A DNA stretch of 64,000 nucleotides. Source: Trichosphaerium sp. ATCC 40318. Its lineage: Eukaryota; Protista; Tubulinea. How positions within the stretch are numbered: position 1 is the first letter of the stretch; the number at the start of each line of letters is the position of its first letter. The stretch lies in NCBI GenBank assembly GCA_038496445.1, contig JALMLS010000281.1, positions 62,001 through 126,000 on the forward strand. Direction: 5' to 3'. Below the pieces are notes generated by a model. It searched no databases. It was not told the DNA's origin and saw only the letters and a list, made by a program, of their open reading frames with translations. Position numbers and translations under genes: made by a program. Of the stretch, positions 1-64,000 are shown piece after piece.

Positions 1-1312
1 AGCCTCAATTATTTTCATTGAATAACTAAGGCCTCAGGACTACCCGTTGAAGCGTTTATTCGCTCTCCAAAGCCAGCACGGCGACAACGTAGAAATGTAG
101 CCGAAGACGAACCTCCTAAGAACAGTGCCCATCTAAACGGTGGAGATTCGGATGTATGCCGTTTGCTTTAGTGCAACTATTTATCAAGGCATTACTTTTT
201 TTTTTCAACTGACCCTTTTTTGACAAAAAAAAATTATATACGCTATGTTCGTAATTTTAATATCTACTGTGTTGTTTCTGACGTACACAATAAGGGCTAC
301 GCGTTAATTAGAAATGGAACCACACCTAAACCTAAAGGGGGGAGCACATGGCGAAATGGATCAATAAACGGCATAACAAAGGATTACGAGACTCCTAAAG
401 GATACGAGTCACCCAAAGAGTATGATGAAGCGACAAGCTTGGTGTTAGGGTAGTTTTGTTTTTTTTTGTTTGTTTACATTTTTGTGAGAAAATTTTATTA
501 CATCGCAAAAACGAACGAACAACACCATAAGGAACGCACCTAAATTTTTGGTGGCGGTCTACTTTTTTTTTTGGGGTTAGGGGCATTATTCCAAATACAT
601 TTTTATCTCATTACAAGCAACCGTAACGTGATTTAGCGCGTTTTTTTTATCTTTTTTTGAACCAAAATTTTTTTCGGATAGTTTTTTGCTTTTACTCGGA
701 GCTTTACCCAACCTTATTGTTTCTTTTTATCTAGACAAACTGACATTGAGCAACAGCCTCTCTTTATTGGTAATCTTCAGAACGAGCAGCAGAATTATGT
801 ACATGCTTTCTGGGGACCTGTGTACTCTGTTATTCTACCAAGCCTCGTTTTAAGTGTTGTTACACCGGAGTACTTTCGTGGGTGTAAAAGATTTCTTTGT
901 AGCTTTGCTTTTTATCTACTTGCAATCCTTTGGATTCCAACTCTTATCTTGGCTCCTTTTGTTGGTTTTGTGATGGATCTACTACAAATTATTGCTTGGC
1001 TACTCTCATGTGGATTTTCATCTAGTCGATGGTCGTTTGATGTACGTCAAAAAGTGATTTATGAAGGCCACAAAATTGGACGTAAATCTTTGATGTTTTC
1101 TTTGAAAATCTCCTGCTTGTTGACTTTTTTTTTGACTTTTTTTTATTGAGTTGGTAATCGTTTATTTGTACTCATTTTTTTCAAAGGTTACTGTTGAAGC
1201 AACGTGTGATTTTGCGGCGTTTAAAGTACTTCTTGCAATTTTATTTTTCCCTATCGCAGTGCCTTGGTTGTTGTATCATTGCTTATGTGCTAAACGAACA
1301 AATGCTATTTGA
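1..1312 (+). CDS. 5'-truncated multi-exon gene, unknown membrane protein
   Basis: Exons ~31-153, ~295-449, 734-1081 and ~1187-1312 lie between GT-AG introns; the last junction is not resolved. Hydrophobic stretches FLCSFAFYLLAILWIPTLILAPFVGF and VLLAILFFPIAVPWLL. Stop TGA at 1310-1312. Confidence 0.5.
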
Positions 1313-1515
1313 AAGAGAAACACTGTAATTTTACAACTACCCCCCGCCCTTTTTTTTTGGTACAACTCATGTGTTGTCATGTACATAATGTAAAGAAAAA
1401 CTGACTTAAAAAAAATATTTTGTCTTTTTGACAACTAATCGCTCTCTGACTAACTGTTATTTTGTTTTCTGTATCTTACGGTTAATTTATTAACGACCTA
1501 CAAATCTATCTCACC

Positions 1516-2070
1516 TTACAACTCATCTGTTACTACACCTGCTGCTTTTATGTCGGCATTTCCTAATGATTCTATTCCTTTTTTAGTCACGCTCATACAG
1601 TATCCAATGTTGATTTTATGTACACCAGCCAATGCTTGAATGCCTTCATCTGTTACTCCTGATAGTGAATTGAACAGATTAATTGAATGTACACCTGCTA
1701 ATACTCTAAGGCATTCATCATTGACCTGAATACATCCAACAAGTGACACTTCTCTAACTCCAGAAATTTCTTTAAACCCATTGATTGTAAGTCTCCAGCA
1801 ATTATCAAGATTTATATATTTAACTCCATTTAGTTCCTTCAAGTGTTTGTCTCTCAGGTCAAGGTGGGAGCAGTTGATTTTAGTGTACCTCAACAAACCT
1901 TTGTATTTACCAATTATAGGTATATCTGAGAGTGATTTTGGCTTTATTGAAACATAACCAACATGTTGGTGAATGACACTTGACAATCCACGGCTCGTTT
2001 GGGCAATGTTGAACCTGGACTTTGAAAGAAACGAGATAATACAGCAAAGTACTTCAATAGGGAGCTCCAA
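1516..2070 (-). CDS. F-box/leucine-rich repeat protein (no intron in this ORF)
   Basis: N-terminal F-box LPIEVLCCIISFL, followed by LRRs of the VTDEGIQALAGVHKINI type. Paralogue of 9143-10821. Confidence 0.8.
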   Translation of the reverse strand: MELPIEVLCCIISFLSKSRFNIAQTSRGLSSVIHQHVGYVSIKPKSLSDIPIIGKYKGLLRYTKINCSHLDLRDKHLKELNGVKYINLDNCWRLTINGFKEISGVREVSLVGCIQVNDECLRVLAGVHSINLFNSLSGVTDEGIQALAGVHKINIGYCMSVTKKGIESLGNADIKAAGVVTDEL

Positions 2071-2334
2071 TAAATTGATAGAGAGCTACAATAAAGGCAG
2101 TCAAAGTACTGATAGCTTGTGCGTAAACTCTAAGTATGGAAGCTTCTAGAAGCAATGACAAGAAAAAGTTTCGTACCGTTGTTTTGTCGTTTATTGTGTA
2201 CTTGGTATCAGGCTCCATGGAAGTGTGTCGGTCTGATTGAGACATTAAAAAGTACCAAAAGAGTCAACGGAGCGATAAAACATCAAAAAATAAGTGAAGG
2301 TGTTTCATAGAAAGCTCAAGTAGAGCCTGTAGGC

Positions 2335-3895
2335 ATGCCGCCGTTATCGACTGTTGACGTCCCAGAGTTGACACCCGAAATATTAGCGATTTTACAAGGC
2401 GCTCATATTCGTACAGGTAAGACATCTACGCGTAGGTATTGTAATACGACTCTAAAACGTGCTAGTGGAGGACTTACTATTTACTGGAAAGCGTTACAAC
2501 CCACAGCTCGGTTTAAGCCAAAAAGTAGTTAATTCGCCGTTAAAATATAGCTAAAAGCGTGCTAGGCGATTGACGTAATTGTTCAATCAGTTTACAATGC
2601 ATTCGTCTACAACTCTCAACCAAATACATCTAGACCGTCAATAAGCATCAAAACACACGAACCAACATTTATCACAACGAATAATACACCGTACGTTTAA
2701 ATACAAATTCCCGCCTGACCACGTCTAGCATCGATACTGCGCTTGCTGGTGGGCTTTGTACGGGCGAAATAACAGAGTTTTATGGACCTGTGGCGACAGG
2801 GAAAACGCAGGTAGGCTGTCAATCTTGTGTTCTTTCCTCCGTTATTTGAAGATCCTAACCATCACGAACAGATGGCCCATTTCTTCACCTTGAATGCAGC
2901 CTACAAAAATAGAGGAACTGTTTTTTATATAGATTCCTCCAACACCTTCTCAGCCAGACGGTTGGCTACGATGTATAAAATGGCAACAAATCACATGGTG
3001 AGTGTAAAGGTTTTGACAAGATTTTTCATTCAAAAAGTTCTATCAATGTTTCGTTGTTTTTCTGATTGTTCCAGCACTCCACACTACCTGTTGGCGCATT
3101 TCTATCTAGGGTTCGACACATGCCTGTGTTCGATGTAGAGGTACTATATGGGGTACTTAAACAATTACAGCTAGACTTGGAGGCCAAAGTATGTACCTAC
3201 ATAAATGTGCAGATTTTTTTAATGTTTTTTTCTTTGTAGAAAGCAGCTTTCTATAGTACACTCAAATTGGTCGTTATAGATTCTTTTGCTTGGATAATGT
3301 CTCCGTCAGTGTATGGGCAGCAAAACATCGGTACGTGTTAGTAAACACTAGAACAAAAATGCTATTCTTTTTCAGCGCTTGTTTTGTTATGCTGAATATG
3401 TTATATCTTTGTATTTATAATTAATATGCTTTATTAGGACGAAACCTCATGGGAGAGATAGCTAGACTTATGAAGATAATAGCAACTGACTATAAGGTTG
3501 CATTTTTAGTACGTGAATATGACATTAGTAATCTTCTTTTTTTTCATGTAATTCGCCTTTGCTTTATTTAAATATCTTATGCTTATGGCTCATGATAGGT
3601 CACAAACTACACAGTGTCTGCTAACCAAAATACTATAAAACCTGCTCTTGGTACGCTATTTTAAGCCTAACTAGGTCCTAACAGTGCCTTGTATTTCTCA
3701 TCCAGTTAATTTTTTTTTCAAGGTCAAGCATGGGGTGTTCATCCTGATGTACGTATAGAGCTTACTGATTTGGGATTTGATAAAAAGAAACAAATGCGTA
3801 TTGTATCATCCAAAAGACCAGGAATTGTTGATAATACTGTACAATATTGCTTCACAAGTGGTGGAGTGCTTGGGTTCTCCAATTTTTCAAAATAA
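2335..3895 (+). CDS. RAD51D: RAD51 paralogue, most like RAD51D (multi-exon)
   Basis: Spliced motifs IDTALAGGLCTGEITEFYGPVATGKTQ (Walker A), VFYIDSSNTFSARRL, LKLVVIDS (Walker B), VTNYTV and KPALGQAWGVHPDVRIEL. Confidence 0.78.
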
Positions 3896-4277
3896 ATTTG
3901 TTTATCTTTGGAGGAACTTTAGCGAAACATCTGTTAAGAATGTGACAACCTGACAAATGGTTGCAAGTGCTGATAGCAGAAAGTGTTTTTTTCAGTTAGA
4001 CCATGATATGAAATACCACCACGCTTGCCAACACTACCTCAGTTGTAAATTCAACGGTGCAAACAAGGATTTCAGTGGGAGGATTTTCTTTCAACAAGCT
4101 TTCTTAGTATTTACACCGTCTAAATGTTGCCAACGCATGCTTTAAGGTTAGACTCCAGGATCCAGATTCAGTAACAACAATCCACCATTTTTGTGACAAA
4201 GTAGCGACTTAACCTCGTCCTAAGCAAGAAGTTTCCTTGCTTATGTTTTAAGCATTTTTGTACATCAAAAACATCTA

Positions 4278-4802
4278 ATGCACCTCTCTTTACTCGCAGT
4301 TTGCTTATTCTGCCTAAGCCTTGCGTTTGCTAGCACAAAGTGCGCTGCTAACAAGTCTGATGCTTGCACTGACCATTCAACGTACTGTGTGTTCTACTAC
4401 CAGACAAATGGCACCAACAATTACAACTGCTGGTGGAATAGATACACAAAAAGGTGTGGACCAGCGGAATTATGCAAAATAGCATCAAACGTAACTTGTC
4501 CTGCGTCTGAGTACGCCAGTACATGCCAATTTTCAGTATCGGAATGCAATAAACATTGGGTACATGGTTCGAAAGGTGTAGGTCAAAGATGTGTTTGGGA
4601 CGAAGGAACAAATAGCTGTAACAAGAAAGGACCTATATGTGGTGACAATGCAGGTCAATGTAATGCGTACCAAGCAGAAATATGCCACAACATAGAGCGA
4701 GAATCTTGTGGAAATTTTTACGAGCAGGCTGATTTGTATATAGCTTACAACTGCTACTGGATTCAAAACCAATGTAAGGGTGTACTTAAGTGTAGCCTTT
4801 AG
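4278..4802 (+). CDS. Secreted cysteine-rich protein with three 6-Cys repeats
   Basis: Intronless 174-aa ORF with a hydrophobic signal peptide (MHLSLLAVCLFCLSLAFA). The mature part has 18 Cys in three similar blocks, each containing CxW. Confidence 0.8.
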   Translation: MHLSLLAVCLFCLSLAFASTKCAANKSDACTDHSTYCVFYYQTNGTNNYNCWWNRYTKRCGPAELCKIASNVTCPASEYASTCQFSVSECNKHWVHGSKGVGQRCVWDEGTNSCNKKGPICGDNAGQCNAYQAEICHNIERESCGNFYEQADLYIAYNCYWIQNQCKGVLKCSL

Positions 4803-5439
4803 AACAACTAAGTTCAAATGTCCATCAAGGCATCATCAAATAAACACAAGGTTTCCCAAAGATAAATTTGCCTAGATTTGGCCTTTGTTGGTAGCCGTGG
4901 TGATTAGAACTATAGAAAGCTTGGGCTATTTTGTGATATCTTGCAGCATTTTAGTGGATGTCAAGACGTTCAAAATAAGTTCCAGTGTTTTTTAGCAATG
5001 GCTGTCTTATAATTGAATGTTTCAACTTGAGTTTACTTTCGCTGTTTATAAAATAAAAAGGATGGGCACGTGACACAAATTGCGAAATACGTCCGTTTTA
5101 CATACCCAAAAGCCTCAGATAAATATTGTTTCATGTGATTAAGAAATAATGAAGATCCAGAGTTTGTGATAGCGAAAAGTTAAAGAGTATCTCCTCTGAC
5201 CTTTTTATTCTTGATACCTTTGTATCCATAATCCTTTCCTTTGTAGAGTTTCATCAAAATGTGTATTAATTGCAGCTCTCTTCGATAGGCTGTGGAATTT
5301 TGTGAATGATTCTATGCTGAAAGTACAAATATAAGTTTGAATTTCACATGGAATATCCAGTAAACTCAAACGACCAAGTTTTCTGTCTATCTTTTTATTA
5401 TTCGAATGAGACTAAAATTAAAGTGTTATATGCACATAG

Positions 5440-5842
5440 AGTGGTGTGTCTAAAGAATGGTATGAGAGTGGACAATTGAGGTTCAAGAGCATGTGGGTTG
5501 ACAACAAACAAAATGGTGAGAACAAGGAATGGTATGAGAACGGGCAACTAAAAGGACAGTGTGCATGGGTTGATGATAATCGGCATGGCGAAAGCAAGGT
5601 GTGGTATGAGGGCGGACAACTACGAGGACAGTTTGTTGATGATAACAGCATGGTGAATGAAAACATGGCATGAGAGCGGACAACTAAGGAACAGTGCATG
5701 TGTGTGGGTTGATGGTAAACCGCATGGTGAAAGTAAAGAATGGTATGAGAATGGACAACTTGCTGAACTAAGTACATTTGTTGATGGGAAACTGAACAAT
5801 GAAACAAAGGAATGGTATGAGAATGGACAAATAAAACAATAA
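5440..5842 (+). pseudogene. MORN-variant (EWYENGQL) repeat protein, frameshifted
   Basis: About five ~72-nt repeats of G-E-x-K-E-W-Y-E-N-G-Q-L are split across frames by single-base deletions near 5650-5665. Confidence 0.65.
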
Positions 5843-5909
5843 AATTGGAATCCGATTCTACTCAGCTGAATAAAACGTTTTATTATTATGTACAATAACG
5901 TTGTCACAG

Positions 5910-7755
5910 TCACAGTTTGTTAACATGAAATAAAGGTTCATACTTATACTTTTGAATAGTTGCAAACTCTAATTCAAGTGAGTTTGGTTTGTCTGTTTCT
6001 CTCCAATTGAAGTGTTGAACAAGTGATGGAATTGCCTTGTACAACAAAGTGATTGCTATACGTTCTCCAGGACATCTCCTAACACCTTGACCGAATGGAT
6101 TAATTTTTGTTTGCTGTGGTTTCTCCCATCTGGATGGATTAAACTTTGATGGTTCGTCCCAAGTATCATTGTAACATTCAGATTGATGCATCAAATAAAC
6201 GATTGACTAATAAAAAAAAGTTGAGTATGATGAAATTGTTTAAAAAAAAGGAATCACGTGATAGGTGACAGTACTTACGTTTTTAGGTACATTGTATCCG
6301 CCTATTGTAACGCTTTCTCTTGCTTTGTGAGGTACTTGAAGAGGTGCTATAGGTTTGATTCTGAAGACTTCTTGAACAAAGTTCTTTAGGTAACTGATTG
6401 CTTGAAGCTCCTATACAGGCTTTTAGTCTTTTGTTTTTGATGAAGTTTCAATACCTTAACAGACATTGATGATATATCTTTATCCCCTATCGCTTCCCTG
6501 AGCTTAACTTGAATATCAGGATGTTTGGAAAGCATTGTAAATGCGCTATGAGCAAAGTGTCAGAGCTTGAAATTTTAGCTATTTTTTCACTACATACGTT
6601 TGCAAACCATGTGCTGTTGTATCGAAACCAGCTGCTACCATTTCATTGAGAAACGCAATAAGCTCACCATCAGTTTTTTCAGGCATAGAAGTCAAGATGA
6701 TATCCAGCCAATGTCTTGTTTCTTTTGGATCATAAGTGTCACGTGCGTTTTTAACAATATCCCCAAAAATCTGATTTCGCTGTTCCAAAAGAGATGAAAA
6801 CTCTGCAACCTTGAGATTGATGTTAGTTTACGGTTATGGTGTTAAAGCAAACGTACTCTTTTTGTTTCCAGTACGGAGCACATTGGAAAGATATCTTGCA
6901 AGAAAGGAACAAGAGCGCCTTCCATCACTGCTTTTGATACTTTGAATAAGTCTGATAGCTCATTGTTGTCCTTTTTATACGCTCTTATACCGAACAATAG
7001 AGTTGTTATCATATTGAAAGTCATCGCATATGACACTTCACTTCCGGTTACAACTTCACCATCTTTGGATCTTTGTGTAAAAGTAGTGATAGCTGCATTA
7101 ATCTCGTTGTCGATTATTTTGTTTATTTTCTATTGAAAAAAAGTAAGGAGTTTGGTGTCACAAGTTTTTTTGGTTACCTTCATTCCTTTTCCAGAAGCCA
7201 AATCGTTCTTGAAAATGTATCTGTAACCCTTATGGTAATCGTTATGGTCAGAGGTAACACATCCTATTCATTCGTTAGCGACAAAAAGACAGATTCTTTC
7301 ACACTTGCCTCCTCTTGGGTCTGTACTGTAGATTGTTCTTAGAGCGTGAAAGTCATTCAATGGTCTATCTGATAATACGTTTCTATGCTTTACTACTGCT
7401 TCTTTTATGAGAGAAGCATCTGATATAAAAACAAACTAGAGACATGTGAGAAAAGAAGCGAACTCTTTCGGTTTTTTCAAAGCGCACTGTTTTAGAGCCA
7501 AAGTCCATACTGAAGATACCTCCGAGTTTGTTTGCGTAGTAAACTGCGGTACTAAAAGAACTGTTAGCTAGTCCTATAGAGGATTACCAGTACGTACTTG
7601 ACCATTTCCTTTGGATTTGTCCAGAGGTGAAGGTGACCAATAATTGGAATACTGAGTGGACTTGGAGGAAGACGCTTGCAAGATCTGTTCCAGTTTTTAT
7701 AAAAAGTGGTTGCTACCACTAATGCTGCCAATGTAATTGCTATCAATAGAATCAT
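5910..7755 (-). CDS. Cytochrome P450 (multi-exon)
   Basis: N-terminal anchor plus PPSPLSIPIIGHLH, I-helix AAGFDTT, ExxR (QEVFR), FNPSRW and the heme motif FGQGVRRCPG. Confidence 0.95.
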
Positions 7756-8246
7756 TTGCTGTTACTTTAAGAATTTCTGTTGTGGTTGTTGCTGGTTGTG
7801 TTTTCTGATTTTGATTATTATTAACAAACCACGTGAATGTGGAAACGTCACAACATTCAAATCTTGTTCAGTGAAAATAACTCATTCATGAAAGTTACCA
7901 AACATGTTCCATTTTCACGTGAACGATACTTCTCTTCATTTACTGAAAATTCATCGTCTTGGCGATAAACAAACAACGCTTAGCTCCCAAGAACTCTTTC
8001 GGTTTCATTTTGGTAAATCTGTATGATGCTATCCAAGAAACTTTATCCCGAAGTGACGTTTCTTGACGAGTCCGTTCGGTATAACATACTTTCGAATCCA
8101 CGTCCCTAATACTGTGGTATGTGTTTAGGGCTAAAAACCTGCTGAGAAGCCAACATCGCAATCAAACCACGACACGAAAGAGTACTTTACCATCGCTATG
8201 TATCTTGGAACGTGAAACGAGCGACACGAACTCAGGAACCCGCTCG

Positions 8247-8418
8247 AATGTCTATCGTTTGAAATCGCGTATCTTAAGGATGACGGTTTCAATCATATTC
8301 AAATATCTATAGTTTGAGATCGTTTAGAATTTTACGCCGAAGTCACATCTGTATAACGTTTGATGAGTGTGATTGAAACCGTAATCCTTAAGATACATGA
8401 TTTGAAACAATAGATATT
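8247..8418. repeat. Imperfect inverted repeat (54-bp arms, ~64-nt spacer)
   Basis: 8247-8300 matches the reverse complement of 8365-8418 at 46/54 positions. Confidence 0.85.
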
Positions 8419-8659
8419 TAGATTGATCCAAAGTAGGTTGTTCGATGATAAACTCAATACAATCTAACAGTAAAACGGAAGAGTCCGGCATATTCCACTG
8501 ACAGGCTCAGTCTCACTCACATTGAACTAAGTACGGCAAAACGTCACACTACAAAAACCGACAAATACAGAAACGAACCAGTAAACAAAGAGAAAAGCAT
8601 TGTTTTGAGAATCGTTTATCAAAGTTAGATTGTACACGGTCAATCACATGTGGTGACTC

Positions 8660-8800
8660 CAGTTGTCTGGCCATATGTATCATAGTGACTACATTCTCTG
8701 TTCAGAGATGAGTGATCATAACTAGCCTTTAGCTTCCTATCTTCATACCACTCACCCAGCACTATTGCCTCTGATTTTCAACCACTAATTTGGTATGAAT
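8660..8800 (-). pseudogene. Possible highly degenerate MORN-variant remnant
   Basis: The minus strand reads GEWYEDRKLKASY...ECSHYDTYGQ, flanked by stops. Weak resemblance only. Confidence 0.25.
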
Positions 8801-9142
8801 TTTCAAATAGGTAATATTCATTAGTACTAGAGATGGCAGAAATACCAGTCCGAACTGGTTCCGGACCGAAACGCAAAAGACGGTCTCTAAACGGTCCAAA
8901 TGGTCCGCTGTCAAACCTTCTGACTGAAGAAGATGTACACTTCTGGTGAACGGAACAGACATCAGAAAGCAAGCAATAACTACTATAGCAAATAGAATTG
9001 AGTTTCTTTACATTTCTTTTTATCTAACAAATTGCCTTCATTTCCATCACCTGGTTGCTATGAGCTTGAACTATCTATTAGGGATAAATGTTTCTTTCTT
9101 CTTGAGAGTGTCTTTGTTGCATATTGGTTCAAAGGTATTGGT

Positions 9143-10821
9143 CTAAATATTAACTGAATGTACACCAGAAAGAACTTTTAACCCTTCAGGTGTAACATAT
9201 GTGTTATACAGATAGATCTTATGAACACCGACAATTTCTTTTAACCCTTTTTCTGTAAAGTCCCTGCAATCTGACAGAGATAAGGTATGGACGCCAGCAA
9301 GTGCTTTTAGCCCTTCATCTGTAACTGATGTGTTATCTAGAAAGATTGTATGAACGCCAGAAAGTGCTTGTAACCCTTTGTCTGTAACTGAGGTGTTAGA
9401 TAGATGGATTGTATGAACTCCAGAAAGTGCTTTTAGCCCTTCATCTGTAACTGATGTGTTATCTAGAAAGATTGCATGAACGCCAGAAAGTGCTTGTAAC
9501 CCTTTGTCTGTAACTGAGGTGTTAGATAGATGGATTGTATGAACGCCAGAAAGTGCTTTCAATCCTTCGTCTGTAACTGATGTATCATTAAGAGAAATGG
9601 TATGTACACCAGAGAGTGCTTTTATCCCTTTGTCTGTTATACATTTGCAACTATTAAGATACACAGTATGAACACCAGAAATGAACTTTAAGCCTTTATC
9701 TGTAACCGAGGTTCTAGGCAGAGAAATGGTATGTACACCGGTAAGCGCTTTTATCCCTTCATCTGTAACTGAGGTGTTAGATAGATAGATTGTGTGAACG
9801 CCAGAAAGTGCTTTTAATCCTTCATCTGTAACTGATGTGTTATCTAGAAAGATTGTATGAACGCCAGAAAGCGCTTGTAACCCTTTGTCTGTAACTGAGG
9901 TGTTAGATAGATGGATTGTATGAACTCCAGAAAGTACTTTTAATCCTTCATCTGTAACTGATGTGTTTGTTAGATAGATTGTACGAACGCCAGAAAGTGC
10001 TTTCAATCCTTCATCTGTAACTGATGTATTATCTAGAAAGATTGTATGAACGCCAGAAAGTGCTTTTATTCCCTTGTCTGTTATATGCTCGCAATTATAA
10101 AGATCAACAAAATGAACACCAGAAATGAACTTTAATCCTTCATCTGTAACTGATGTATTATTAAGAGAAATGCTATGTACACCAGCAAGTGCCCTTAATC
10201 CTTCACCGGTAACTGAGGTATAAGATAGATAGATTTTATGTACACCAGAAAGTACTTTTAATCCTTCATCTGTAACAGATGTGCTTGATAGATAGATTGT
10301 ATGTACACCAGAAAGTGCTTTCAATCCTTCATCTGTAACTGAGGTATTATTAAGAGAAATGGTATGTACGCCAGAAAGAGCTTTCAACCCTTCATCTGTA
10401 ACTGATGTATTATCAAGAGAAATGGTATGTACACCAGAAAGTGCCTTTAACCCTTCATCAATTAAAGGCTGTCCACATGAGCTAAGAATAATGAAACGAA
10501 CACCAGCAAACGCCTTTATAACATCATTAGACGTTCCTTTACCAGCAAGTTTGATGCGTGTGTGCTGGAGAGTACTTGAGTGTTTTAAAATTGCTTTTGC
10601 TTGGTCAACACTTGAAACCCAAATGCGACAGTATCCGATAATATCGTGAATGATAGAAGCAAGGCGATGACAAGTTTGAGAAGCGGCAAAGCGTGAGTTT
10701 GTTGTTTTACGTAAAATAAGAGCTAAAATCTCTGTGGGAAGGTCTAAAATGCTTGGCGTAGGTTAGAACAGTTTAACAAGTAATTTTGTTCGTACTTTTC
10801 GGTTAAGCTCTTTTCTGACAT
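9143..10821 (-). CDS. F-box/LRR protein with ~22 tandem 21-22 aa LRRs
   Basis: Short exon 1 (ATG 10821, MSEKSLTE) and one intron, then an open frame ILDLPTEILALILRK (F-box) running into the 414-aa ORF of LKALSGVHTIxLxNTSVTDEG repeats. Confidence 0.9.
9150..10470 (-). repeat. Coding tandem repeat, 63/66-nt unit
   Basis: Near-identical units such as ccttcatctgtaactgatgt...tatgaacgccagaaagtgcttt recur about 21 times. Confidence 0.95.
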
Positions 10822-11299
10822 CCCACCAAGCTGTAAGGGCTAAAACCGTCACGTGATATTAACTAGTTAATTCTGCTCTAAGTGAGCTTGTGTACATTAA
10901 GTTACATTATTTTCTCCTTACAAAGCTATACACGCAAAAGTGGTATGGACTATAACTATCAAGCAGAAGCACAAGAGGTCAATATCTTTTTTGTGTAAAT
11001 TTATTGCGGTGGAGTTCATAACAACAGAGAGAAAAAACTTCTCGTCTAATTTTCAAAAACACGTGCGTGTGCAGTGCTTTTTTTTTATTATTTGTGAATG
11101 AGATTTAACATGAATGTTGTTTTATTTCTCTTTCGTTAGGCACAGTGTGGTGCTACGGCCTGTCTATTCTAAGTTTTTTAATATTACTCGTTTAGCACTT
11201 AGACTTGTATAGGGGTTATCTTTCACATCTTTTCAACCCTGTACTTGAAAAAGCTTTGTATGCATGTTAGTATTTTCCTATGTGAGGTTCCTTATACTG

Positions 11300-12663
11300 C
11301 TACCACACTCCTCCAGCTCCACCACCGCCTTCTGAAGTACCTCCACCGAACTCCATCAGAGCTTTAAACGTCTTTGTATACTTTGTTACTTCCTTTGATT
11401 GCATTAGTTTACCCAAACTAACTTTTTCTTCTTCTCGTATGAGCTTGTAAGAAACACCAATAATACTAAGTTAAATAGTGAGTTAAGCCAGTACACTCAT
11501 ATAAGAGTAAAAGAGTACGCACATCATGATCCATAGCAGAATCAAAAGCAAGAAAGTAGCTGGATGGTGTTTTGCAGGCCTATTTACATACATGTGATTT
11601 TTCCGAATAATTTTATCAATCAATACAATTCCATGATGCAACGCTTTATCGTACTCTCCTGATTGATAAAAGATATGTTAAAGAATGTTGCAATACTAAT
11701 AAGAGCACCGCACCTGTATTGAGGTAAGGCTTCATTGAATCAACGACAATCTTTGCATCTCTAGTAGATAGCAAAAGCATCATATCTGCTCCAGTTGTAA
11801 TGTATATAGCTCTATCAACCTTTGACACAAACACCATGATACCGGAGTTACAGTCATTGAATCTACATATACTAAATACCGTATTTAAATACATTCCAGT
11901 TGTACCCAACACCCCAACGATCATGTAAAGCAGTAGCAAATTGCTTAGCAAACTAGCAAAAAAAAATAAGAAAAAATTAAGAGCAATCCTCTTCACATTA
12001 CAGTTGCGTACATAAGACTTATCTGCTCGTTTGTTCATGGCACTAATTATATTGAATACAGAAGATGTGAAATCACCTTTATACTCTAACTGCCTAAGCC
12101 GGTACAAAAAGTTTTTACAAGCATTAAACAATCCTAGTGTATTATCCATTCCATTAATTACAGCCAAACCAACTTGAGGATATCTATCATTCCTCATCTT
12201 CATATCACTCATTTTATTAATGACGTTGTCAATAGCATCGCAAACACTCTGAGATAGGATGTCATTGGGATTTGAAACCCAAGAGACCTTCCCTCGTCTT
12301 CCATTACGTTCGGGCTCCTAACGCCGTTAGTACCAGCGAAAGCTGCAAGCTGTTATGTACAGTTATCGGGTTAGGTATCTCGGAGGCATTCCAAAACTCT
12401 TGTACTTTATTCTTACTACCAATCTTATCCTCCATGGCTAACTTAGCTTTGTTTACAGTTTGCGTTGTTAAGTTTTCTTTGTATGAGCTATAGAAGCGTA
12501 GGTTGTTTCTTATACGCTTTTTGACAACGTAGCGCTTATCATTATGACTGTTTCGGCTGTTTGTGCGCAGTATAGCTGTAGTCGTGTAGGAAAGGCAGCA
12601 ATAACGCTATAAAGTAGCATTAATATGCGTAGCTGCAATGAATGGATCCCGTACAAGTGCCAT
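11300..12663 (-). CDS. TPM (TLP18.3/Psb32/MOLO-1) domain membrane protein
   Basis: IPNP, VSNPNDILS, GIMVFVSKVDRAIYITTG and MKPYL motifs, one TM helix, and the Gly-rich C-terminus FGGGTSEGGGGAGGVW*. Confidence 0.75.
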
Positions 12664-13093
12664 GTTGTTTTTAGACTTTGACGCTTTATAGGAACTAACT
12701 TAGCGGTTGTTAAGTCTACCTTTGAACTCAGTCTTCACGTGAACTTTATGTTTTTTATTAACAAGTGAATCTCTCATGAACACAAAAAGCAAATTTCGTG
12801 TCAATGAGGCTTACATACAATCATTTCAAGCACAAAAGGCTCACTGTTTATATTCTCATACCTTTCAAGTGCACTCCTGCTGCCCTTAGTGTAGCTGTAG
12901 ACTCTAAGTTAAAGGTATCTTCGTCTTCAACAATCATCGAAACCCATCACTAACCAACTTGTTTAGGTTTACTTTGGTGGTAAAAACAATACAAATTTGT
13001 CACGTGATTTATTAACTCACATTAATAAATGAAATGAGCTTCAGCAGTTTAGCAAATTCAATGATTTAGAATAGTGCTACAACTAAGCTATTT

Positions 13094-16000
13094 CTACAAC
13101 TCAATTTCCATTGAATCTATATTCATACTTGCTAATAACTCCTCATAAGGTGGTTTTATACGATACTCAAAAGAAGCTTTTGATGGATGAAGTTCCATTA
13201 ATGCAATTGAAGAACTCATCCATTCCTCAGCAGCACTCAATTTTCCTATTCTCCAAAAATGAACACCTGAATTAAAAGCTTTGATGAGTAGCCATTCAAG
13301 CTCATTTGGAGGAAAAGAAGAGCTATCAGGTAGTTCTAGAGAGATTTTAATATTAAAAAAGCAGAAAAAACGTTTTTAATGATGCACCTCGTATGTAATT
13401 AAGAACTTGATTGAATAGCCTCTTTTTCCACTCTTCACCTCTTCTAATGGTCAATAATTGACGATAAATAGGTGCTGATTTTTCTGGATTCTTCTCAGCT
13501 ATGTAATGATCCAAAACAATCCCAAGAGCTTTCGTTGCAACTAATCAAAAAAAAAACAACAATTAAGTCAAGTCAACGCACTTGACGTCTTAAGCCACAA
13601 AAAATAGACAAAAAAACAAAAGTCGTACGCTTAGGGAATCTAGAAATAGAGCACTTTGCAGCGTTTGCCAGGAGGTCAAAGGAGTCACTGCTGGCAGTTG
13701 ATATTCTCGAAAAAGCGAGTAGTGATTCTTCTGCTTTTGAGAGGTTGTTGAGTCTTGCGTGTACCTCAAACTCAATACAACATATCATAGCATATATACT
13801 ATCTGTATTTTTATCAGTGTCGTTTGATAATTTTCGACATTGTTCACATGCTTCTAGAGCATTTTGAAGATTTTGTTTATATTGGGTTTTTTCGTCCTCT
13901 GTGAGAGGGTCACCTTGTTGATGAATATACGTAATAATAGATGACGCAGATATAATAAGACACTGTCTTCTCTTACCAAGTAGATCATCACTAACAGGCA
14001 AGAACCCAGCAAGCTTAAATAAAACATTAAAGGATTCAAATTTTTTTGAATTAGCAAAACTCTAAAAAATCAAAGGACGCACCTCTGAAGCGTTACGGAA
14101 TAGTCTATGAGCTTGAACATTTTTCTCTGATTTCAAAGCATTCAAGCTAATCGAAATAAGTTAGTAATGAGTTCTTGTATCAGAAAGCATTTTATGTACC
14201 CTACATTCCATGCAAAAGAGAAAAGCCACTCAATTTCTTTAGCATTAGTATTCGTTATCTTGGACACTCCTTGTAATCTTATTTTCTCACATACTGACTC
14301 AAGGAGAGTGTATATTTTCTCATAAGTTAAAATATTGTCTTGTGTTCTTCGAGACATTATAAGAAAACTTAAAATTTGATAAGGGTTTCTACGTACTTCG
14401 TAGCAACTTCATAAAGAGAAAGAAGCGACCTTACAACCTGACAGTATCTACCTTTTTTATCTTCACTTGGTTTCATTATTTCTATTAGTCTTTCTAAGCA
14501 TCTTGCAGCAACATCACTTAGGTTATGCTAATTAGAATTCAGTTAGAGTTAGGCACGTTTTATTCTTCATGAATACCTGATTCGCTTTGTATGCGCATAT
14601 TTCTAAGTATTGTTGGTCAACATCTGGCGCTTCGCAAAGGTTTTTCAGGCACCCAAGGACTAGTTTAATTAGGTAATAGTATATTTCGCCTTTTTGTACC
14701 TTTATTGTGATCCTTCTGTTGAAGGTAAACATCAAAAAGCAAGAATTGAGTTGAAGGATTTTTTTGATTACTTTCAAGGCTACTACATTCCTCAGCAATC
14801 ATACAAGCGTTATCAAGCTGGTTAAGTGCCATGTGACATAAAGCCATAACTCTTTGTATTGATTAGCACAACAAGTCTAATGAAGAAGAACCACAGTACC
14901 TAAGCACTTTGCATCTTGTCTCCCAATCCTCAGGACCTTGGGAAAAAAAAAGTCAGACTAAGCAACCCAGTGACTTATATCTAACAGCAAGAAATCGTTT
15001 TCCCGCAACCTTACCTAGTAATTGTTGTCCGCGTTGATACCAATCCAGAGCAGCTTCATATTTTTCTAGTAGAATTGAATAAAACGATTTTAATTTAAGT
15101 GGCACCCAAGTACCTTCTTGATAAAGTTGTGTTGCTTTATTCCATACTATGCAATGAAACTTATGTAATATTGGAGCGCTGATCTATTATATACTGAATA
15201 AGCTTCATGAATACCAGCAGGTGTAAAATACCTTTGATTCACCACTGTTATGACCTGTTGTATGAATACAAAAATAAATAAGAAAGAAATAAGAAAATCA
15301 TGCCGAAAATATCTCAACAATAAATTATCACGTGCCTGTAATGACTTTCTCTAAAATTGTGATAGATGCATCTCTATCGCATCGGTGTTGTAGTAATATC
15401 TCAAACTCCAAAAGTCGAATAGTGTCCAGCTCTGGAGACCGTGCGAATACCTTAAATATTTCTTTGCAAATCTTGGATGCCAATACTGCCCTAACTTTAT
15501 CTTAGATTTGTCTCGCAACCCTATGTATCCATACTTGTTATGTTCAATTGCGTAATTGACTAATACTATCGCCCTACATGGGTATCAGAACGAAGATTTT
15601 AGATAACAAAATCACAGAAGCAAAATTACGGTTTTCCTTTACTTACTGCTTCAAAGTGCAAGATTCGTGGCGTAAAGTTTGCATAACACAATCTAAAGCT
15701 GATTGCTCGTCTGACACAACTATGAATAGCTTTGTGCGTAGATATACGCCGCCAGGATGTTGGTGAACCTGTAAAATCATTAATTGATTGAAAGCAGAAC
15801 CGTCATGCCTTATTAGCCTTCTCGATACATTTTAGCGCTTGTTGGTGCCGTTTTAGCGAAATAAGGCATGCTGAGAGAAGCCTGAGAGCTCTAGAGTGAC
15901 TGGTCGGGTCGCTAAACAAACTTTGAGTCAAATCTTAGACAGCAAGCGTTGATGGTTCGAACCACGATGGATTTCGTTCTTGGAGCTCTAATGACAATTA

Positions 16001-16867
16001 AAGAAAGGTGTGAAAGCATTACAACGTACCAACCGACTTGTTCAACCAGAACGTAGCATTCTCGAATGATCTAGACTCTCTTAAGTCTACTGCGAAGTTG
16101 TAGCATATCTGTGCGAGCTGTGATGATTGAGAAGCTTCAGTGATACTATTTTCAGCCTTTAAACACCATTGTTTGGCTTTTTCTGACTTTTCGTTTAACC
16201 ACATCTTTTGTTACAGTTAGCGCGTAGATACTGACTACGCGTACTTGTGTAGCATCTGTACACAGTTTAAATAACTCAATCTGGACTTGAGGACCATTGC
16301 AATGGTTGCGAAAACAGTCTTCAGCGCGTAGCCAGTAGTTGTCGGCAAGCGTAGAATTTTTTTCTTCTACAATTGTTTAGGATTTGATGTACAAAGCATA
16401 CATGCTTGCCTCCAAATATTTTAGCCGTGCTTGCTAGCATTTGACCTAACGTTAAAAAATTCCCTTTGTGTTGGGAGCAGACAAGCTGCATTACGTCGCA
16501 AACAAGTTTTCTGATTCAGTGAGCTGTGTTTAGTGTAGGCGCACTCTTACCTTGTAAACTTTACGTGCGGACAGGGTTCTTTGCCTCTCGTCGCTGAAGT
16601 CGTAGAATTCCACACCTTGGGTGAAATAAGCAAACTACCACGAAAAGTAACGTACTTCAAGAATTATACTTTTTATCGAATAGGCTTCTTCCCTTGTTAC
16701 AGCATCCACTTCAATTAACAGAGCTTGACAAGAGCTCAAGGCAGTGTTTATTTCATGCATTTCATCTTTAGACTTCAGCAATGACAACAGCTTCGTCAGA
16801 GCAACTTGATTTTGTTAACATTGACATAGCAATAGAATGAATTACCTTCTAGTTGAGATGTGGCCAT
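13094..16867 (-). CDS. TEX11: Meiotic TPR protein ZIP4/SPO22/TEX11
   Basis: Large multi-exon helical protein with AQICYNFAVDL..FENATFWLNKS, FHCIVWNKATQLYQ, EIEWLFSFAWNVG and C-terminal FPPNELEWLLIKAFNSG...AEEWMSSSI. Confidence 0.8.
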
Positions 16868-17050
16868 TTGATGAGTACCTTGTCTATGATTGGATGCCTT
16901 AACCAAGTGTTAAGGCACCGTCAAATAAACCTTGCAAAAGAGTGTGATATAAAGCCGCCTTTATTCTTACATTCTTCGTATAAATAGTGTATAGCTAAAC
17001 AATGAAATGACCGAAAGGCCCTTCAGTAAAATACAGAAAATAAGTGTCAT

Positions 17051-18330
17051 TTACATTCGTAGTAAAGGATGTCGGTGACCGATACGGCCAATCAAAAAAC
17101 TCTTTGACGATACTTGTCTTCCAGCAATAACACGCTGCAAAGATTTGATAAGTTTGTACCCTGTATATGTGCCAATAGGCAATACAACAAATGGCGCCAA
17201 TGCGAGTGACACAGCACCTAAAATAGAAATGCGTTATTGGATACAAAAATACATGTCTGCTTACCAACAAGTACAAGAACTTGAGCTATTCGTATAGTAT
17301 CTGCAACTTCCACGCCATCTTGTGATTCCAGTGTAGTAACACTATTCCAAAATTCATTATAGCGCGTGTATAGTGCGTATAATCCACAGCAAATGATGCC
17401 ATAGAATAATAACAAGGAAAGAAGTGAAACACCACAGCCAATAACTATAGACCCTGGTACAGGTTTTTTTAAATACCTATTGGTTGTGAGTAATAGCGAC
17501 CCTAACAGTCCTTTTTTAATGTCAATCGTACTTTGCAAATAAATATCTACCAATTGGACCTATGTAGGAGTGAGTGAACTCATGAAACTTAGTGTTTTTT
17601 TCTGAGAAACTAAACTCCAAAAAAGAACGAACCATCGGCTAGTATTTTTGAGCTCAAATATGAAGTCGAAGCAACTGTCACAAGAGTGACAAGTGCGCAC
17701 GGTGCAAGTGTAACCATAAATGATCCGGGGAGTTGTATCCAAAGCACAAACGGAAGCATTGCACCAAGGGCTGTGTTAAGTCCTTCACAAGGTTAAAACT
17801 TGAACGAGAAAAAAAGTAAATTTACCTGCAATTGTGAAGTGACTCACTGGTCCCACCTGGTGCTTGTTAGCGCACGTGGTACTTAAAATAAGGTTTCGTA
17901 CCAACTTCATCGCTTGTTTAAACTCTTTCTTGCTCACGTGATGGTGTATATGTTGAACCTCTGGCTACTTAGCTAAAAATTGACTCAAAAAGCGTCAAAA
18001 TTGTAGACACTGCTGTAGTGATAGCATACCTTCTTTTGTCATCTGTGAAGGAGGTTCCATAGCGTGTAATTCTTCCTCTGCCTCTTCTTCCGTTATAGTT
18101 GATTCGGTATCGGTTACAACCTTTGGTTTAGAGCTCGAGGAGTAGTGTCGCCGAAATGTAACGACGTTAAACCAAAAAGGCTGTTTTGGTTGAAGATTTT
18201 TCATCCCAAGCCTATTTCCAAGTATACGGACGTGTCGTTGAGGTGATGTAACTATTTTCGTACGTTTACTGGAGAAAACACGCGATTGAGGTCGTAGGCA
18301 TAAAGCACTACGCGCACTAAACGCTAACAT
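17051..18330 (-). CDS. Unknown membrane protein with a mitochondrial-type presequence
   Basis: Arg/Ser-rich N-terminus lacking acidic residues, ending FRRHYSSS. Several hydrophobic segments in the downstream exons. Confidence 0.5.
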
Positions 18331-18475
18331 GAATGACAACACTAACAACGTCAATATCACACAAGTTTTGCAAGTTCTGTGACCTCATTTGAACGTTGAA
18401 ATAAAAAAACTAAAGCAATTTTTTTCTAAAGTTGTATCGTTTATTTTACATGCGTTGATTTAAATATGACAGGTT

Positions 18476-19326
18476 TTAGCTCGCGTTTTGTGTTGCGCTT
18501 TCGTGTACATACTCAAGCGATGCAGCTATGTTCTTCATGTCACTTTCTATGCTGCTAGACCAGTTTTCAATGTCTCCGAGCTCCTTTAACAACTGTTAGT
18601 CGTTTTTTCGTGGATGGAAAAGAAAGAAAAAGTTTTTCTCTTTGTTTGAAATGTATCTCCTTCAGCGCCCACGACTGGCTTTACATACGACAGCAGTGCA
18701 GATAGAAAGAGAAAATGACTCGATTTACGGCCCATAAAATAAGTAACCTTGACACGCGCATAACACTTCAAATAGCGAGATGCATGGGTGAATGGCCGAA
18801 ATGTTGAAGAAAGTTGAGAAAAAGCGCAAACATACCTTCAACGAGTTATTAAAGTTGTTGAGTAGCTGTATCCAGTTGGCTGACAGCTTATTAAGGCGTT
18901 CTGCCTGACGTTCTAATTCGCGAGCTTCTTGCTCTAGTACTCTCTATAGTACCATCAGGTTTTGTAGATCATTAACATGCGTTGTGTCATGGTTCGTGAT
19001 GTTTTGTTTATGAATTAAATTGACTAAAAGCCAAAAATCTAGCCGTAGCCAAAACGAAACTGACATTTTGTGGCTCTACGCGCGTACTTGATTTAAGAAC
19101 ACCCTAGATACATCTGCGTTTATCGAGTCCATCATTAAATTGGTTGCGCGACCAACTGATCCTACTACAGCGCGTCGTAGTTTATCTTTTGAGCGTCAGA
19201 ATGTGATAATTTGTAAATTAACAGCTTTAACGCACCATTTTTCTCTCGCACTTGGTTACAGTTAGACTGATGCTCACGCATCAGTTGAGAGAGTTTATTA
19301 AAGTTCTTTGGCTTTGTGTCGGACAT
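18476..19326 (-). CDS. BLOC1S1: BLOC-1 subunit 1 (GCN5L1/BLOS1)
   Basis: Spliced protein contains [52 protein letters not shown]. Confidence 0.92.
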
Positions 19327-19447
19327 CGTGGGCACTTTTTGAACTAAAACTTAACTGGTTTAAGCTGAGACAATATCACGTTGGCCTCCAACACAGTAGT
19401 GGTAGTGTAAAGAGTTAGACAAATAGTTGCTGACATTTCTGTGGAAC

Positions 19448-20121
19448 ATGTCTGAAAAACAATACTCATCGATCGTTGCGCAAGTAAAGTCCATTGTAGA
19501 TGGAGAACGAGACCTAATAGCTAATTTGGCAAACACAGCTGGCACGCAATTCATACAAATGTTAACTGACTATTTCTAGCGATACTCTACGCTGAGTTAA
19601 ACGCATTAAAAGGAGGTAAAGTGAATTGGGTAGGTTTCTACATGTACAAACAAAACCAGCTCGTATTGGGACCGTTCCAAGGTATCACCAAGCGTAAAAA
19701 TACCTTAGACGCTATTAACAACTTTTAAAAGGTAAAGTAGCGTGCATACGCATTCCAATGGGAAAAGGTGTTTGTGGCACTGCTGCCAAAGAGTTAAAAA
19801 CCCAGGTACTACCGTTATTAGCGACCTCGTCGGGTTCTAATGTTTGTCTTTACGTAGCTTGTTGAAGACGTTCACAAGTTTCCTGGACATATTGCTTGTG
19901 ACGCCACTAGTGAATCAGAAATTGTTGTACCACTTGTGTCACGTGATGGTGTACGTTGTTTCATATTGTCAAAGGTTAAAAAAATCTAAATATTTGGTTT
20001 TTACTAGAAGCTGTTGGGTGTCATTGATCTTGATTCAACAGCAAAGAGCGGATATGGTGCAGAGGACAAGCGCATAGTAGAGGAAATTGCAACCATACTT
20101 GTAGATGGGTGTGATTGGTGA
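19448..20121 (+). CDS. msrC: Free methionine-R-sulfoxide reductase (GAF domain, fRMsr)
   Basis: [56 protein letters not shown] and GVIDLDS. Confidence 0.95.
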
Positions 20122-20348
20122 ATAACATAAAAGTTGCAATTTTTTTTCATAAACAAGTACTCCATTTTTTAAGCAAGATTTTTTGGCTTGAATAAATTTG
20201 TACCACGACATCACAGTCATATCGTTTCGCTACAAAATACATGCTTGGGAGAAAATATAGCAATGAATACAAAATTTTTATTTATTGCTTTAAGCTACGT
20301 GACATCTGTCGCTGTGTAACACTATTATTTTGTACACATACCATGAAC

Positions 20349-21757
20349 TCAACAATCAAGGGAATACCCAGCTGTTGTCATAATGGAGTATTGAGTTTTG
20401 CTGTAAAAAGGAAATATATGACGGGTACACTTGTTTCCTTTTTTTAGATTAATTAGTTATGAATACAAATTTGAGTACCCATAGTCTCCTGTGAGCCAAT
20501 ACGTACACCAGTGCCCAAATATCTACACTATGTTATCAAATGTAATACGGTTTTCTTTGACACTGTACTGTAGGCTCTCTTGGGTCATCACGTGTTTCAA
20601 TTGAGTAGCATTCACATGCTCCAGCATCTTTTTTTTTGTATTATTAAACAAGTATAAAATACAACTACAAGAACATGAGCACTAAAGTAATATTGCCTAT
20701 TGCACTAACAACATCGAAACTAGTTTCTTTTCTAGTTTTGTAGACGCTTGCCAGGTTTTTGAAGCGAAATCAATAGTGTTCGTGTCATGTTCTTGTAGTG
20801 GGTATGTATAAACTTTTTACTTGCCTACATACTCTGTGACCAGTACATGTTTGTCTGTTAGACATTCTGCTGTGTCTTTACAAGGAATTTGCCAATAAAC
20901 ATACCCATTTCCAGGCTCACAGCTCTCGTATTCCTCATCAGACATTGTCCGCAAAGACCTGATTTCTTTTGTTGCTCCAATTACTCTATCACATGAAAAA
21001 CGAGTCATATCAGCACTGAAACCATTGCTGAATAGTTGTGCTTCAATGAAGTCAAAAGGTAGAATTACATTTAGTTCTTCTTCAACGCGTCTTATATCTT
21101 CCCAAGATGCACCTGAAAGAAAAAATAAGGGAATGCAACTGTTACCACTGCACTACCTGGACTTTGCTTAGACGGCCAATCTGACTCTGATCTAGTTAGA
21201 TACAGCCAAACGCGTTGCTTTATTGCTAGTCTAAACAAGTATAGTTTATGCCAGGAAGAAACTGAACCTGTGTCCCATTTATGCTTGAAATAAACAGTTA
21301 ATAACTCTAAGAAAAACAGTACATACTGAAATGTAAAACTTCGCCCTGACGATTTGTTGCCAATTTTTATTTGCCATACCAGTCCAAGCTTTACAAACAA
21401 ACATAAAAGTTGGGCCTTCAAACACGTGCCATATCTAAACAAGGTGTTTTCAAAACAAGAAACAAGAAAAAACAATTGATTAATAACGAAACAGTAGTGC
21501 TTCTGGTAACTAACATAAGAATGCCTCGTATATGAAAACGCAACGTTTACATGCTCCGTATTTACCTGTACCCATATCTCTGGCGGAATATCTCCAACGA
21601 ACAATATAGTATTATCTACTCCTGTATTTACACGTTTTTGAGGTGGTTCTGGGTTCAATAACTTTTTCTTTCCACCCAAGCGGCGAACTTGTCGTGTATC
21701 CAACACTTCTTCATCGTCCGAAGGTAGATGTATAAACAGTTCTTTCTCGGTTTCCAT
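20349..21757 (-). CDS. F-box protein with a probable SMI1/KNR4-like domain
   Basis: F-box DIPPEIWVQIW...VCKAW, followed by RVEEELNVILPFDFIEAQLFSNG. The 3' end is approximate. Confidence 0.55.
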
Positions 21758-22050
21758 CAAGGTGATATCAGCCGCGCACGTGATAAAATATAACCTATTG
21801 CAACTTGCAATTGTTGTTGACTTAAGCCTGTGAGGATTTTGGCTCATTGCTCACTGTAGAATCTTTGCTGGTCACTTTCGTCCTTGAGGGTGTGGATTTG
21901 TAATAACGATTTGGGCATTCCAGTGGTGCTACACAACTATTCAACACAATGTACGTCTTCAACAAAAATTAGTTGTTGGTATTTTCTTTTGAACGCTTCA
22001 GTGAAATTGTCAAAAAAAAATAGCATTAAACACAGTCAACAAACTAAAAG

Positions 22051-23707
22051 ATGGCAGTATGTTATCCAATCTACGCCGGAGGAGGTAAATACGCATATTC
22101 AAGCTCCTGTATCGCCTTCTAACGAAAACTACAGATTTTCCTTTCGATGTATGGTATTTTCGCTATGGGCACTCTCTAAACGTTATTCCTGAAAGAAACA
22201 ACGCACTAGCTGTATTTGGCGGCTATAAAGGACCAAAAGACTTGTACGTCCATTAAAAGCGCCTAAAACGCTTTATCATATTCTAAAACAACAAATTAGA
22301 TACATTTTAGAACATTCAAATAAACTCGCTACTGGCAACAGTGAAGACTTGACTTGGAAAAAAAGTACAAAACCAAAAAAAAAAGGCTTTCACTGATTCT
22401 GTTTAAGCCGTATTAAAGGGCATACGTGGTAGAGCAGCTCAAGCTACGTTTAATATAGGATCTGATTTATACATACACGGTGGCTATAATAAGAGGGGAG
22501 TGTTGTCTGACATGGTAAAAGTAAATTTAGGTACGATCATCAGTTTCAGCAAAAACTCTTCTCTGTTGGCGCTCTAGAACTGTTTATTATTTACATTGTA
22601 GTAATGAGCCTTATGTGATTTAGAAACAATGGAAACAAGTATCCTTAAGTACAATAAGGTTACAGTAAACTGTGAACGTCGATGGCATTGTCATTTCTAC
22701 AGAAAAGAAGAAAATAAATTTTTCATACATGGTGGTTGGAATGCAGGAGGGCCACTGAACGATGTTCAAATATTTGATTTAAGTACGTAATTTCATGCCA
22801 AATAATCACGATATGATATTACCTTGTCAAGCCTAGTAAACTAACACGTAAAAGACACAAATGAGTGGAGCATTCCAACAATAACTGGAGCAGGTCCATC
22901 TCCAAGAAGGTATCAGTACTTTTGTTTTCTTTGATGTCAAACGATTGACATATATTTAGATGGCATAGTTTGGAACAGTTTGATAATACACAGTATATAA
23001 GTTTTGGAGGGTAAACAATATAAGAATTTTTTGAGAAATGTGACAAAAAAACCAATGCTTACTAAGTATCTTTTTAGGTATGACGGCGATCATTCGAAGC
23101 CTTTTGGAGATGTACATATATTAGATATAGAATCTGGTAAATGGTTTGAAGCAGTTACTAAAGGTACCCTTTCTTTGTTGTCTGTTGCCCACCAAACACT
23201 TAACTTCGCCGATCTTATGCAACCAGTTGAAACTCACGCTTTGGGTTTTTCAAACAAAACAATTGAACTAAAACAAGTGTTAGGACCTGCACCAGAACCA
23301 AGATCAAAACACGAAATGATTAGAATGTCTGATAAGCTGTTTTTACTTCTTGGAGGATCAAGTGATGTAGCGAGCGAAAAAGCCAAAAATCTTGTATTCC
23401 TACACAAAGGTACTTTCCGATTTTTTACATTCTTCTTTATTTAACGTACTCCATATTTCAGATGAAATGAGGTGGCAGAATATTGTACAAGAAGGTGAAT
23501 TACATCCAGTACGAAGAATATCTCATAAAGTACGTGCTTGAGCTCATTCATAAAAACAAAAACAAAAAACCAAATAATTTCTAATGTCATTTTTAGTCTA
23601 TCAGGGTTTCTGAGCATGGTATTGTTATGGTTGGTGGAGGAATACCAGATTATATAAACAATATTTATTTCCTAGACACACGCATGCTTAAGTGCGTCAA
23701 TAAATGA
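22051..23707 (+). CDS. Kelch-repeat beta-propeller protein
   Basis: Repeated R.(G/W)H...GG motifs: RYGHS..AVFGGY, YIHGGY, RRWHC..FIHGGW, PSPRRWHS, PEPRSKH..LLGG. Confidence 0.85.
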
Positions 23708-23818
23708 ATCAACTGCAGTATAATAGCGAATGTTTGCCACATTATCAGCGATATTTTGATCATTCGAAACAACTTTCTTTGTAGTAGGACATAAGTCATA
23801 TAGCTTTATTTATCTTGA

Positions 23819-26800
23819 TCACAGCTTTGATAAATCATACAAAACATCAAGTAGCGTACTGGTAGACCATGCTTGACAAGGACAGCTATCTCTAATCGAA
23901 GTAGTTAGTGATCCAGTATTTAGGAAAAAACGGGAAAGATGTTTGTTTGTTGAACATTTTTCTTCACGTGCCTACAAAACTGTCCATCTTTGTTAGTCAG
24001 TTCAGGTAATGAACGCCACGGTGAAGAGTTAAGGGCTTTGTAGTGGCGCATTAATATATTATTAACATCATGACGTTTCTCAACTTTACTAGTTGATTTG
24101 CTAAATATTGTCTTCGCTCGTAAGAAGTATCCTGTAGGCCATAACCATTCTGGTCCTTGGTGATAGTTCCAACCTTTAGCTATTGGTTTAATTGTACCAT
24201 CGTCAGCATTGTTATAGTACGGCTGATAATTCCAGTCGTCAGGGTCTAAAATACCAATAAGACCAAAGAAATTCAGAGGGTTTTTTAAAGAAGAAGATAA
24301 ACACTTGTTTTCAACGAGGATTTCAAATACATGCCCAAAGTTTTCATGCCAAGAGGTCCTAGAAGATGTTTTTCAACAATATCTAAGCAACGTTGGGCAT
24401 GCTCCTTTTTGAATAGTTCTGGAGCCTAGCAAAAAACTGTTAGATGAAAACTCACAGAAAAAACCCAACTTACCACTGCCATTGCAACACAAAGATTAGG
24501 GCGAAGTTGATAGTCTGTGAAAGGTATTTGAGACCCAAATACATCCTTATAAATACCGCGCTTGTTAACCAATTTCGGGTCAATACTGTAACCTAAACAA
24601 CAATGTAAATATAAGGAATTTTTGTTTACAGTTTGAAAACAGTTCAAAAGAAAAGGCAGGTGACCTTCTGTGTTGCCCTCAGGAATATAAAAAGCCTTCT
24701 CAAAGTTGTCTTGAAGGCGGTCATTCCATTCTTGGTAAGAAAGAGATGTTCCTAGATATACGTCATTAAACAATAATGTGATAAATGTAATCATACCATC
24801 AGACAGTGTAACTCCATTGTGCTCAAAAGAAGGTTCAGAAATTAACCAACGTAATGTAGACTTGAGTAATCCTATTATTTCTATAGGGGCTCCATCTCTT
24901 GGAGTTGCTGGAAATCCGTGATTACCAGCCTTCTTTGACTCTCCTAGAAAGTAGTAAATAAACCAAAAGTAAAACTTGTATTGAATAGATTTACCCATCT
25001 TGTCCATCCAAGTACCACAATTGAACTTATTTCCGCCGCTAATGATACCAGTATTTGGATCCAATCGAATAGAAACATTAAAACCTTCGTCCCTTTATCA
25101 TAAAACAGTTAGTATAAAAATCTACCTACAAAGAGCTCTTTGTTTTTTGCCAAGAAAGTTCATACTTCATTTTATCATCAATGGATGTTCCAGCATTACG
25201 CTCTCTGAATGAAATACCTTTAGCATGGCGCTCCATTATCTCCTAGAATATTACTGTGAGTCAAACAATACTCTATCAAATCAACTCTCAACAAGGTACC
25301 TGAACGACTTGTTTTAATGGCATCTCGGCTTTGGATGGTTGTCCATCAAAGACATAATCATCTGTAGGGAACAATCTCCACACAGTAGACTCCAGAATCT
25401 TCGCTCCTTCAGGAGCAAGATTACAGTAATCTTGAATACTTTGTAGAAAGAACCAAGTAGCATCTCTACAGTTATACCTACAATTCCTTCCAGAATCCAA
25501 AAGGTTTGGAATTAGACCATGGCGGAGTGTCTACAGAAATAAGTTAACTCCTTTAAGTACTTTGTTTTGAAGACTTTGAGCTTACACTAGCGAATCCAAT
25601 GATTATATCTTTAGCTTCACTATATCTACCAGTGACAAGAAGAATACCTCTCAAAGAGATAAATGTATCACGTCCCCAAGTACGCATATATCCAGTTGAA
25701 AAGTGTGGAAGACCAGCAGCCATAGATATCGCCATGTTATTATTTTTATACTATACAAACATGTGTAAGAAGAGTGACATCAAAAGAATAAAATGATAGC
25801 CGTACAGATGCTCTGTCAGATGCAATGAGAGGTGCGCTGTTGATTATACCAGTAACTTGTGCAGCAGTCATTGCAAGGCTCTTTATAAATGGAGATCCTT
25901 CTTTAACAAACGTGCTGTAGATATTGGTATTCGCATAAGCGATTGTAGTGAGATAGAACTTATTAATGACCTTATCAAAGTAGTGTGGAATCAAGTGTCT
26001 AACTAATCCTTTAATCTACAAAAAAATGTAAGTCACCTGAGTTCAAATGTTTTTGCTTACAGCATCAAAGTACTTTGATAACCAACTCTTCAATTTATCA
26101 TATTTAGGTCGTCTGGAAAGACGGCGAATAATGTAGTCCATAGCCCAGTTTCCTTGTCTGAGGTTATCAAACAAAGGATGACCCATATCATTACGAGATC
26201 TACAAACACGAGTGGTCAACAAACTATTAGTTCTAAACAAAATACCTTATATCATCAAGCATAGTTACAAATCCTTGGATCCCACTATATACACTAGGAA
26301 CTCCAGATACGCCATATGTACCATCTTTTCCATTTGACGCATCCCTACACAAGTAAAGTTACAATCAGTGTGAACAATATCGTTAAAGCTGTACCTTTCT
26401 TCTGGATCACAGCTGTAAAATATGTATTGTATATCAGCGAGAGTGATGCCTTCTAAGGCACCCCACAATTCTGTATCTTTTTCCAATGCATTGATTACAT
26501 TCAAAGAGTTTTGTGCTCCCTCAGGAGGCTCAACTTCATAGCACATAATGCTACCAGGAGGGAAGTTCTTCCAATGAATTGCCTTGATTTTTATCTAAGC
26601 ACTTGGATTGCACGCTGTGACGTACATGAATATGACCTCCATTTGCTTTTACAGAAAACACATGAGATAAATCATCGTCGCCAGTAAGAATCTCAAGCTC
26701 TGAAGGGAGTCCAACAATACAATCGCTTTCAGGAACCTAAAATAGGTTCAGTAAAACTCTAAAAGAAAATTGTTTTACTACCTTTGCGTTATTCGCAAGC

Positions 26801-29800
26801 TTTAGTCTTGCGTAGCATATAACCTTTTTTAGCTTTCCTTGCAGAAGTACATATGACGGTGGTTCAGTAGAAAACGGTTTAGAGAAGGCTGTATGACAAG
26901 ACATATAGACAGAACTAAAAGAAAAAAAAACTTAGCATCGATTTTGTAACAACGTGCTTACCGATTGTTTTCTGGATTATGTCTCTGAGCTGTTATCAAA
27001 TTACCTTCTTGGTGAATGTGTAGCTCAGTAAACCCTTCTTCACACAGCATACTATAAAATGTTAACAACGAGAAAAAAACAAAATCAGTCTGTAGCCAAA
27101 AATGAAGTGTTTCCTTGAAACAGACTTGCGTTACCTATGGATTTGATTTAAATACTTTCTAGCATGTGCCATTCCTGGTAATTCACCCTTTGGAATAGTA
27201 GTATACTTCCTTTAAAGATAAATAAGTAAACATGGTATATACGAACAATCACGTACTTAGTCACTTTTACTAGGTTAATATGTTTTGCTACTAGTTCGTC
27301 ATAACCTCTTGTAGTACCAACATCGGCGTCACACATTGCGATAAGTGCAGAAGTAGTAAGACTATTTTCAGCAGTCCTACACGTGATTTAATCCAAACTT
27401 TAATAATGTAAAGTTCACTACTACCTCTTCTCAGCTGGCACTTCATTATCATGTGTGCAATCCATAAACAAAGCAGGTGGAACTGAAGGTTGTAGAGAAA
27501 TAATTTCAGTGTCGCAGCTCGAAGGAGTCTTGGAAAAGAACGATTGAGAGAATTTACAAGCAACTGATCCGATTGGTTTTCCACCATAACGATGACACAT
27601 ACGACCAAGGTCCCAAGAATCACCTACAAACGAATGATTAATACTACTGCATCCACATTGAATAAAAACGGGCAAACTTACTACTTTGCATGCCCTCGCG
27701 GACAACTGAATTGATACCAAGTTGACTAATGTACAACTAAACAAATGAAATCAGCATTTCTTACTGGGCAAAACAATGTAGCATGCTACAGACCTTATCG
27801 ATATCTTCGCTACCAGTAAACAACTCTGCTGTAATGTACAGGTTTGATTTAACAGATCTCGCTGCATCAATGAGGTACCTAAACAAGGAAAAAGTTAGCA
27901 AGACGAAATCTTTTAAATGGAAACAAACCTTGCTACGTGAATTGGAGTGGAATGACAATTATCAACCCTAAAGGCATGTGATATAGATGCCATTTGTTTA
28001 GAATATGTTGCCATGTAGTCCCATAACCATGGACTATCTTCTCGGCAAGAACCATATCTAACTAGAAATAAGTAACGCCTTGATTTAAAGCACAATACTG
28101 TACCGTAGTTTGATCGTATCTCCCCAGTTAATAAGCTCACGCCTCAAATAAGGGCGAGTTTCATTATCTGCAGCGAAATCTACAAGTGGATCGCCAGCCC
28201 ATATCCAACCGTTGTTGGCACAATGACCGATTGTCTTGCCATCCTACAATGCTTAAGCTTCCCCAAAAAAACTTGAACAATACCTTTATGATTGGGTTAA
28301 AGTAGGACCAAACAAGCAAGTTCTCCTCTGTAAGTGTCCCTCTTTTATCGCCATGTCCATCAAGGAATTCATACTGAATACGGTTCCTCAAGTTTGTCAA
28401 GGCAGCCCTTTAAAAATTTGGTGTCAATACTCAAAACAAAAATTGTTTCAATATGCCTTACTTTATATCTTCATCATACTGCCTGTATAGCTCTAAATTA
28501 TACAATTCAATTGCGGCATTTAATCTTCTAAACCTTTCTTCTTCAGTATCATAACCTCCATAGAGCTAGAATACATTTAACAAGCTACTTAATCATGGCA
28601 CATCAACGAACCTCTGCTAACTTCTCAGGTCGAAATGTTGTACCATTACGCTTCCATAATTTGTTTTCTATGAGAGCCTTTTCTATGAGAAACTTCTGTA
28701 TCTCTGGGCGTGTCATTGATGCTGCTAGTTTGTTACGATTTTTCGCTGTCTTTAAATAATCCTCAAAGTCTTTAGCTACTTTTTCAACTGATACAGTAAA
28801 GAACTCCCAGAGTTTCAATGGCGGAATAATCTCTTGCTTTACAATATCCATAACAGACTCCTTGAATTTATGACACGTTGGATCATTACCCACGTGATAT
28901 TTACTAGCATACTTTCCTGCAATAAGATCAGAAGTAAGTTTTACTAGAGCCTAAAAAGCATTAGACAAGAAGATTGGGTTCGTTTAACTCACCTGATCTA
29001 GTTCAAATGCTGGGATTAAGTGAGGACAATTTTCTAGATTATATGTTGCTTCTGGATGATCTCCAACCCATGGAGCGTTGTGAGCGCAGTGATTCCATAC
29101 AACATCAACCATAGTGAGCAAGCCATGATTTTCCTTTTTCAAAAAAAATAAGCGAAGTTTCGTGCAGACAAATGCTTTACCGCCATTGAGGAAGTGCGCT
29201 TTTCCATGAGTGCCATTTTTTCGGATTCTGCAACGAAAGCGTTACAAAAAAATATATATATCCACGTGACCTATCACGTGCTTACCTTGCAATTGTTGTC
29301 CAGGAAATAGATAGTTTGCAAGCATAGAATGATCGTACAATGAGTACGCAGACTTTGAAGCACCTAGCTCTTGAAGAGGAGTGAAATGAATCATATTATA
29401 GCCTATTAAGTTAACATTAATTAACTCATCATCATAGCATTCTTACCAAGCTCGGACGCATGCCCGAGATGAGACTCCCAGTCTTCCAGTGCGCCTACAC
29501 ACTTAACCAGAAGCGTTTGAACGCTGACGCCTCCAACAGGTATTTTTTTACCTAGACAACAATTCAGCTCCTTGGCCATAACCTTGAACTCCGTAAACAA
29601 TATTACCTCCTTTACCCTGAAGCTCAGGGTCAATCACAAAGTATCCATTTGTTTTTGTAGACTCTGGTTTCCCTTCCCACTCAAGACGGTAGTCAAAGGA
29701 ACCTTTGTCCGATTAATACAATGCCGTTAAGATATGTTTGACAAACCTCGGTGCCCAGATAAGTTAATTGTAACATACCAATCATCAGACCCTGAGTACT

Positions 29801-30087
29801 CGCTAATTTAAAACGTCAGGTAGCTGTAGGAATTGATTGCGTACCATGAGAGCGTATTGTACGTTTCTCGCTCAAAAACGTCACCTTTTTTCGTTAAACT
29901 GTAAAGTTAATGCTAATGGTAGCGTACTTGATGATGTGGGATAGTTTGTAAGCAAACGTGGCTTTTTCAAGCAAACCGGGCTACCAAGCGGTAGTATAAA
30001 GCGTAGTTTACCCGTACTAGGGCAGTTAATGCCTGTGCCATTAAAAGGAGGCAAACCGGACGCCTGCAACGTGATGGTATAAATCAT
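23819..30087 (-). CDS. AGL: Glycogen debranching enzyme (many exons)
   Basis: [103 protein letters not shown] and QAWS. Confidence 0.97.
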
Positions 30088-30779
30088 GTCACAACAGTTA
30101 ACGCTGAACACGTTCAATTATGCAGAGCGTTATCAATTCGTCCGAAATATAGCGAAATTTACAGCTTTGACTTATCCTCCTTAAGTTTTATTGGCAAAAA
30201 CATCAACAACAAGCGCAACCTGAGAAGAACTCGAGAAATATTGACTATCTCAGGCGCTACCACGCGACAGGAACCTTTATGGTACGTGAGAACTTATTTT
30301 GTGAGCTATTTAGCTTCTGTTTTATTTTTATGAAGAAACAAAATCAAGCAACAGGAACATGAATTCTATGATTTTAAACCGTGCGGGTGATGCCGTACCT
30401 GAAAAACTTTTAAATCTTTCGAACTTTGCTTATTCGTTAGTTCTCTTTGCTTATGCATTATTATTAGACCCTTTGCATTGCCAATCGCTCAAACTAGGCA
30501 TCGCACCTGATTCTGTTGTGTTTCTTAAAACCGAACAAGATATCTTGTGAAGATGCGCTACGACGAGTCTTTAAACCCCTTTGTGGCTTTTATTCAGACT
30601 AGCTGGGTGTAGTAATACCCATGCCTGGTAAGTCTGAGAAAAAGTGTTCTTACCGATACGATGTGACATACACATACCCTTTTATGTGGGCTTGGGAAAA
30701 TTATGGACGCTATACATTGCGTAATGTCAATTGTGTTGGTGATTAAAATACATTTGTACAGTGCCATGTTGCTTTCGCC

Positions 30780-31503
30780 TTACAGCACACCACAGTCTAC
30801 TATGCGTGGTTGCTTATCATTGGGTATTCTACCCATATGCACGCGCTCTGCAATGAGTTGTTGTTCGATCTTTTTTACGACGTCCATGCCCTGAACTAAA
30901 TTTAATACAATATCTTTGTATTTGTATCACGCACGTCTATTACCTTGCCGAACACTACGTGCTTCTTGTCGTACACGGGCGTCGGTTGTAGTGTAATAAA
31001 AAATTGGCTAGCATTTGTATTTTTGCCTGTGTTCTACAATCGCATATTAGTAGTGTTAACGTATGTCAGTAAACGTACCGCCATTGACAAAGTACCAATG
31101 TTAGCGTGTTTTAATTTGAAATTTTCGTCTCTAAATTTGCGCCCATATATGCTGTCGCCACCAGAGCCGTCTTGGGCAACGATGTCACCTATTATATTAT
31201 TAATTCACCAAACTTTTTTATTAAACTTGCCCCCTTGTACAAAAATATGGTCTTGGACGCGGTGGAAGGTGCAATCTTTGTAATGTAAGGGTTTTCCTGA
31301 TTTCCCAACGCCTTTTTCTCCAGAGCAAAGATATAAGAAATTCTTCGCTGTTTTTGGAACTACGTTAGCGTATACTTCCATCACGAGCCTTCCGGCGATT
31401 TCGTTGTTGATCGCTATTTCCATGTAGCATTTTGGGTTTTCTTTCTTCTGTTGTGGCACTCCATTAGTCGCTATACGTATTCCAAACGTACTTTTTTACT
31501 CAT
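30780..31503 (-). CDS. Cyclophilin-type peptidyl-prolyl isomerase
   Basis: [61 protein letters not shown] and KHVVFGK. The start is approximate. Confidence 0.93.
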
Positions 31504-31871
31504 TGCTTTATTTCATGTCATTATACTAAAGTAAGAAAACTTAATTCACGTATTGTCGAGAACATTTAAATATCTTTAGTAACGCACAACGGTGAGTTAC
31601 ATGTGCACTTATCACGTGTACAATAGTGTCAATCACATGGTTATTGAATACGAACTAGGCTGGTTTATAATTGGCATATGCGTTGTGAGGAAGGAAACTG
31701 GGGAATGATCGAGTTTGTCGGAAAATAATTTTAAGTCACTTTTTTTTTATCTAGTTTTATTATTACGAAACTCTCAAGTGCTCCAACAGCAACTACAAGC
31801 ACCGGAAATTTAAAAAAACGTGCCCCATTGAACTTTGATGGCATTCTCAACCACTCTAAAAAAAAGAAAGC

Positions 31872-34289
31872 GTGTATGTACCAAGCCGGTTAAAGCCCAT
31901 TGCCACAGGTTTAAAAAGGTGTGTCGCCGACAACCGGGGTGTTTCCGGTTTGCTGGGTTTGAACAGCAAGGTATTTACGCAGAATTCGAACAAAAGTGCT
32001 CCAGGCGTAAGTAAAACAATACAAAATAGCATAGAAGACGTTGACAGTACCTTAGATAACACGCCAGAGGCTTGTATACAAAATCAGAAGCTCTTAGACT
32101 TGGACAGTGAAGCACGGTATTGGAAGTTAAAATTCGAAGCGACACAACAAGAGAGCAACGAGAAACAAGGGGTATCGCAACTTCGAGTACGTATTTCAAC
32201 AAACTACAAACGATTGAGAACTCATTCAAAAACAAAGGCAAACACGCAGAATCATCATAGCGTTGTATGGAGAGTATCTGCTTATCTTAAAATATCATCT
32301 TCCGTTGAGTGGTGGCTTAGAGTCTACAACGAAAGATTACTTCATACGCTGGTAATAGTTTTTAGCTGAAAAGTTTTTATTGCAAAATAGTTTGACTTTG
32401 CAACCTTTTTTGTCGTTTCTGGTGTGAAAACTGACCAAAATTGGGTGGTTACCTTACAACTTTGGAAGGTAAATAGAAGCAACTAATCTTATTTATGAAA
32501 AGGGTATTCCAACTACACGATGGACGAATAACGACATTGAAGCAATAGGTGGTGAATTTAGTACGTTATTTTTCATAAAAACAAGCTCTAGGATGTTTTA
32601 ACGGCTGTGATCTCTCAAAATGATCTAATTGACGCCAAATTTGATGAAACCGCGCAGAGTTCGTTTTTTCTTACGTGCTGTGTTTGTTTAGCGCCTTGGA
32701 CAAGCTGTCCTGAGAATGTTGAGCTGTTAGGCATTCTGGCGGTTGGAGCACAAGAAACTGGGTGCCTAAAAGACGCTGGGCGTATTTACAACTGCGCGAA
32801 AGCAGTAATGCGTAACTCACCCAAGACAATCCACCCTTGTATAGCCAGTACGTTAGTAAGCTTATTGACCCGTGTTAATCGTATATTTGTCAGTTGGAAA
32901 GGTATTATTGGGTGACTATTGTAGAGAAGCGGGAAAAACCTCAGAGGCGTTTGCTTTCTACAAGGAAGGAGCAGGTGCGGCTTTTTTACAATTTGGGAAT
33001 TTTTTTTTGATACAACGCCGTAAAAGTACGCGGAATCAATATATATACTCACATATGCGCGTGTGATGGGTTAATAATGGCGTTTTTCTGTTGGAACGAA
33101 GTGAAAATTCTTACCCTTTTTTTTAGACATGATTCGCGAGCTATTGCAAGGTACTTGTTTAAAGAAGGACATCTCTACACAACTTGAGGCTACATCAAAC
33201 CGACTCAAATCATTCACTCCAAATTTTCTTACAAACAGGTAAGCATTTTGTTGCTTGTTTTTGTAGTTGGCTTTTTCTAATACTTTTGAAGGGTTACTGA
33301 GCTTGGGAATCTCACTTCATTGTATGAAGATGTAGTGTATAAAAATACTTCATTGAAGGACCCTACACATGAACAAGTTGCGACAACTTTGTGGGTGATA
33401 TGTGCGAAGGTACTTAATTTCTGAAAAAAAAACCATTCTAATAAGAACGTTTAGATTTGGTATACTATTTCGACTACATCACCTTCTTCGATTGTTGAAT
33501 CGTGTCATATACCTTTGGATTCACTAAAACGAATAGTACGTCATATTTTGGTAACATACATGTAGTTTACTTATGTTGTTTAAAGAGCAAAGATGAAGCA
33601 AATCAATTTTTATCAACACTGAACTGGTTACATTGTTTCTCAAATGACATGTTTCAAAACTGCCATTATAAAGTCTCTACGTATTGGGATACTTTTATTA
33701 AGTTTATTTCATCATTTGTATACTTTGCTGGAGGATTTCCAAATGAAGCATTAGAGGTACGTGTTAACACAACGAGATATAATTTTTTTTTGGATTGTTT
33801 TATTTTTGTTAACTTATTCGTTTTTGTAGTGTGCCAGAGAGGCCTTCAATGAGTATTCATCAGGTAGAACGAAACCTAAAACTGATATAGTGATGCTGTG
33901 TATCCTTGTCGATACTTGCACACTAGCAATACACTTGAAGGACGCAGATTTATTCACTAAGGTAAATAATTATTAACTTTGTCAAAGTGTGAAAAAATGA
34001 CTTACTCCGACGACCAAAACTTACTAATCTCCAGGTGTTTGATTTCACGTTTAAGACATATCCTGCAGATGATTTCAAGCCATATTTGAGGCATGTATTC
34101 ATCTGTAATACGTAAAACATTAACAACTTAATTAGTGCTCTACTTAAACTGGCAAATGATACAGAGCTTGAATATTCGAAGGGTACAATGTTTAACATGC
34201 TCTTTGATCTTCCTGAAGAACAAGAACAACATCGTTATGATTCGCCTCCTCCTTCGCCATCGGGAAATACAATTGAATATCCAGAATAG
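31872..34289 (+). CDS. Unknown multi-exon, probably helical-repeat protein
   Basis: A chain of open exons bounded by GT-AG, ending ...DSPPPSPSGNTIEYPE*. No family recognised and the start is uncertain. Confidence 0.4.
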
Positions 34290-35650
34290 ATCATGTTGAG
34301 TATTCAATAAACAAGTGTACACTAAAAAAACTTGTATCGAAATTGCATTCTTTCGTGAATTGAAAAAAGCCGAAGACTTGTCACATCTTATAAACCACTA
34401 TGCCAAGCGTATTAACACACTAGTTGTCTGTGGCAAACGTGATCTGAAACGTGATTTACCTAGATCGGTGTTGCGGCACGGAAAAAATTATTTGTTGCGC
34501 TTTAGCGTATGTATGGGCGTATTGGGTTATCATAGAATGACCATAGCCCCAATTTATCAAAAACCGTTTGAGACCTAGCAAACCACCGCAATATTCACAA
34601 TGAGATGTAAAGAAATTGTATACGATTGAATCGTCGTTGCTGGGGCATCCTACTTTGAAAACAAGAGATCTTGTCGTTTCCTAAAATACTTTACTCCTTC
34701 TTGATGTTGAAGAATCTGTACCTATACGCGTTGGGCACCATTATAGGACTTGTCGGTTCGTTTAAAGTGTAATTGCATTTTTTTTTTTTGCAACTATTTT
34801 TCCGTTTTGGCAAAGTTCATCTGTATGACCTTAGTAGCGCTCTAGCGTGCGTTTAGGAAAAACGGGTAATGTGCATTATCCTTGGATACCATTTTTATTT
34901 TGTGGTTATGAAATACGTGCATAAAAGCGAGTTGCAATTACTCAAATATCGATTGGGTATTGGAGATTATTGGCTTATTTGCATTGCTGGTGTTCTTAAG
35001 GTTTATTGGCTGCATATGTGGTTGCATTGATGACTTGATTGGTAAGATTGTCAGGTAAGCTTTTTTTTTAACGAATAAGTGATGGACCAGGGTATTGTAA
35101 AACCCTGCCGTTTATTTTTGTCGGAATTCTGACAACATCTTCGGCACATTTTTTTTTTATATTCTGTTTCGTGCGTTGTAAAGCGCATTTATTCTCCACC
35201 TTTCACCCTTTGCTACTATGATTATATTAATTTTATTACTTTAAAGCAAAGGAATTGCCGGTCGGCTTCAGAGCTGGTGCAAAAACGCACGTGTTTCCAA
35301 AAAAAAAAAAAAAGAAGATTTAAAGTAGAACAATTGTTGCTTGTGTCACTTATCACTGATGTTTACAATTATTTTTGTCGTCTTTTTGAATAAAAAAGTC
35401 ACTCAATCGGCCTTGTTTATTTGCACTTCTATTTGACAACGATGAGACGGCGTAAGTCTTTTAGTAGAAACTCGTTTGATTCCCTTTTCAACTTTCTGAT
35501 GTTTGATACAGTTTACTCTTTGGGTGGAGGTAAAGGTGACATACCTCATCCATCTTTACTTATTAATGAAATATGTTGCTGTTTTAAAAATAAACTATTT
35601 ATTAAACGGATGGCCATTGCGTTAGTGCAGTAAATTGTTTGATAGTACAA

Positions 35651-37590
35651 TTATTTCTCTCCTACTTCAACAGTTGTTCCTGGAGCAAAGAAGTTGAGGA
35701 CTTCAGCTTTCTTTTCTGGTGTAAACTCGCTTTCTTTGTCGACTGGCCAAACATAGAATCCTAAGAGATAAACGTAAGTACTCTGTATCATTTGGTTGAC
35801 AATATCTTTACCTTGAATGGTTCCATTACTTCCTGGCCATGCCCAATGATTTACACCATAAACAACCATCTTGGCATTCGTATTCAGATTAACAGCAACA
35901 ATAGTTTTGTCTTTGTCGGATCTGGTCTTGTCAATCACGTGCCCTTTAAACAAAGTAAGAAACAGAACACAATTGCAAAAAAGAGAAAACTTGTACGATA
36001 CCTTTTGTATTGAAAGTGATTTGTATGCGAGGATGCTCATGTACAACACCATCATATTTTACTGCAGTAATTTCGTATCTACGCCATTTTGGAGAGTCTC
36101 CAGTTGGAGTTCTTCCGTCACTGCCATTCCCGGTATTGGATCCAGGTTTGGATCCAGGTTTCGATCCAGTATTAGATCCAGGTTTTGATCCAGTATTGGA
36201 TCCTGGTTTTGATCCAGGCTTCGATCCAGTATTAGATACTGGGCTAGATCCAGGCTTTGGTACAGGTGTTGAACCAGGGAAGGGTTCTGCGGGAGAATTG
36301 TTTGACCATGGTTTACCATCAGCAGTTTCGAATCGAAATAGTTGATTGTCGCCATCGTGGTTTGTCCACTGTTGTATAGCCTCACCAGGATTCTTGCTTG
36401 AGTTTGGAACCTCTAGAGCCTTACCAGAATTGACGTTGATAAGGCTGAAAACTGAAAAGACAGAGTTAGATGGTAAAAGACAAAAGATAAGAAGAACGTA
36501 CATCCATCTTTCTTTAGTTCAAGGTAATAAAGTTGATTATCATGGCCGTGATAATGATATTCAATAAGTTTAGCACCGTCTTTAGTGCTTCCTCCAGTCA
36601 CATCTATTCCCTATAGAAACGAAGTGTTATCAAGAATGCGAATACAAGTCAACAGCCACAAATATACACAATGCTATCTGAACATACCTTTCCAGAAAAC
36701 TTGACGAGAATGTTGTACGCTGGTTTTCCATTGACGTCCTTTTTCTTTTCCAAATAGAAGAGTTGAGAGTCATCACCAATCTTTTGAGTATTTTGGATGA
36801 TTGGTGTAAGATCGTCTTTCTTATCACCTTAAAAATTGACTTAGACCGTTGAAGTTCATCAATCCTTTTGTACCTCGTACATCGAGAACCAATCCACTGT
36901 TCTTGTTTTTAATGTAAATAGGTCCAATTTTATCAGGTAGAGGCAATGTAATAATATCAGGTACTGCCTTCAATTTGAATTGAATACATGGAGGTGCTGA
37001 TGGTGCCGAATTGACAGCTATTAATGGCCTACACAGTACCCATCCACCACCTTGCATATCCGTGAGCTTTGGTACAGGTACCATAACATAAGCTTCAGTG
37101 TTCACAAGGCGTATATTCGAATCTACAACCAAAGTCAACGAAGTTGTTTCTAAAACCTACAAAAAAAGATAAAAAACGTACACCCTGGGTGTTGTTTGTC
37201 ATCTTCAATCCACCAAAGTTGAAGATCAGTAAGTTTTTCGGCATGATCTTCAACTAAAAGACCAGTTTCAGGTTTTTCTCTTGTGCCCTGTTGCCTGACT
37301 TGTAGAATTTTGTCTTTCTTAAAAAAAAGTGTCAGATTTAAGAAGCTAAGCTTGCTGTAATGGACTAAAAGTATTTCCCAGCGTACATAGAAAGGGTCGG
37401 TAGTATTATAAACAGTGATTCTATAAGCAGGTTTTCCACCAACATCTCGCTCATGTTTGATTACCCACGCATGCAAACGTTGTTTGTTGTGCAGAGGCAT
37501 ATCGTTTATGTGCCAACGTGTATGACCTAGGCCAAGACCATAGTCGTTAATACCGACAATATAGGAAGGTGTGCCAAGAGATTTTTGCAT
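35651..37590 (-). CDS. Ricin-B (beta-trefoil) lectin protein, copy A: N-domain, one lectin module, (GSKP/GSNT)n linker, C-domain
   Basis: IKNKNSGLVLDV, GAKLIEYHYHGHDNQLY and LINVNSGKALEVPNSSKNPGEAIQQWTNHDGDNQLF are QxW-type subrepeats. Paralogue of 43542-46960. Confidence 0.85.
36130..36270 (-). repeat. 12-nt coding minisatellite (GSKP/GSNT linker)
   Basis: Units gatccaggtttg / gatccagtatta repeat about 9-10 times. Confidence 0.9.
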
Positions 37591-38411
37591 TTTGAGATGA
37601 TTTGTTGTTGTTGTTGAGGTTTGTGTTTGTTTATTATGATGGTTTTGGTCTGTAGTTTTTGGGTATCAAATCTGACAATCAGAAAATAAAGAACGCTACT
37701 TTTATTCAGATAATTTTTGCACATCCCGTCAATGCGCTTGTACTAGTAAGCGCCGGCGTAATAAACCACTTCATAGGTGTTTTCAGCATCCTAGCTGAGA
37801 ATAATTTTTGAGGACTTGCTATAATTTAATTAGCGTTTCTGTGCGTAGCTTTCCGTTAGTTGGCAACGCATTAATAACTTAAGAGAATTAAAATAGCAAT
37901 GTTGATATCATATTTTTCGAAGTTAGAAAAAAGATTATTGTTCACGTGCGTGTACAAATACAAATATCAACTTGACCTGAATGAGTGTCAAATAAGACAA
38001 TTAATAACGCTTCGCACCAAATACCTACCCTAAAAGTGAGATAAACTACTCTCAGTGACAAGTGACACTTTGCCATTTGCCTTGCGACGAAAGTTCTAAT
38101 AATGGTATCACATCCTTCTTTACAACAATACTATGCGAAATAGAGCCTTAGGCGTCCTATCATGCGCGAAGCAAAGCATAACTTCAATCGAAGCAGCTGT
38201 TCCAACAAAACAATCGCGTGCTAAATGTATCCTGCTTTAATGCACAGGTACAGTCACTTTTCACGATGAGCAATAAGTGCGATATTTTAACAACAAAAAG
38301 AAATTAAACAAGTTTTTTTGAAAGGAGTTGATGAAGCACAGGTACACCGGGAAGTGCTACTAAACGATTCTTGAATATTGCAACAATCATTACGCCGAAA
38401 AAGCCTTTTTT

Positions 38412-39894
38412 TTACTTAGCTACATCTTGCTTCCAGACACAATCCTTTGTATTCATTACTTCCTATCAGAATTTAGTACACTCATTCTTTTAGTGGATTG
38501 TCTATACCTCTTCAGGTAGTGGTGTTGATATGAGCGCATCTAAACAAGCCTCGCCTCCTTTCAACACAAGTTTTGACTTAGTGTCATTATCTAAAAACTG
38601 ATCACTATTGCGTTGTGCTGAAAGTAAGTTAGTAAACAAAAAATACTGGTAAACTAAATAAGAAAACCAAACGCAACAGCGTACCAAGTATAACTGTTGC
38701 AGCAGTAGCTCGTATATTACGTTTACTAGTATGTGCGAGATGCAACCTACGTAAGAATAAGTCTCGCTAGCGTCAAAACAATCGTACAATTGAAATGTCT
38801 CCATTTCTAATGTAGATACACCTCCGTCTACAAGAACTTTGGCAAGATCGCCATTCTTATCGTCAAAATTTGGATCATCACGCGCTTGAGTAGGAATATT
38901 AGTATTACAACCATAAAAACTTAAGAATGAAGGATACCTTGTGAGCTGTAAAAAGAATCGGCTGAAGCGTTCATCGTCTCCAATACAGTATGACCTTCTA
39001 ATTTTTCTTTCATTTGAGTAAATAGCTACACCAAAGTGTTACAAAGTTTTTCCAGGTTTAATAACACGTGACTTCTAAAATACACGTACATTCTTGGACA
39101 ATTCAGGATCAGCGGGAGCTACTTTAGATACTACATAAGGCTCAATTTTTCCATCTGTTTCATCACACATCCAAGCATTTGGATTCCTTTGTACTAACCT
39201 AGATCCTTTTGTTGCGATACAAGTAGCACCAACAGGTACTGTTGGCGTTATACAACCACAAGTGCCAAAGCTAATCAATTTAATACATAATGAAATATTT
39301 GAAAAAAAACCCTGACAAACACAGGAACAGCGCCAAACATGTGCGTATGTTTAAAAGCAAAAAAAAAAAAGGAAACTTTTTTGAACGCGACTGTAGGCCA
39401 ACTAATGACTAAAAAGCGCGTACCGTGTTACCAATAGAGTACCAGTTACCACAGCGACGGTCTCACGTATTAAAAAGTCCATCATAGCAATACCCTAAAT
39501 CAACGTTAAAGGTAATCGCCAAAAGTGGTTATTATTACCATTCCAATAGATATGATACTAACAGGAACCTTTCAAACGCGATTAGAGTGAAACTTGACGA
39601 ACTCCAAAAAAACCCACAAATTGAACTTTCTGTTTAATGTACGTACACCCTTGCGTGTTCCTGTATATATAGTGAACCCTCTGTACCCAGAGCGGACAAA
39701 TAAGTCGTCAGGGTTGTCTAGAAACTTAGACAGCGTAGCAGCGCGCTGTGGGTCCCCTACAGTGAGAACGCGGTTGCAAACTACAAAATTAGTAACTCAT
39801 TACTTTAAACTGCTCAGTGCGTACTTTCTCCTGGTTTTGCCCCTACGTGGTACGTTCGGCCTTCAGCGTCGCGTGGAAAGTTGGCACTTGTCAT
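38412..39894 (-). CDS. udp: Uridine/nucleoside phosphorylase (PNP_UDP_1)
   Basis: MTSANFPRDAEGRTYHVG, LTVGDPQRA, SIGMGIAMMDF, FGTCG, SADSFYSSQAR and LEMETF. Confidence 0.88.
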
Positions 39895-40256
39895 GTTACC
39901 ATGTTTTGAAAGGCTTAGCGCACTCTCGCGTAACAATGCCGCTTGGCTTTGCGTTCTTGTGTTCTTTGAGCGATATTAGGTTCGTGGCATTAAAATACAG
40001 CGTACAGATATTTGGTCCTTCGCTGGTTCGCTCATAGTGGTCACTGAATTTGAAATTGCTGGAATTGGCGATCAAAAGCGACACTTGAATGAATAACGCT
40101 TGTAAAACGCGTTTATAAAAGAGAGGTGATACCAGCGACGTTTGTAAAGGCTAAACGACGCTATTTTCCCGTTTTCAAAAGACAGTATTTCAAACGAGTA
40201 CCAGAACAAGCTTGACTGGCACACTTGTTGGTGCGTACGTTACTGGAGAGCTTACA

Positions 40257-42376
40257 ATGTCAAGTACGTACTAGTTAAATGCCATTGAAGTAATACTATA
40301 ATTCTAATGGATTTCTTCAGGCAGAAGGAGATCCTCATCTACTAAAAAGAAGCAGGTAAGCATCATAGAGCATTTTGTAATTAATGGGTTACGTAAAAAT
40401 TCCTTAAACCTATGTAGAGCTTCAAGGAGCCAGAACAGATGGACCTTGACGCCAGTGAGGCGCCATTGTATGCTGCACCAGGTAAATAGTCGCTACAGGG
40501 TTTTTTATGTAGTTTGTTAGCGCAAATTGTCGTGCATGGTACACCATCGCACTTTGGTTGCTTATGACACTTCAAAGCGCGGTTATAGTATTTTTCGCAA
40601 CAAAAATTTTGCGAAATAGCTCAAACCAGGCGTTGTACCCTCAACCACTCACCCCTACGCGTAGAAGTGTCAGACGACGATCTTGAAATGTCAGATAGCG
40701 AGTCAGTTTCTGAAAACAGCTTATCTATGACTGCAAACTCTGAAACAAGCTCTAGTATCACACTTACATCTGAGGTAATATCATTAACCCAGCCCAAGTA
40801 TTTTGCCAACAAATATTTCCGTTTTTTATTTGTTGTTTTATCAAAAATTCAAGTTTTTCAGCGTTGATTGTATCTAACACGCATAATAGTCCGGTAGTGT
40901 AATGTCACGTATGGGTGGGTTCAATGGAAAGCTAAAATTAGGCATGAACATTGCTATGGATGCTAAAACAAAGAAACAGATAAAAGACAAAATTCGTTCC
41001 AGAAAAAAGCTCGTACGTACTTCTAACTCCTTTTTGACGCAATTTTTTGTTGAGTGTACCCTGTGCACTATGCATTATATCTAGTTTCTTGAAAAAAAAA
41101 TAGACACAGTCACGTGACATGAAAACTAAAACATAAAAAGGTAAAACCTGATGATGGCACAGTAATATTTTTGGGTGGTATTCCGCATGGTTTCTACGAG
41201 AAGGAAATGCGTAATTTTTTCTCTCAATTTGGTGATGTAAAACGTCTACGTCTTGTCCGATCGCGTAAGGTACGAAAACAATCAAACATCATACATTGGA
41301 TGACATTGCAATTTCGCTTTGACATCTCTTTTTTTTTTTTTGACTTTTTTGACGTCCGGAAAGACTTTCCTTTCGTCAACCCACATGATGCTTTATTTCC
41401 TATGGTATTTGAGTTTTTATGATTTTAAAAACAATACAACTGAGGTTCATTACTTTTAAAGAAAATGTTCTGAGAATATTCTATTCTATTGGTTGCTCAT
41501 TTCTTTTGTTTTTTATATAGACTGGAGGTTCTCGTGGGTTTGCTTTTATTGAGTTTGAATTCGCAGAGGTTGCAGAGATTGTAGCAGATGCTATGAATAA
41601 GTATATCATGTACGAGAGGACGTTACATTGTAGAGTTGTACGTATAGTTGGGGTTTTTTGAAAGCGCTCTTTTTTTTTTTGTTCAGCTTGGTTTTCTTCT
41701 GACATTTCCTACTAGGTTGAGAAAGAGAAATTGTACGATACATTGTTTATGGGACCTTCAAGCAAACTTAAAGATATTATTAAACGAAAACGTCAAGATA
41801 GAAAAGCTTCATACAACGAAGTACGTTAAACAAAACCACAGTGAAAACTTCCTACAAGCAATTTTTTTACAACTCGTTTCGTCAAGTTGTTCTTTCTTTT
41901 TACTAAGTAAATTGATCTAGCTTCATAAAAAAGGTCCTGAAAAGCGATACGCACGTGAGAGAAGAATATATAAACACCGCATGAAGATGCACAAAGTTCT
42001 AAAAGAGAAATTCGGAATTGAACCGCCACTTGAAATACCAGTAAGTGTTTTTTCGTCAAAAAAAAGCCTCTGTCAATCACTCCCAACGCTATACTTCGAG
42101 CGCATTTCGTGTCTGTGATGGCGGTATAAATATTGTTGTAGATGCGCTAACAGATTCTTCTTTTAGAGACCAAAAATGCTCCGTCCTACTAAGCATCTTT
42201 ACTTTGATGAAGAAGGTAATGAGCAAAGAGAAAATGAAGTTTTTGAAGATCAAGACAGCATGCTTCCTCCTGCAAAAAGACAACGTTTGAATTATGATGA
42301 AGATACACAAAGCGATATAGATACTGCAGATGATGATAGCGTTGACATGATGTCAGGTTCTGACGTTGAATTTTAA
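40257..42376 (+). CDS. NIFK: Nucleolar RRM protein NIFK/Nop15
   Basis: VIFLGGIPHGFYEKEMRNFFSQFGDVKRLRLVRSRKTGGSRGFAFIEF..VAEIVADAMNKYIM. Confidence 0.9.
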
Positions 42377-43541
42377 ACAAAAAAAGTCAAACTCTCCGAC
42401 CTTCAAAAAAGAAAACAAAAAAAAGAACAACCTGGAACGCTTTCCGGTTTTTTCAATTTTTCAGCTATATCACTGGTTTTAACGCAACTTGTTGTTGAGG
42501 TTTTTACCTTGTAGTATTGGGATATAACACAGGTAACTGTTCTACCTGATGTAGCCCCTTCCTGTAATAAAAAAAAGAAAGTTTTTATTCTCGCTTGTTT
42601 GCTGTTGTGATTTCAGACGTTTGTGATTGAAACTACTTCCCCTTTAGTTCAAAAAATGTACATCCACAATCATAGAACGTCAGCAGAGGACACGAGACTA
42701 GTAGCAGTTTCTCTTGTTCTAACGCATTGTCATATAATTCATATTTACTAGTGTTCGCAAGTCAATGGATTAGGGCCTTTGGGTTATTAAGGCTCGCCTG
42801 TCTTTATGTGGCAGGGGACTATCGTTTATTTTACATAGGTTTTACCAGTGCTTGCAGTTATTGTTGTTCTTACAAAATAAATGAAGATTGTGTTTCATAA
42901 CTTTAACTTTGAATAACAAGTACAAAGCATCTATGCGTTGCAATGGTCAAGGTCACAAAAAATAAATCTCGAGTCAAACGCAGTTAATACAGTTTCGGAG
43001 TAATTTGCACTTGTCTAAACTAAAAGCACGTGCTATCAACCAACAAAAACCTTTTCTTCATCACGTGATACCATAATTAGAACAAGCTTTTTGTTCAACA
43101 CGTGAGAACGTAGCTGTCACTTGTCAGCGAAAGTATTTTTTAATCTCACATCAAAAAGAGTGTTTAATACCTGAGAACCATATCAGGTCCCAAATGTTGT
43201 AGTTTTTCGCACTTTGCTAAAATGATCTCAAAAAAGCCAGTTTTGTTCTCTTAATTTTTTTACGTTGTCATAATACGCCGTGACACATCATGGAGTAGCC
43301 AATTAGCGGCGCCTAATATTTTTTAATCACTGTCATAGTTTATTGCCGTAAACATAGGCAGCCCGAGCTATATTCACTGTCACATATATCTAAACAAGGC
43401 GTTGACATATTACAAAATAATTATTTGAACAAAAGCTACGTTCTGGTATTTAGTGATTTGGTGATTTGATACGCAAATACTACACCCCAAAACCATCATA
43501 ATACCCAAGTAAGCAAACCAATAACAACTACTCATCTACAA

Positions 43542-46500
43542 ATGCAAAAGTCTGTTGGTATCCCATCGTATATTGTCGGCATTAACAACTTTGGTCTTGG
43601 CCAAGGCACTCAATCTCGCTGGCACATAAACGATATGCCTCTACATAATACAACCCGCCTACATTCGTGGGTCGTTTCGCATGAGAAAGATGTTGGTGGA
43701 AAGCCTGCTTATAGAATCACTGTTTACAACCCTACCGACCCTTTCTATGTACGCTGGCAAATACTTTTAGTCCTCGCAGCGAGCTTATCATCTTTAAACT
43801 GACACGTGTTTTAGAAAGACAAAATTTTACAAGTCAGGCAACAAGGCACAAGAGAAAAACCTGAAACTGGTCTTTTAGTTGAAGATCATGCCGAAAAACT
43901 TACTGATCTTCAACTTTGGTGGATTGAAGATGACAAACAGCACCCAGGGTGTACGTTTTCTATACTTTCTTTTTTTGTATGTTTTAGAAACAACTTCGTT
44001 GACTTTGGTTGTAGATTCGAACATACGCCTTGTGAACACTGAAGCTTATGTTATGGTACCTGTACCAAAGCTCACGGACATGCAAGGCGGTGGATGGGTA
44101 CTGTGTAGGCAAAAGATAGCTGTTAACGCTGATCCATCCTCCCCTCCATGCCTTCAGTTCAAATTACAAACAATTCCAGGTTATAAGCCTACACCTGATG
44201 ATGGCGACAAAAACAAACCTAACCCTGATGATGGTGACAAAAACAAACCTAAGCCTGGCGATGGTGACAAAAACAAACCTAACCCTGGCGATGGTGATAA
44301 AAACAAACCTGATGATGGTGACAAAAACAAACCTAACCCTGACGATGGTGACAAAAACAAACCTAACCCTGACGATGGTGGCGATGGTGACAAAAACAAA
44401 CCTGGTATCAAGTTACCTCTACCTGATAAAATTGGACCTGTGTACATTAAAAACAAGAACAGCGGATTAGTTCTCGATGTGAGAGGTGCGAAACATTTGT
44501 TAACTTCAACGGATTTATTTCTTACTTGATTGTTAAGGTGACAAGAAAGACGATTGTACACCAATCATCCAAAATACTCAAAAGATTGGTGATGACTCTC
44601 AACTCTTCTATTTGGAAAAGAAAAAGGACGTCAATGGAAAACCAGCATACAACATTCTCGTCAAGTTTTCTGGCAAGGTACGATTAAAAAAATGCTCTTT
44701 GGATTTTTTCTCATTGCGTACCGCTTTGTCGGCCTTTCTAACATGTTTGGTTTAGGGAATAGATGTGAATGGAGGAAGCAAAATCGATGGAGCAAAGCTC
44801 ATTGAGTATAAGTATCACGGCCATGATAACCAACTTTACTACATTGAAGTAAAGAAGGACGGATGTAAGTTCTACTATCAGATTTTGTTTATTTTGTTTA
44901 TTGACTAACTATCTATCAGTTTTCAAGCTTATCAACGTCAATTCTGGTAAGGCTCTAGAGGTTCCAAACTCAAGCAAGAATCCTGGTGAGGCCATACAAC
45001 AGTGGGCAAACCACAATGGCGACAATCAACTATTTCGATTTGAAACTGCTGATGGTAAACCATGGACAAATATTCCTGATCCAAAACCAAAGCCCAGTCC
45101 AAAGAACCTTGACCTTAAGTTACCTCTACCTGATAAAATCGGACCTGTATACATTAAAAACAAGAACAGCGGATTGGTTCTTGATGTGAGAGGTATGAAA
45201 CGATTAGTGAACTTCAATGGATTTAATTCTAAGTCAATTGTTAAGGTGATAAAAAAGACGATTGTACACCAATCATCCAAAATACTCAAAAGATTGGTGA
45301 TGACTCTCAACTCTTCTATTTGGAAAAGAAAAAGGACGTTAAAGGAAAACCAGCATACAACATTCTTGTCAAGTTTTCTGGCAAGGTACGATTAAAAAAT
45401 ACTCTTTGAATTTTTTCTCATTGGCTTACCGCTTTGTCGGCTTTTCTAACATGTTTGGTTTAGGGAATAGATGTGAATGGAGCGAGCAAAATCGATGGAG
45501 CAAAGCTCATTGAGTTCCACTATCATGGCCATGACAATCAACTTTACTACATTGAAGTAAAGAAGGACGGATGTAAGTTCTTTGTATATTTTGTTTATTG
45601 ACTAATTGTCTATCAGTTTTCAAGCTTATCAATGTCAATTCTGGTAAGGCTTTAGAAGTTCCAAACTCAAGCAAGAATCCTGGTGAGGCCATACAACAGT
45701 GGGCAAACCACAATGGCGACAATCAACTATTTCGATTTGAAACTGCCGATGGTAAACCATGGACAAATATTCCAAAACCAAAGCCCAGTCCAAAGAACCT
45801 TGACCTTAAGTTACCTCTACCTGATAAAATCGGACCTGTATACATTAAAAACAAGAACAGCGGATTGGTTCTTGATGTGAGAGGTATGAAACGATTGGTT
45901 ACTTCAACGGATTTATTTCTTACTTGATTGTTAAGGTGACAAGAAAGACGATTGTACACCAATCATCCAAAATACTCAAAAGATTGGTGATGACTCTCAA
46001 CTCTTCTATTTGGAAAAGAAAAAGGACGTTAAAGGAAAACCAGCATACAACATTCTCGTCAAGTTTTCTGGCAAGGTATGATTAGAAAATGACAGTTGCT
46101 ATCATAATTTTTACGTTCAATGGCATTTCTGACATGTATTCAGGGAATAGATGTTAATGGAGGAAGCACAAGTGATGGAGCAAAGCTCATTGAGTATAAG
46201 TATCACGGTCATGATAACCAACTTTATTACATTGAAGTAAAGAAAGATGGATGTAAGTTCTTCTATCTTGTAATTCGTTACTTACCAACTCTTTTTCAGT
46301 TTTCAACCTTATCAACGTCAATTCTGGTAAGGCTCTAGAAGTTCCAAACTCAAGTAAGAATCCGGGTGAAGCCATACAACAGTGGACAAACAGCGATGGC
46401 GACAATCAACTATTTCGATTCGAAACTGCAGATGGTAAACCTTGGACAAACAATCCAGACGCAACTAGTGGTGATGTAGATGCCGGAAGAACTCCAACTG

Positions 46501-46960
46501 TAGACTCTCCAAAATGGCGTAGATACGAAATTACTGCAGTAAAATATGATGGTGTTGTACATGAGCATCCTCGCATACAAATCACTTTCAATACAAAAGG
46601 TATCGTACAAGTTTTCTCTTTTTTGCAATTGTGTTCTGTTTCTTATTTTGTTTAAAGGGCACGTGATTGATAAGACCAGATCTGACAAAGACAAAACCAT
46701 TGTTGCTGTAAATCTGAATACGAATGCCAAGATGGTTGTTTATGGTGTAAATCATTGGGCATGGCCAGGAAGTAATGGAACCATTCAAGGTATGAAAAGA
46801 AACATATTGTTAAAAGCAAATGATACAAAGTGCTTACGTTTATCTCTTAGGATTCTATGTTTGGCCAGTCGACAAAGAAAGCGAATTTACACCAGAAAAG
46901 AAAGCTGAAGTCCTCAACTTCTTTGCTCCAGGAACAACTGTTGAAGTTGGAGAGAAATAA
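43542..46960 (+). CDS. Ricin-B lectin protein, copy B: N-domain, (PDDGDKNK)n linker, three lectin modules, C-domain
   Basis: Same domains as copy A, with the intron-containing lectin module triplicated at a period of ~690-700 nt. Confidence 0.87.
44190..44405 (+). repeat. ~30-nt coding minisatellite (PNPDDGDKNK)
   Basis: Seven units of gatggtgacaaaaacaaacct. Confidence 0.92.
44408..46450 (+). repeat. Three tandem ~690-nt lectin modules including introns
   Basis: aagttacctctacctgataaaat recurs at ~44410, ~45118 and ~45808. Confidence 0.92.
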
Positions 46961-47267
46961 TTGTACTGCTGGCAAAACAATATTTTCGTTTTAATAAAGT
47001 TAATTTTACTATCTTCAGCTACTGTTACAATGACAGCTTCCAACTATGAAATAGCCTATCAAAGTGCACTATTGACTACTAGCAATGTCTTATTAATACC
47101 CATTCTAGACATATATGTGTTCTATTTTGAACGAAAAAATAGGTTAGAAATAACGTTTTTGAGGAGTGCTAGAATTGTCTTGAACTGCTAACAAAAATCA
47201 TCCTATTTTCTTGATTTTACAAACAAAAACACTGTTTGAAGTAGTTGTATAACTTTAAATAATAGAG

Positions 47268-47900
47268 TTAATAGCAAGGTTGGGTCATCCTATCAACCCA
47301 CATCCGATATTTGTGGAGCTCCAACGAATTATCGAACATTCTACATTCCTTTCCATCCTTGACAATGCACACTCTACCTTCCTCACGTGAAATTTCAAAG
47401 CTAAATTTTTTACCAACCAACTTTCCTTTCATGAACTCGGACGGGATAGCGACACAATGTTTGTCCTTAGCGGCTCCCTTTTTGCTCTTATAACACACAA
47501 CCCTCTTCTTATCTTTCCCTGTGTCCGAGTACATAAAGTGGTAGTAAGCCCACGCCTCGAATAAGTCCGGTTGAATGATTTTTGAAGTGTATCCGAAACA
47601 AATAGCAACATCGTCGAAACTTGCAATCGGCATTTTCGTTCCATTTGGCCTGTAAAAGTACACTGGGGTGTTACCGTTCCTGTGTGTACTCTTGTCAGTC
47701 TCTCTGTTGATTTTGAACTTGATGTCGCCTTTATCAAATACTACGGGTTCGTTTGCATCCAATCTTTGGCCTCCTTCTTCTTCTAGGTATTTATACAGAG
47801 TTTCCTTTTGGTAGTTGCGAGCTGGGACCCATTCACCGTTTTCCAGCCGTACTCTAACGCCATAATTCTCTTTTTTGCGCACGTACAAAGTGTCTGCCAT
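47268..47900 (-). CDS. Intronless hypothetical protein (210 aa) with an apparent internal two-fold repeat
   Basis: A long clean ORF that appears GC-richer than its flanks. The halves share a pattern (KFKINRE...VYFYRPNG vs FSFEISRE..VCIVKDG). Confidence 0.7.
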   Translation of the reverse strand: MADTLYVRKKENYGVRVRLENGEWVPARNYQKETLYKYLEEEGGQRLDANEPVVFDKGDIKFKINRETDKSTHRNGNTPVYFYRPNGTKMPIASFDDVAICFGYTSKIIQPDLFEAWAYYHFMYSDTGKDKKRVVCYKSKKGAAKDKHCVAIPSEFMKGKLVGKKFSFEISREEGRVCIVKDGKECRMFDNSLELHKYRMWVDRMTQPCY

Positions 47901-48112
47901 CGTTTGCTACGTTTGTAGATTTTTTTGCTAAACAGTTTAGTGTACTTTACCTGCCAGATGAATGGTTCACGAAGCTTCATGCGTTTTAGTGGCCCTTTTC
48001 TACCACATTTTGTGGAATACAGGTCATTTTTAGTCATGAATATTTCAACGGAGTCTGATTTTTAACAACTGTTCTGTTAAAGAGTTTATTTACAAAACGA
48101 CATTGAGTCAAT

Positions 48113-50642
48113 TTACATATTAGGTACATCTGATGCGTCACTGAGAGAGAAAGCAGATTCGAAATCCCGAGCTGTACTTTGTCTTGTATCTGTGTTACGA
48201 ATGATGACATCCAACATTTTAGTATTTCTCAACTGTTGTGTTTCTTGTTGTGAAAAGCGGCCATTTTCAAACCAGAACCTGTCACCGTCTCTCAACCTGA
48301 CAAATTGGTCTCTAAGGATTGCTGTGAACAACTCGCCCATTTTACTGTTTGGAAGATGATCTATGAATAGAAATAAGACACGTGATATTTCACTATGTGA
48401 GCAGTACCTTCAGCAAGACCACCGACGAAAGGATCGATATCGTCAACACTGACATATGCGGTGGCAAGTGCATTAACTGTGGCAGGGTCGCTCGAAATGT
48501 CGGAGAAGTCGTTAAGTCTGTTGAATCCATATGCAGCACGGAGTGTGTTATAGTCTGGAAGACCCAAATCTCTGCCTCTTTGAAGATTCAAAGAAAACAA
48601 ATCGTGTCTGTTTGCTCCACCACCACCAACGCTTTGAAAGAGGAAGTTTCTCAAGTCGTCACTGATGAGTACATCAACAGCTTCATGTTGTTGCATCATG
48701 ACACCTCTAAGAATAGAACCAATACCGTATTGAATAGCTACAGGGTTGAAAAAAGCGTTACGGAGTAGAAGAGGTCCTTGTGGAATAGAGTGAAAGTTTG
48801 GATCGACTCTGTGGATTACAGTGCTGATTAAACTGTGTCCGAAACGGAAAGCAGCTCCTGAGAATACGCTCATGATGCCAGGATTAACATTGTCATTGTA
48901 TCCCTACAAAAACAAACTTAAGCACTTTGTAATACGAAAAATGATAGCTGACATACGTTGTAGTTTGGTACGTTTCCAATAACCTCTGGAAGCCATTCGT
49001 ACATTGTAATAGATTGAAGGATACCAATAACACGCATTCTGGCTTCTTGGTATAGTCTCTCATCAGACCATGTTGGGTTTTCAGTTTGAAGTTCTCCGGC
49101 AATCCTGTTGTGTTCTCTTATGAACAAAGTATGAAGGGACATCAATACAGCGTTTTCATTGGCACGGACATCTCCAGCAACGAATGTTTCATTATCAGGA
49201 ACAAATCCAATATTAGCCATTTCTAGGTTGAGTTCATCAAGATTATAAGGCAAAAAGTCTCCTGGACTGGTTTTCATAAGTCCGTTATTCCTAAGTTTCT
49301 AAGTTAGTAAAAAACACTTCATATGCTATCGTACATTGTTCTCAGTTTAGTAGCGCGGTCGAGATCAGATCCGTATACATTTGTACCATCAATGAATGCG
49401 CTGATTATGTTAGGATGTTCTAGAGGATCTGTCGCAGGAGTTCCAGATATTGGTACAGCTCTTGTGAAATGAAGTTCACCAGAGAATACAGGATCATTTG
49501 CTGGTACTTGAATATTAAATTCGTCACCACCTTCTGGAGTTAAATCAATGTCATGGTCCAAGAATTGCCCAAAGTATGTCAATAAATCAGTATGTCTAGA
49601 AATTAGGTAAGCAAGAGTTGCAGAAAAACGATGGGTTTTTGAAAGTACCTTCTTGGGTTTCTTGCACGTGATCTTTGCTCAATGTGGTTGGCGACAAGAT
49701 TACTTACTTGCCTTGCTGAAGGTAGAGGGTCGCCATTAGCATCTAATTCACGTGGCTAGTGACACAATTAGTTCAACAATCGCGATGTTGTAGCGTACTG
49801 AAGAAAGTCCATCCTGGTATGATGGTGGTATAACAATATTGCCGTTAGCACCCATAACTTGACGTAATAGAGGAGCGTCTACAGCTCCGTATGAAGGATT
49901 TTGAAGGTTGTTACCATTGCCATCATATCCTTGGTACGTTGGGCGGACTGTAATTTCAAGCACTGGACTATCTTGTGATTCTGAAGAGTAAACTGAAGAA
50001 TGGCCTCTGCGGTTACCATCTAAAAACAGAACAATTAGTAACCACTTGTTATCACTAAGGCAAAAAAAAGAGAACGTACTTGGCACAATGACAAAACCAT
50101 AATTGTTTTGACCGCTATTCCATGCTCTAACAGCGCTTGTAACATCAACAGTAAGCTGTCTATCCCTTCTTGTGTCAGGTAGTTCAGCGACTGAAGGACC
50201 ATCAAAGTCGTCGGTATCGGCTCCAGGAGAAGCACCAAAGTTGTTGTAGGTGACAGTATTCTCGGCCCAGTTAACAGCTGATCTATAAATATTTCCGCGG
50301 TATTCTCCATCATTTTCGCCAGTGAAAGTTAAAGTAGCAGAGTCAATTGTAGATCCACTTGGGACTACACCGCCTTCGTTGGTAAAAATCCTGAACTTGA
50401 TAACTGAGAATCTATTTCCATCATCACCCCAGGTGAGCGTGTTTAGAGGTACGCCCATTGTATCAGAGTTTCGCCTACATGTTTGATCTCCAATGATAGT
50501 TGCTTGAAAGACGGCTAAAAAACGGTATAAGTTTACTCTTCAGGATTACTCTGTGTAAAAAATATCAGTTGTACGTACAGCTAGATACAATAGAAATAGC
50601 TGAGAGTAAGAATATTGTAAGAAGAGCAGTCGAGTTGCTCAT
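48113..50642 (-). CDS. Secreted heme peroxidase (peroxidase-cyclooxygenase superfamily) with an N-terminal DNRLRE-like domain
   Basis: Signal peptide. [40 protein letters not shown] (DNRLRE-like). Peroxidase motifs [46 protein letters not shown] and [11 protein letters not shown]. Confidence 0.92.
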
Positions 50643-51614
50643 CGTGTTTGTTTTTGTTTGTTTGGTTTTTGTTTCGCTTAATGTTCTCGGTAGGTTAAGT
50701 CACGTGTTTTAGGAACGAGAGCACACGAATCACACGAACTTGTCCGCAAGTTTAACTTAGGCGGATAAGGTTTATACTATGTATATGTACTTATAATAGC
50801 AATTTAGGTATGGGCCGATAATAGCGGACCTAAAACACGACCCATCTCGAACGTATTGGGGTAAAAAATCTCGAGGTTCACAAACCCTCCCCGCCACTGT
50901 TTTTAGTATACACGTGGTACTGCTGTGCAGTGAGCATAAACCAGCATTTTTTACAAGGAAGTTCTTAATGCCTATAAGTAGCGTTTTGGTCATGCGAAAC
51001 AACTTTGCTGCGAGCAAGCTGATTTAGTTTATAGCGCCTTTGATCAATCTCAAACACGGAATGTTTGTGGGATGATGGCGCGATAATGAACTTCTGTAGC
51101 AAAGTGAAGTTATTATTACAAGCAATGAGGAGTGTAATGAAGTTTTTAAAACTTTACAAAGCTTTGTAACTCGTCCTTACACGAAACTTGTTTTTACCAA
51201 AGGAGCTATTTTCAACAAAAAAAGCAAAACACCAAAAATACAAAGCACCCTTTTCTCGAGCGGTCACCTCTTTGTATGTATATGTAAGGTTAAGCATCTA
51301 CGCTAAACGCATCCTGTAGACAGGTTTAGCTGCAAAGGGTGCAAAAAACACGGAGTTTTCATGTAATTATCACGTTTTGATCACGTGATACCAAAGGACA
51401 TCAACGGGTTTTTCTGTTTACATACATTGCTTCTACAATCGTTGTTGTTTATGAGTTTACCCAAACTTGAATAAGTCAAACGTGTTTTTACTGTTTTTCT
51501 GTCAAAAAAATATTTGGGACCTCAAGCAATAGTGTTAGGCGTTCTACGCTGTAAAAAAAGCGATTTTTGTCTTAAAGGGGTTTTAATCTACAAACGAACA
51601 CGCTTCATTTTAAT

Positions 51615-52360
51615 TTGCTTGGGATGGCCATTACAGGCAACGGTATACGTAAACATACTATTTCGGAGCGGCTAACAAAAAAAGCGTCTTTACAGAACGA
51701 TCTTTTACGCCTTCTCTTTGAGCTACAGCTTGATATAATAGATTTAGACGTAGTGCTACGCCAAAAGTGGCCAGAGCTATCCAAACACACTACTACAACA
51801 AAATTCGATGGCGAGCTGAGAAAATACGGAAAATGGCTGCGTGCTATTACTAAATTGCTCTACACCGCACATTGTTCAGCAGAAGACTTTTTCACGCGGA
51901 AAATGCAATAGCGAACAAGCTGTACTCTAGTGGCCAATTAGAACAGCTATGTTTTTATGTTGAAGGTAAACTTGAAGGAGGGTACACAGCCTATCATGAA
52001 AATGGACAACTGTTGGAAAAGGCTAACTACGTTAATGATGAGCTGGTAGGAGATAGTTGTACATTTAATGACTTGCCTACATGGACAAGATTCGATCGCG
52101 ATTATGCGTCACTGTATCAAGTACACTGCAACTGAACCATCCAGATATCATCTTATTCTAACTGTACAAGTAGTCGTGTGTTTAATAGGCAGTGGGATTT
52201 CACAAATCACTGCAAGATGGATGGTACTGTTTAGCATAAGTCAGTAAAGAAGGAAAGGGTTACAATTGATACAAAAATGTTCAAATGTTCAACGAGGGAT
52301 TTTATAGCGATGGTAAAAAGATAGGAGAGTACAAGATGTGGTATGACTTATATTGTATAA
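51615..52360 (+). pseudogene. MORN-variant repeat gene, disrupted
   Basis: YSSGQLEQLCFYVEGKLEGGYTAYHENGQLLEKANYVNDELVG and GFYSDGKKIGEYKMWY are separated by in-frame stops and frame changes. Confidence 0.6.
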
Positions 52361-52437
52361 CATAAGTAGCATTAATAAACAAAATGTATATTCTTTCTTT
52401 TGAGTTGGATTCGGATTTTATTCTTACTTCAGCTGTG

Positions 52438-55400
52438 TTACTTCATGTTACTCTCGAGACTAGCAATTCGGGCTAGCAGCTGGGCATTGGTTTTTTGCAG
52501 CTCTTCTAATTTGGCATTGGACTCTGCAATGATGGTTTTGTGTTCTTCCAGTAGTTTCTCAATTTTTCCAGTTAAAAATGATTTTGTGTACTGGTGTTTG
52601 CTGGTCGGTTGATTTGGCTTTGCAGCTGCCCACAATTTTCTTTGTATTAAATTAGAGCACCATAATGTTTTGTGTTATAGCTTACCGAGTATTAGTAAAA
52701 CCATTGTCATCAGACAACTCATCTGACTCATTATCCATTGATTTTGAAGGGTTTTTGTTTTCTTGCTTTTCATTTTCAGTTGTTTTGGTACTCTTGGAGA
52801 CACTTTTTTTTTTAATTGATTTGCTAGTGCTTGGCCTCCTCGGTTTTTGTACAACCTTAACAACATATCGTGCGACAGCCTGAACATCTAAAGTATATAT
52901 TAACAAGGCATTGGTACTCAATTTAGACTATTACCCTGAGCCACAACCAACTCATCACGTGGATACTTATCAACACATTCTTTCACTGCTTCCCCCAATC
53001 TATTCACCACTGCATAGTGACTTTGGTATCCAGGTTTGATAGGTCTACCCTCAAAGCTATTTTGGTCTCCAGGCTTTTCTATTACCTAGTAGCAGTAAAT
53101 AATGAGTTTACAACCATTCTTTGTGTACAGGATACACATTCCCAGGTGTAACAAAGCTCAAAATTAATGTTTTTTCAGTAGCCTTTGGGTCATAAGAGCA
53201 AGCATATGTGATACTGCTCTAGTAAAGTATTAGAAAAGTGGTCAAACAGTATTTACATCAAAAAGAAAAGTTAGAGATTAGTTGACGGCTAAGTTGGGAC
53301 CGGACAACTACTGCTAGAGAATAGTGTTTGTATTCGTACCGTGAAGTATATTCCTTGTCCATAGTATCCGGCATCCAATGCACTTACAGTTCCAAATCCA
53401 GCTTTTACAATACTTTCAGCAGCCTCAGCACTTGTTCCATGGACCATTAATACAACCGGCAACTGAGTAATTAGTCAAGCGAGAAACTATATTGAACTGT
53501 ACCTCGGAGTTGCTATTAGTCAAGCTTTTAGGAGAAATCAGAGATGTAAACTTGTCAGAAATATTTTTCCGTGCGTCACCCTTCCAATCGCGTTTACAAA
53601 ATAACTTGGGTAGTTCTCTAAAATTACAGTAAGTACTCAATCAAGAGTCAAATTTCATAAAAAACTTATGTAAACGTACTGATGCCTGTGTTTAAGTATT
53701 TTGTTGTACATCCCAAAGTTTCGAAGCAATACGTCATTGCAAACAAGATGTGCTGATACAACCCTTACTTGATTGTATCCATGCATTTTAGACATCTGTT
53801 CCCTAAGAAACTCAAGTTCTCTTTTAGCCACTTTATCTTTATCAGCCATATTAAAAATATCCAGTGTTCGGAAATGTGTTGCTTTTTCAATGAACCCCCT
53901 TTTACAACTATTAAACAAACAATAAGGAGGTTATATACACACTGATTGTTGGATCTATCCCAGCTACAAGCATAGTCTAATCTTGGGTTTAATTCCCAAG
54001 AATTGTTGCTTTTTAGTCCTAGTTGAGAAGTCAATTGGTAGGGAAAACAGCAATGCTTGTACCTGCTTTAGTTTCACCTGGTTTATTATTTGGTACAATA
54101 GGCTGAATAGCACATGTGCCACGTTTACATATGAGGGATGTGTCAGTATTAAATGTCTAGCAATAGTTAATATTGTATTGATTAGTTGTTATGTACAGAA
54201 TTTTCATCGTCAAGAGTGTGCTGAGCACATAGACTGCATATGAAGTCCTCATCAAACGCTGTACAACATTAACCATAAATAGAAAACTTATTCTAGCACT
54301 TACATTCCTCTAAAGTTGGTTGAATGGAGTTTAGACACCATCCTTGTTTCATACATATTTGATCAACTGTACCAGCTTGTAGTTCACAGCTCCAAATATC
54401 ATCTGGTAGATCACACAAGATACCTTCCATTAATTCTCCTTGTTGAACCCAAAAGGTCTATAAATGATATGAGTTATAACAAACTGAGTATCTTGTGTAC
54501 CGAAGATTGAACAAATATGCGATTGTAAGAACAAATTAAGGTACAAATACCTTTTTGTATTGCAAGTTTAAAATAAGAACGTGTTGGCTGTGTATCGTTA
54601 GTCAAGAGTTTTTGAGGATTAAAAGATGTACCAAGTACTGTAACCACTTTGCAAGATTACATCTCCATTGTGGGTAGTTGTCTATATGTGCACAAGAAGA
54701 CCATAGCGATTGGCTTGCTTGTTTATTAGTCGGAAAGTGTGACAACAAAGTTTCAAAGACTTTGGTGTATGCAGGATCATTATCAACCACCTTAATTAAG
54801 ATAGTCTGAATACCAAACTTTCGGTTGCTCATAGTCCGTGAAAAAACATCACTTGCATTAGATAATATAAGAAACACAGAGGTATTTTCCAATTGTCCTG
54901 ACAATAGTGTTAATGTTTCGCTTCAGTATTTTATGTAGAATGACCTGCATAAAGTAACGGCGTCCATCCTTTGTTGTCTATTGCTTCTACATTTGCACGT
55001 GATTTAATTAACTCCTCAACAACCGCACTGTGTCCATATTTGGCTAGTAGAGTATGAATAACATAAAATCAAGACGTGTAGTACCAGCAAGATGTAATGC
55101 TGTCCGGCCATCAGTATCCGCTGCCTCAATTTTTACTTTTGATCTTACCAATACTGTAACAATATCGTTGTGTCCATGACTTGCTGAGACGTGTGAGTAG
55201 CAAGTATTGTTATAAAATAAATATTGTACCAGCATAGTGTAATGGTGTTTGACCTTTTTTATCTGTAGCGTCGATGTTGCCTTTGGCTTTGATTAATAAT
55301 CTAACAATACTTACGTGTCCCGTTGATCCTAAAGTGAAATACGTTTAGATTAAAGGTATGTGTGGTATGAAAATACATTGTATAATGTGTACCTGCAAGA

Positions 55401-56548
55401 TGTAAAGGTGTACGTCCATTATCATCAACGGCATTGATATCTGCTTTTGCTTCGATTAATAATTTAGTAATACTCGCATGTCCACATGCTAAAAAATGTG
55501 AGTAAAATTTATACAGTCGTACGTTTACAACATTACCTGCAACGTGTAAAGCTGTCTGTCCTTTGTCATGGTCTACAGAGTTAATATCTGTATTTGCTCC
55601 AAGCAGTAGTCTAACAATTCTTGGGTGTCCGCGAGAACCTTAGAAATGTGAGTAAGATACATTTATAGCAATGTTGTACTGGCAATATGTAGCGCTGTCC
55701 ATCCATTATTGTTCGCATCGTTTGTATGTACATTTGCTGCAACCAAGAGTCTGACAATATCAACACGTCCACACAGCGCTGAAAAATGTGAGTACGTACT
55801 TTAATACTTACAATTTGTACCCGCAACATGCAAAGGTGTACATCCATTCGCATCTGAGGCGTTGACATTTGCATTCGCTGTTATCAACAATGTAACAATA
55901 CGTTTGTATCCACGAAATGCTGAGAGGTGAGTAATGTGCTTTGTAACATTTTATACTTACAATCTGCACCTGCGAGATGTAAGGCTGTCCGTTTTCCATC
56001 AGTCGCAACATTGACATCTGCTTTTGCGTTGATCAATATTTTGACAATCTCTTTGTGATTCTTCAATACTAAGAAATGTGAGACAAATTTCATTTTACGA
56101 CCACGATCAATCGGTGTACCGGCAACATGTAAAGCTGTACATCCATTGTCATTTGCAACATTGACGTTTGCGTTTGCTTTGGTCAATAACCTAACCATAC
56201 GTGTCCATCCACGAGATACTGATAAGTATTAGGAACTCAAAGTGTACATTTACAACAATATTATACCTGCAACGTGTAAAGCTGTCCATCCTTCTTTGTT
56301 TGTAGCACCAACATTTGCCGTTGAGCATAAACACATCGATACAATAATTGGCGAATTGTCATGTGCTAAATAATTAGTTTTGAGTTTTACTAACGTTTCA
56401 ACAAACCTGCACACATAAGGATATCATTGGCTGTGTCGCTTGTACGTAGCATCCTCTTTAGTTTCTTTCCTAGAAGTTGTCAATAAAGAAGTTCTATTAT
56501 CTCGATGGTACTTGTGATAGTATTGTAACGTCGTCGCTGTCGAAGCAT
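52438..56548 (-). CDS. Ankyrin-repeat protein with a C-terminal PARP-like ADP-ribosyltransferase domain and coiled-coil tail
   Basis: Ten ankyrin exons (G.T.LH.A) at 54945-56365. ART motifs MVHGTS, DAGYYGQGIYFTSSITYA and DELVV. Basic/acidic tail and coiled coil KIEKLLEEHK...LESNMK*. Confidence 0.85.
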
Positions 56549-57262
56549 TCTTATTTCGGCTATGTGTGGTTAATATTTAAGAAGAATCGCCCAGATCACG
56601 TGTTTCCAAAAGTCGATAAAAACCCCCAATTACGCCATTTTGTACGACAATAAAAGGACTGAAACGATTGGTATGTGCTTAAGACATTTCCTTCCATGTC
56701 CCAAAAAAAACCAGTTGAACGTCTAACGCAATTTTGCAAGTATAAAACAAGCCTTGATATGTACCTTTTAATTTTTGCTTATTTGTTTCATTTCTATCTC
56801 TTTTTGTTGCTGCTGACAATTTCCGATGTTCCATGTGATAGTAACTATTCACAGCTTTTACACGCCGTTTGCCTTCTTTCACACGTGGTAGTTTAAAAAA
56901 GTCCAATCGAAATCTCCACGGTATCACGTACCAGTTGAGTTTTGTTAGGTGCGACTGTTGTGTTGTGCTAATTAAATTTTAGTATTTTCGAACAAAATAT
57001 TAAAGAAAAGTTTCAACTTTCGAACGAATTGTGATGGCGTCAACACGTAGCTTCCCAAATTGGTTGCCAACGAAAGCCTTATCTTTAAAATAAATATGCC
57101 ACATGCAAAGGGGTGACGTTTTAGTACGCTGAAATAAATTGTTTATAAAAACAATTAATTGGTATTGATAATACCACTATGCAGCTGCAAGTTTACTATT
57201 TATTTGGTACAAGAACAGTTCCTATTGAGGCAAATATTAACTGAAAGCAATACCTCCAATGA

Positions 57263-57450
57263 CTGATAAGAAATCTTCGCACGGTCTTTATACTTCTCTA
57301 ACACGTGAAGACCAACGTATTTAAATCCACTACCGGCGTTTGTAGGTTTGCCTAATCACGGCACATCCCCAATCTATAACAAGTGCATCATTGCTGATAG
57401 TCAACATGATATTGGTAAAGGATATATTGTCCATTCAAGTTTGTGACAGG
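57263..57450 (-). pseudogene. Kinase pseudogene fragment (copy of 63879-64000)
   Basis: Near-identical DNA to 63879-64000. Reads DNISFTNIMLTISNDALVIDWGCA, then frameshift and stop. Confidence 0.75.
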
Positions 57451-58099
57451 TTTGGCAGAAGTATCAAAGTGCAAGATCTCAAATTACTAATGTTCTTTAC
57501 ACGCTAGCTTAGCACCATGCGAATGATGGCACGTTCAGGCGTAAAGAGGAGTATTAAACATGAGATAACGTTAAAATCTCAAAGAAAATTACAAGCGCTT
57601 CCAAAGTATCTGCGCTGAGCGTACGGTATTAACGTAGCGTAATAATCTGTTTTAGAGTATAGGAGACAAATGTTGGACCTCAGAGGTAATCAGAGACGTT
57701 AACAGAAATGCATTAATGTACCAAATAAAACAACAGTAAAAAACACGTGGTGTTGCACAATATGTTTGCGTTTTTGACATGGATTTAGTTTTTTCCAGAA
57801 CTGACAAGATCCATTAGATCTTGTAGTTTTTGACAGCTCTTGTAAGAACTAACAGAAGTTGCAAGATCTGTCAGATCTGACTAAACACGAAAACCAAAAG
57901 TCACAAACAGCAAAAAGTTGCAAAGATTAGCAAACTTGAATGATATGTACAATACTTAAACAAACTTCGAATACAATGCCAAAGGTTTCAGCACCCAACT
58001 TAGCTGTATGACTTATACTGTATAGTGTAAGTAGCAAAAGTATTAAATAAACCGTATATTCTTTCTTTTGAGTTGGATTCGGCTTTTATTCTAACTTCA

Positions 58100-58754
58100 T
58101 TATTATATCATGTGACAACTTTTTAAAACCATTAAGTGTTTTGTTCATTTTTGCTATATCATTGCGAATTTTCTTTACCATCTTAGCGTCTTGCTTACTA
58201 TCGATAAGCTTTGAGTGTATTTCACCCAACCAACACTGAAGTAGCTCGAAGTTTCTCCTTGCTACGAGTTAAAATTCTACTGTACAAAGGTGGCACGTAC
58301 AAAAACTGTTTAAGCTTTGAAGCAGCTTTCTTTGTGTTACCAAACATTTCGTATTTTAGAGCTACGTTAAGCATTGAGTTGTTGAGGTTGCATATTTGGG
58401 TAAACGAGTTACAATCCCATATCATTAAAAAGGTCTGGTATTTGCTCCAGCTTCGCTTCTGTCGACCATTCTGAAATTATGGATGTACTCTGCCGTGTCT
58501 TTTCCTTTATGCGCAAACGTATGTGTATGCCTTTAGATGCGGGTAGGGCTTCGATGATATAAGAATGTCTAAGATTTTAAAGTTAAACAGTAACAAGGGA
58601 AGCAACAGCGAAACCCTGTTCTTATATGTGGATTGCTATCCCTTATGCTAGTTATGTCGTTTATTATTTCGTCGTTAATAGTTTTTATGGCTTGTATCTT
58701 TTTCAATAGAGTGGTTGTGCTCATTGTAGTGCTCGTAGAACATGTAAAAAACAA
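58100..58754 (-). other. Possible small unknown gene or pseudogene
   Basis: Short ORFs flanked by GT/AG signals, with a downstream segment shared with 52385-52431. No family recognised. Confidence 0.2.
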
Positions 58755-58809
58755 ACAAATTTGGCAAATCTCTCAGAGACTTTCTTTTTTTAGATTGGGT
58801 CTCGAGGCT

Positions 58810-60010
58810 TGTGGCAGACTTCTTTCAAACAGAATTTGTTCGAATAAACATACACCAACACTGCAAAACGAAAAATAAATAACTAAGAAAGCCAATTAGT
58901 TATCTTGTTTGCAGAGACAACAATAGCCATAGTCATTCACTACATGGAGCGTTGATTTCATCATAGAACATTGACACTAGTGATTTTATCAAACCATCAT
59001 AGTCCTCATTGTAGGCACATGCTAAACAAGAATGATGTACTTAACACCGCAGGGCGCTTTTTTGACTTTCCAGAGATGATGTCTTCTTCAAGACTCTCTT
59101 CAGTGTGCGTATCCCGCACCATCAGATAAGGTAATGTGTTTTCTTGTGCCAGGAATTGTCCAAGGTAAACACCATACTCCTCCTCAGACTCAAACGTTTT
59201 CAGTGTTCCATCATCCTCCGTCATAAAATTGTCTACTATGTTAACCTTTGTGCTAGAAAAATTCATCAGTCAAGAGTCTTAACTTCCTTGCCGACCTGCA
59301 ATTGCTCTAACGAAAAAGTGAGCTTGATTGATTCCTGAAAAAAAACCTGGCGAAGTAAACAGCAAACGTACGTGTAATTAAGACACCTAACAATGTCATG
59401 TGCCTTTCCGAGTTATAGATAATCGCCATTTGCTGCTTGTTTATATCACGCATTCGTTCTTCAATTTCGATTTTTTGCTTTTTAGCCTCCCTTTCTAGCT
59501 TTCGGTGATCTCTCAAACTTTTTTTTGTGCTCACTCTGTAGTTTGTCTAACTTTAAGTGTACAGTTTCTAGCCTTTCCATTTTCTCTTGTTACTCTCCAC
59601 AGTGGCACAAATCTCATCCAGCGTAGCTTGTTTTACAACAATACCTCTGAACTCCCCTATCTCTTCAACTGCAGTCTGAGAGGAGAATACGTTGTATCTA
59701 TAGAACCGTTAGAGGCGATAATCTAAGAATTATTAGAGGCGAAGACACGGCTACCAGAACTTTCGAACAGTTTTTTTTGAACTGTTTTGATGTGTACCTC
59801 AGGATCTTCTTCTCACCTATATGAGTAAAGATTAACCCATTACTGGCCATGCTGAAGACGTAGTTGTGTAATGAAAAGGTAAGGTGTAATTGCATTGACT
59901 TAATTGATAATGTACTAAATAATCACGTACCTCCCTCAGAACCTGGTGTAGGAGATTTCCAAGAAGCTTTATGTGATAAAGTTCTCCTCTTTGAGCAAGT
60001 CATCATCTTT
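58810..60010 (-). pseudogene. Internally deleted/degenerate copy of the kinase-family gene
   Basis: 58810-59031 matches 63443-63683 (3' end and downstream DNA) with a small deletion that creates a stop. It is joined upstream to a coiled coil and to LMVRDTH...KKRPAV, and the frames are broken. Confidence 0.55.
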
Positions 60011-60491
60011 AGAACTACGTTAGAGAAGTAATGAGGGAGTAAAAAAATAAAGTCCAAAAACTTTTTTCATGATTGAAAAAACAAGGAATTCTAGAATAAA
60101 GTTCAACTTCACCAAATACTCAGTTTATAGTACACCTCAGTGAATGACACTAGTATTACTGCGTGTAGGATATGTACTCTTTCGCTTGTGTATCCCTTGA
60201 TACGGTTGAGCCTGAAAGGCATAGTTTGGTAATAACAGTTTTTGCGGTTCCGCGTGGGTGCGTTTGTTATCAAAACAAGTAGATTTGTTATTTCACAAGT
60301 GAGCGCTTGGCGAGTCCACGTGATACTAAATATTGTTTTGACCTTATGTAGGTTCAGTCAGCACAGATTAGACGTACTAGGTATCATTCACCTCCTTATT
60401 ACCATGGCTTGTACATATTTTCCAAATAAACACTCGGTTTGTCTTATACGCCAGGGATTGACAAAACACAAAAGCACGAAAAATTGTTTAT

Positions 60492-62365
60492 TTACACAGA
60501 GTCCGAGAACGAGCTCTCTTTGCTTTTTCCAGAATAGCTATTGTCCTTAGAATTAATCAAAGGCTTATTTTCCTAAACAATCAAATTAAAAACTAGTAGA
60601 CAAGTAAACAAAAGCTCACCTGTCGCTTGCCCAACTCTTTCTCTGTTGGTTTAATAAAAAGCAATAGCAAAAATGCAATAAAAAAAGATGCACCAGCCAT
60701 AGCTCCAGCTACTTTGTAGCTACCAAATGCATCATATATGGCACCAGCAGCAGGTACACCAGCTGCCATTGATAGCCAACCAAACCACAATGTACCAAGA
60801 ATCACAGAAAAGTTCTCTAAATTATTGCTTTAGTATGAGATGAAAGCAAAAAAAAATAAATAGAGTACCTGTTCCGAAGACCTCTGCAACAAACGGCGAA
60901 AAGTTTCCTATTATTGAACCAGATGATACACCATAAGCTACACCATAAGCCATCAGTAGTGGAAAACTATTAAGCCAGGGCCAAGCAGTAGTAATGACAG
61001 TCATGAACAATAAAGCCAACTGAATAATAATTCTTTGTCCAACGAAATCAGATATGAAACCAAAGATTAACCTTCCACCAGCAGAAGCAGCACCAATAAC
61101 TGAAAGAAGGAGAGAAGATTGGAAAGTAGTAAATCCTTTATCTTCACCATCAGCAATGATATGAGAGAATGGTATAAGGTATCCGTATGCCATGAATAAT
61201 ACAATAAGGAAAAGTATTATAAATTGTAAGTTTGTAAAGTATTCAATATCAAAAACTTTCTTGCTTTGTTTGATTGTAACCCTCTTACGATAAAAAAATA
61301 TCAAAGGCAGATTTAATGCGAGAATACCCGACATTACTTTTAAAGTGTTCTTCCAGCCCATCATACCCTCCAAATATGTAAAAAGAGCTGGATATACAAA
61401 AGTACCAACGCCAATACCTGAACAAACATAAGACGGGGTAAAAAACTTCAGAATGACTGCTAGAAACAACGCACTTCAAAAAAAATTTCACAAAACAAAT
61501 ACATAACTATTCGGGCTTGAAAAGAAAACAGTCCCTTGCGAATTACTGAGTGAAAAATGACTCCAAAGTGGTTTTTGTCGGGTTTTGCCAATATTTCCTA
61601 TTTTTCTAAAAATACAACACACGTGTAAGGTCGAGAATTTTTCGTGTAGTGATGTTAGGTACCTGCGTTAGCTAAACCAAATGCTAATCCGGCGTATTTG
61701 TCAAACCACATGGCTAATAATGCATTACCAAGAATTGTACAACAAGAACCAAGTCCCACAACAAAACCGTATGTAAATACAAACCAAGCAAATGAAGGAG
61801 CATATCCACTAGCGAATAGACCAACTGTTGCAATAGCTGATGCTATACCCATCATAAGAGGGTACCCGAACTTTTCTGCACAATAACCAAAACCACTCAT
61901 CACTGTGTATGTCTAGAAACTAATTAATTTGCGTCTTCATCTCATACTACAAAAAATTCGCGTTCACGTAACGTTACGTCTACAAGTAGTTCACTTTGAG
62001 TGTTTCTATTTGAGTTGAAACAGCGGTAGTTGAGTACTTACTGTGATTGTGTAGATTGTACTAGCTAATGATGCTTCACCTCTATCGATATTGTATTCTT
62101 CTAGATTGTAGTTAGAAATAGCGCTTGTGATGTATTACGAACCTGTCAGGTTAGTTATAAGAGCGCCGAAGAGATAGCTTACACCATAAACCGAGAAAAA
62201 TAGATAAAAACAAACAGCAAGTACTACAAATGCATATCCTTTGTCTGGTGGAGGCGGTGTTGGGTCATTAGCGAATAAGTCTTCTGTTTCAAACTCTAGG
62301 CGCTCAGTTGTTGTGAGAGCTACTTCCGCAGAAAACCTCTTTATATCACGTTCCTTTGCGTCCAT
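60492..62365 (-). CDS. MFS monocarboxylate-porter (SLC16/MCT-like) transporter
   Basis: PPPPDKGYAFVVL, WFDKYAGLAFGLANAGSGIG, GRLIFGFISD and GAIYDAFGSY, with many TM helices. Confidence 0.9.
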
Positions 62366-62599
62366 TCTCGATAAAGATAAACGTCACTTTTGATACCTGC
62401 TGTTCAAAAGATTCACAATATTTCGTCATCTCGAGGTAAGATACTCCGCGTTCACACCGGAAGAAACACGCACGTTCTCCTACATTTTTTGGTACCTGAT
62501 CACGTGCCTTTCTTCCACGATGACGAACACTTTGTTGTTTGAGTCTAGATATGTCATGCGATCCATGAATACTTTCCTAACATTTCTTGTAAACGATGG

Positions 62600-62705
62600 A
62601 AGCTTAATTTGGCATTTTGGATCTTCTCCATTGTTATCACAAACCCTAAAGTGTTTGCTATCGTTCTCATAGAAAATATACTGGAAAGTGATGGAAACCG
62701 TTTGC
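62600..62705 (-). pseudogene. Class-3 lipase C-terminal remnant
   Basis: GFHHFP (frameshift) IFYENDSKHFRVCDNNGEDPKC resembles the lipase-3 YxH..E.FY...vC...EDP.CS motif. No GHSLG nearby. Confidence 0.4.
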
Positions 62706-63542
62706 ATCGTCACTGTACGATAATAACTTATTTTTATAACCATATCATGCCAATACTGTGGCATGTTTTACGTCGAGCAGAAAATCTATGATTTCTTTCT
62801 GATTTATCATTGTCGCCCACGCAGTGATCTTAAAACTGCTCTTTGGTGTTGTATTTTAAAAAAGCGAGGTAGAGAAACTATTCGATTTAAGCCATTTTTT
62901 CTAGCCTCTGTGAGTACTCCCAATATGCTGTTTTACGCGTAAGGAAACGTTTTATGACATTCATAATCCCAAACTACACGCCATAAAGTTATTAAAATTT
63001 ATAAAGCAGAAGAGCTACTCACACGCTATGAGAGTACGTTCACCTATTTTTTGTGCTGTTTGAGAGCTAAGAAACATAAACACATTTGAAGTCACAATAA
63101 CTCACTGGGAGAGTTTTAATACTGGCGCTTAAGTATATTTGCTTGTTGGAACAGACATCGTAATTATGGATGTTTTTATCGCGCAACTACGCTCGTAATT
63201 TTTTGCGTGCCGCAGTTTTTATGAAATTTATTATTGTTGACACGTGATCAAATGCAAACAGAAAATGACTTGGCTTGCCTTTTATATGGGTTTTTACGAA
63301 CAATTCTAGCTGCATAATACTGGCCATTTTTAAAACACAAAAGTGTGCCAGCTAAAATGCATCACTTGCACACATGTGAGTATATATGGCAATAACGGGG
63401 CTTTCAAATAGTTCAAAATTTTATTTGTGTTGTACTTAATGTTGGTGGCAGAAGTCCATCATAAACGGTTAAACACTACTTCAACAGAGTTTATTCGAAT
63501 AAACATACACTGATGAAAAAAAAAGAAGTAACAGAAATCCAA

Positions 63543-64000
63543 TTAGTTATCTTGTTTGCAGAGACAACAATAGCCATAGGTTCCACATTCACTACACGGA
63601 GCGTTGATTTCATCGTAGAACATAGACACTAATGATTTTATCAAACCATCATAGTCTTCATTGTAGGCACATGCTAGACAAGAACCCCAAATGAAATCAA
63701 GTGTATAGTGACTCCATTTACGAATAAAATTTTTTCTCGAGTCACGTTCTTCTGTTGCTGTACCATTTTCAATGGTTTTTATCCACGCAGCATAAGAAGA
63801 ATCTATATCGTTTCTACAGTTTTCGTTTAGCTTAAGGTACATGATAACTCGAATGAACGAATACAAATCATGGGAACCCTGATAAGAAATCTTTGCACGG
63901 TCTTTATACTTCTCTAACACGTGAAGACCAACGTATTTAAATCCACCAGCGGCGTTTGTAGGTTTGCCTAATGTCGCAGCACATCCCCAATCTATAACAA
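63543..64000 (-). CDS. Protein kinase C-lobe (DWG-type, FunK1/Crinkler-kinase-like), 5'-truncated by the window edge
   Basis: The frame is open from the window end: VIDWGCAATLGKPTNAAGGFKYVGLHVL...YQGSHDLYSFIRV. Cys-rich tail CSECGTYGYCCLC. Confidence 0.72.
   Translation of the reverse strand, partial: VIDWGCAATLGKPTNAAGGFKYVGLHVLEKYKDRAKISYQGSHDLYSFIRVIMYLKLNENCRNDIDSSYAAWIKTIENGTATEERDSRKNFIRKWSHYTLDFIWGSCLACAYNEDYDGLIKSLVSMFYDEINAPCSECGTYGYCCLCKQDN

Follow-up and report, generated by a model that had tools for sequence, protein, structure and literature searches.

The minus strand of a 64,000-nucleotide stretch of Trichosphaerium sp. ATCC 40318 (the whole of it analysed here and called the window) carries an intact gene in which ten single-repeat ankyrin exons are joined to a PARP-like domain. 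The gene probably encodes an ADP-ribosyltransferase of the cytosol or nucleus, targeted by its ankyrin repeats, with the one-repeat-per-exon layout as a record of the growth of a tandem array. Analysis of the array showed ten ankyrin copies, each on its own exon, which arose by duplication of an exon-intron unit and are old.

Ankyrin exons: anatomy, identity and age

The array occupies the following positions of the window:

54945-56365, minus strand: ten-exon ankyrin array, with nine phase-1 GT-AG introns between its exons, each 41-64 nt long
56365-56267, 56218-56120, 56068-55970, 55919-55821 and 55778-55680, minus strand: array exons 1-5
55638-55537, 55488-55393, 55328-55230, 55183-55085 and 55043-54945, minus strand: array exons 6-10

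Ten minus-strand ankyrin exons had been reported by the first-pass annotation, and all ten were recovered: eight are 99 nt long, one is 102 nt and one is 96 nt. The phase that it had assigned also held throughout the array, as every flanking intron cuts after base 1 of the codon following L-H/L-x-A; all these introns are GT...AG and 41-64 nt long. When spliced, the array gives 990 nt in a single open frame, and the two other frames are full of stops. A repeat search returned ten copies in one orientation throughout, at a spacing of 140-163 nt.

Ankyrin repeats were defined as tandem 33-residue helix-loop-helix-hairpin repeats of the form G-x-T-P/A-L-H-x-A ... G-H ... V-x-x-L-L (PF00023 / clan Ank). 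Each of the ten array exons, searched alone, matched Pfam Ank/Ank_4 (E 1e-7 to 4e-4), always in the same register: exon residues 2-23 correspond to positions 12-33 of the Pfam Ank profile and residues 24-32 to positions 1-9, and the intron falls at profile position ~10/11 in every repeat. T, L and A were invariant across the ten repeats, and H was found in 9/10. The exon boundaries are shifted relative to those of the structural ankyrin repeat, so that the ten exons, once the end of exon 0 and the beginning of exon 11 are added, make up ~11 structural repeats. These repeats would bind a partner protein and aim the enzyme at its substrates.

The repeat copies are old and have not been homogenised. 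Identity among the ten array exons was 27-61% at the protein level (mean 42%) and 54-75% at the DNA level, and TRF, with a minimum score of 80, did not report the array as a tandem repeat. The array does not fit the pattern of almost identical repeats that vary mainly at binding-face positions: the maximum identity was 61%, and variation was found on both exposed faces, the outer face (2.54 bits of entropy on the outer helix face) being at least as variable as the binding face (2.16 bits). Whether the repeats or the whole protein served as tblastn query, the window yielded no matches beyond the ten minus-strand exons; it contained no orphan, spare, pseudo, reverse-strand or inverted ankyrin exons and no paralogue.

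Array introns and the unit of duplication

A shared intron tail had been noted earlier for most introns of the array. The tail is real, but "most" was an overstatement, as CTCAC near the 3' end was present in 6/11 of the introns flanking ankyrin exons. The introns concerned are:

55489-56119, minus strand: introns after ankyrin exons 2-6, with the 3' tail (T)ACTCAC(ATTT)...AG
55184-55229, minus strand: a further intron with the same tail

The string TACTCACATTT was found exactly in three array introns and CTCACATTT was present in four. None of the 12 other introns of the gene carried CTCAC near the 3' end (hypergeometric p 0.005), and likeness among 3' ends reached 46% for the array introns, compared with 39-40% for the gene's other introns (permutation p 0.014). 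These results uphold the earlier proposal of an exon and its intron duplicating as one unit, and support growth of the array by copying of this unit. The tail is a probable branch site with its pyrimidine tract, a role that probably explains why it has been retained.

The heptamer TACTCAC occurred five times in the 1.5-kb array and five times in the remaining ~125 kb (both strands counted). A search for the intron motif next to orphan ankyrin exons or other effector domains had been suggested; no enrichment of TACTCAC was found in the rest of the window. TACTCAC was also considered as the branch-site consensus of the genome and rejected, the gene's other 12 introns carrying CTAAY/TTAAY-like motifs and the heptamer being unenriched outside the array.

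The ancestral unit would have been a 99-nt exon with a short intron placed after base 1 of the codon following LHxA, copied in tandem presumably by unequal crossing-over. Every copy is symmetric (phase 1-1), because only in-frame copies would survive. The copies would since have diverged to their present protein identity of about 42%, and the array exons are predicted to be spliced constitutively.

The same symmetry, together with exon lengths of 96-102 nt, means that any subset of the ten exons stays in frame, and it is general knowledge that the ankyrin solenoid tolerates the loss of one repeat. A single gene might on these grounds use its ten cassette exons to produce a recognition repertoire, by combinatorial alternative splicing or by somatic recombination. 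We consider this highly improbable. Canonical splice sites throughout, and a good branch-like motif in most array introns, are what constitutive exons would have; inverted or spare cassettes were absent from the window; and symmetry is an automatic outcome of tandem duplication, in-frame skippability being a by-product of any array that arises from tandem exon-intron duplication.

The PARP-like domain and the remainder of the gene

A gene model of 24 exons was built by hand, with GT-AG introns throughout and one ORF of 942 aa. The domains follow in the order N-cap, ten ankyrin exons, orphan linker, Cys-rich stretch, PARP-like domain, K/S-rich tail and coiled coil. Outside the array the features are:

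56407-56452, minus strand: exon 0, start codon and 15 codons ending in half an ankyrin repeat (N-cap), with a phase-1 donor
54551-54897, minus strand: exons 11-12 (54897-54639 and 54587-54551), remainder of the last ankyrin repeat followed by the orphan linker
53943-54457, minus strand: exons 13-16, Cys/His-rich stretch with 9 Cys and 1 His
52935-53907, minus strand: exons 17-21, PARP-like catalytic domain, placed by the Pfam match of exon 19 and by motifs read by eye
53462-53340, minus strand: exon 19, His of HGTS and Tyr of GIYFT (GQGIYFT)
53085-52935, minus strand: exon 21, Glu of D-E-L-V-V
52438-52887, minus strand: exons 22-23, final PARP strand, low-complexity tail rich in K and S, coiled coil at the C-terminus and TAA stop

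The ATG is preceded, 30 nt upstream, by an in-frame TGA. No signal peptide was apparent by eye at the N-terminus. Rfam and tRNA scans over the window returned nothing.

The array had been described as feeding an ART domain, and the single ORF does join the ankyrin exons to a PARP-like domain. Compared by eye with the known PARP signature, the H-Y-E triad lies in the expected motifs and is collinear in the model. Exon 19 matched Pfam PARP PF00644 over profile positions 50-90 with 21.3 bits (E 2.2e-4), the whole-protein cut-off being 26.7 bits, and was the only one of the five PARP exons to reach significance. Exons 17, 18, 20 and 21, searched singly, had no Pfam or PDB match, their PARP assignment coming from motifs read by eye. 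In the ESM Atlas, exon 17 gave low recognition and was uninformative. The data support a putative PARP-type ART fused to the ankyrin array in a non-tankyrase architecture. This divergent domain, with its H-Y-E triad, is predicted to transfer ADP-ribose from NAD+.

The linker of exons 11-12 had no Pfam match and may contain degenerate capping repeats. Exon 11, searched against 1.84 billion representative proteins, returned only four spurious matches to bacterial repeat proteins (TPR, beta-propeller, T9SS), and AlphaFold of the exon 11 fragment alone was uninformative (pLDDT 50). No relatives of exon 11, exon 17 or the PARP core were found in the viral and metagenome collections scanned, and the source organism appears not to be represented in the protein and metagenome collections covered. 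The Cys/His-rich stretch possibly binds zinc; one extra His and one extra Cys lie at the exon 16/17 junction, and exons 13-16, submitted separately, matched no Pfam family, zf-UBR included. Of all parts of the gene model, the exon 16 boundary with its 35-nt intron is the most uncertain. At the C-terminus, weak matches to Pfam families of coiled-coil type were obtained (GIT_CC, E 4.8e-4; bZIP_2; DivIC), and the coiled coil would probably mediate oligomerisation.

The non-ankyrin part of the gene was almost as intron-dense as the array, with 12-13 introns in its 1.8 kb of coding sequence, and exon 11 has a repeat-like start without an intron at the repeat position. Both observations favour an ordinary origin of the exon layout.

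Tankyrase-like fusions of ankyrin repeats with a PARP domain are textbook examples of substrate-targeted ADP-ribosyltransferases. Ankyrin+PARP fusions have had several independent origins (PMC2964712, PMC4245714), and tankyrases are restricted to animals (PMC2964712). Orthology of the present gene with tankyrase, or with the ankyrin-WGR-PRD-PARP proteins of clade 1A, would account for the ankyrin repeats at the N-terminus, the H-Y-E PARP domain at the C-terminus and the presence of a module for oligomerisation, yet we hold it to be the least probable of the readings considered. In a piecewise search of limited power with E values up to 10 admitted, no exon matched SAM, WGR or PRD; this covered the linker exons for SAM and exons 11-18 for WGR and PARP_reg. 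The sole PARP match in the PDB, also searched exon by exon, was to PARP10 and not to tankyrase or PARP1; at E 0.08 it stood at chance level, tied with equally weak aldolase matches.

Tankyrase 1/2 (clade 4) resemble the present gene in having an N-terminal substrate-selecting ankyrin array, a C-terminal H-Y-E PARP domain and a self-association module placed between or after these two. In contrast with tankyrase, whose SAM domain separates the ankyrin array from the PARP domain, no SAM was detected here, a Cys-rich stretch and the orphan linker standing in its place; the coiled coil comes after the PARP domain, and the catalytic domain is very divergent. What the gene has in common with clade 1A (Dictyostelium ADPRT3, C. 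elegans PME-5 and the Mucoromycota giants) is the independent, non-animal fusion of ankyrin and PARP (PMC2964712, PMC4245714, 10.64898/2026.07.25.740670), whereas WGR and PRD, which precede the catalytic domain in clade 1A, were undetected here and the catalytic domain is short.

Comparison with repeat-based receptor systems

Long ankyrin arrays with many single-repeat exons of 99 nt are also a feature of the membrane-binding domains of vertebrate ANK1/ANK2/ANK3. For ANK1, Gallagher et al. in 1997 reportedly described a gene structure in which many repeats each occupy one 99-nt exon, the exon boundary always falling at the same point of the repeat. Unlike the present gene product, these proteins are cytoskeletal adaptors without an enzyme domain, and their genes have long introns. 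The repeat domains of fungal NLRs (ANK/TPR/WD) also combine an ankyrin array with an effector, and their diversification has been proposed to occur by unequal crossing-over. Fungal NLR arrays of high internal conservation consist of near-identical repeats with hypervariable binding positions, whereas the repeats found here are 27-61% identical and vary on both faces.

The locus had been proposed to encode a variable immune receptor, by analogy with the ROCO-LRR and NB-ARC-TPR genes of brown algae. The analogy stands for one repeat per exon, equal exon length and symmetric phase, and for the coupling of a repeat array to an effector or a signalling domain (PMC3341825, PMC11378527). The brown-algal loci also include spare repeat exons, pseudo-exons and exons on the reverse strand, as well as recent paralogues that differ in exon count and variation supported by ESTs (PMC3341825). 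Here the analogy does not extend to spare, pseudo or reverse-strand exons or to a paralogue, all absent from the window; in addition, the effector is of PARP type and not an NTPase, and the exon phase is 1-1 and not 0-0. With old repeats, no focus of variation on the binding face, no spare exons or paralogue in the window, and the rest of the gene almost as intron-dense, diversification of an immune receptor by splicing or recombination is not supported at this locus.

The gene could still belong, as an older copy that has become stable, to a diversifying ankyrin-PARP family of intracellular sensor-effectors that expanded in this lineage, and in which the number and order of cassettes shift over evolution through unequal crossing-over or gene conversion between paralogues. 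The linker, without a relative among the 1.84 billion representative proteins, is what a fast-evolving, lineage-specific family would show; exon-intron units have demonstrably been duplicated; and precedents exist in the LRR/TPR exons of brown algae (PMC3341825, PMC11378527). We nevertheless judge this unlikely, as the window bears no sign of such a family (no paralogue, spare or reverse-strand exon) and the divergence of the repeats and the spread of their variation over both faces argue against it. More doubtful again is a large lineage-specific family of ankyrin-PARP sensor-effectors in which paralogues would diversify recognition by swapping, gaining and losing cassettes with conserved introns, alternative splicing perhaps contributing, with ADP-ribosylation as the output. 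Such a family would represent a novel kind of immune repertoire based on repeats, comparable to the LRR/TPR exon shuffling of brown algae and the repeat arrays of fungal NLRs. Should the genome contain many ankyrin-PARP genes with shuffling cassettes, they would form a candidate innate-immune repertoire in a protist, a claim for which this locus alone is insufficient.

As an ankyrin-targeted ADP-ribosyltransferase, the gene would add a further independent ankyrin+PARP architecture, composed of an ankyrin array, an orphan linker, a Cys-rich stretch, a PARP domain and a coiled coil. It also provides a clean example of a repeat array that arose by tandem exon-intron duplication and in which the branch-site region of the introns is still recognisable.

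The ankyrin exons and the gene that carries them

Reading of the 54400-57000 region yielded ten minus-strand exons (window 54945-56365), of which eight measure 99 nt, one 102 nt and one 96 nt. All introns flanking them start with GT and end with AG, the nine internal ones being 41-64 nt long. Each splits the codon immediately downstream of L-H/L-x-A between its first and second bases, which makes all of them phase 1. The joined exons (990 nt) form a single open frame of ten canonical ankyrin repeats. Each exon alone matched Pfam Ank/Ank_4 (E 1e-7 to 4e-4) in an identical register: residues 2-23 correspond to Ank profile positions 12-33 and residues 24-32 to positions 1-9, which puts the intron of every repeat near profile position 10/11. 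A repeat search recovered the ten copies in one orientation, spaced by 140-163 nt. The array is far beyond chance, and exon extraction together with the per-exon Pfam matches confirmed the ten exons, their sizes and their phase-1 introns as described in the first-pass annotation.

The gene model was extended by hand and then checked by script. It contains 24 exons (numbered 0-23; window 52438-56452), with GT-AG introns throughout, and encodes a single ORF of 942 aa.

Features of the ankyrin-PARP gene (all on the minus strand)
56452-56407: exon 0, holds the ATG and ends in a half repeat
Exon 11, 259 nt: completes the last ankyrin repeat and runs on into a linker
Exons 13-16: Cys/His-rich, from sequence content
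Exons 17-21: PARP-like domain, from the exon 19 Pfam match and motifs seen by eye
Protein C-terminus, end of the gene model: K/S-rich tail and coiled coil

The ATG is preceded by an in-frame stop at a distance of 30 nt, and no signal peptide was apparent by eye at the N-terminus of the product. The exon 11 linker had no Pfam match. A search of 1.84 billion representatives (a library without this genome's own protein) gave it no true relative, the four matches being bacterial repeat proteins; AlphaFold on the exon 11 fragment alone was uninformative (pLDDT 50). Exons 13-16, scanned separately, matched no Pfam family. Of all junctions in the model, the one at the 35-nt intron following exon 16 is the least secure.

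Exon 19 matched Pfam PARP (E 2.2e-4, profile 50-90). Against the PDB its sole PARP match was PARP10 (E 0.08), with aldolase matches equally weak. The other PARP exons, each searched alone, gave no significant matches, and the H-Y-E motifs were for this reason assigned by eye: H (in HGTS), Y (in GIYFT) and E (in DELVV) follow one another in the order of the PARP signature. An Atlas search with the exon 17 fragment was uninformative, and fragment-level queries found no relatives in metagenome and viral contigs. The proposed link between the array and an ADP-ribosyltransferase domain was borne out, the array and the PARP-like domain lying in one 942-aa ORF.

The gene has an unusual donor preference, 13 of its 23 introns starting with GTAC. 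Its intron lengths are concentrated at 40-51 nt; the shortest exons are 37 nt.

Relation to known ankyrin-PARP proteins

Fusions of ankyrin repeats and PARP are known and have several independent origins: tankyrases (ankyrin-SAM-PARP) occur only in animals, clade-1A proteins (ankyrin-WGR-PRD-PARP) in Dictyostelium, C. elegans, Saprolegnia and Mucoromycota, and further combinations in Naegleria and Monosiga (PMC2964712, PMC4245714, 10.64898/2026.07.25.740670). In a piecewise scan of the exons, neither the SAM domain that characterizes tankyrases nor the WGR and PRD domains of clade-1A proteins were detectable in our gene, which is thus placed in neither family and counted as one more independent architecture. 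The gene, which is intact, is a predicted ankyrin-targeted ADP-ribosyltransferase of the PARP type, a new architectural variant. In the vertebrate ANK1-3 genes, too, one repeat per exon is the rule in the ankyrin arrays.

Origin and age of the array

The gene's 12 remaining introns served as the comparison for the 11 introns flanking the ankyrin exons. Over the last 20 nt, ungapped identity was 46% among array introns versus 39-40% (permutation p 0.014), reaching 63% in a core set of six. Six of the 11 array introns have CTCAC close to their 3' end, against none of the 12 others (hypergeometric p 0.005); the latter carry CTAAY/TTAAY-like motifs instead. TACTCAC was found five times in the array (1.5 kb), and the remaining ~125 kb, with both strands counted, hold another five copies. 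The shared tail might have been the general branch-site consensus of the genome; this was rejected, given the different motifs of the other introns and a TACTCAC frequency outside the array no higher than composition predicts. Common descent of exon-plus-intron units, as had been proposed, is the best explanation of the shared tail, which was probably conserved through branch-site function.

The copies are old: array exons share 54-75% DNA identity and 44% at third codon positions, the repeats share 27-61% protein identity (mean 42%), and Tandem Repeats Finder (TRF; score >= 80) did not report the array.

Other repeats were seen in the window. An intronless 414-aa ORF (9143-10459, minus strand) holds about 20 LRR-like units of 21 residues (…SGVHTI.L.NTSVTDEGLKAL…); TRF gave a 63-nt period with 20.5 copies and 75% matches, and there is a 444-nt super-period at 81%, the array being far more homogenised than the ankyrin one. 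Since it lies in a single exon, one repeat per exon is no general habit of this genome's repeat genes. A 184-aa ORF (1516-2070, minus strand) has an F-box-looking N-terminus followed by related LRR-like units. MORN-like repeats (…G.Y..Y.ENGQL…) occur at 51872-52135 (plus strand), in a gene convergent with the ankyrin-PARP 3' end, and at 5513-5760 (TRF 72-nt period, 3.5 copies). Short in-frame tandem repeats of PDDGDKNK (44193-44380, plus strand) and GSKPGSN (36135-36254, minus strand) sit within an inverted lectin-like gene pair.

Ordinary gene or diversifying receptor

The first-pass annotation had read the symmetric ankyrin exons as a combinatorial immune receptor. Five points argue that the locus is ordinary, not a diversifying receptor. 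Symmetric phase results from tandem duplication of an exon-intron unit, only in-frame copies surviving. One intron per 99 nt is not exceptional here, as the non-ankyrin part of the gene is nearly as intron-dense (12-13 introns in 1.8 kb of coding sequence, exons of 37-260 nt). Mean entropy across the ten repeats was 2.16 bits at the binding-groove positions (2, 3, 5, 13, 14 and 33, those randomised in designed ankyrin binders), 2.54 bits on the outer face of helix 2 (17, 18, 21 and 25) and 1.08 bits elsewhere; variation is thus not focused on the groove, a pattern that any diverged ankyrin protein would show. Splice sites are canonical throughout the array and a branch-like motif lies in most of its introns, as would be expected for constitutive exons. 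Searching the 64-kb window by tblastn with the repeats and the whole protein returned the ten array exons only and no paralogue, and there were no inverted copies.

Candidate immune receptors of brown algae are marked by spare or pseudo repeat exons, opposite-strand exons and recent paralogues with differing exon numbers (PMC3341825), all of which are absent from the window here. With no spare exons, no paralogue in the window and variation not concentrated on the groove, the receptor reading is unsupported at this locus. That an ankyrin-PARP family plays such a role is a hypothesis at the level of the family, and we consider it unlikely. If it were true, the family would have expanded, with this gene among its older, diverged members, and it is the family, not the single locus, that would be of biological interest.
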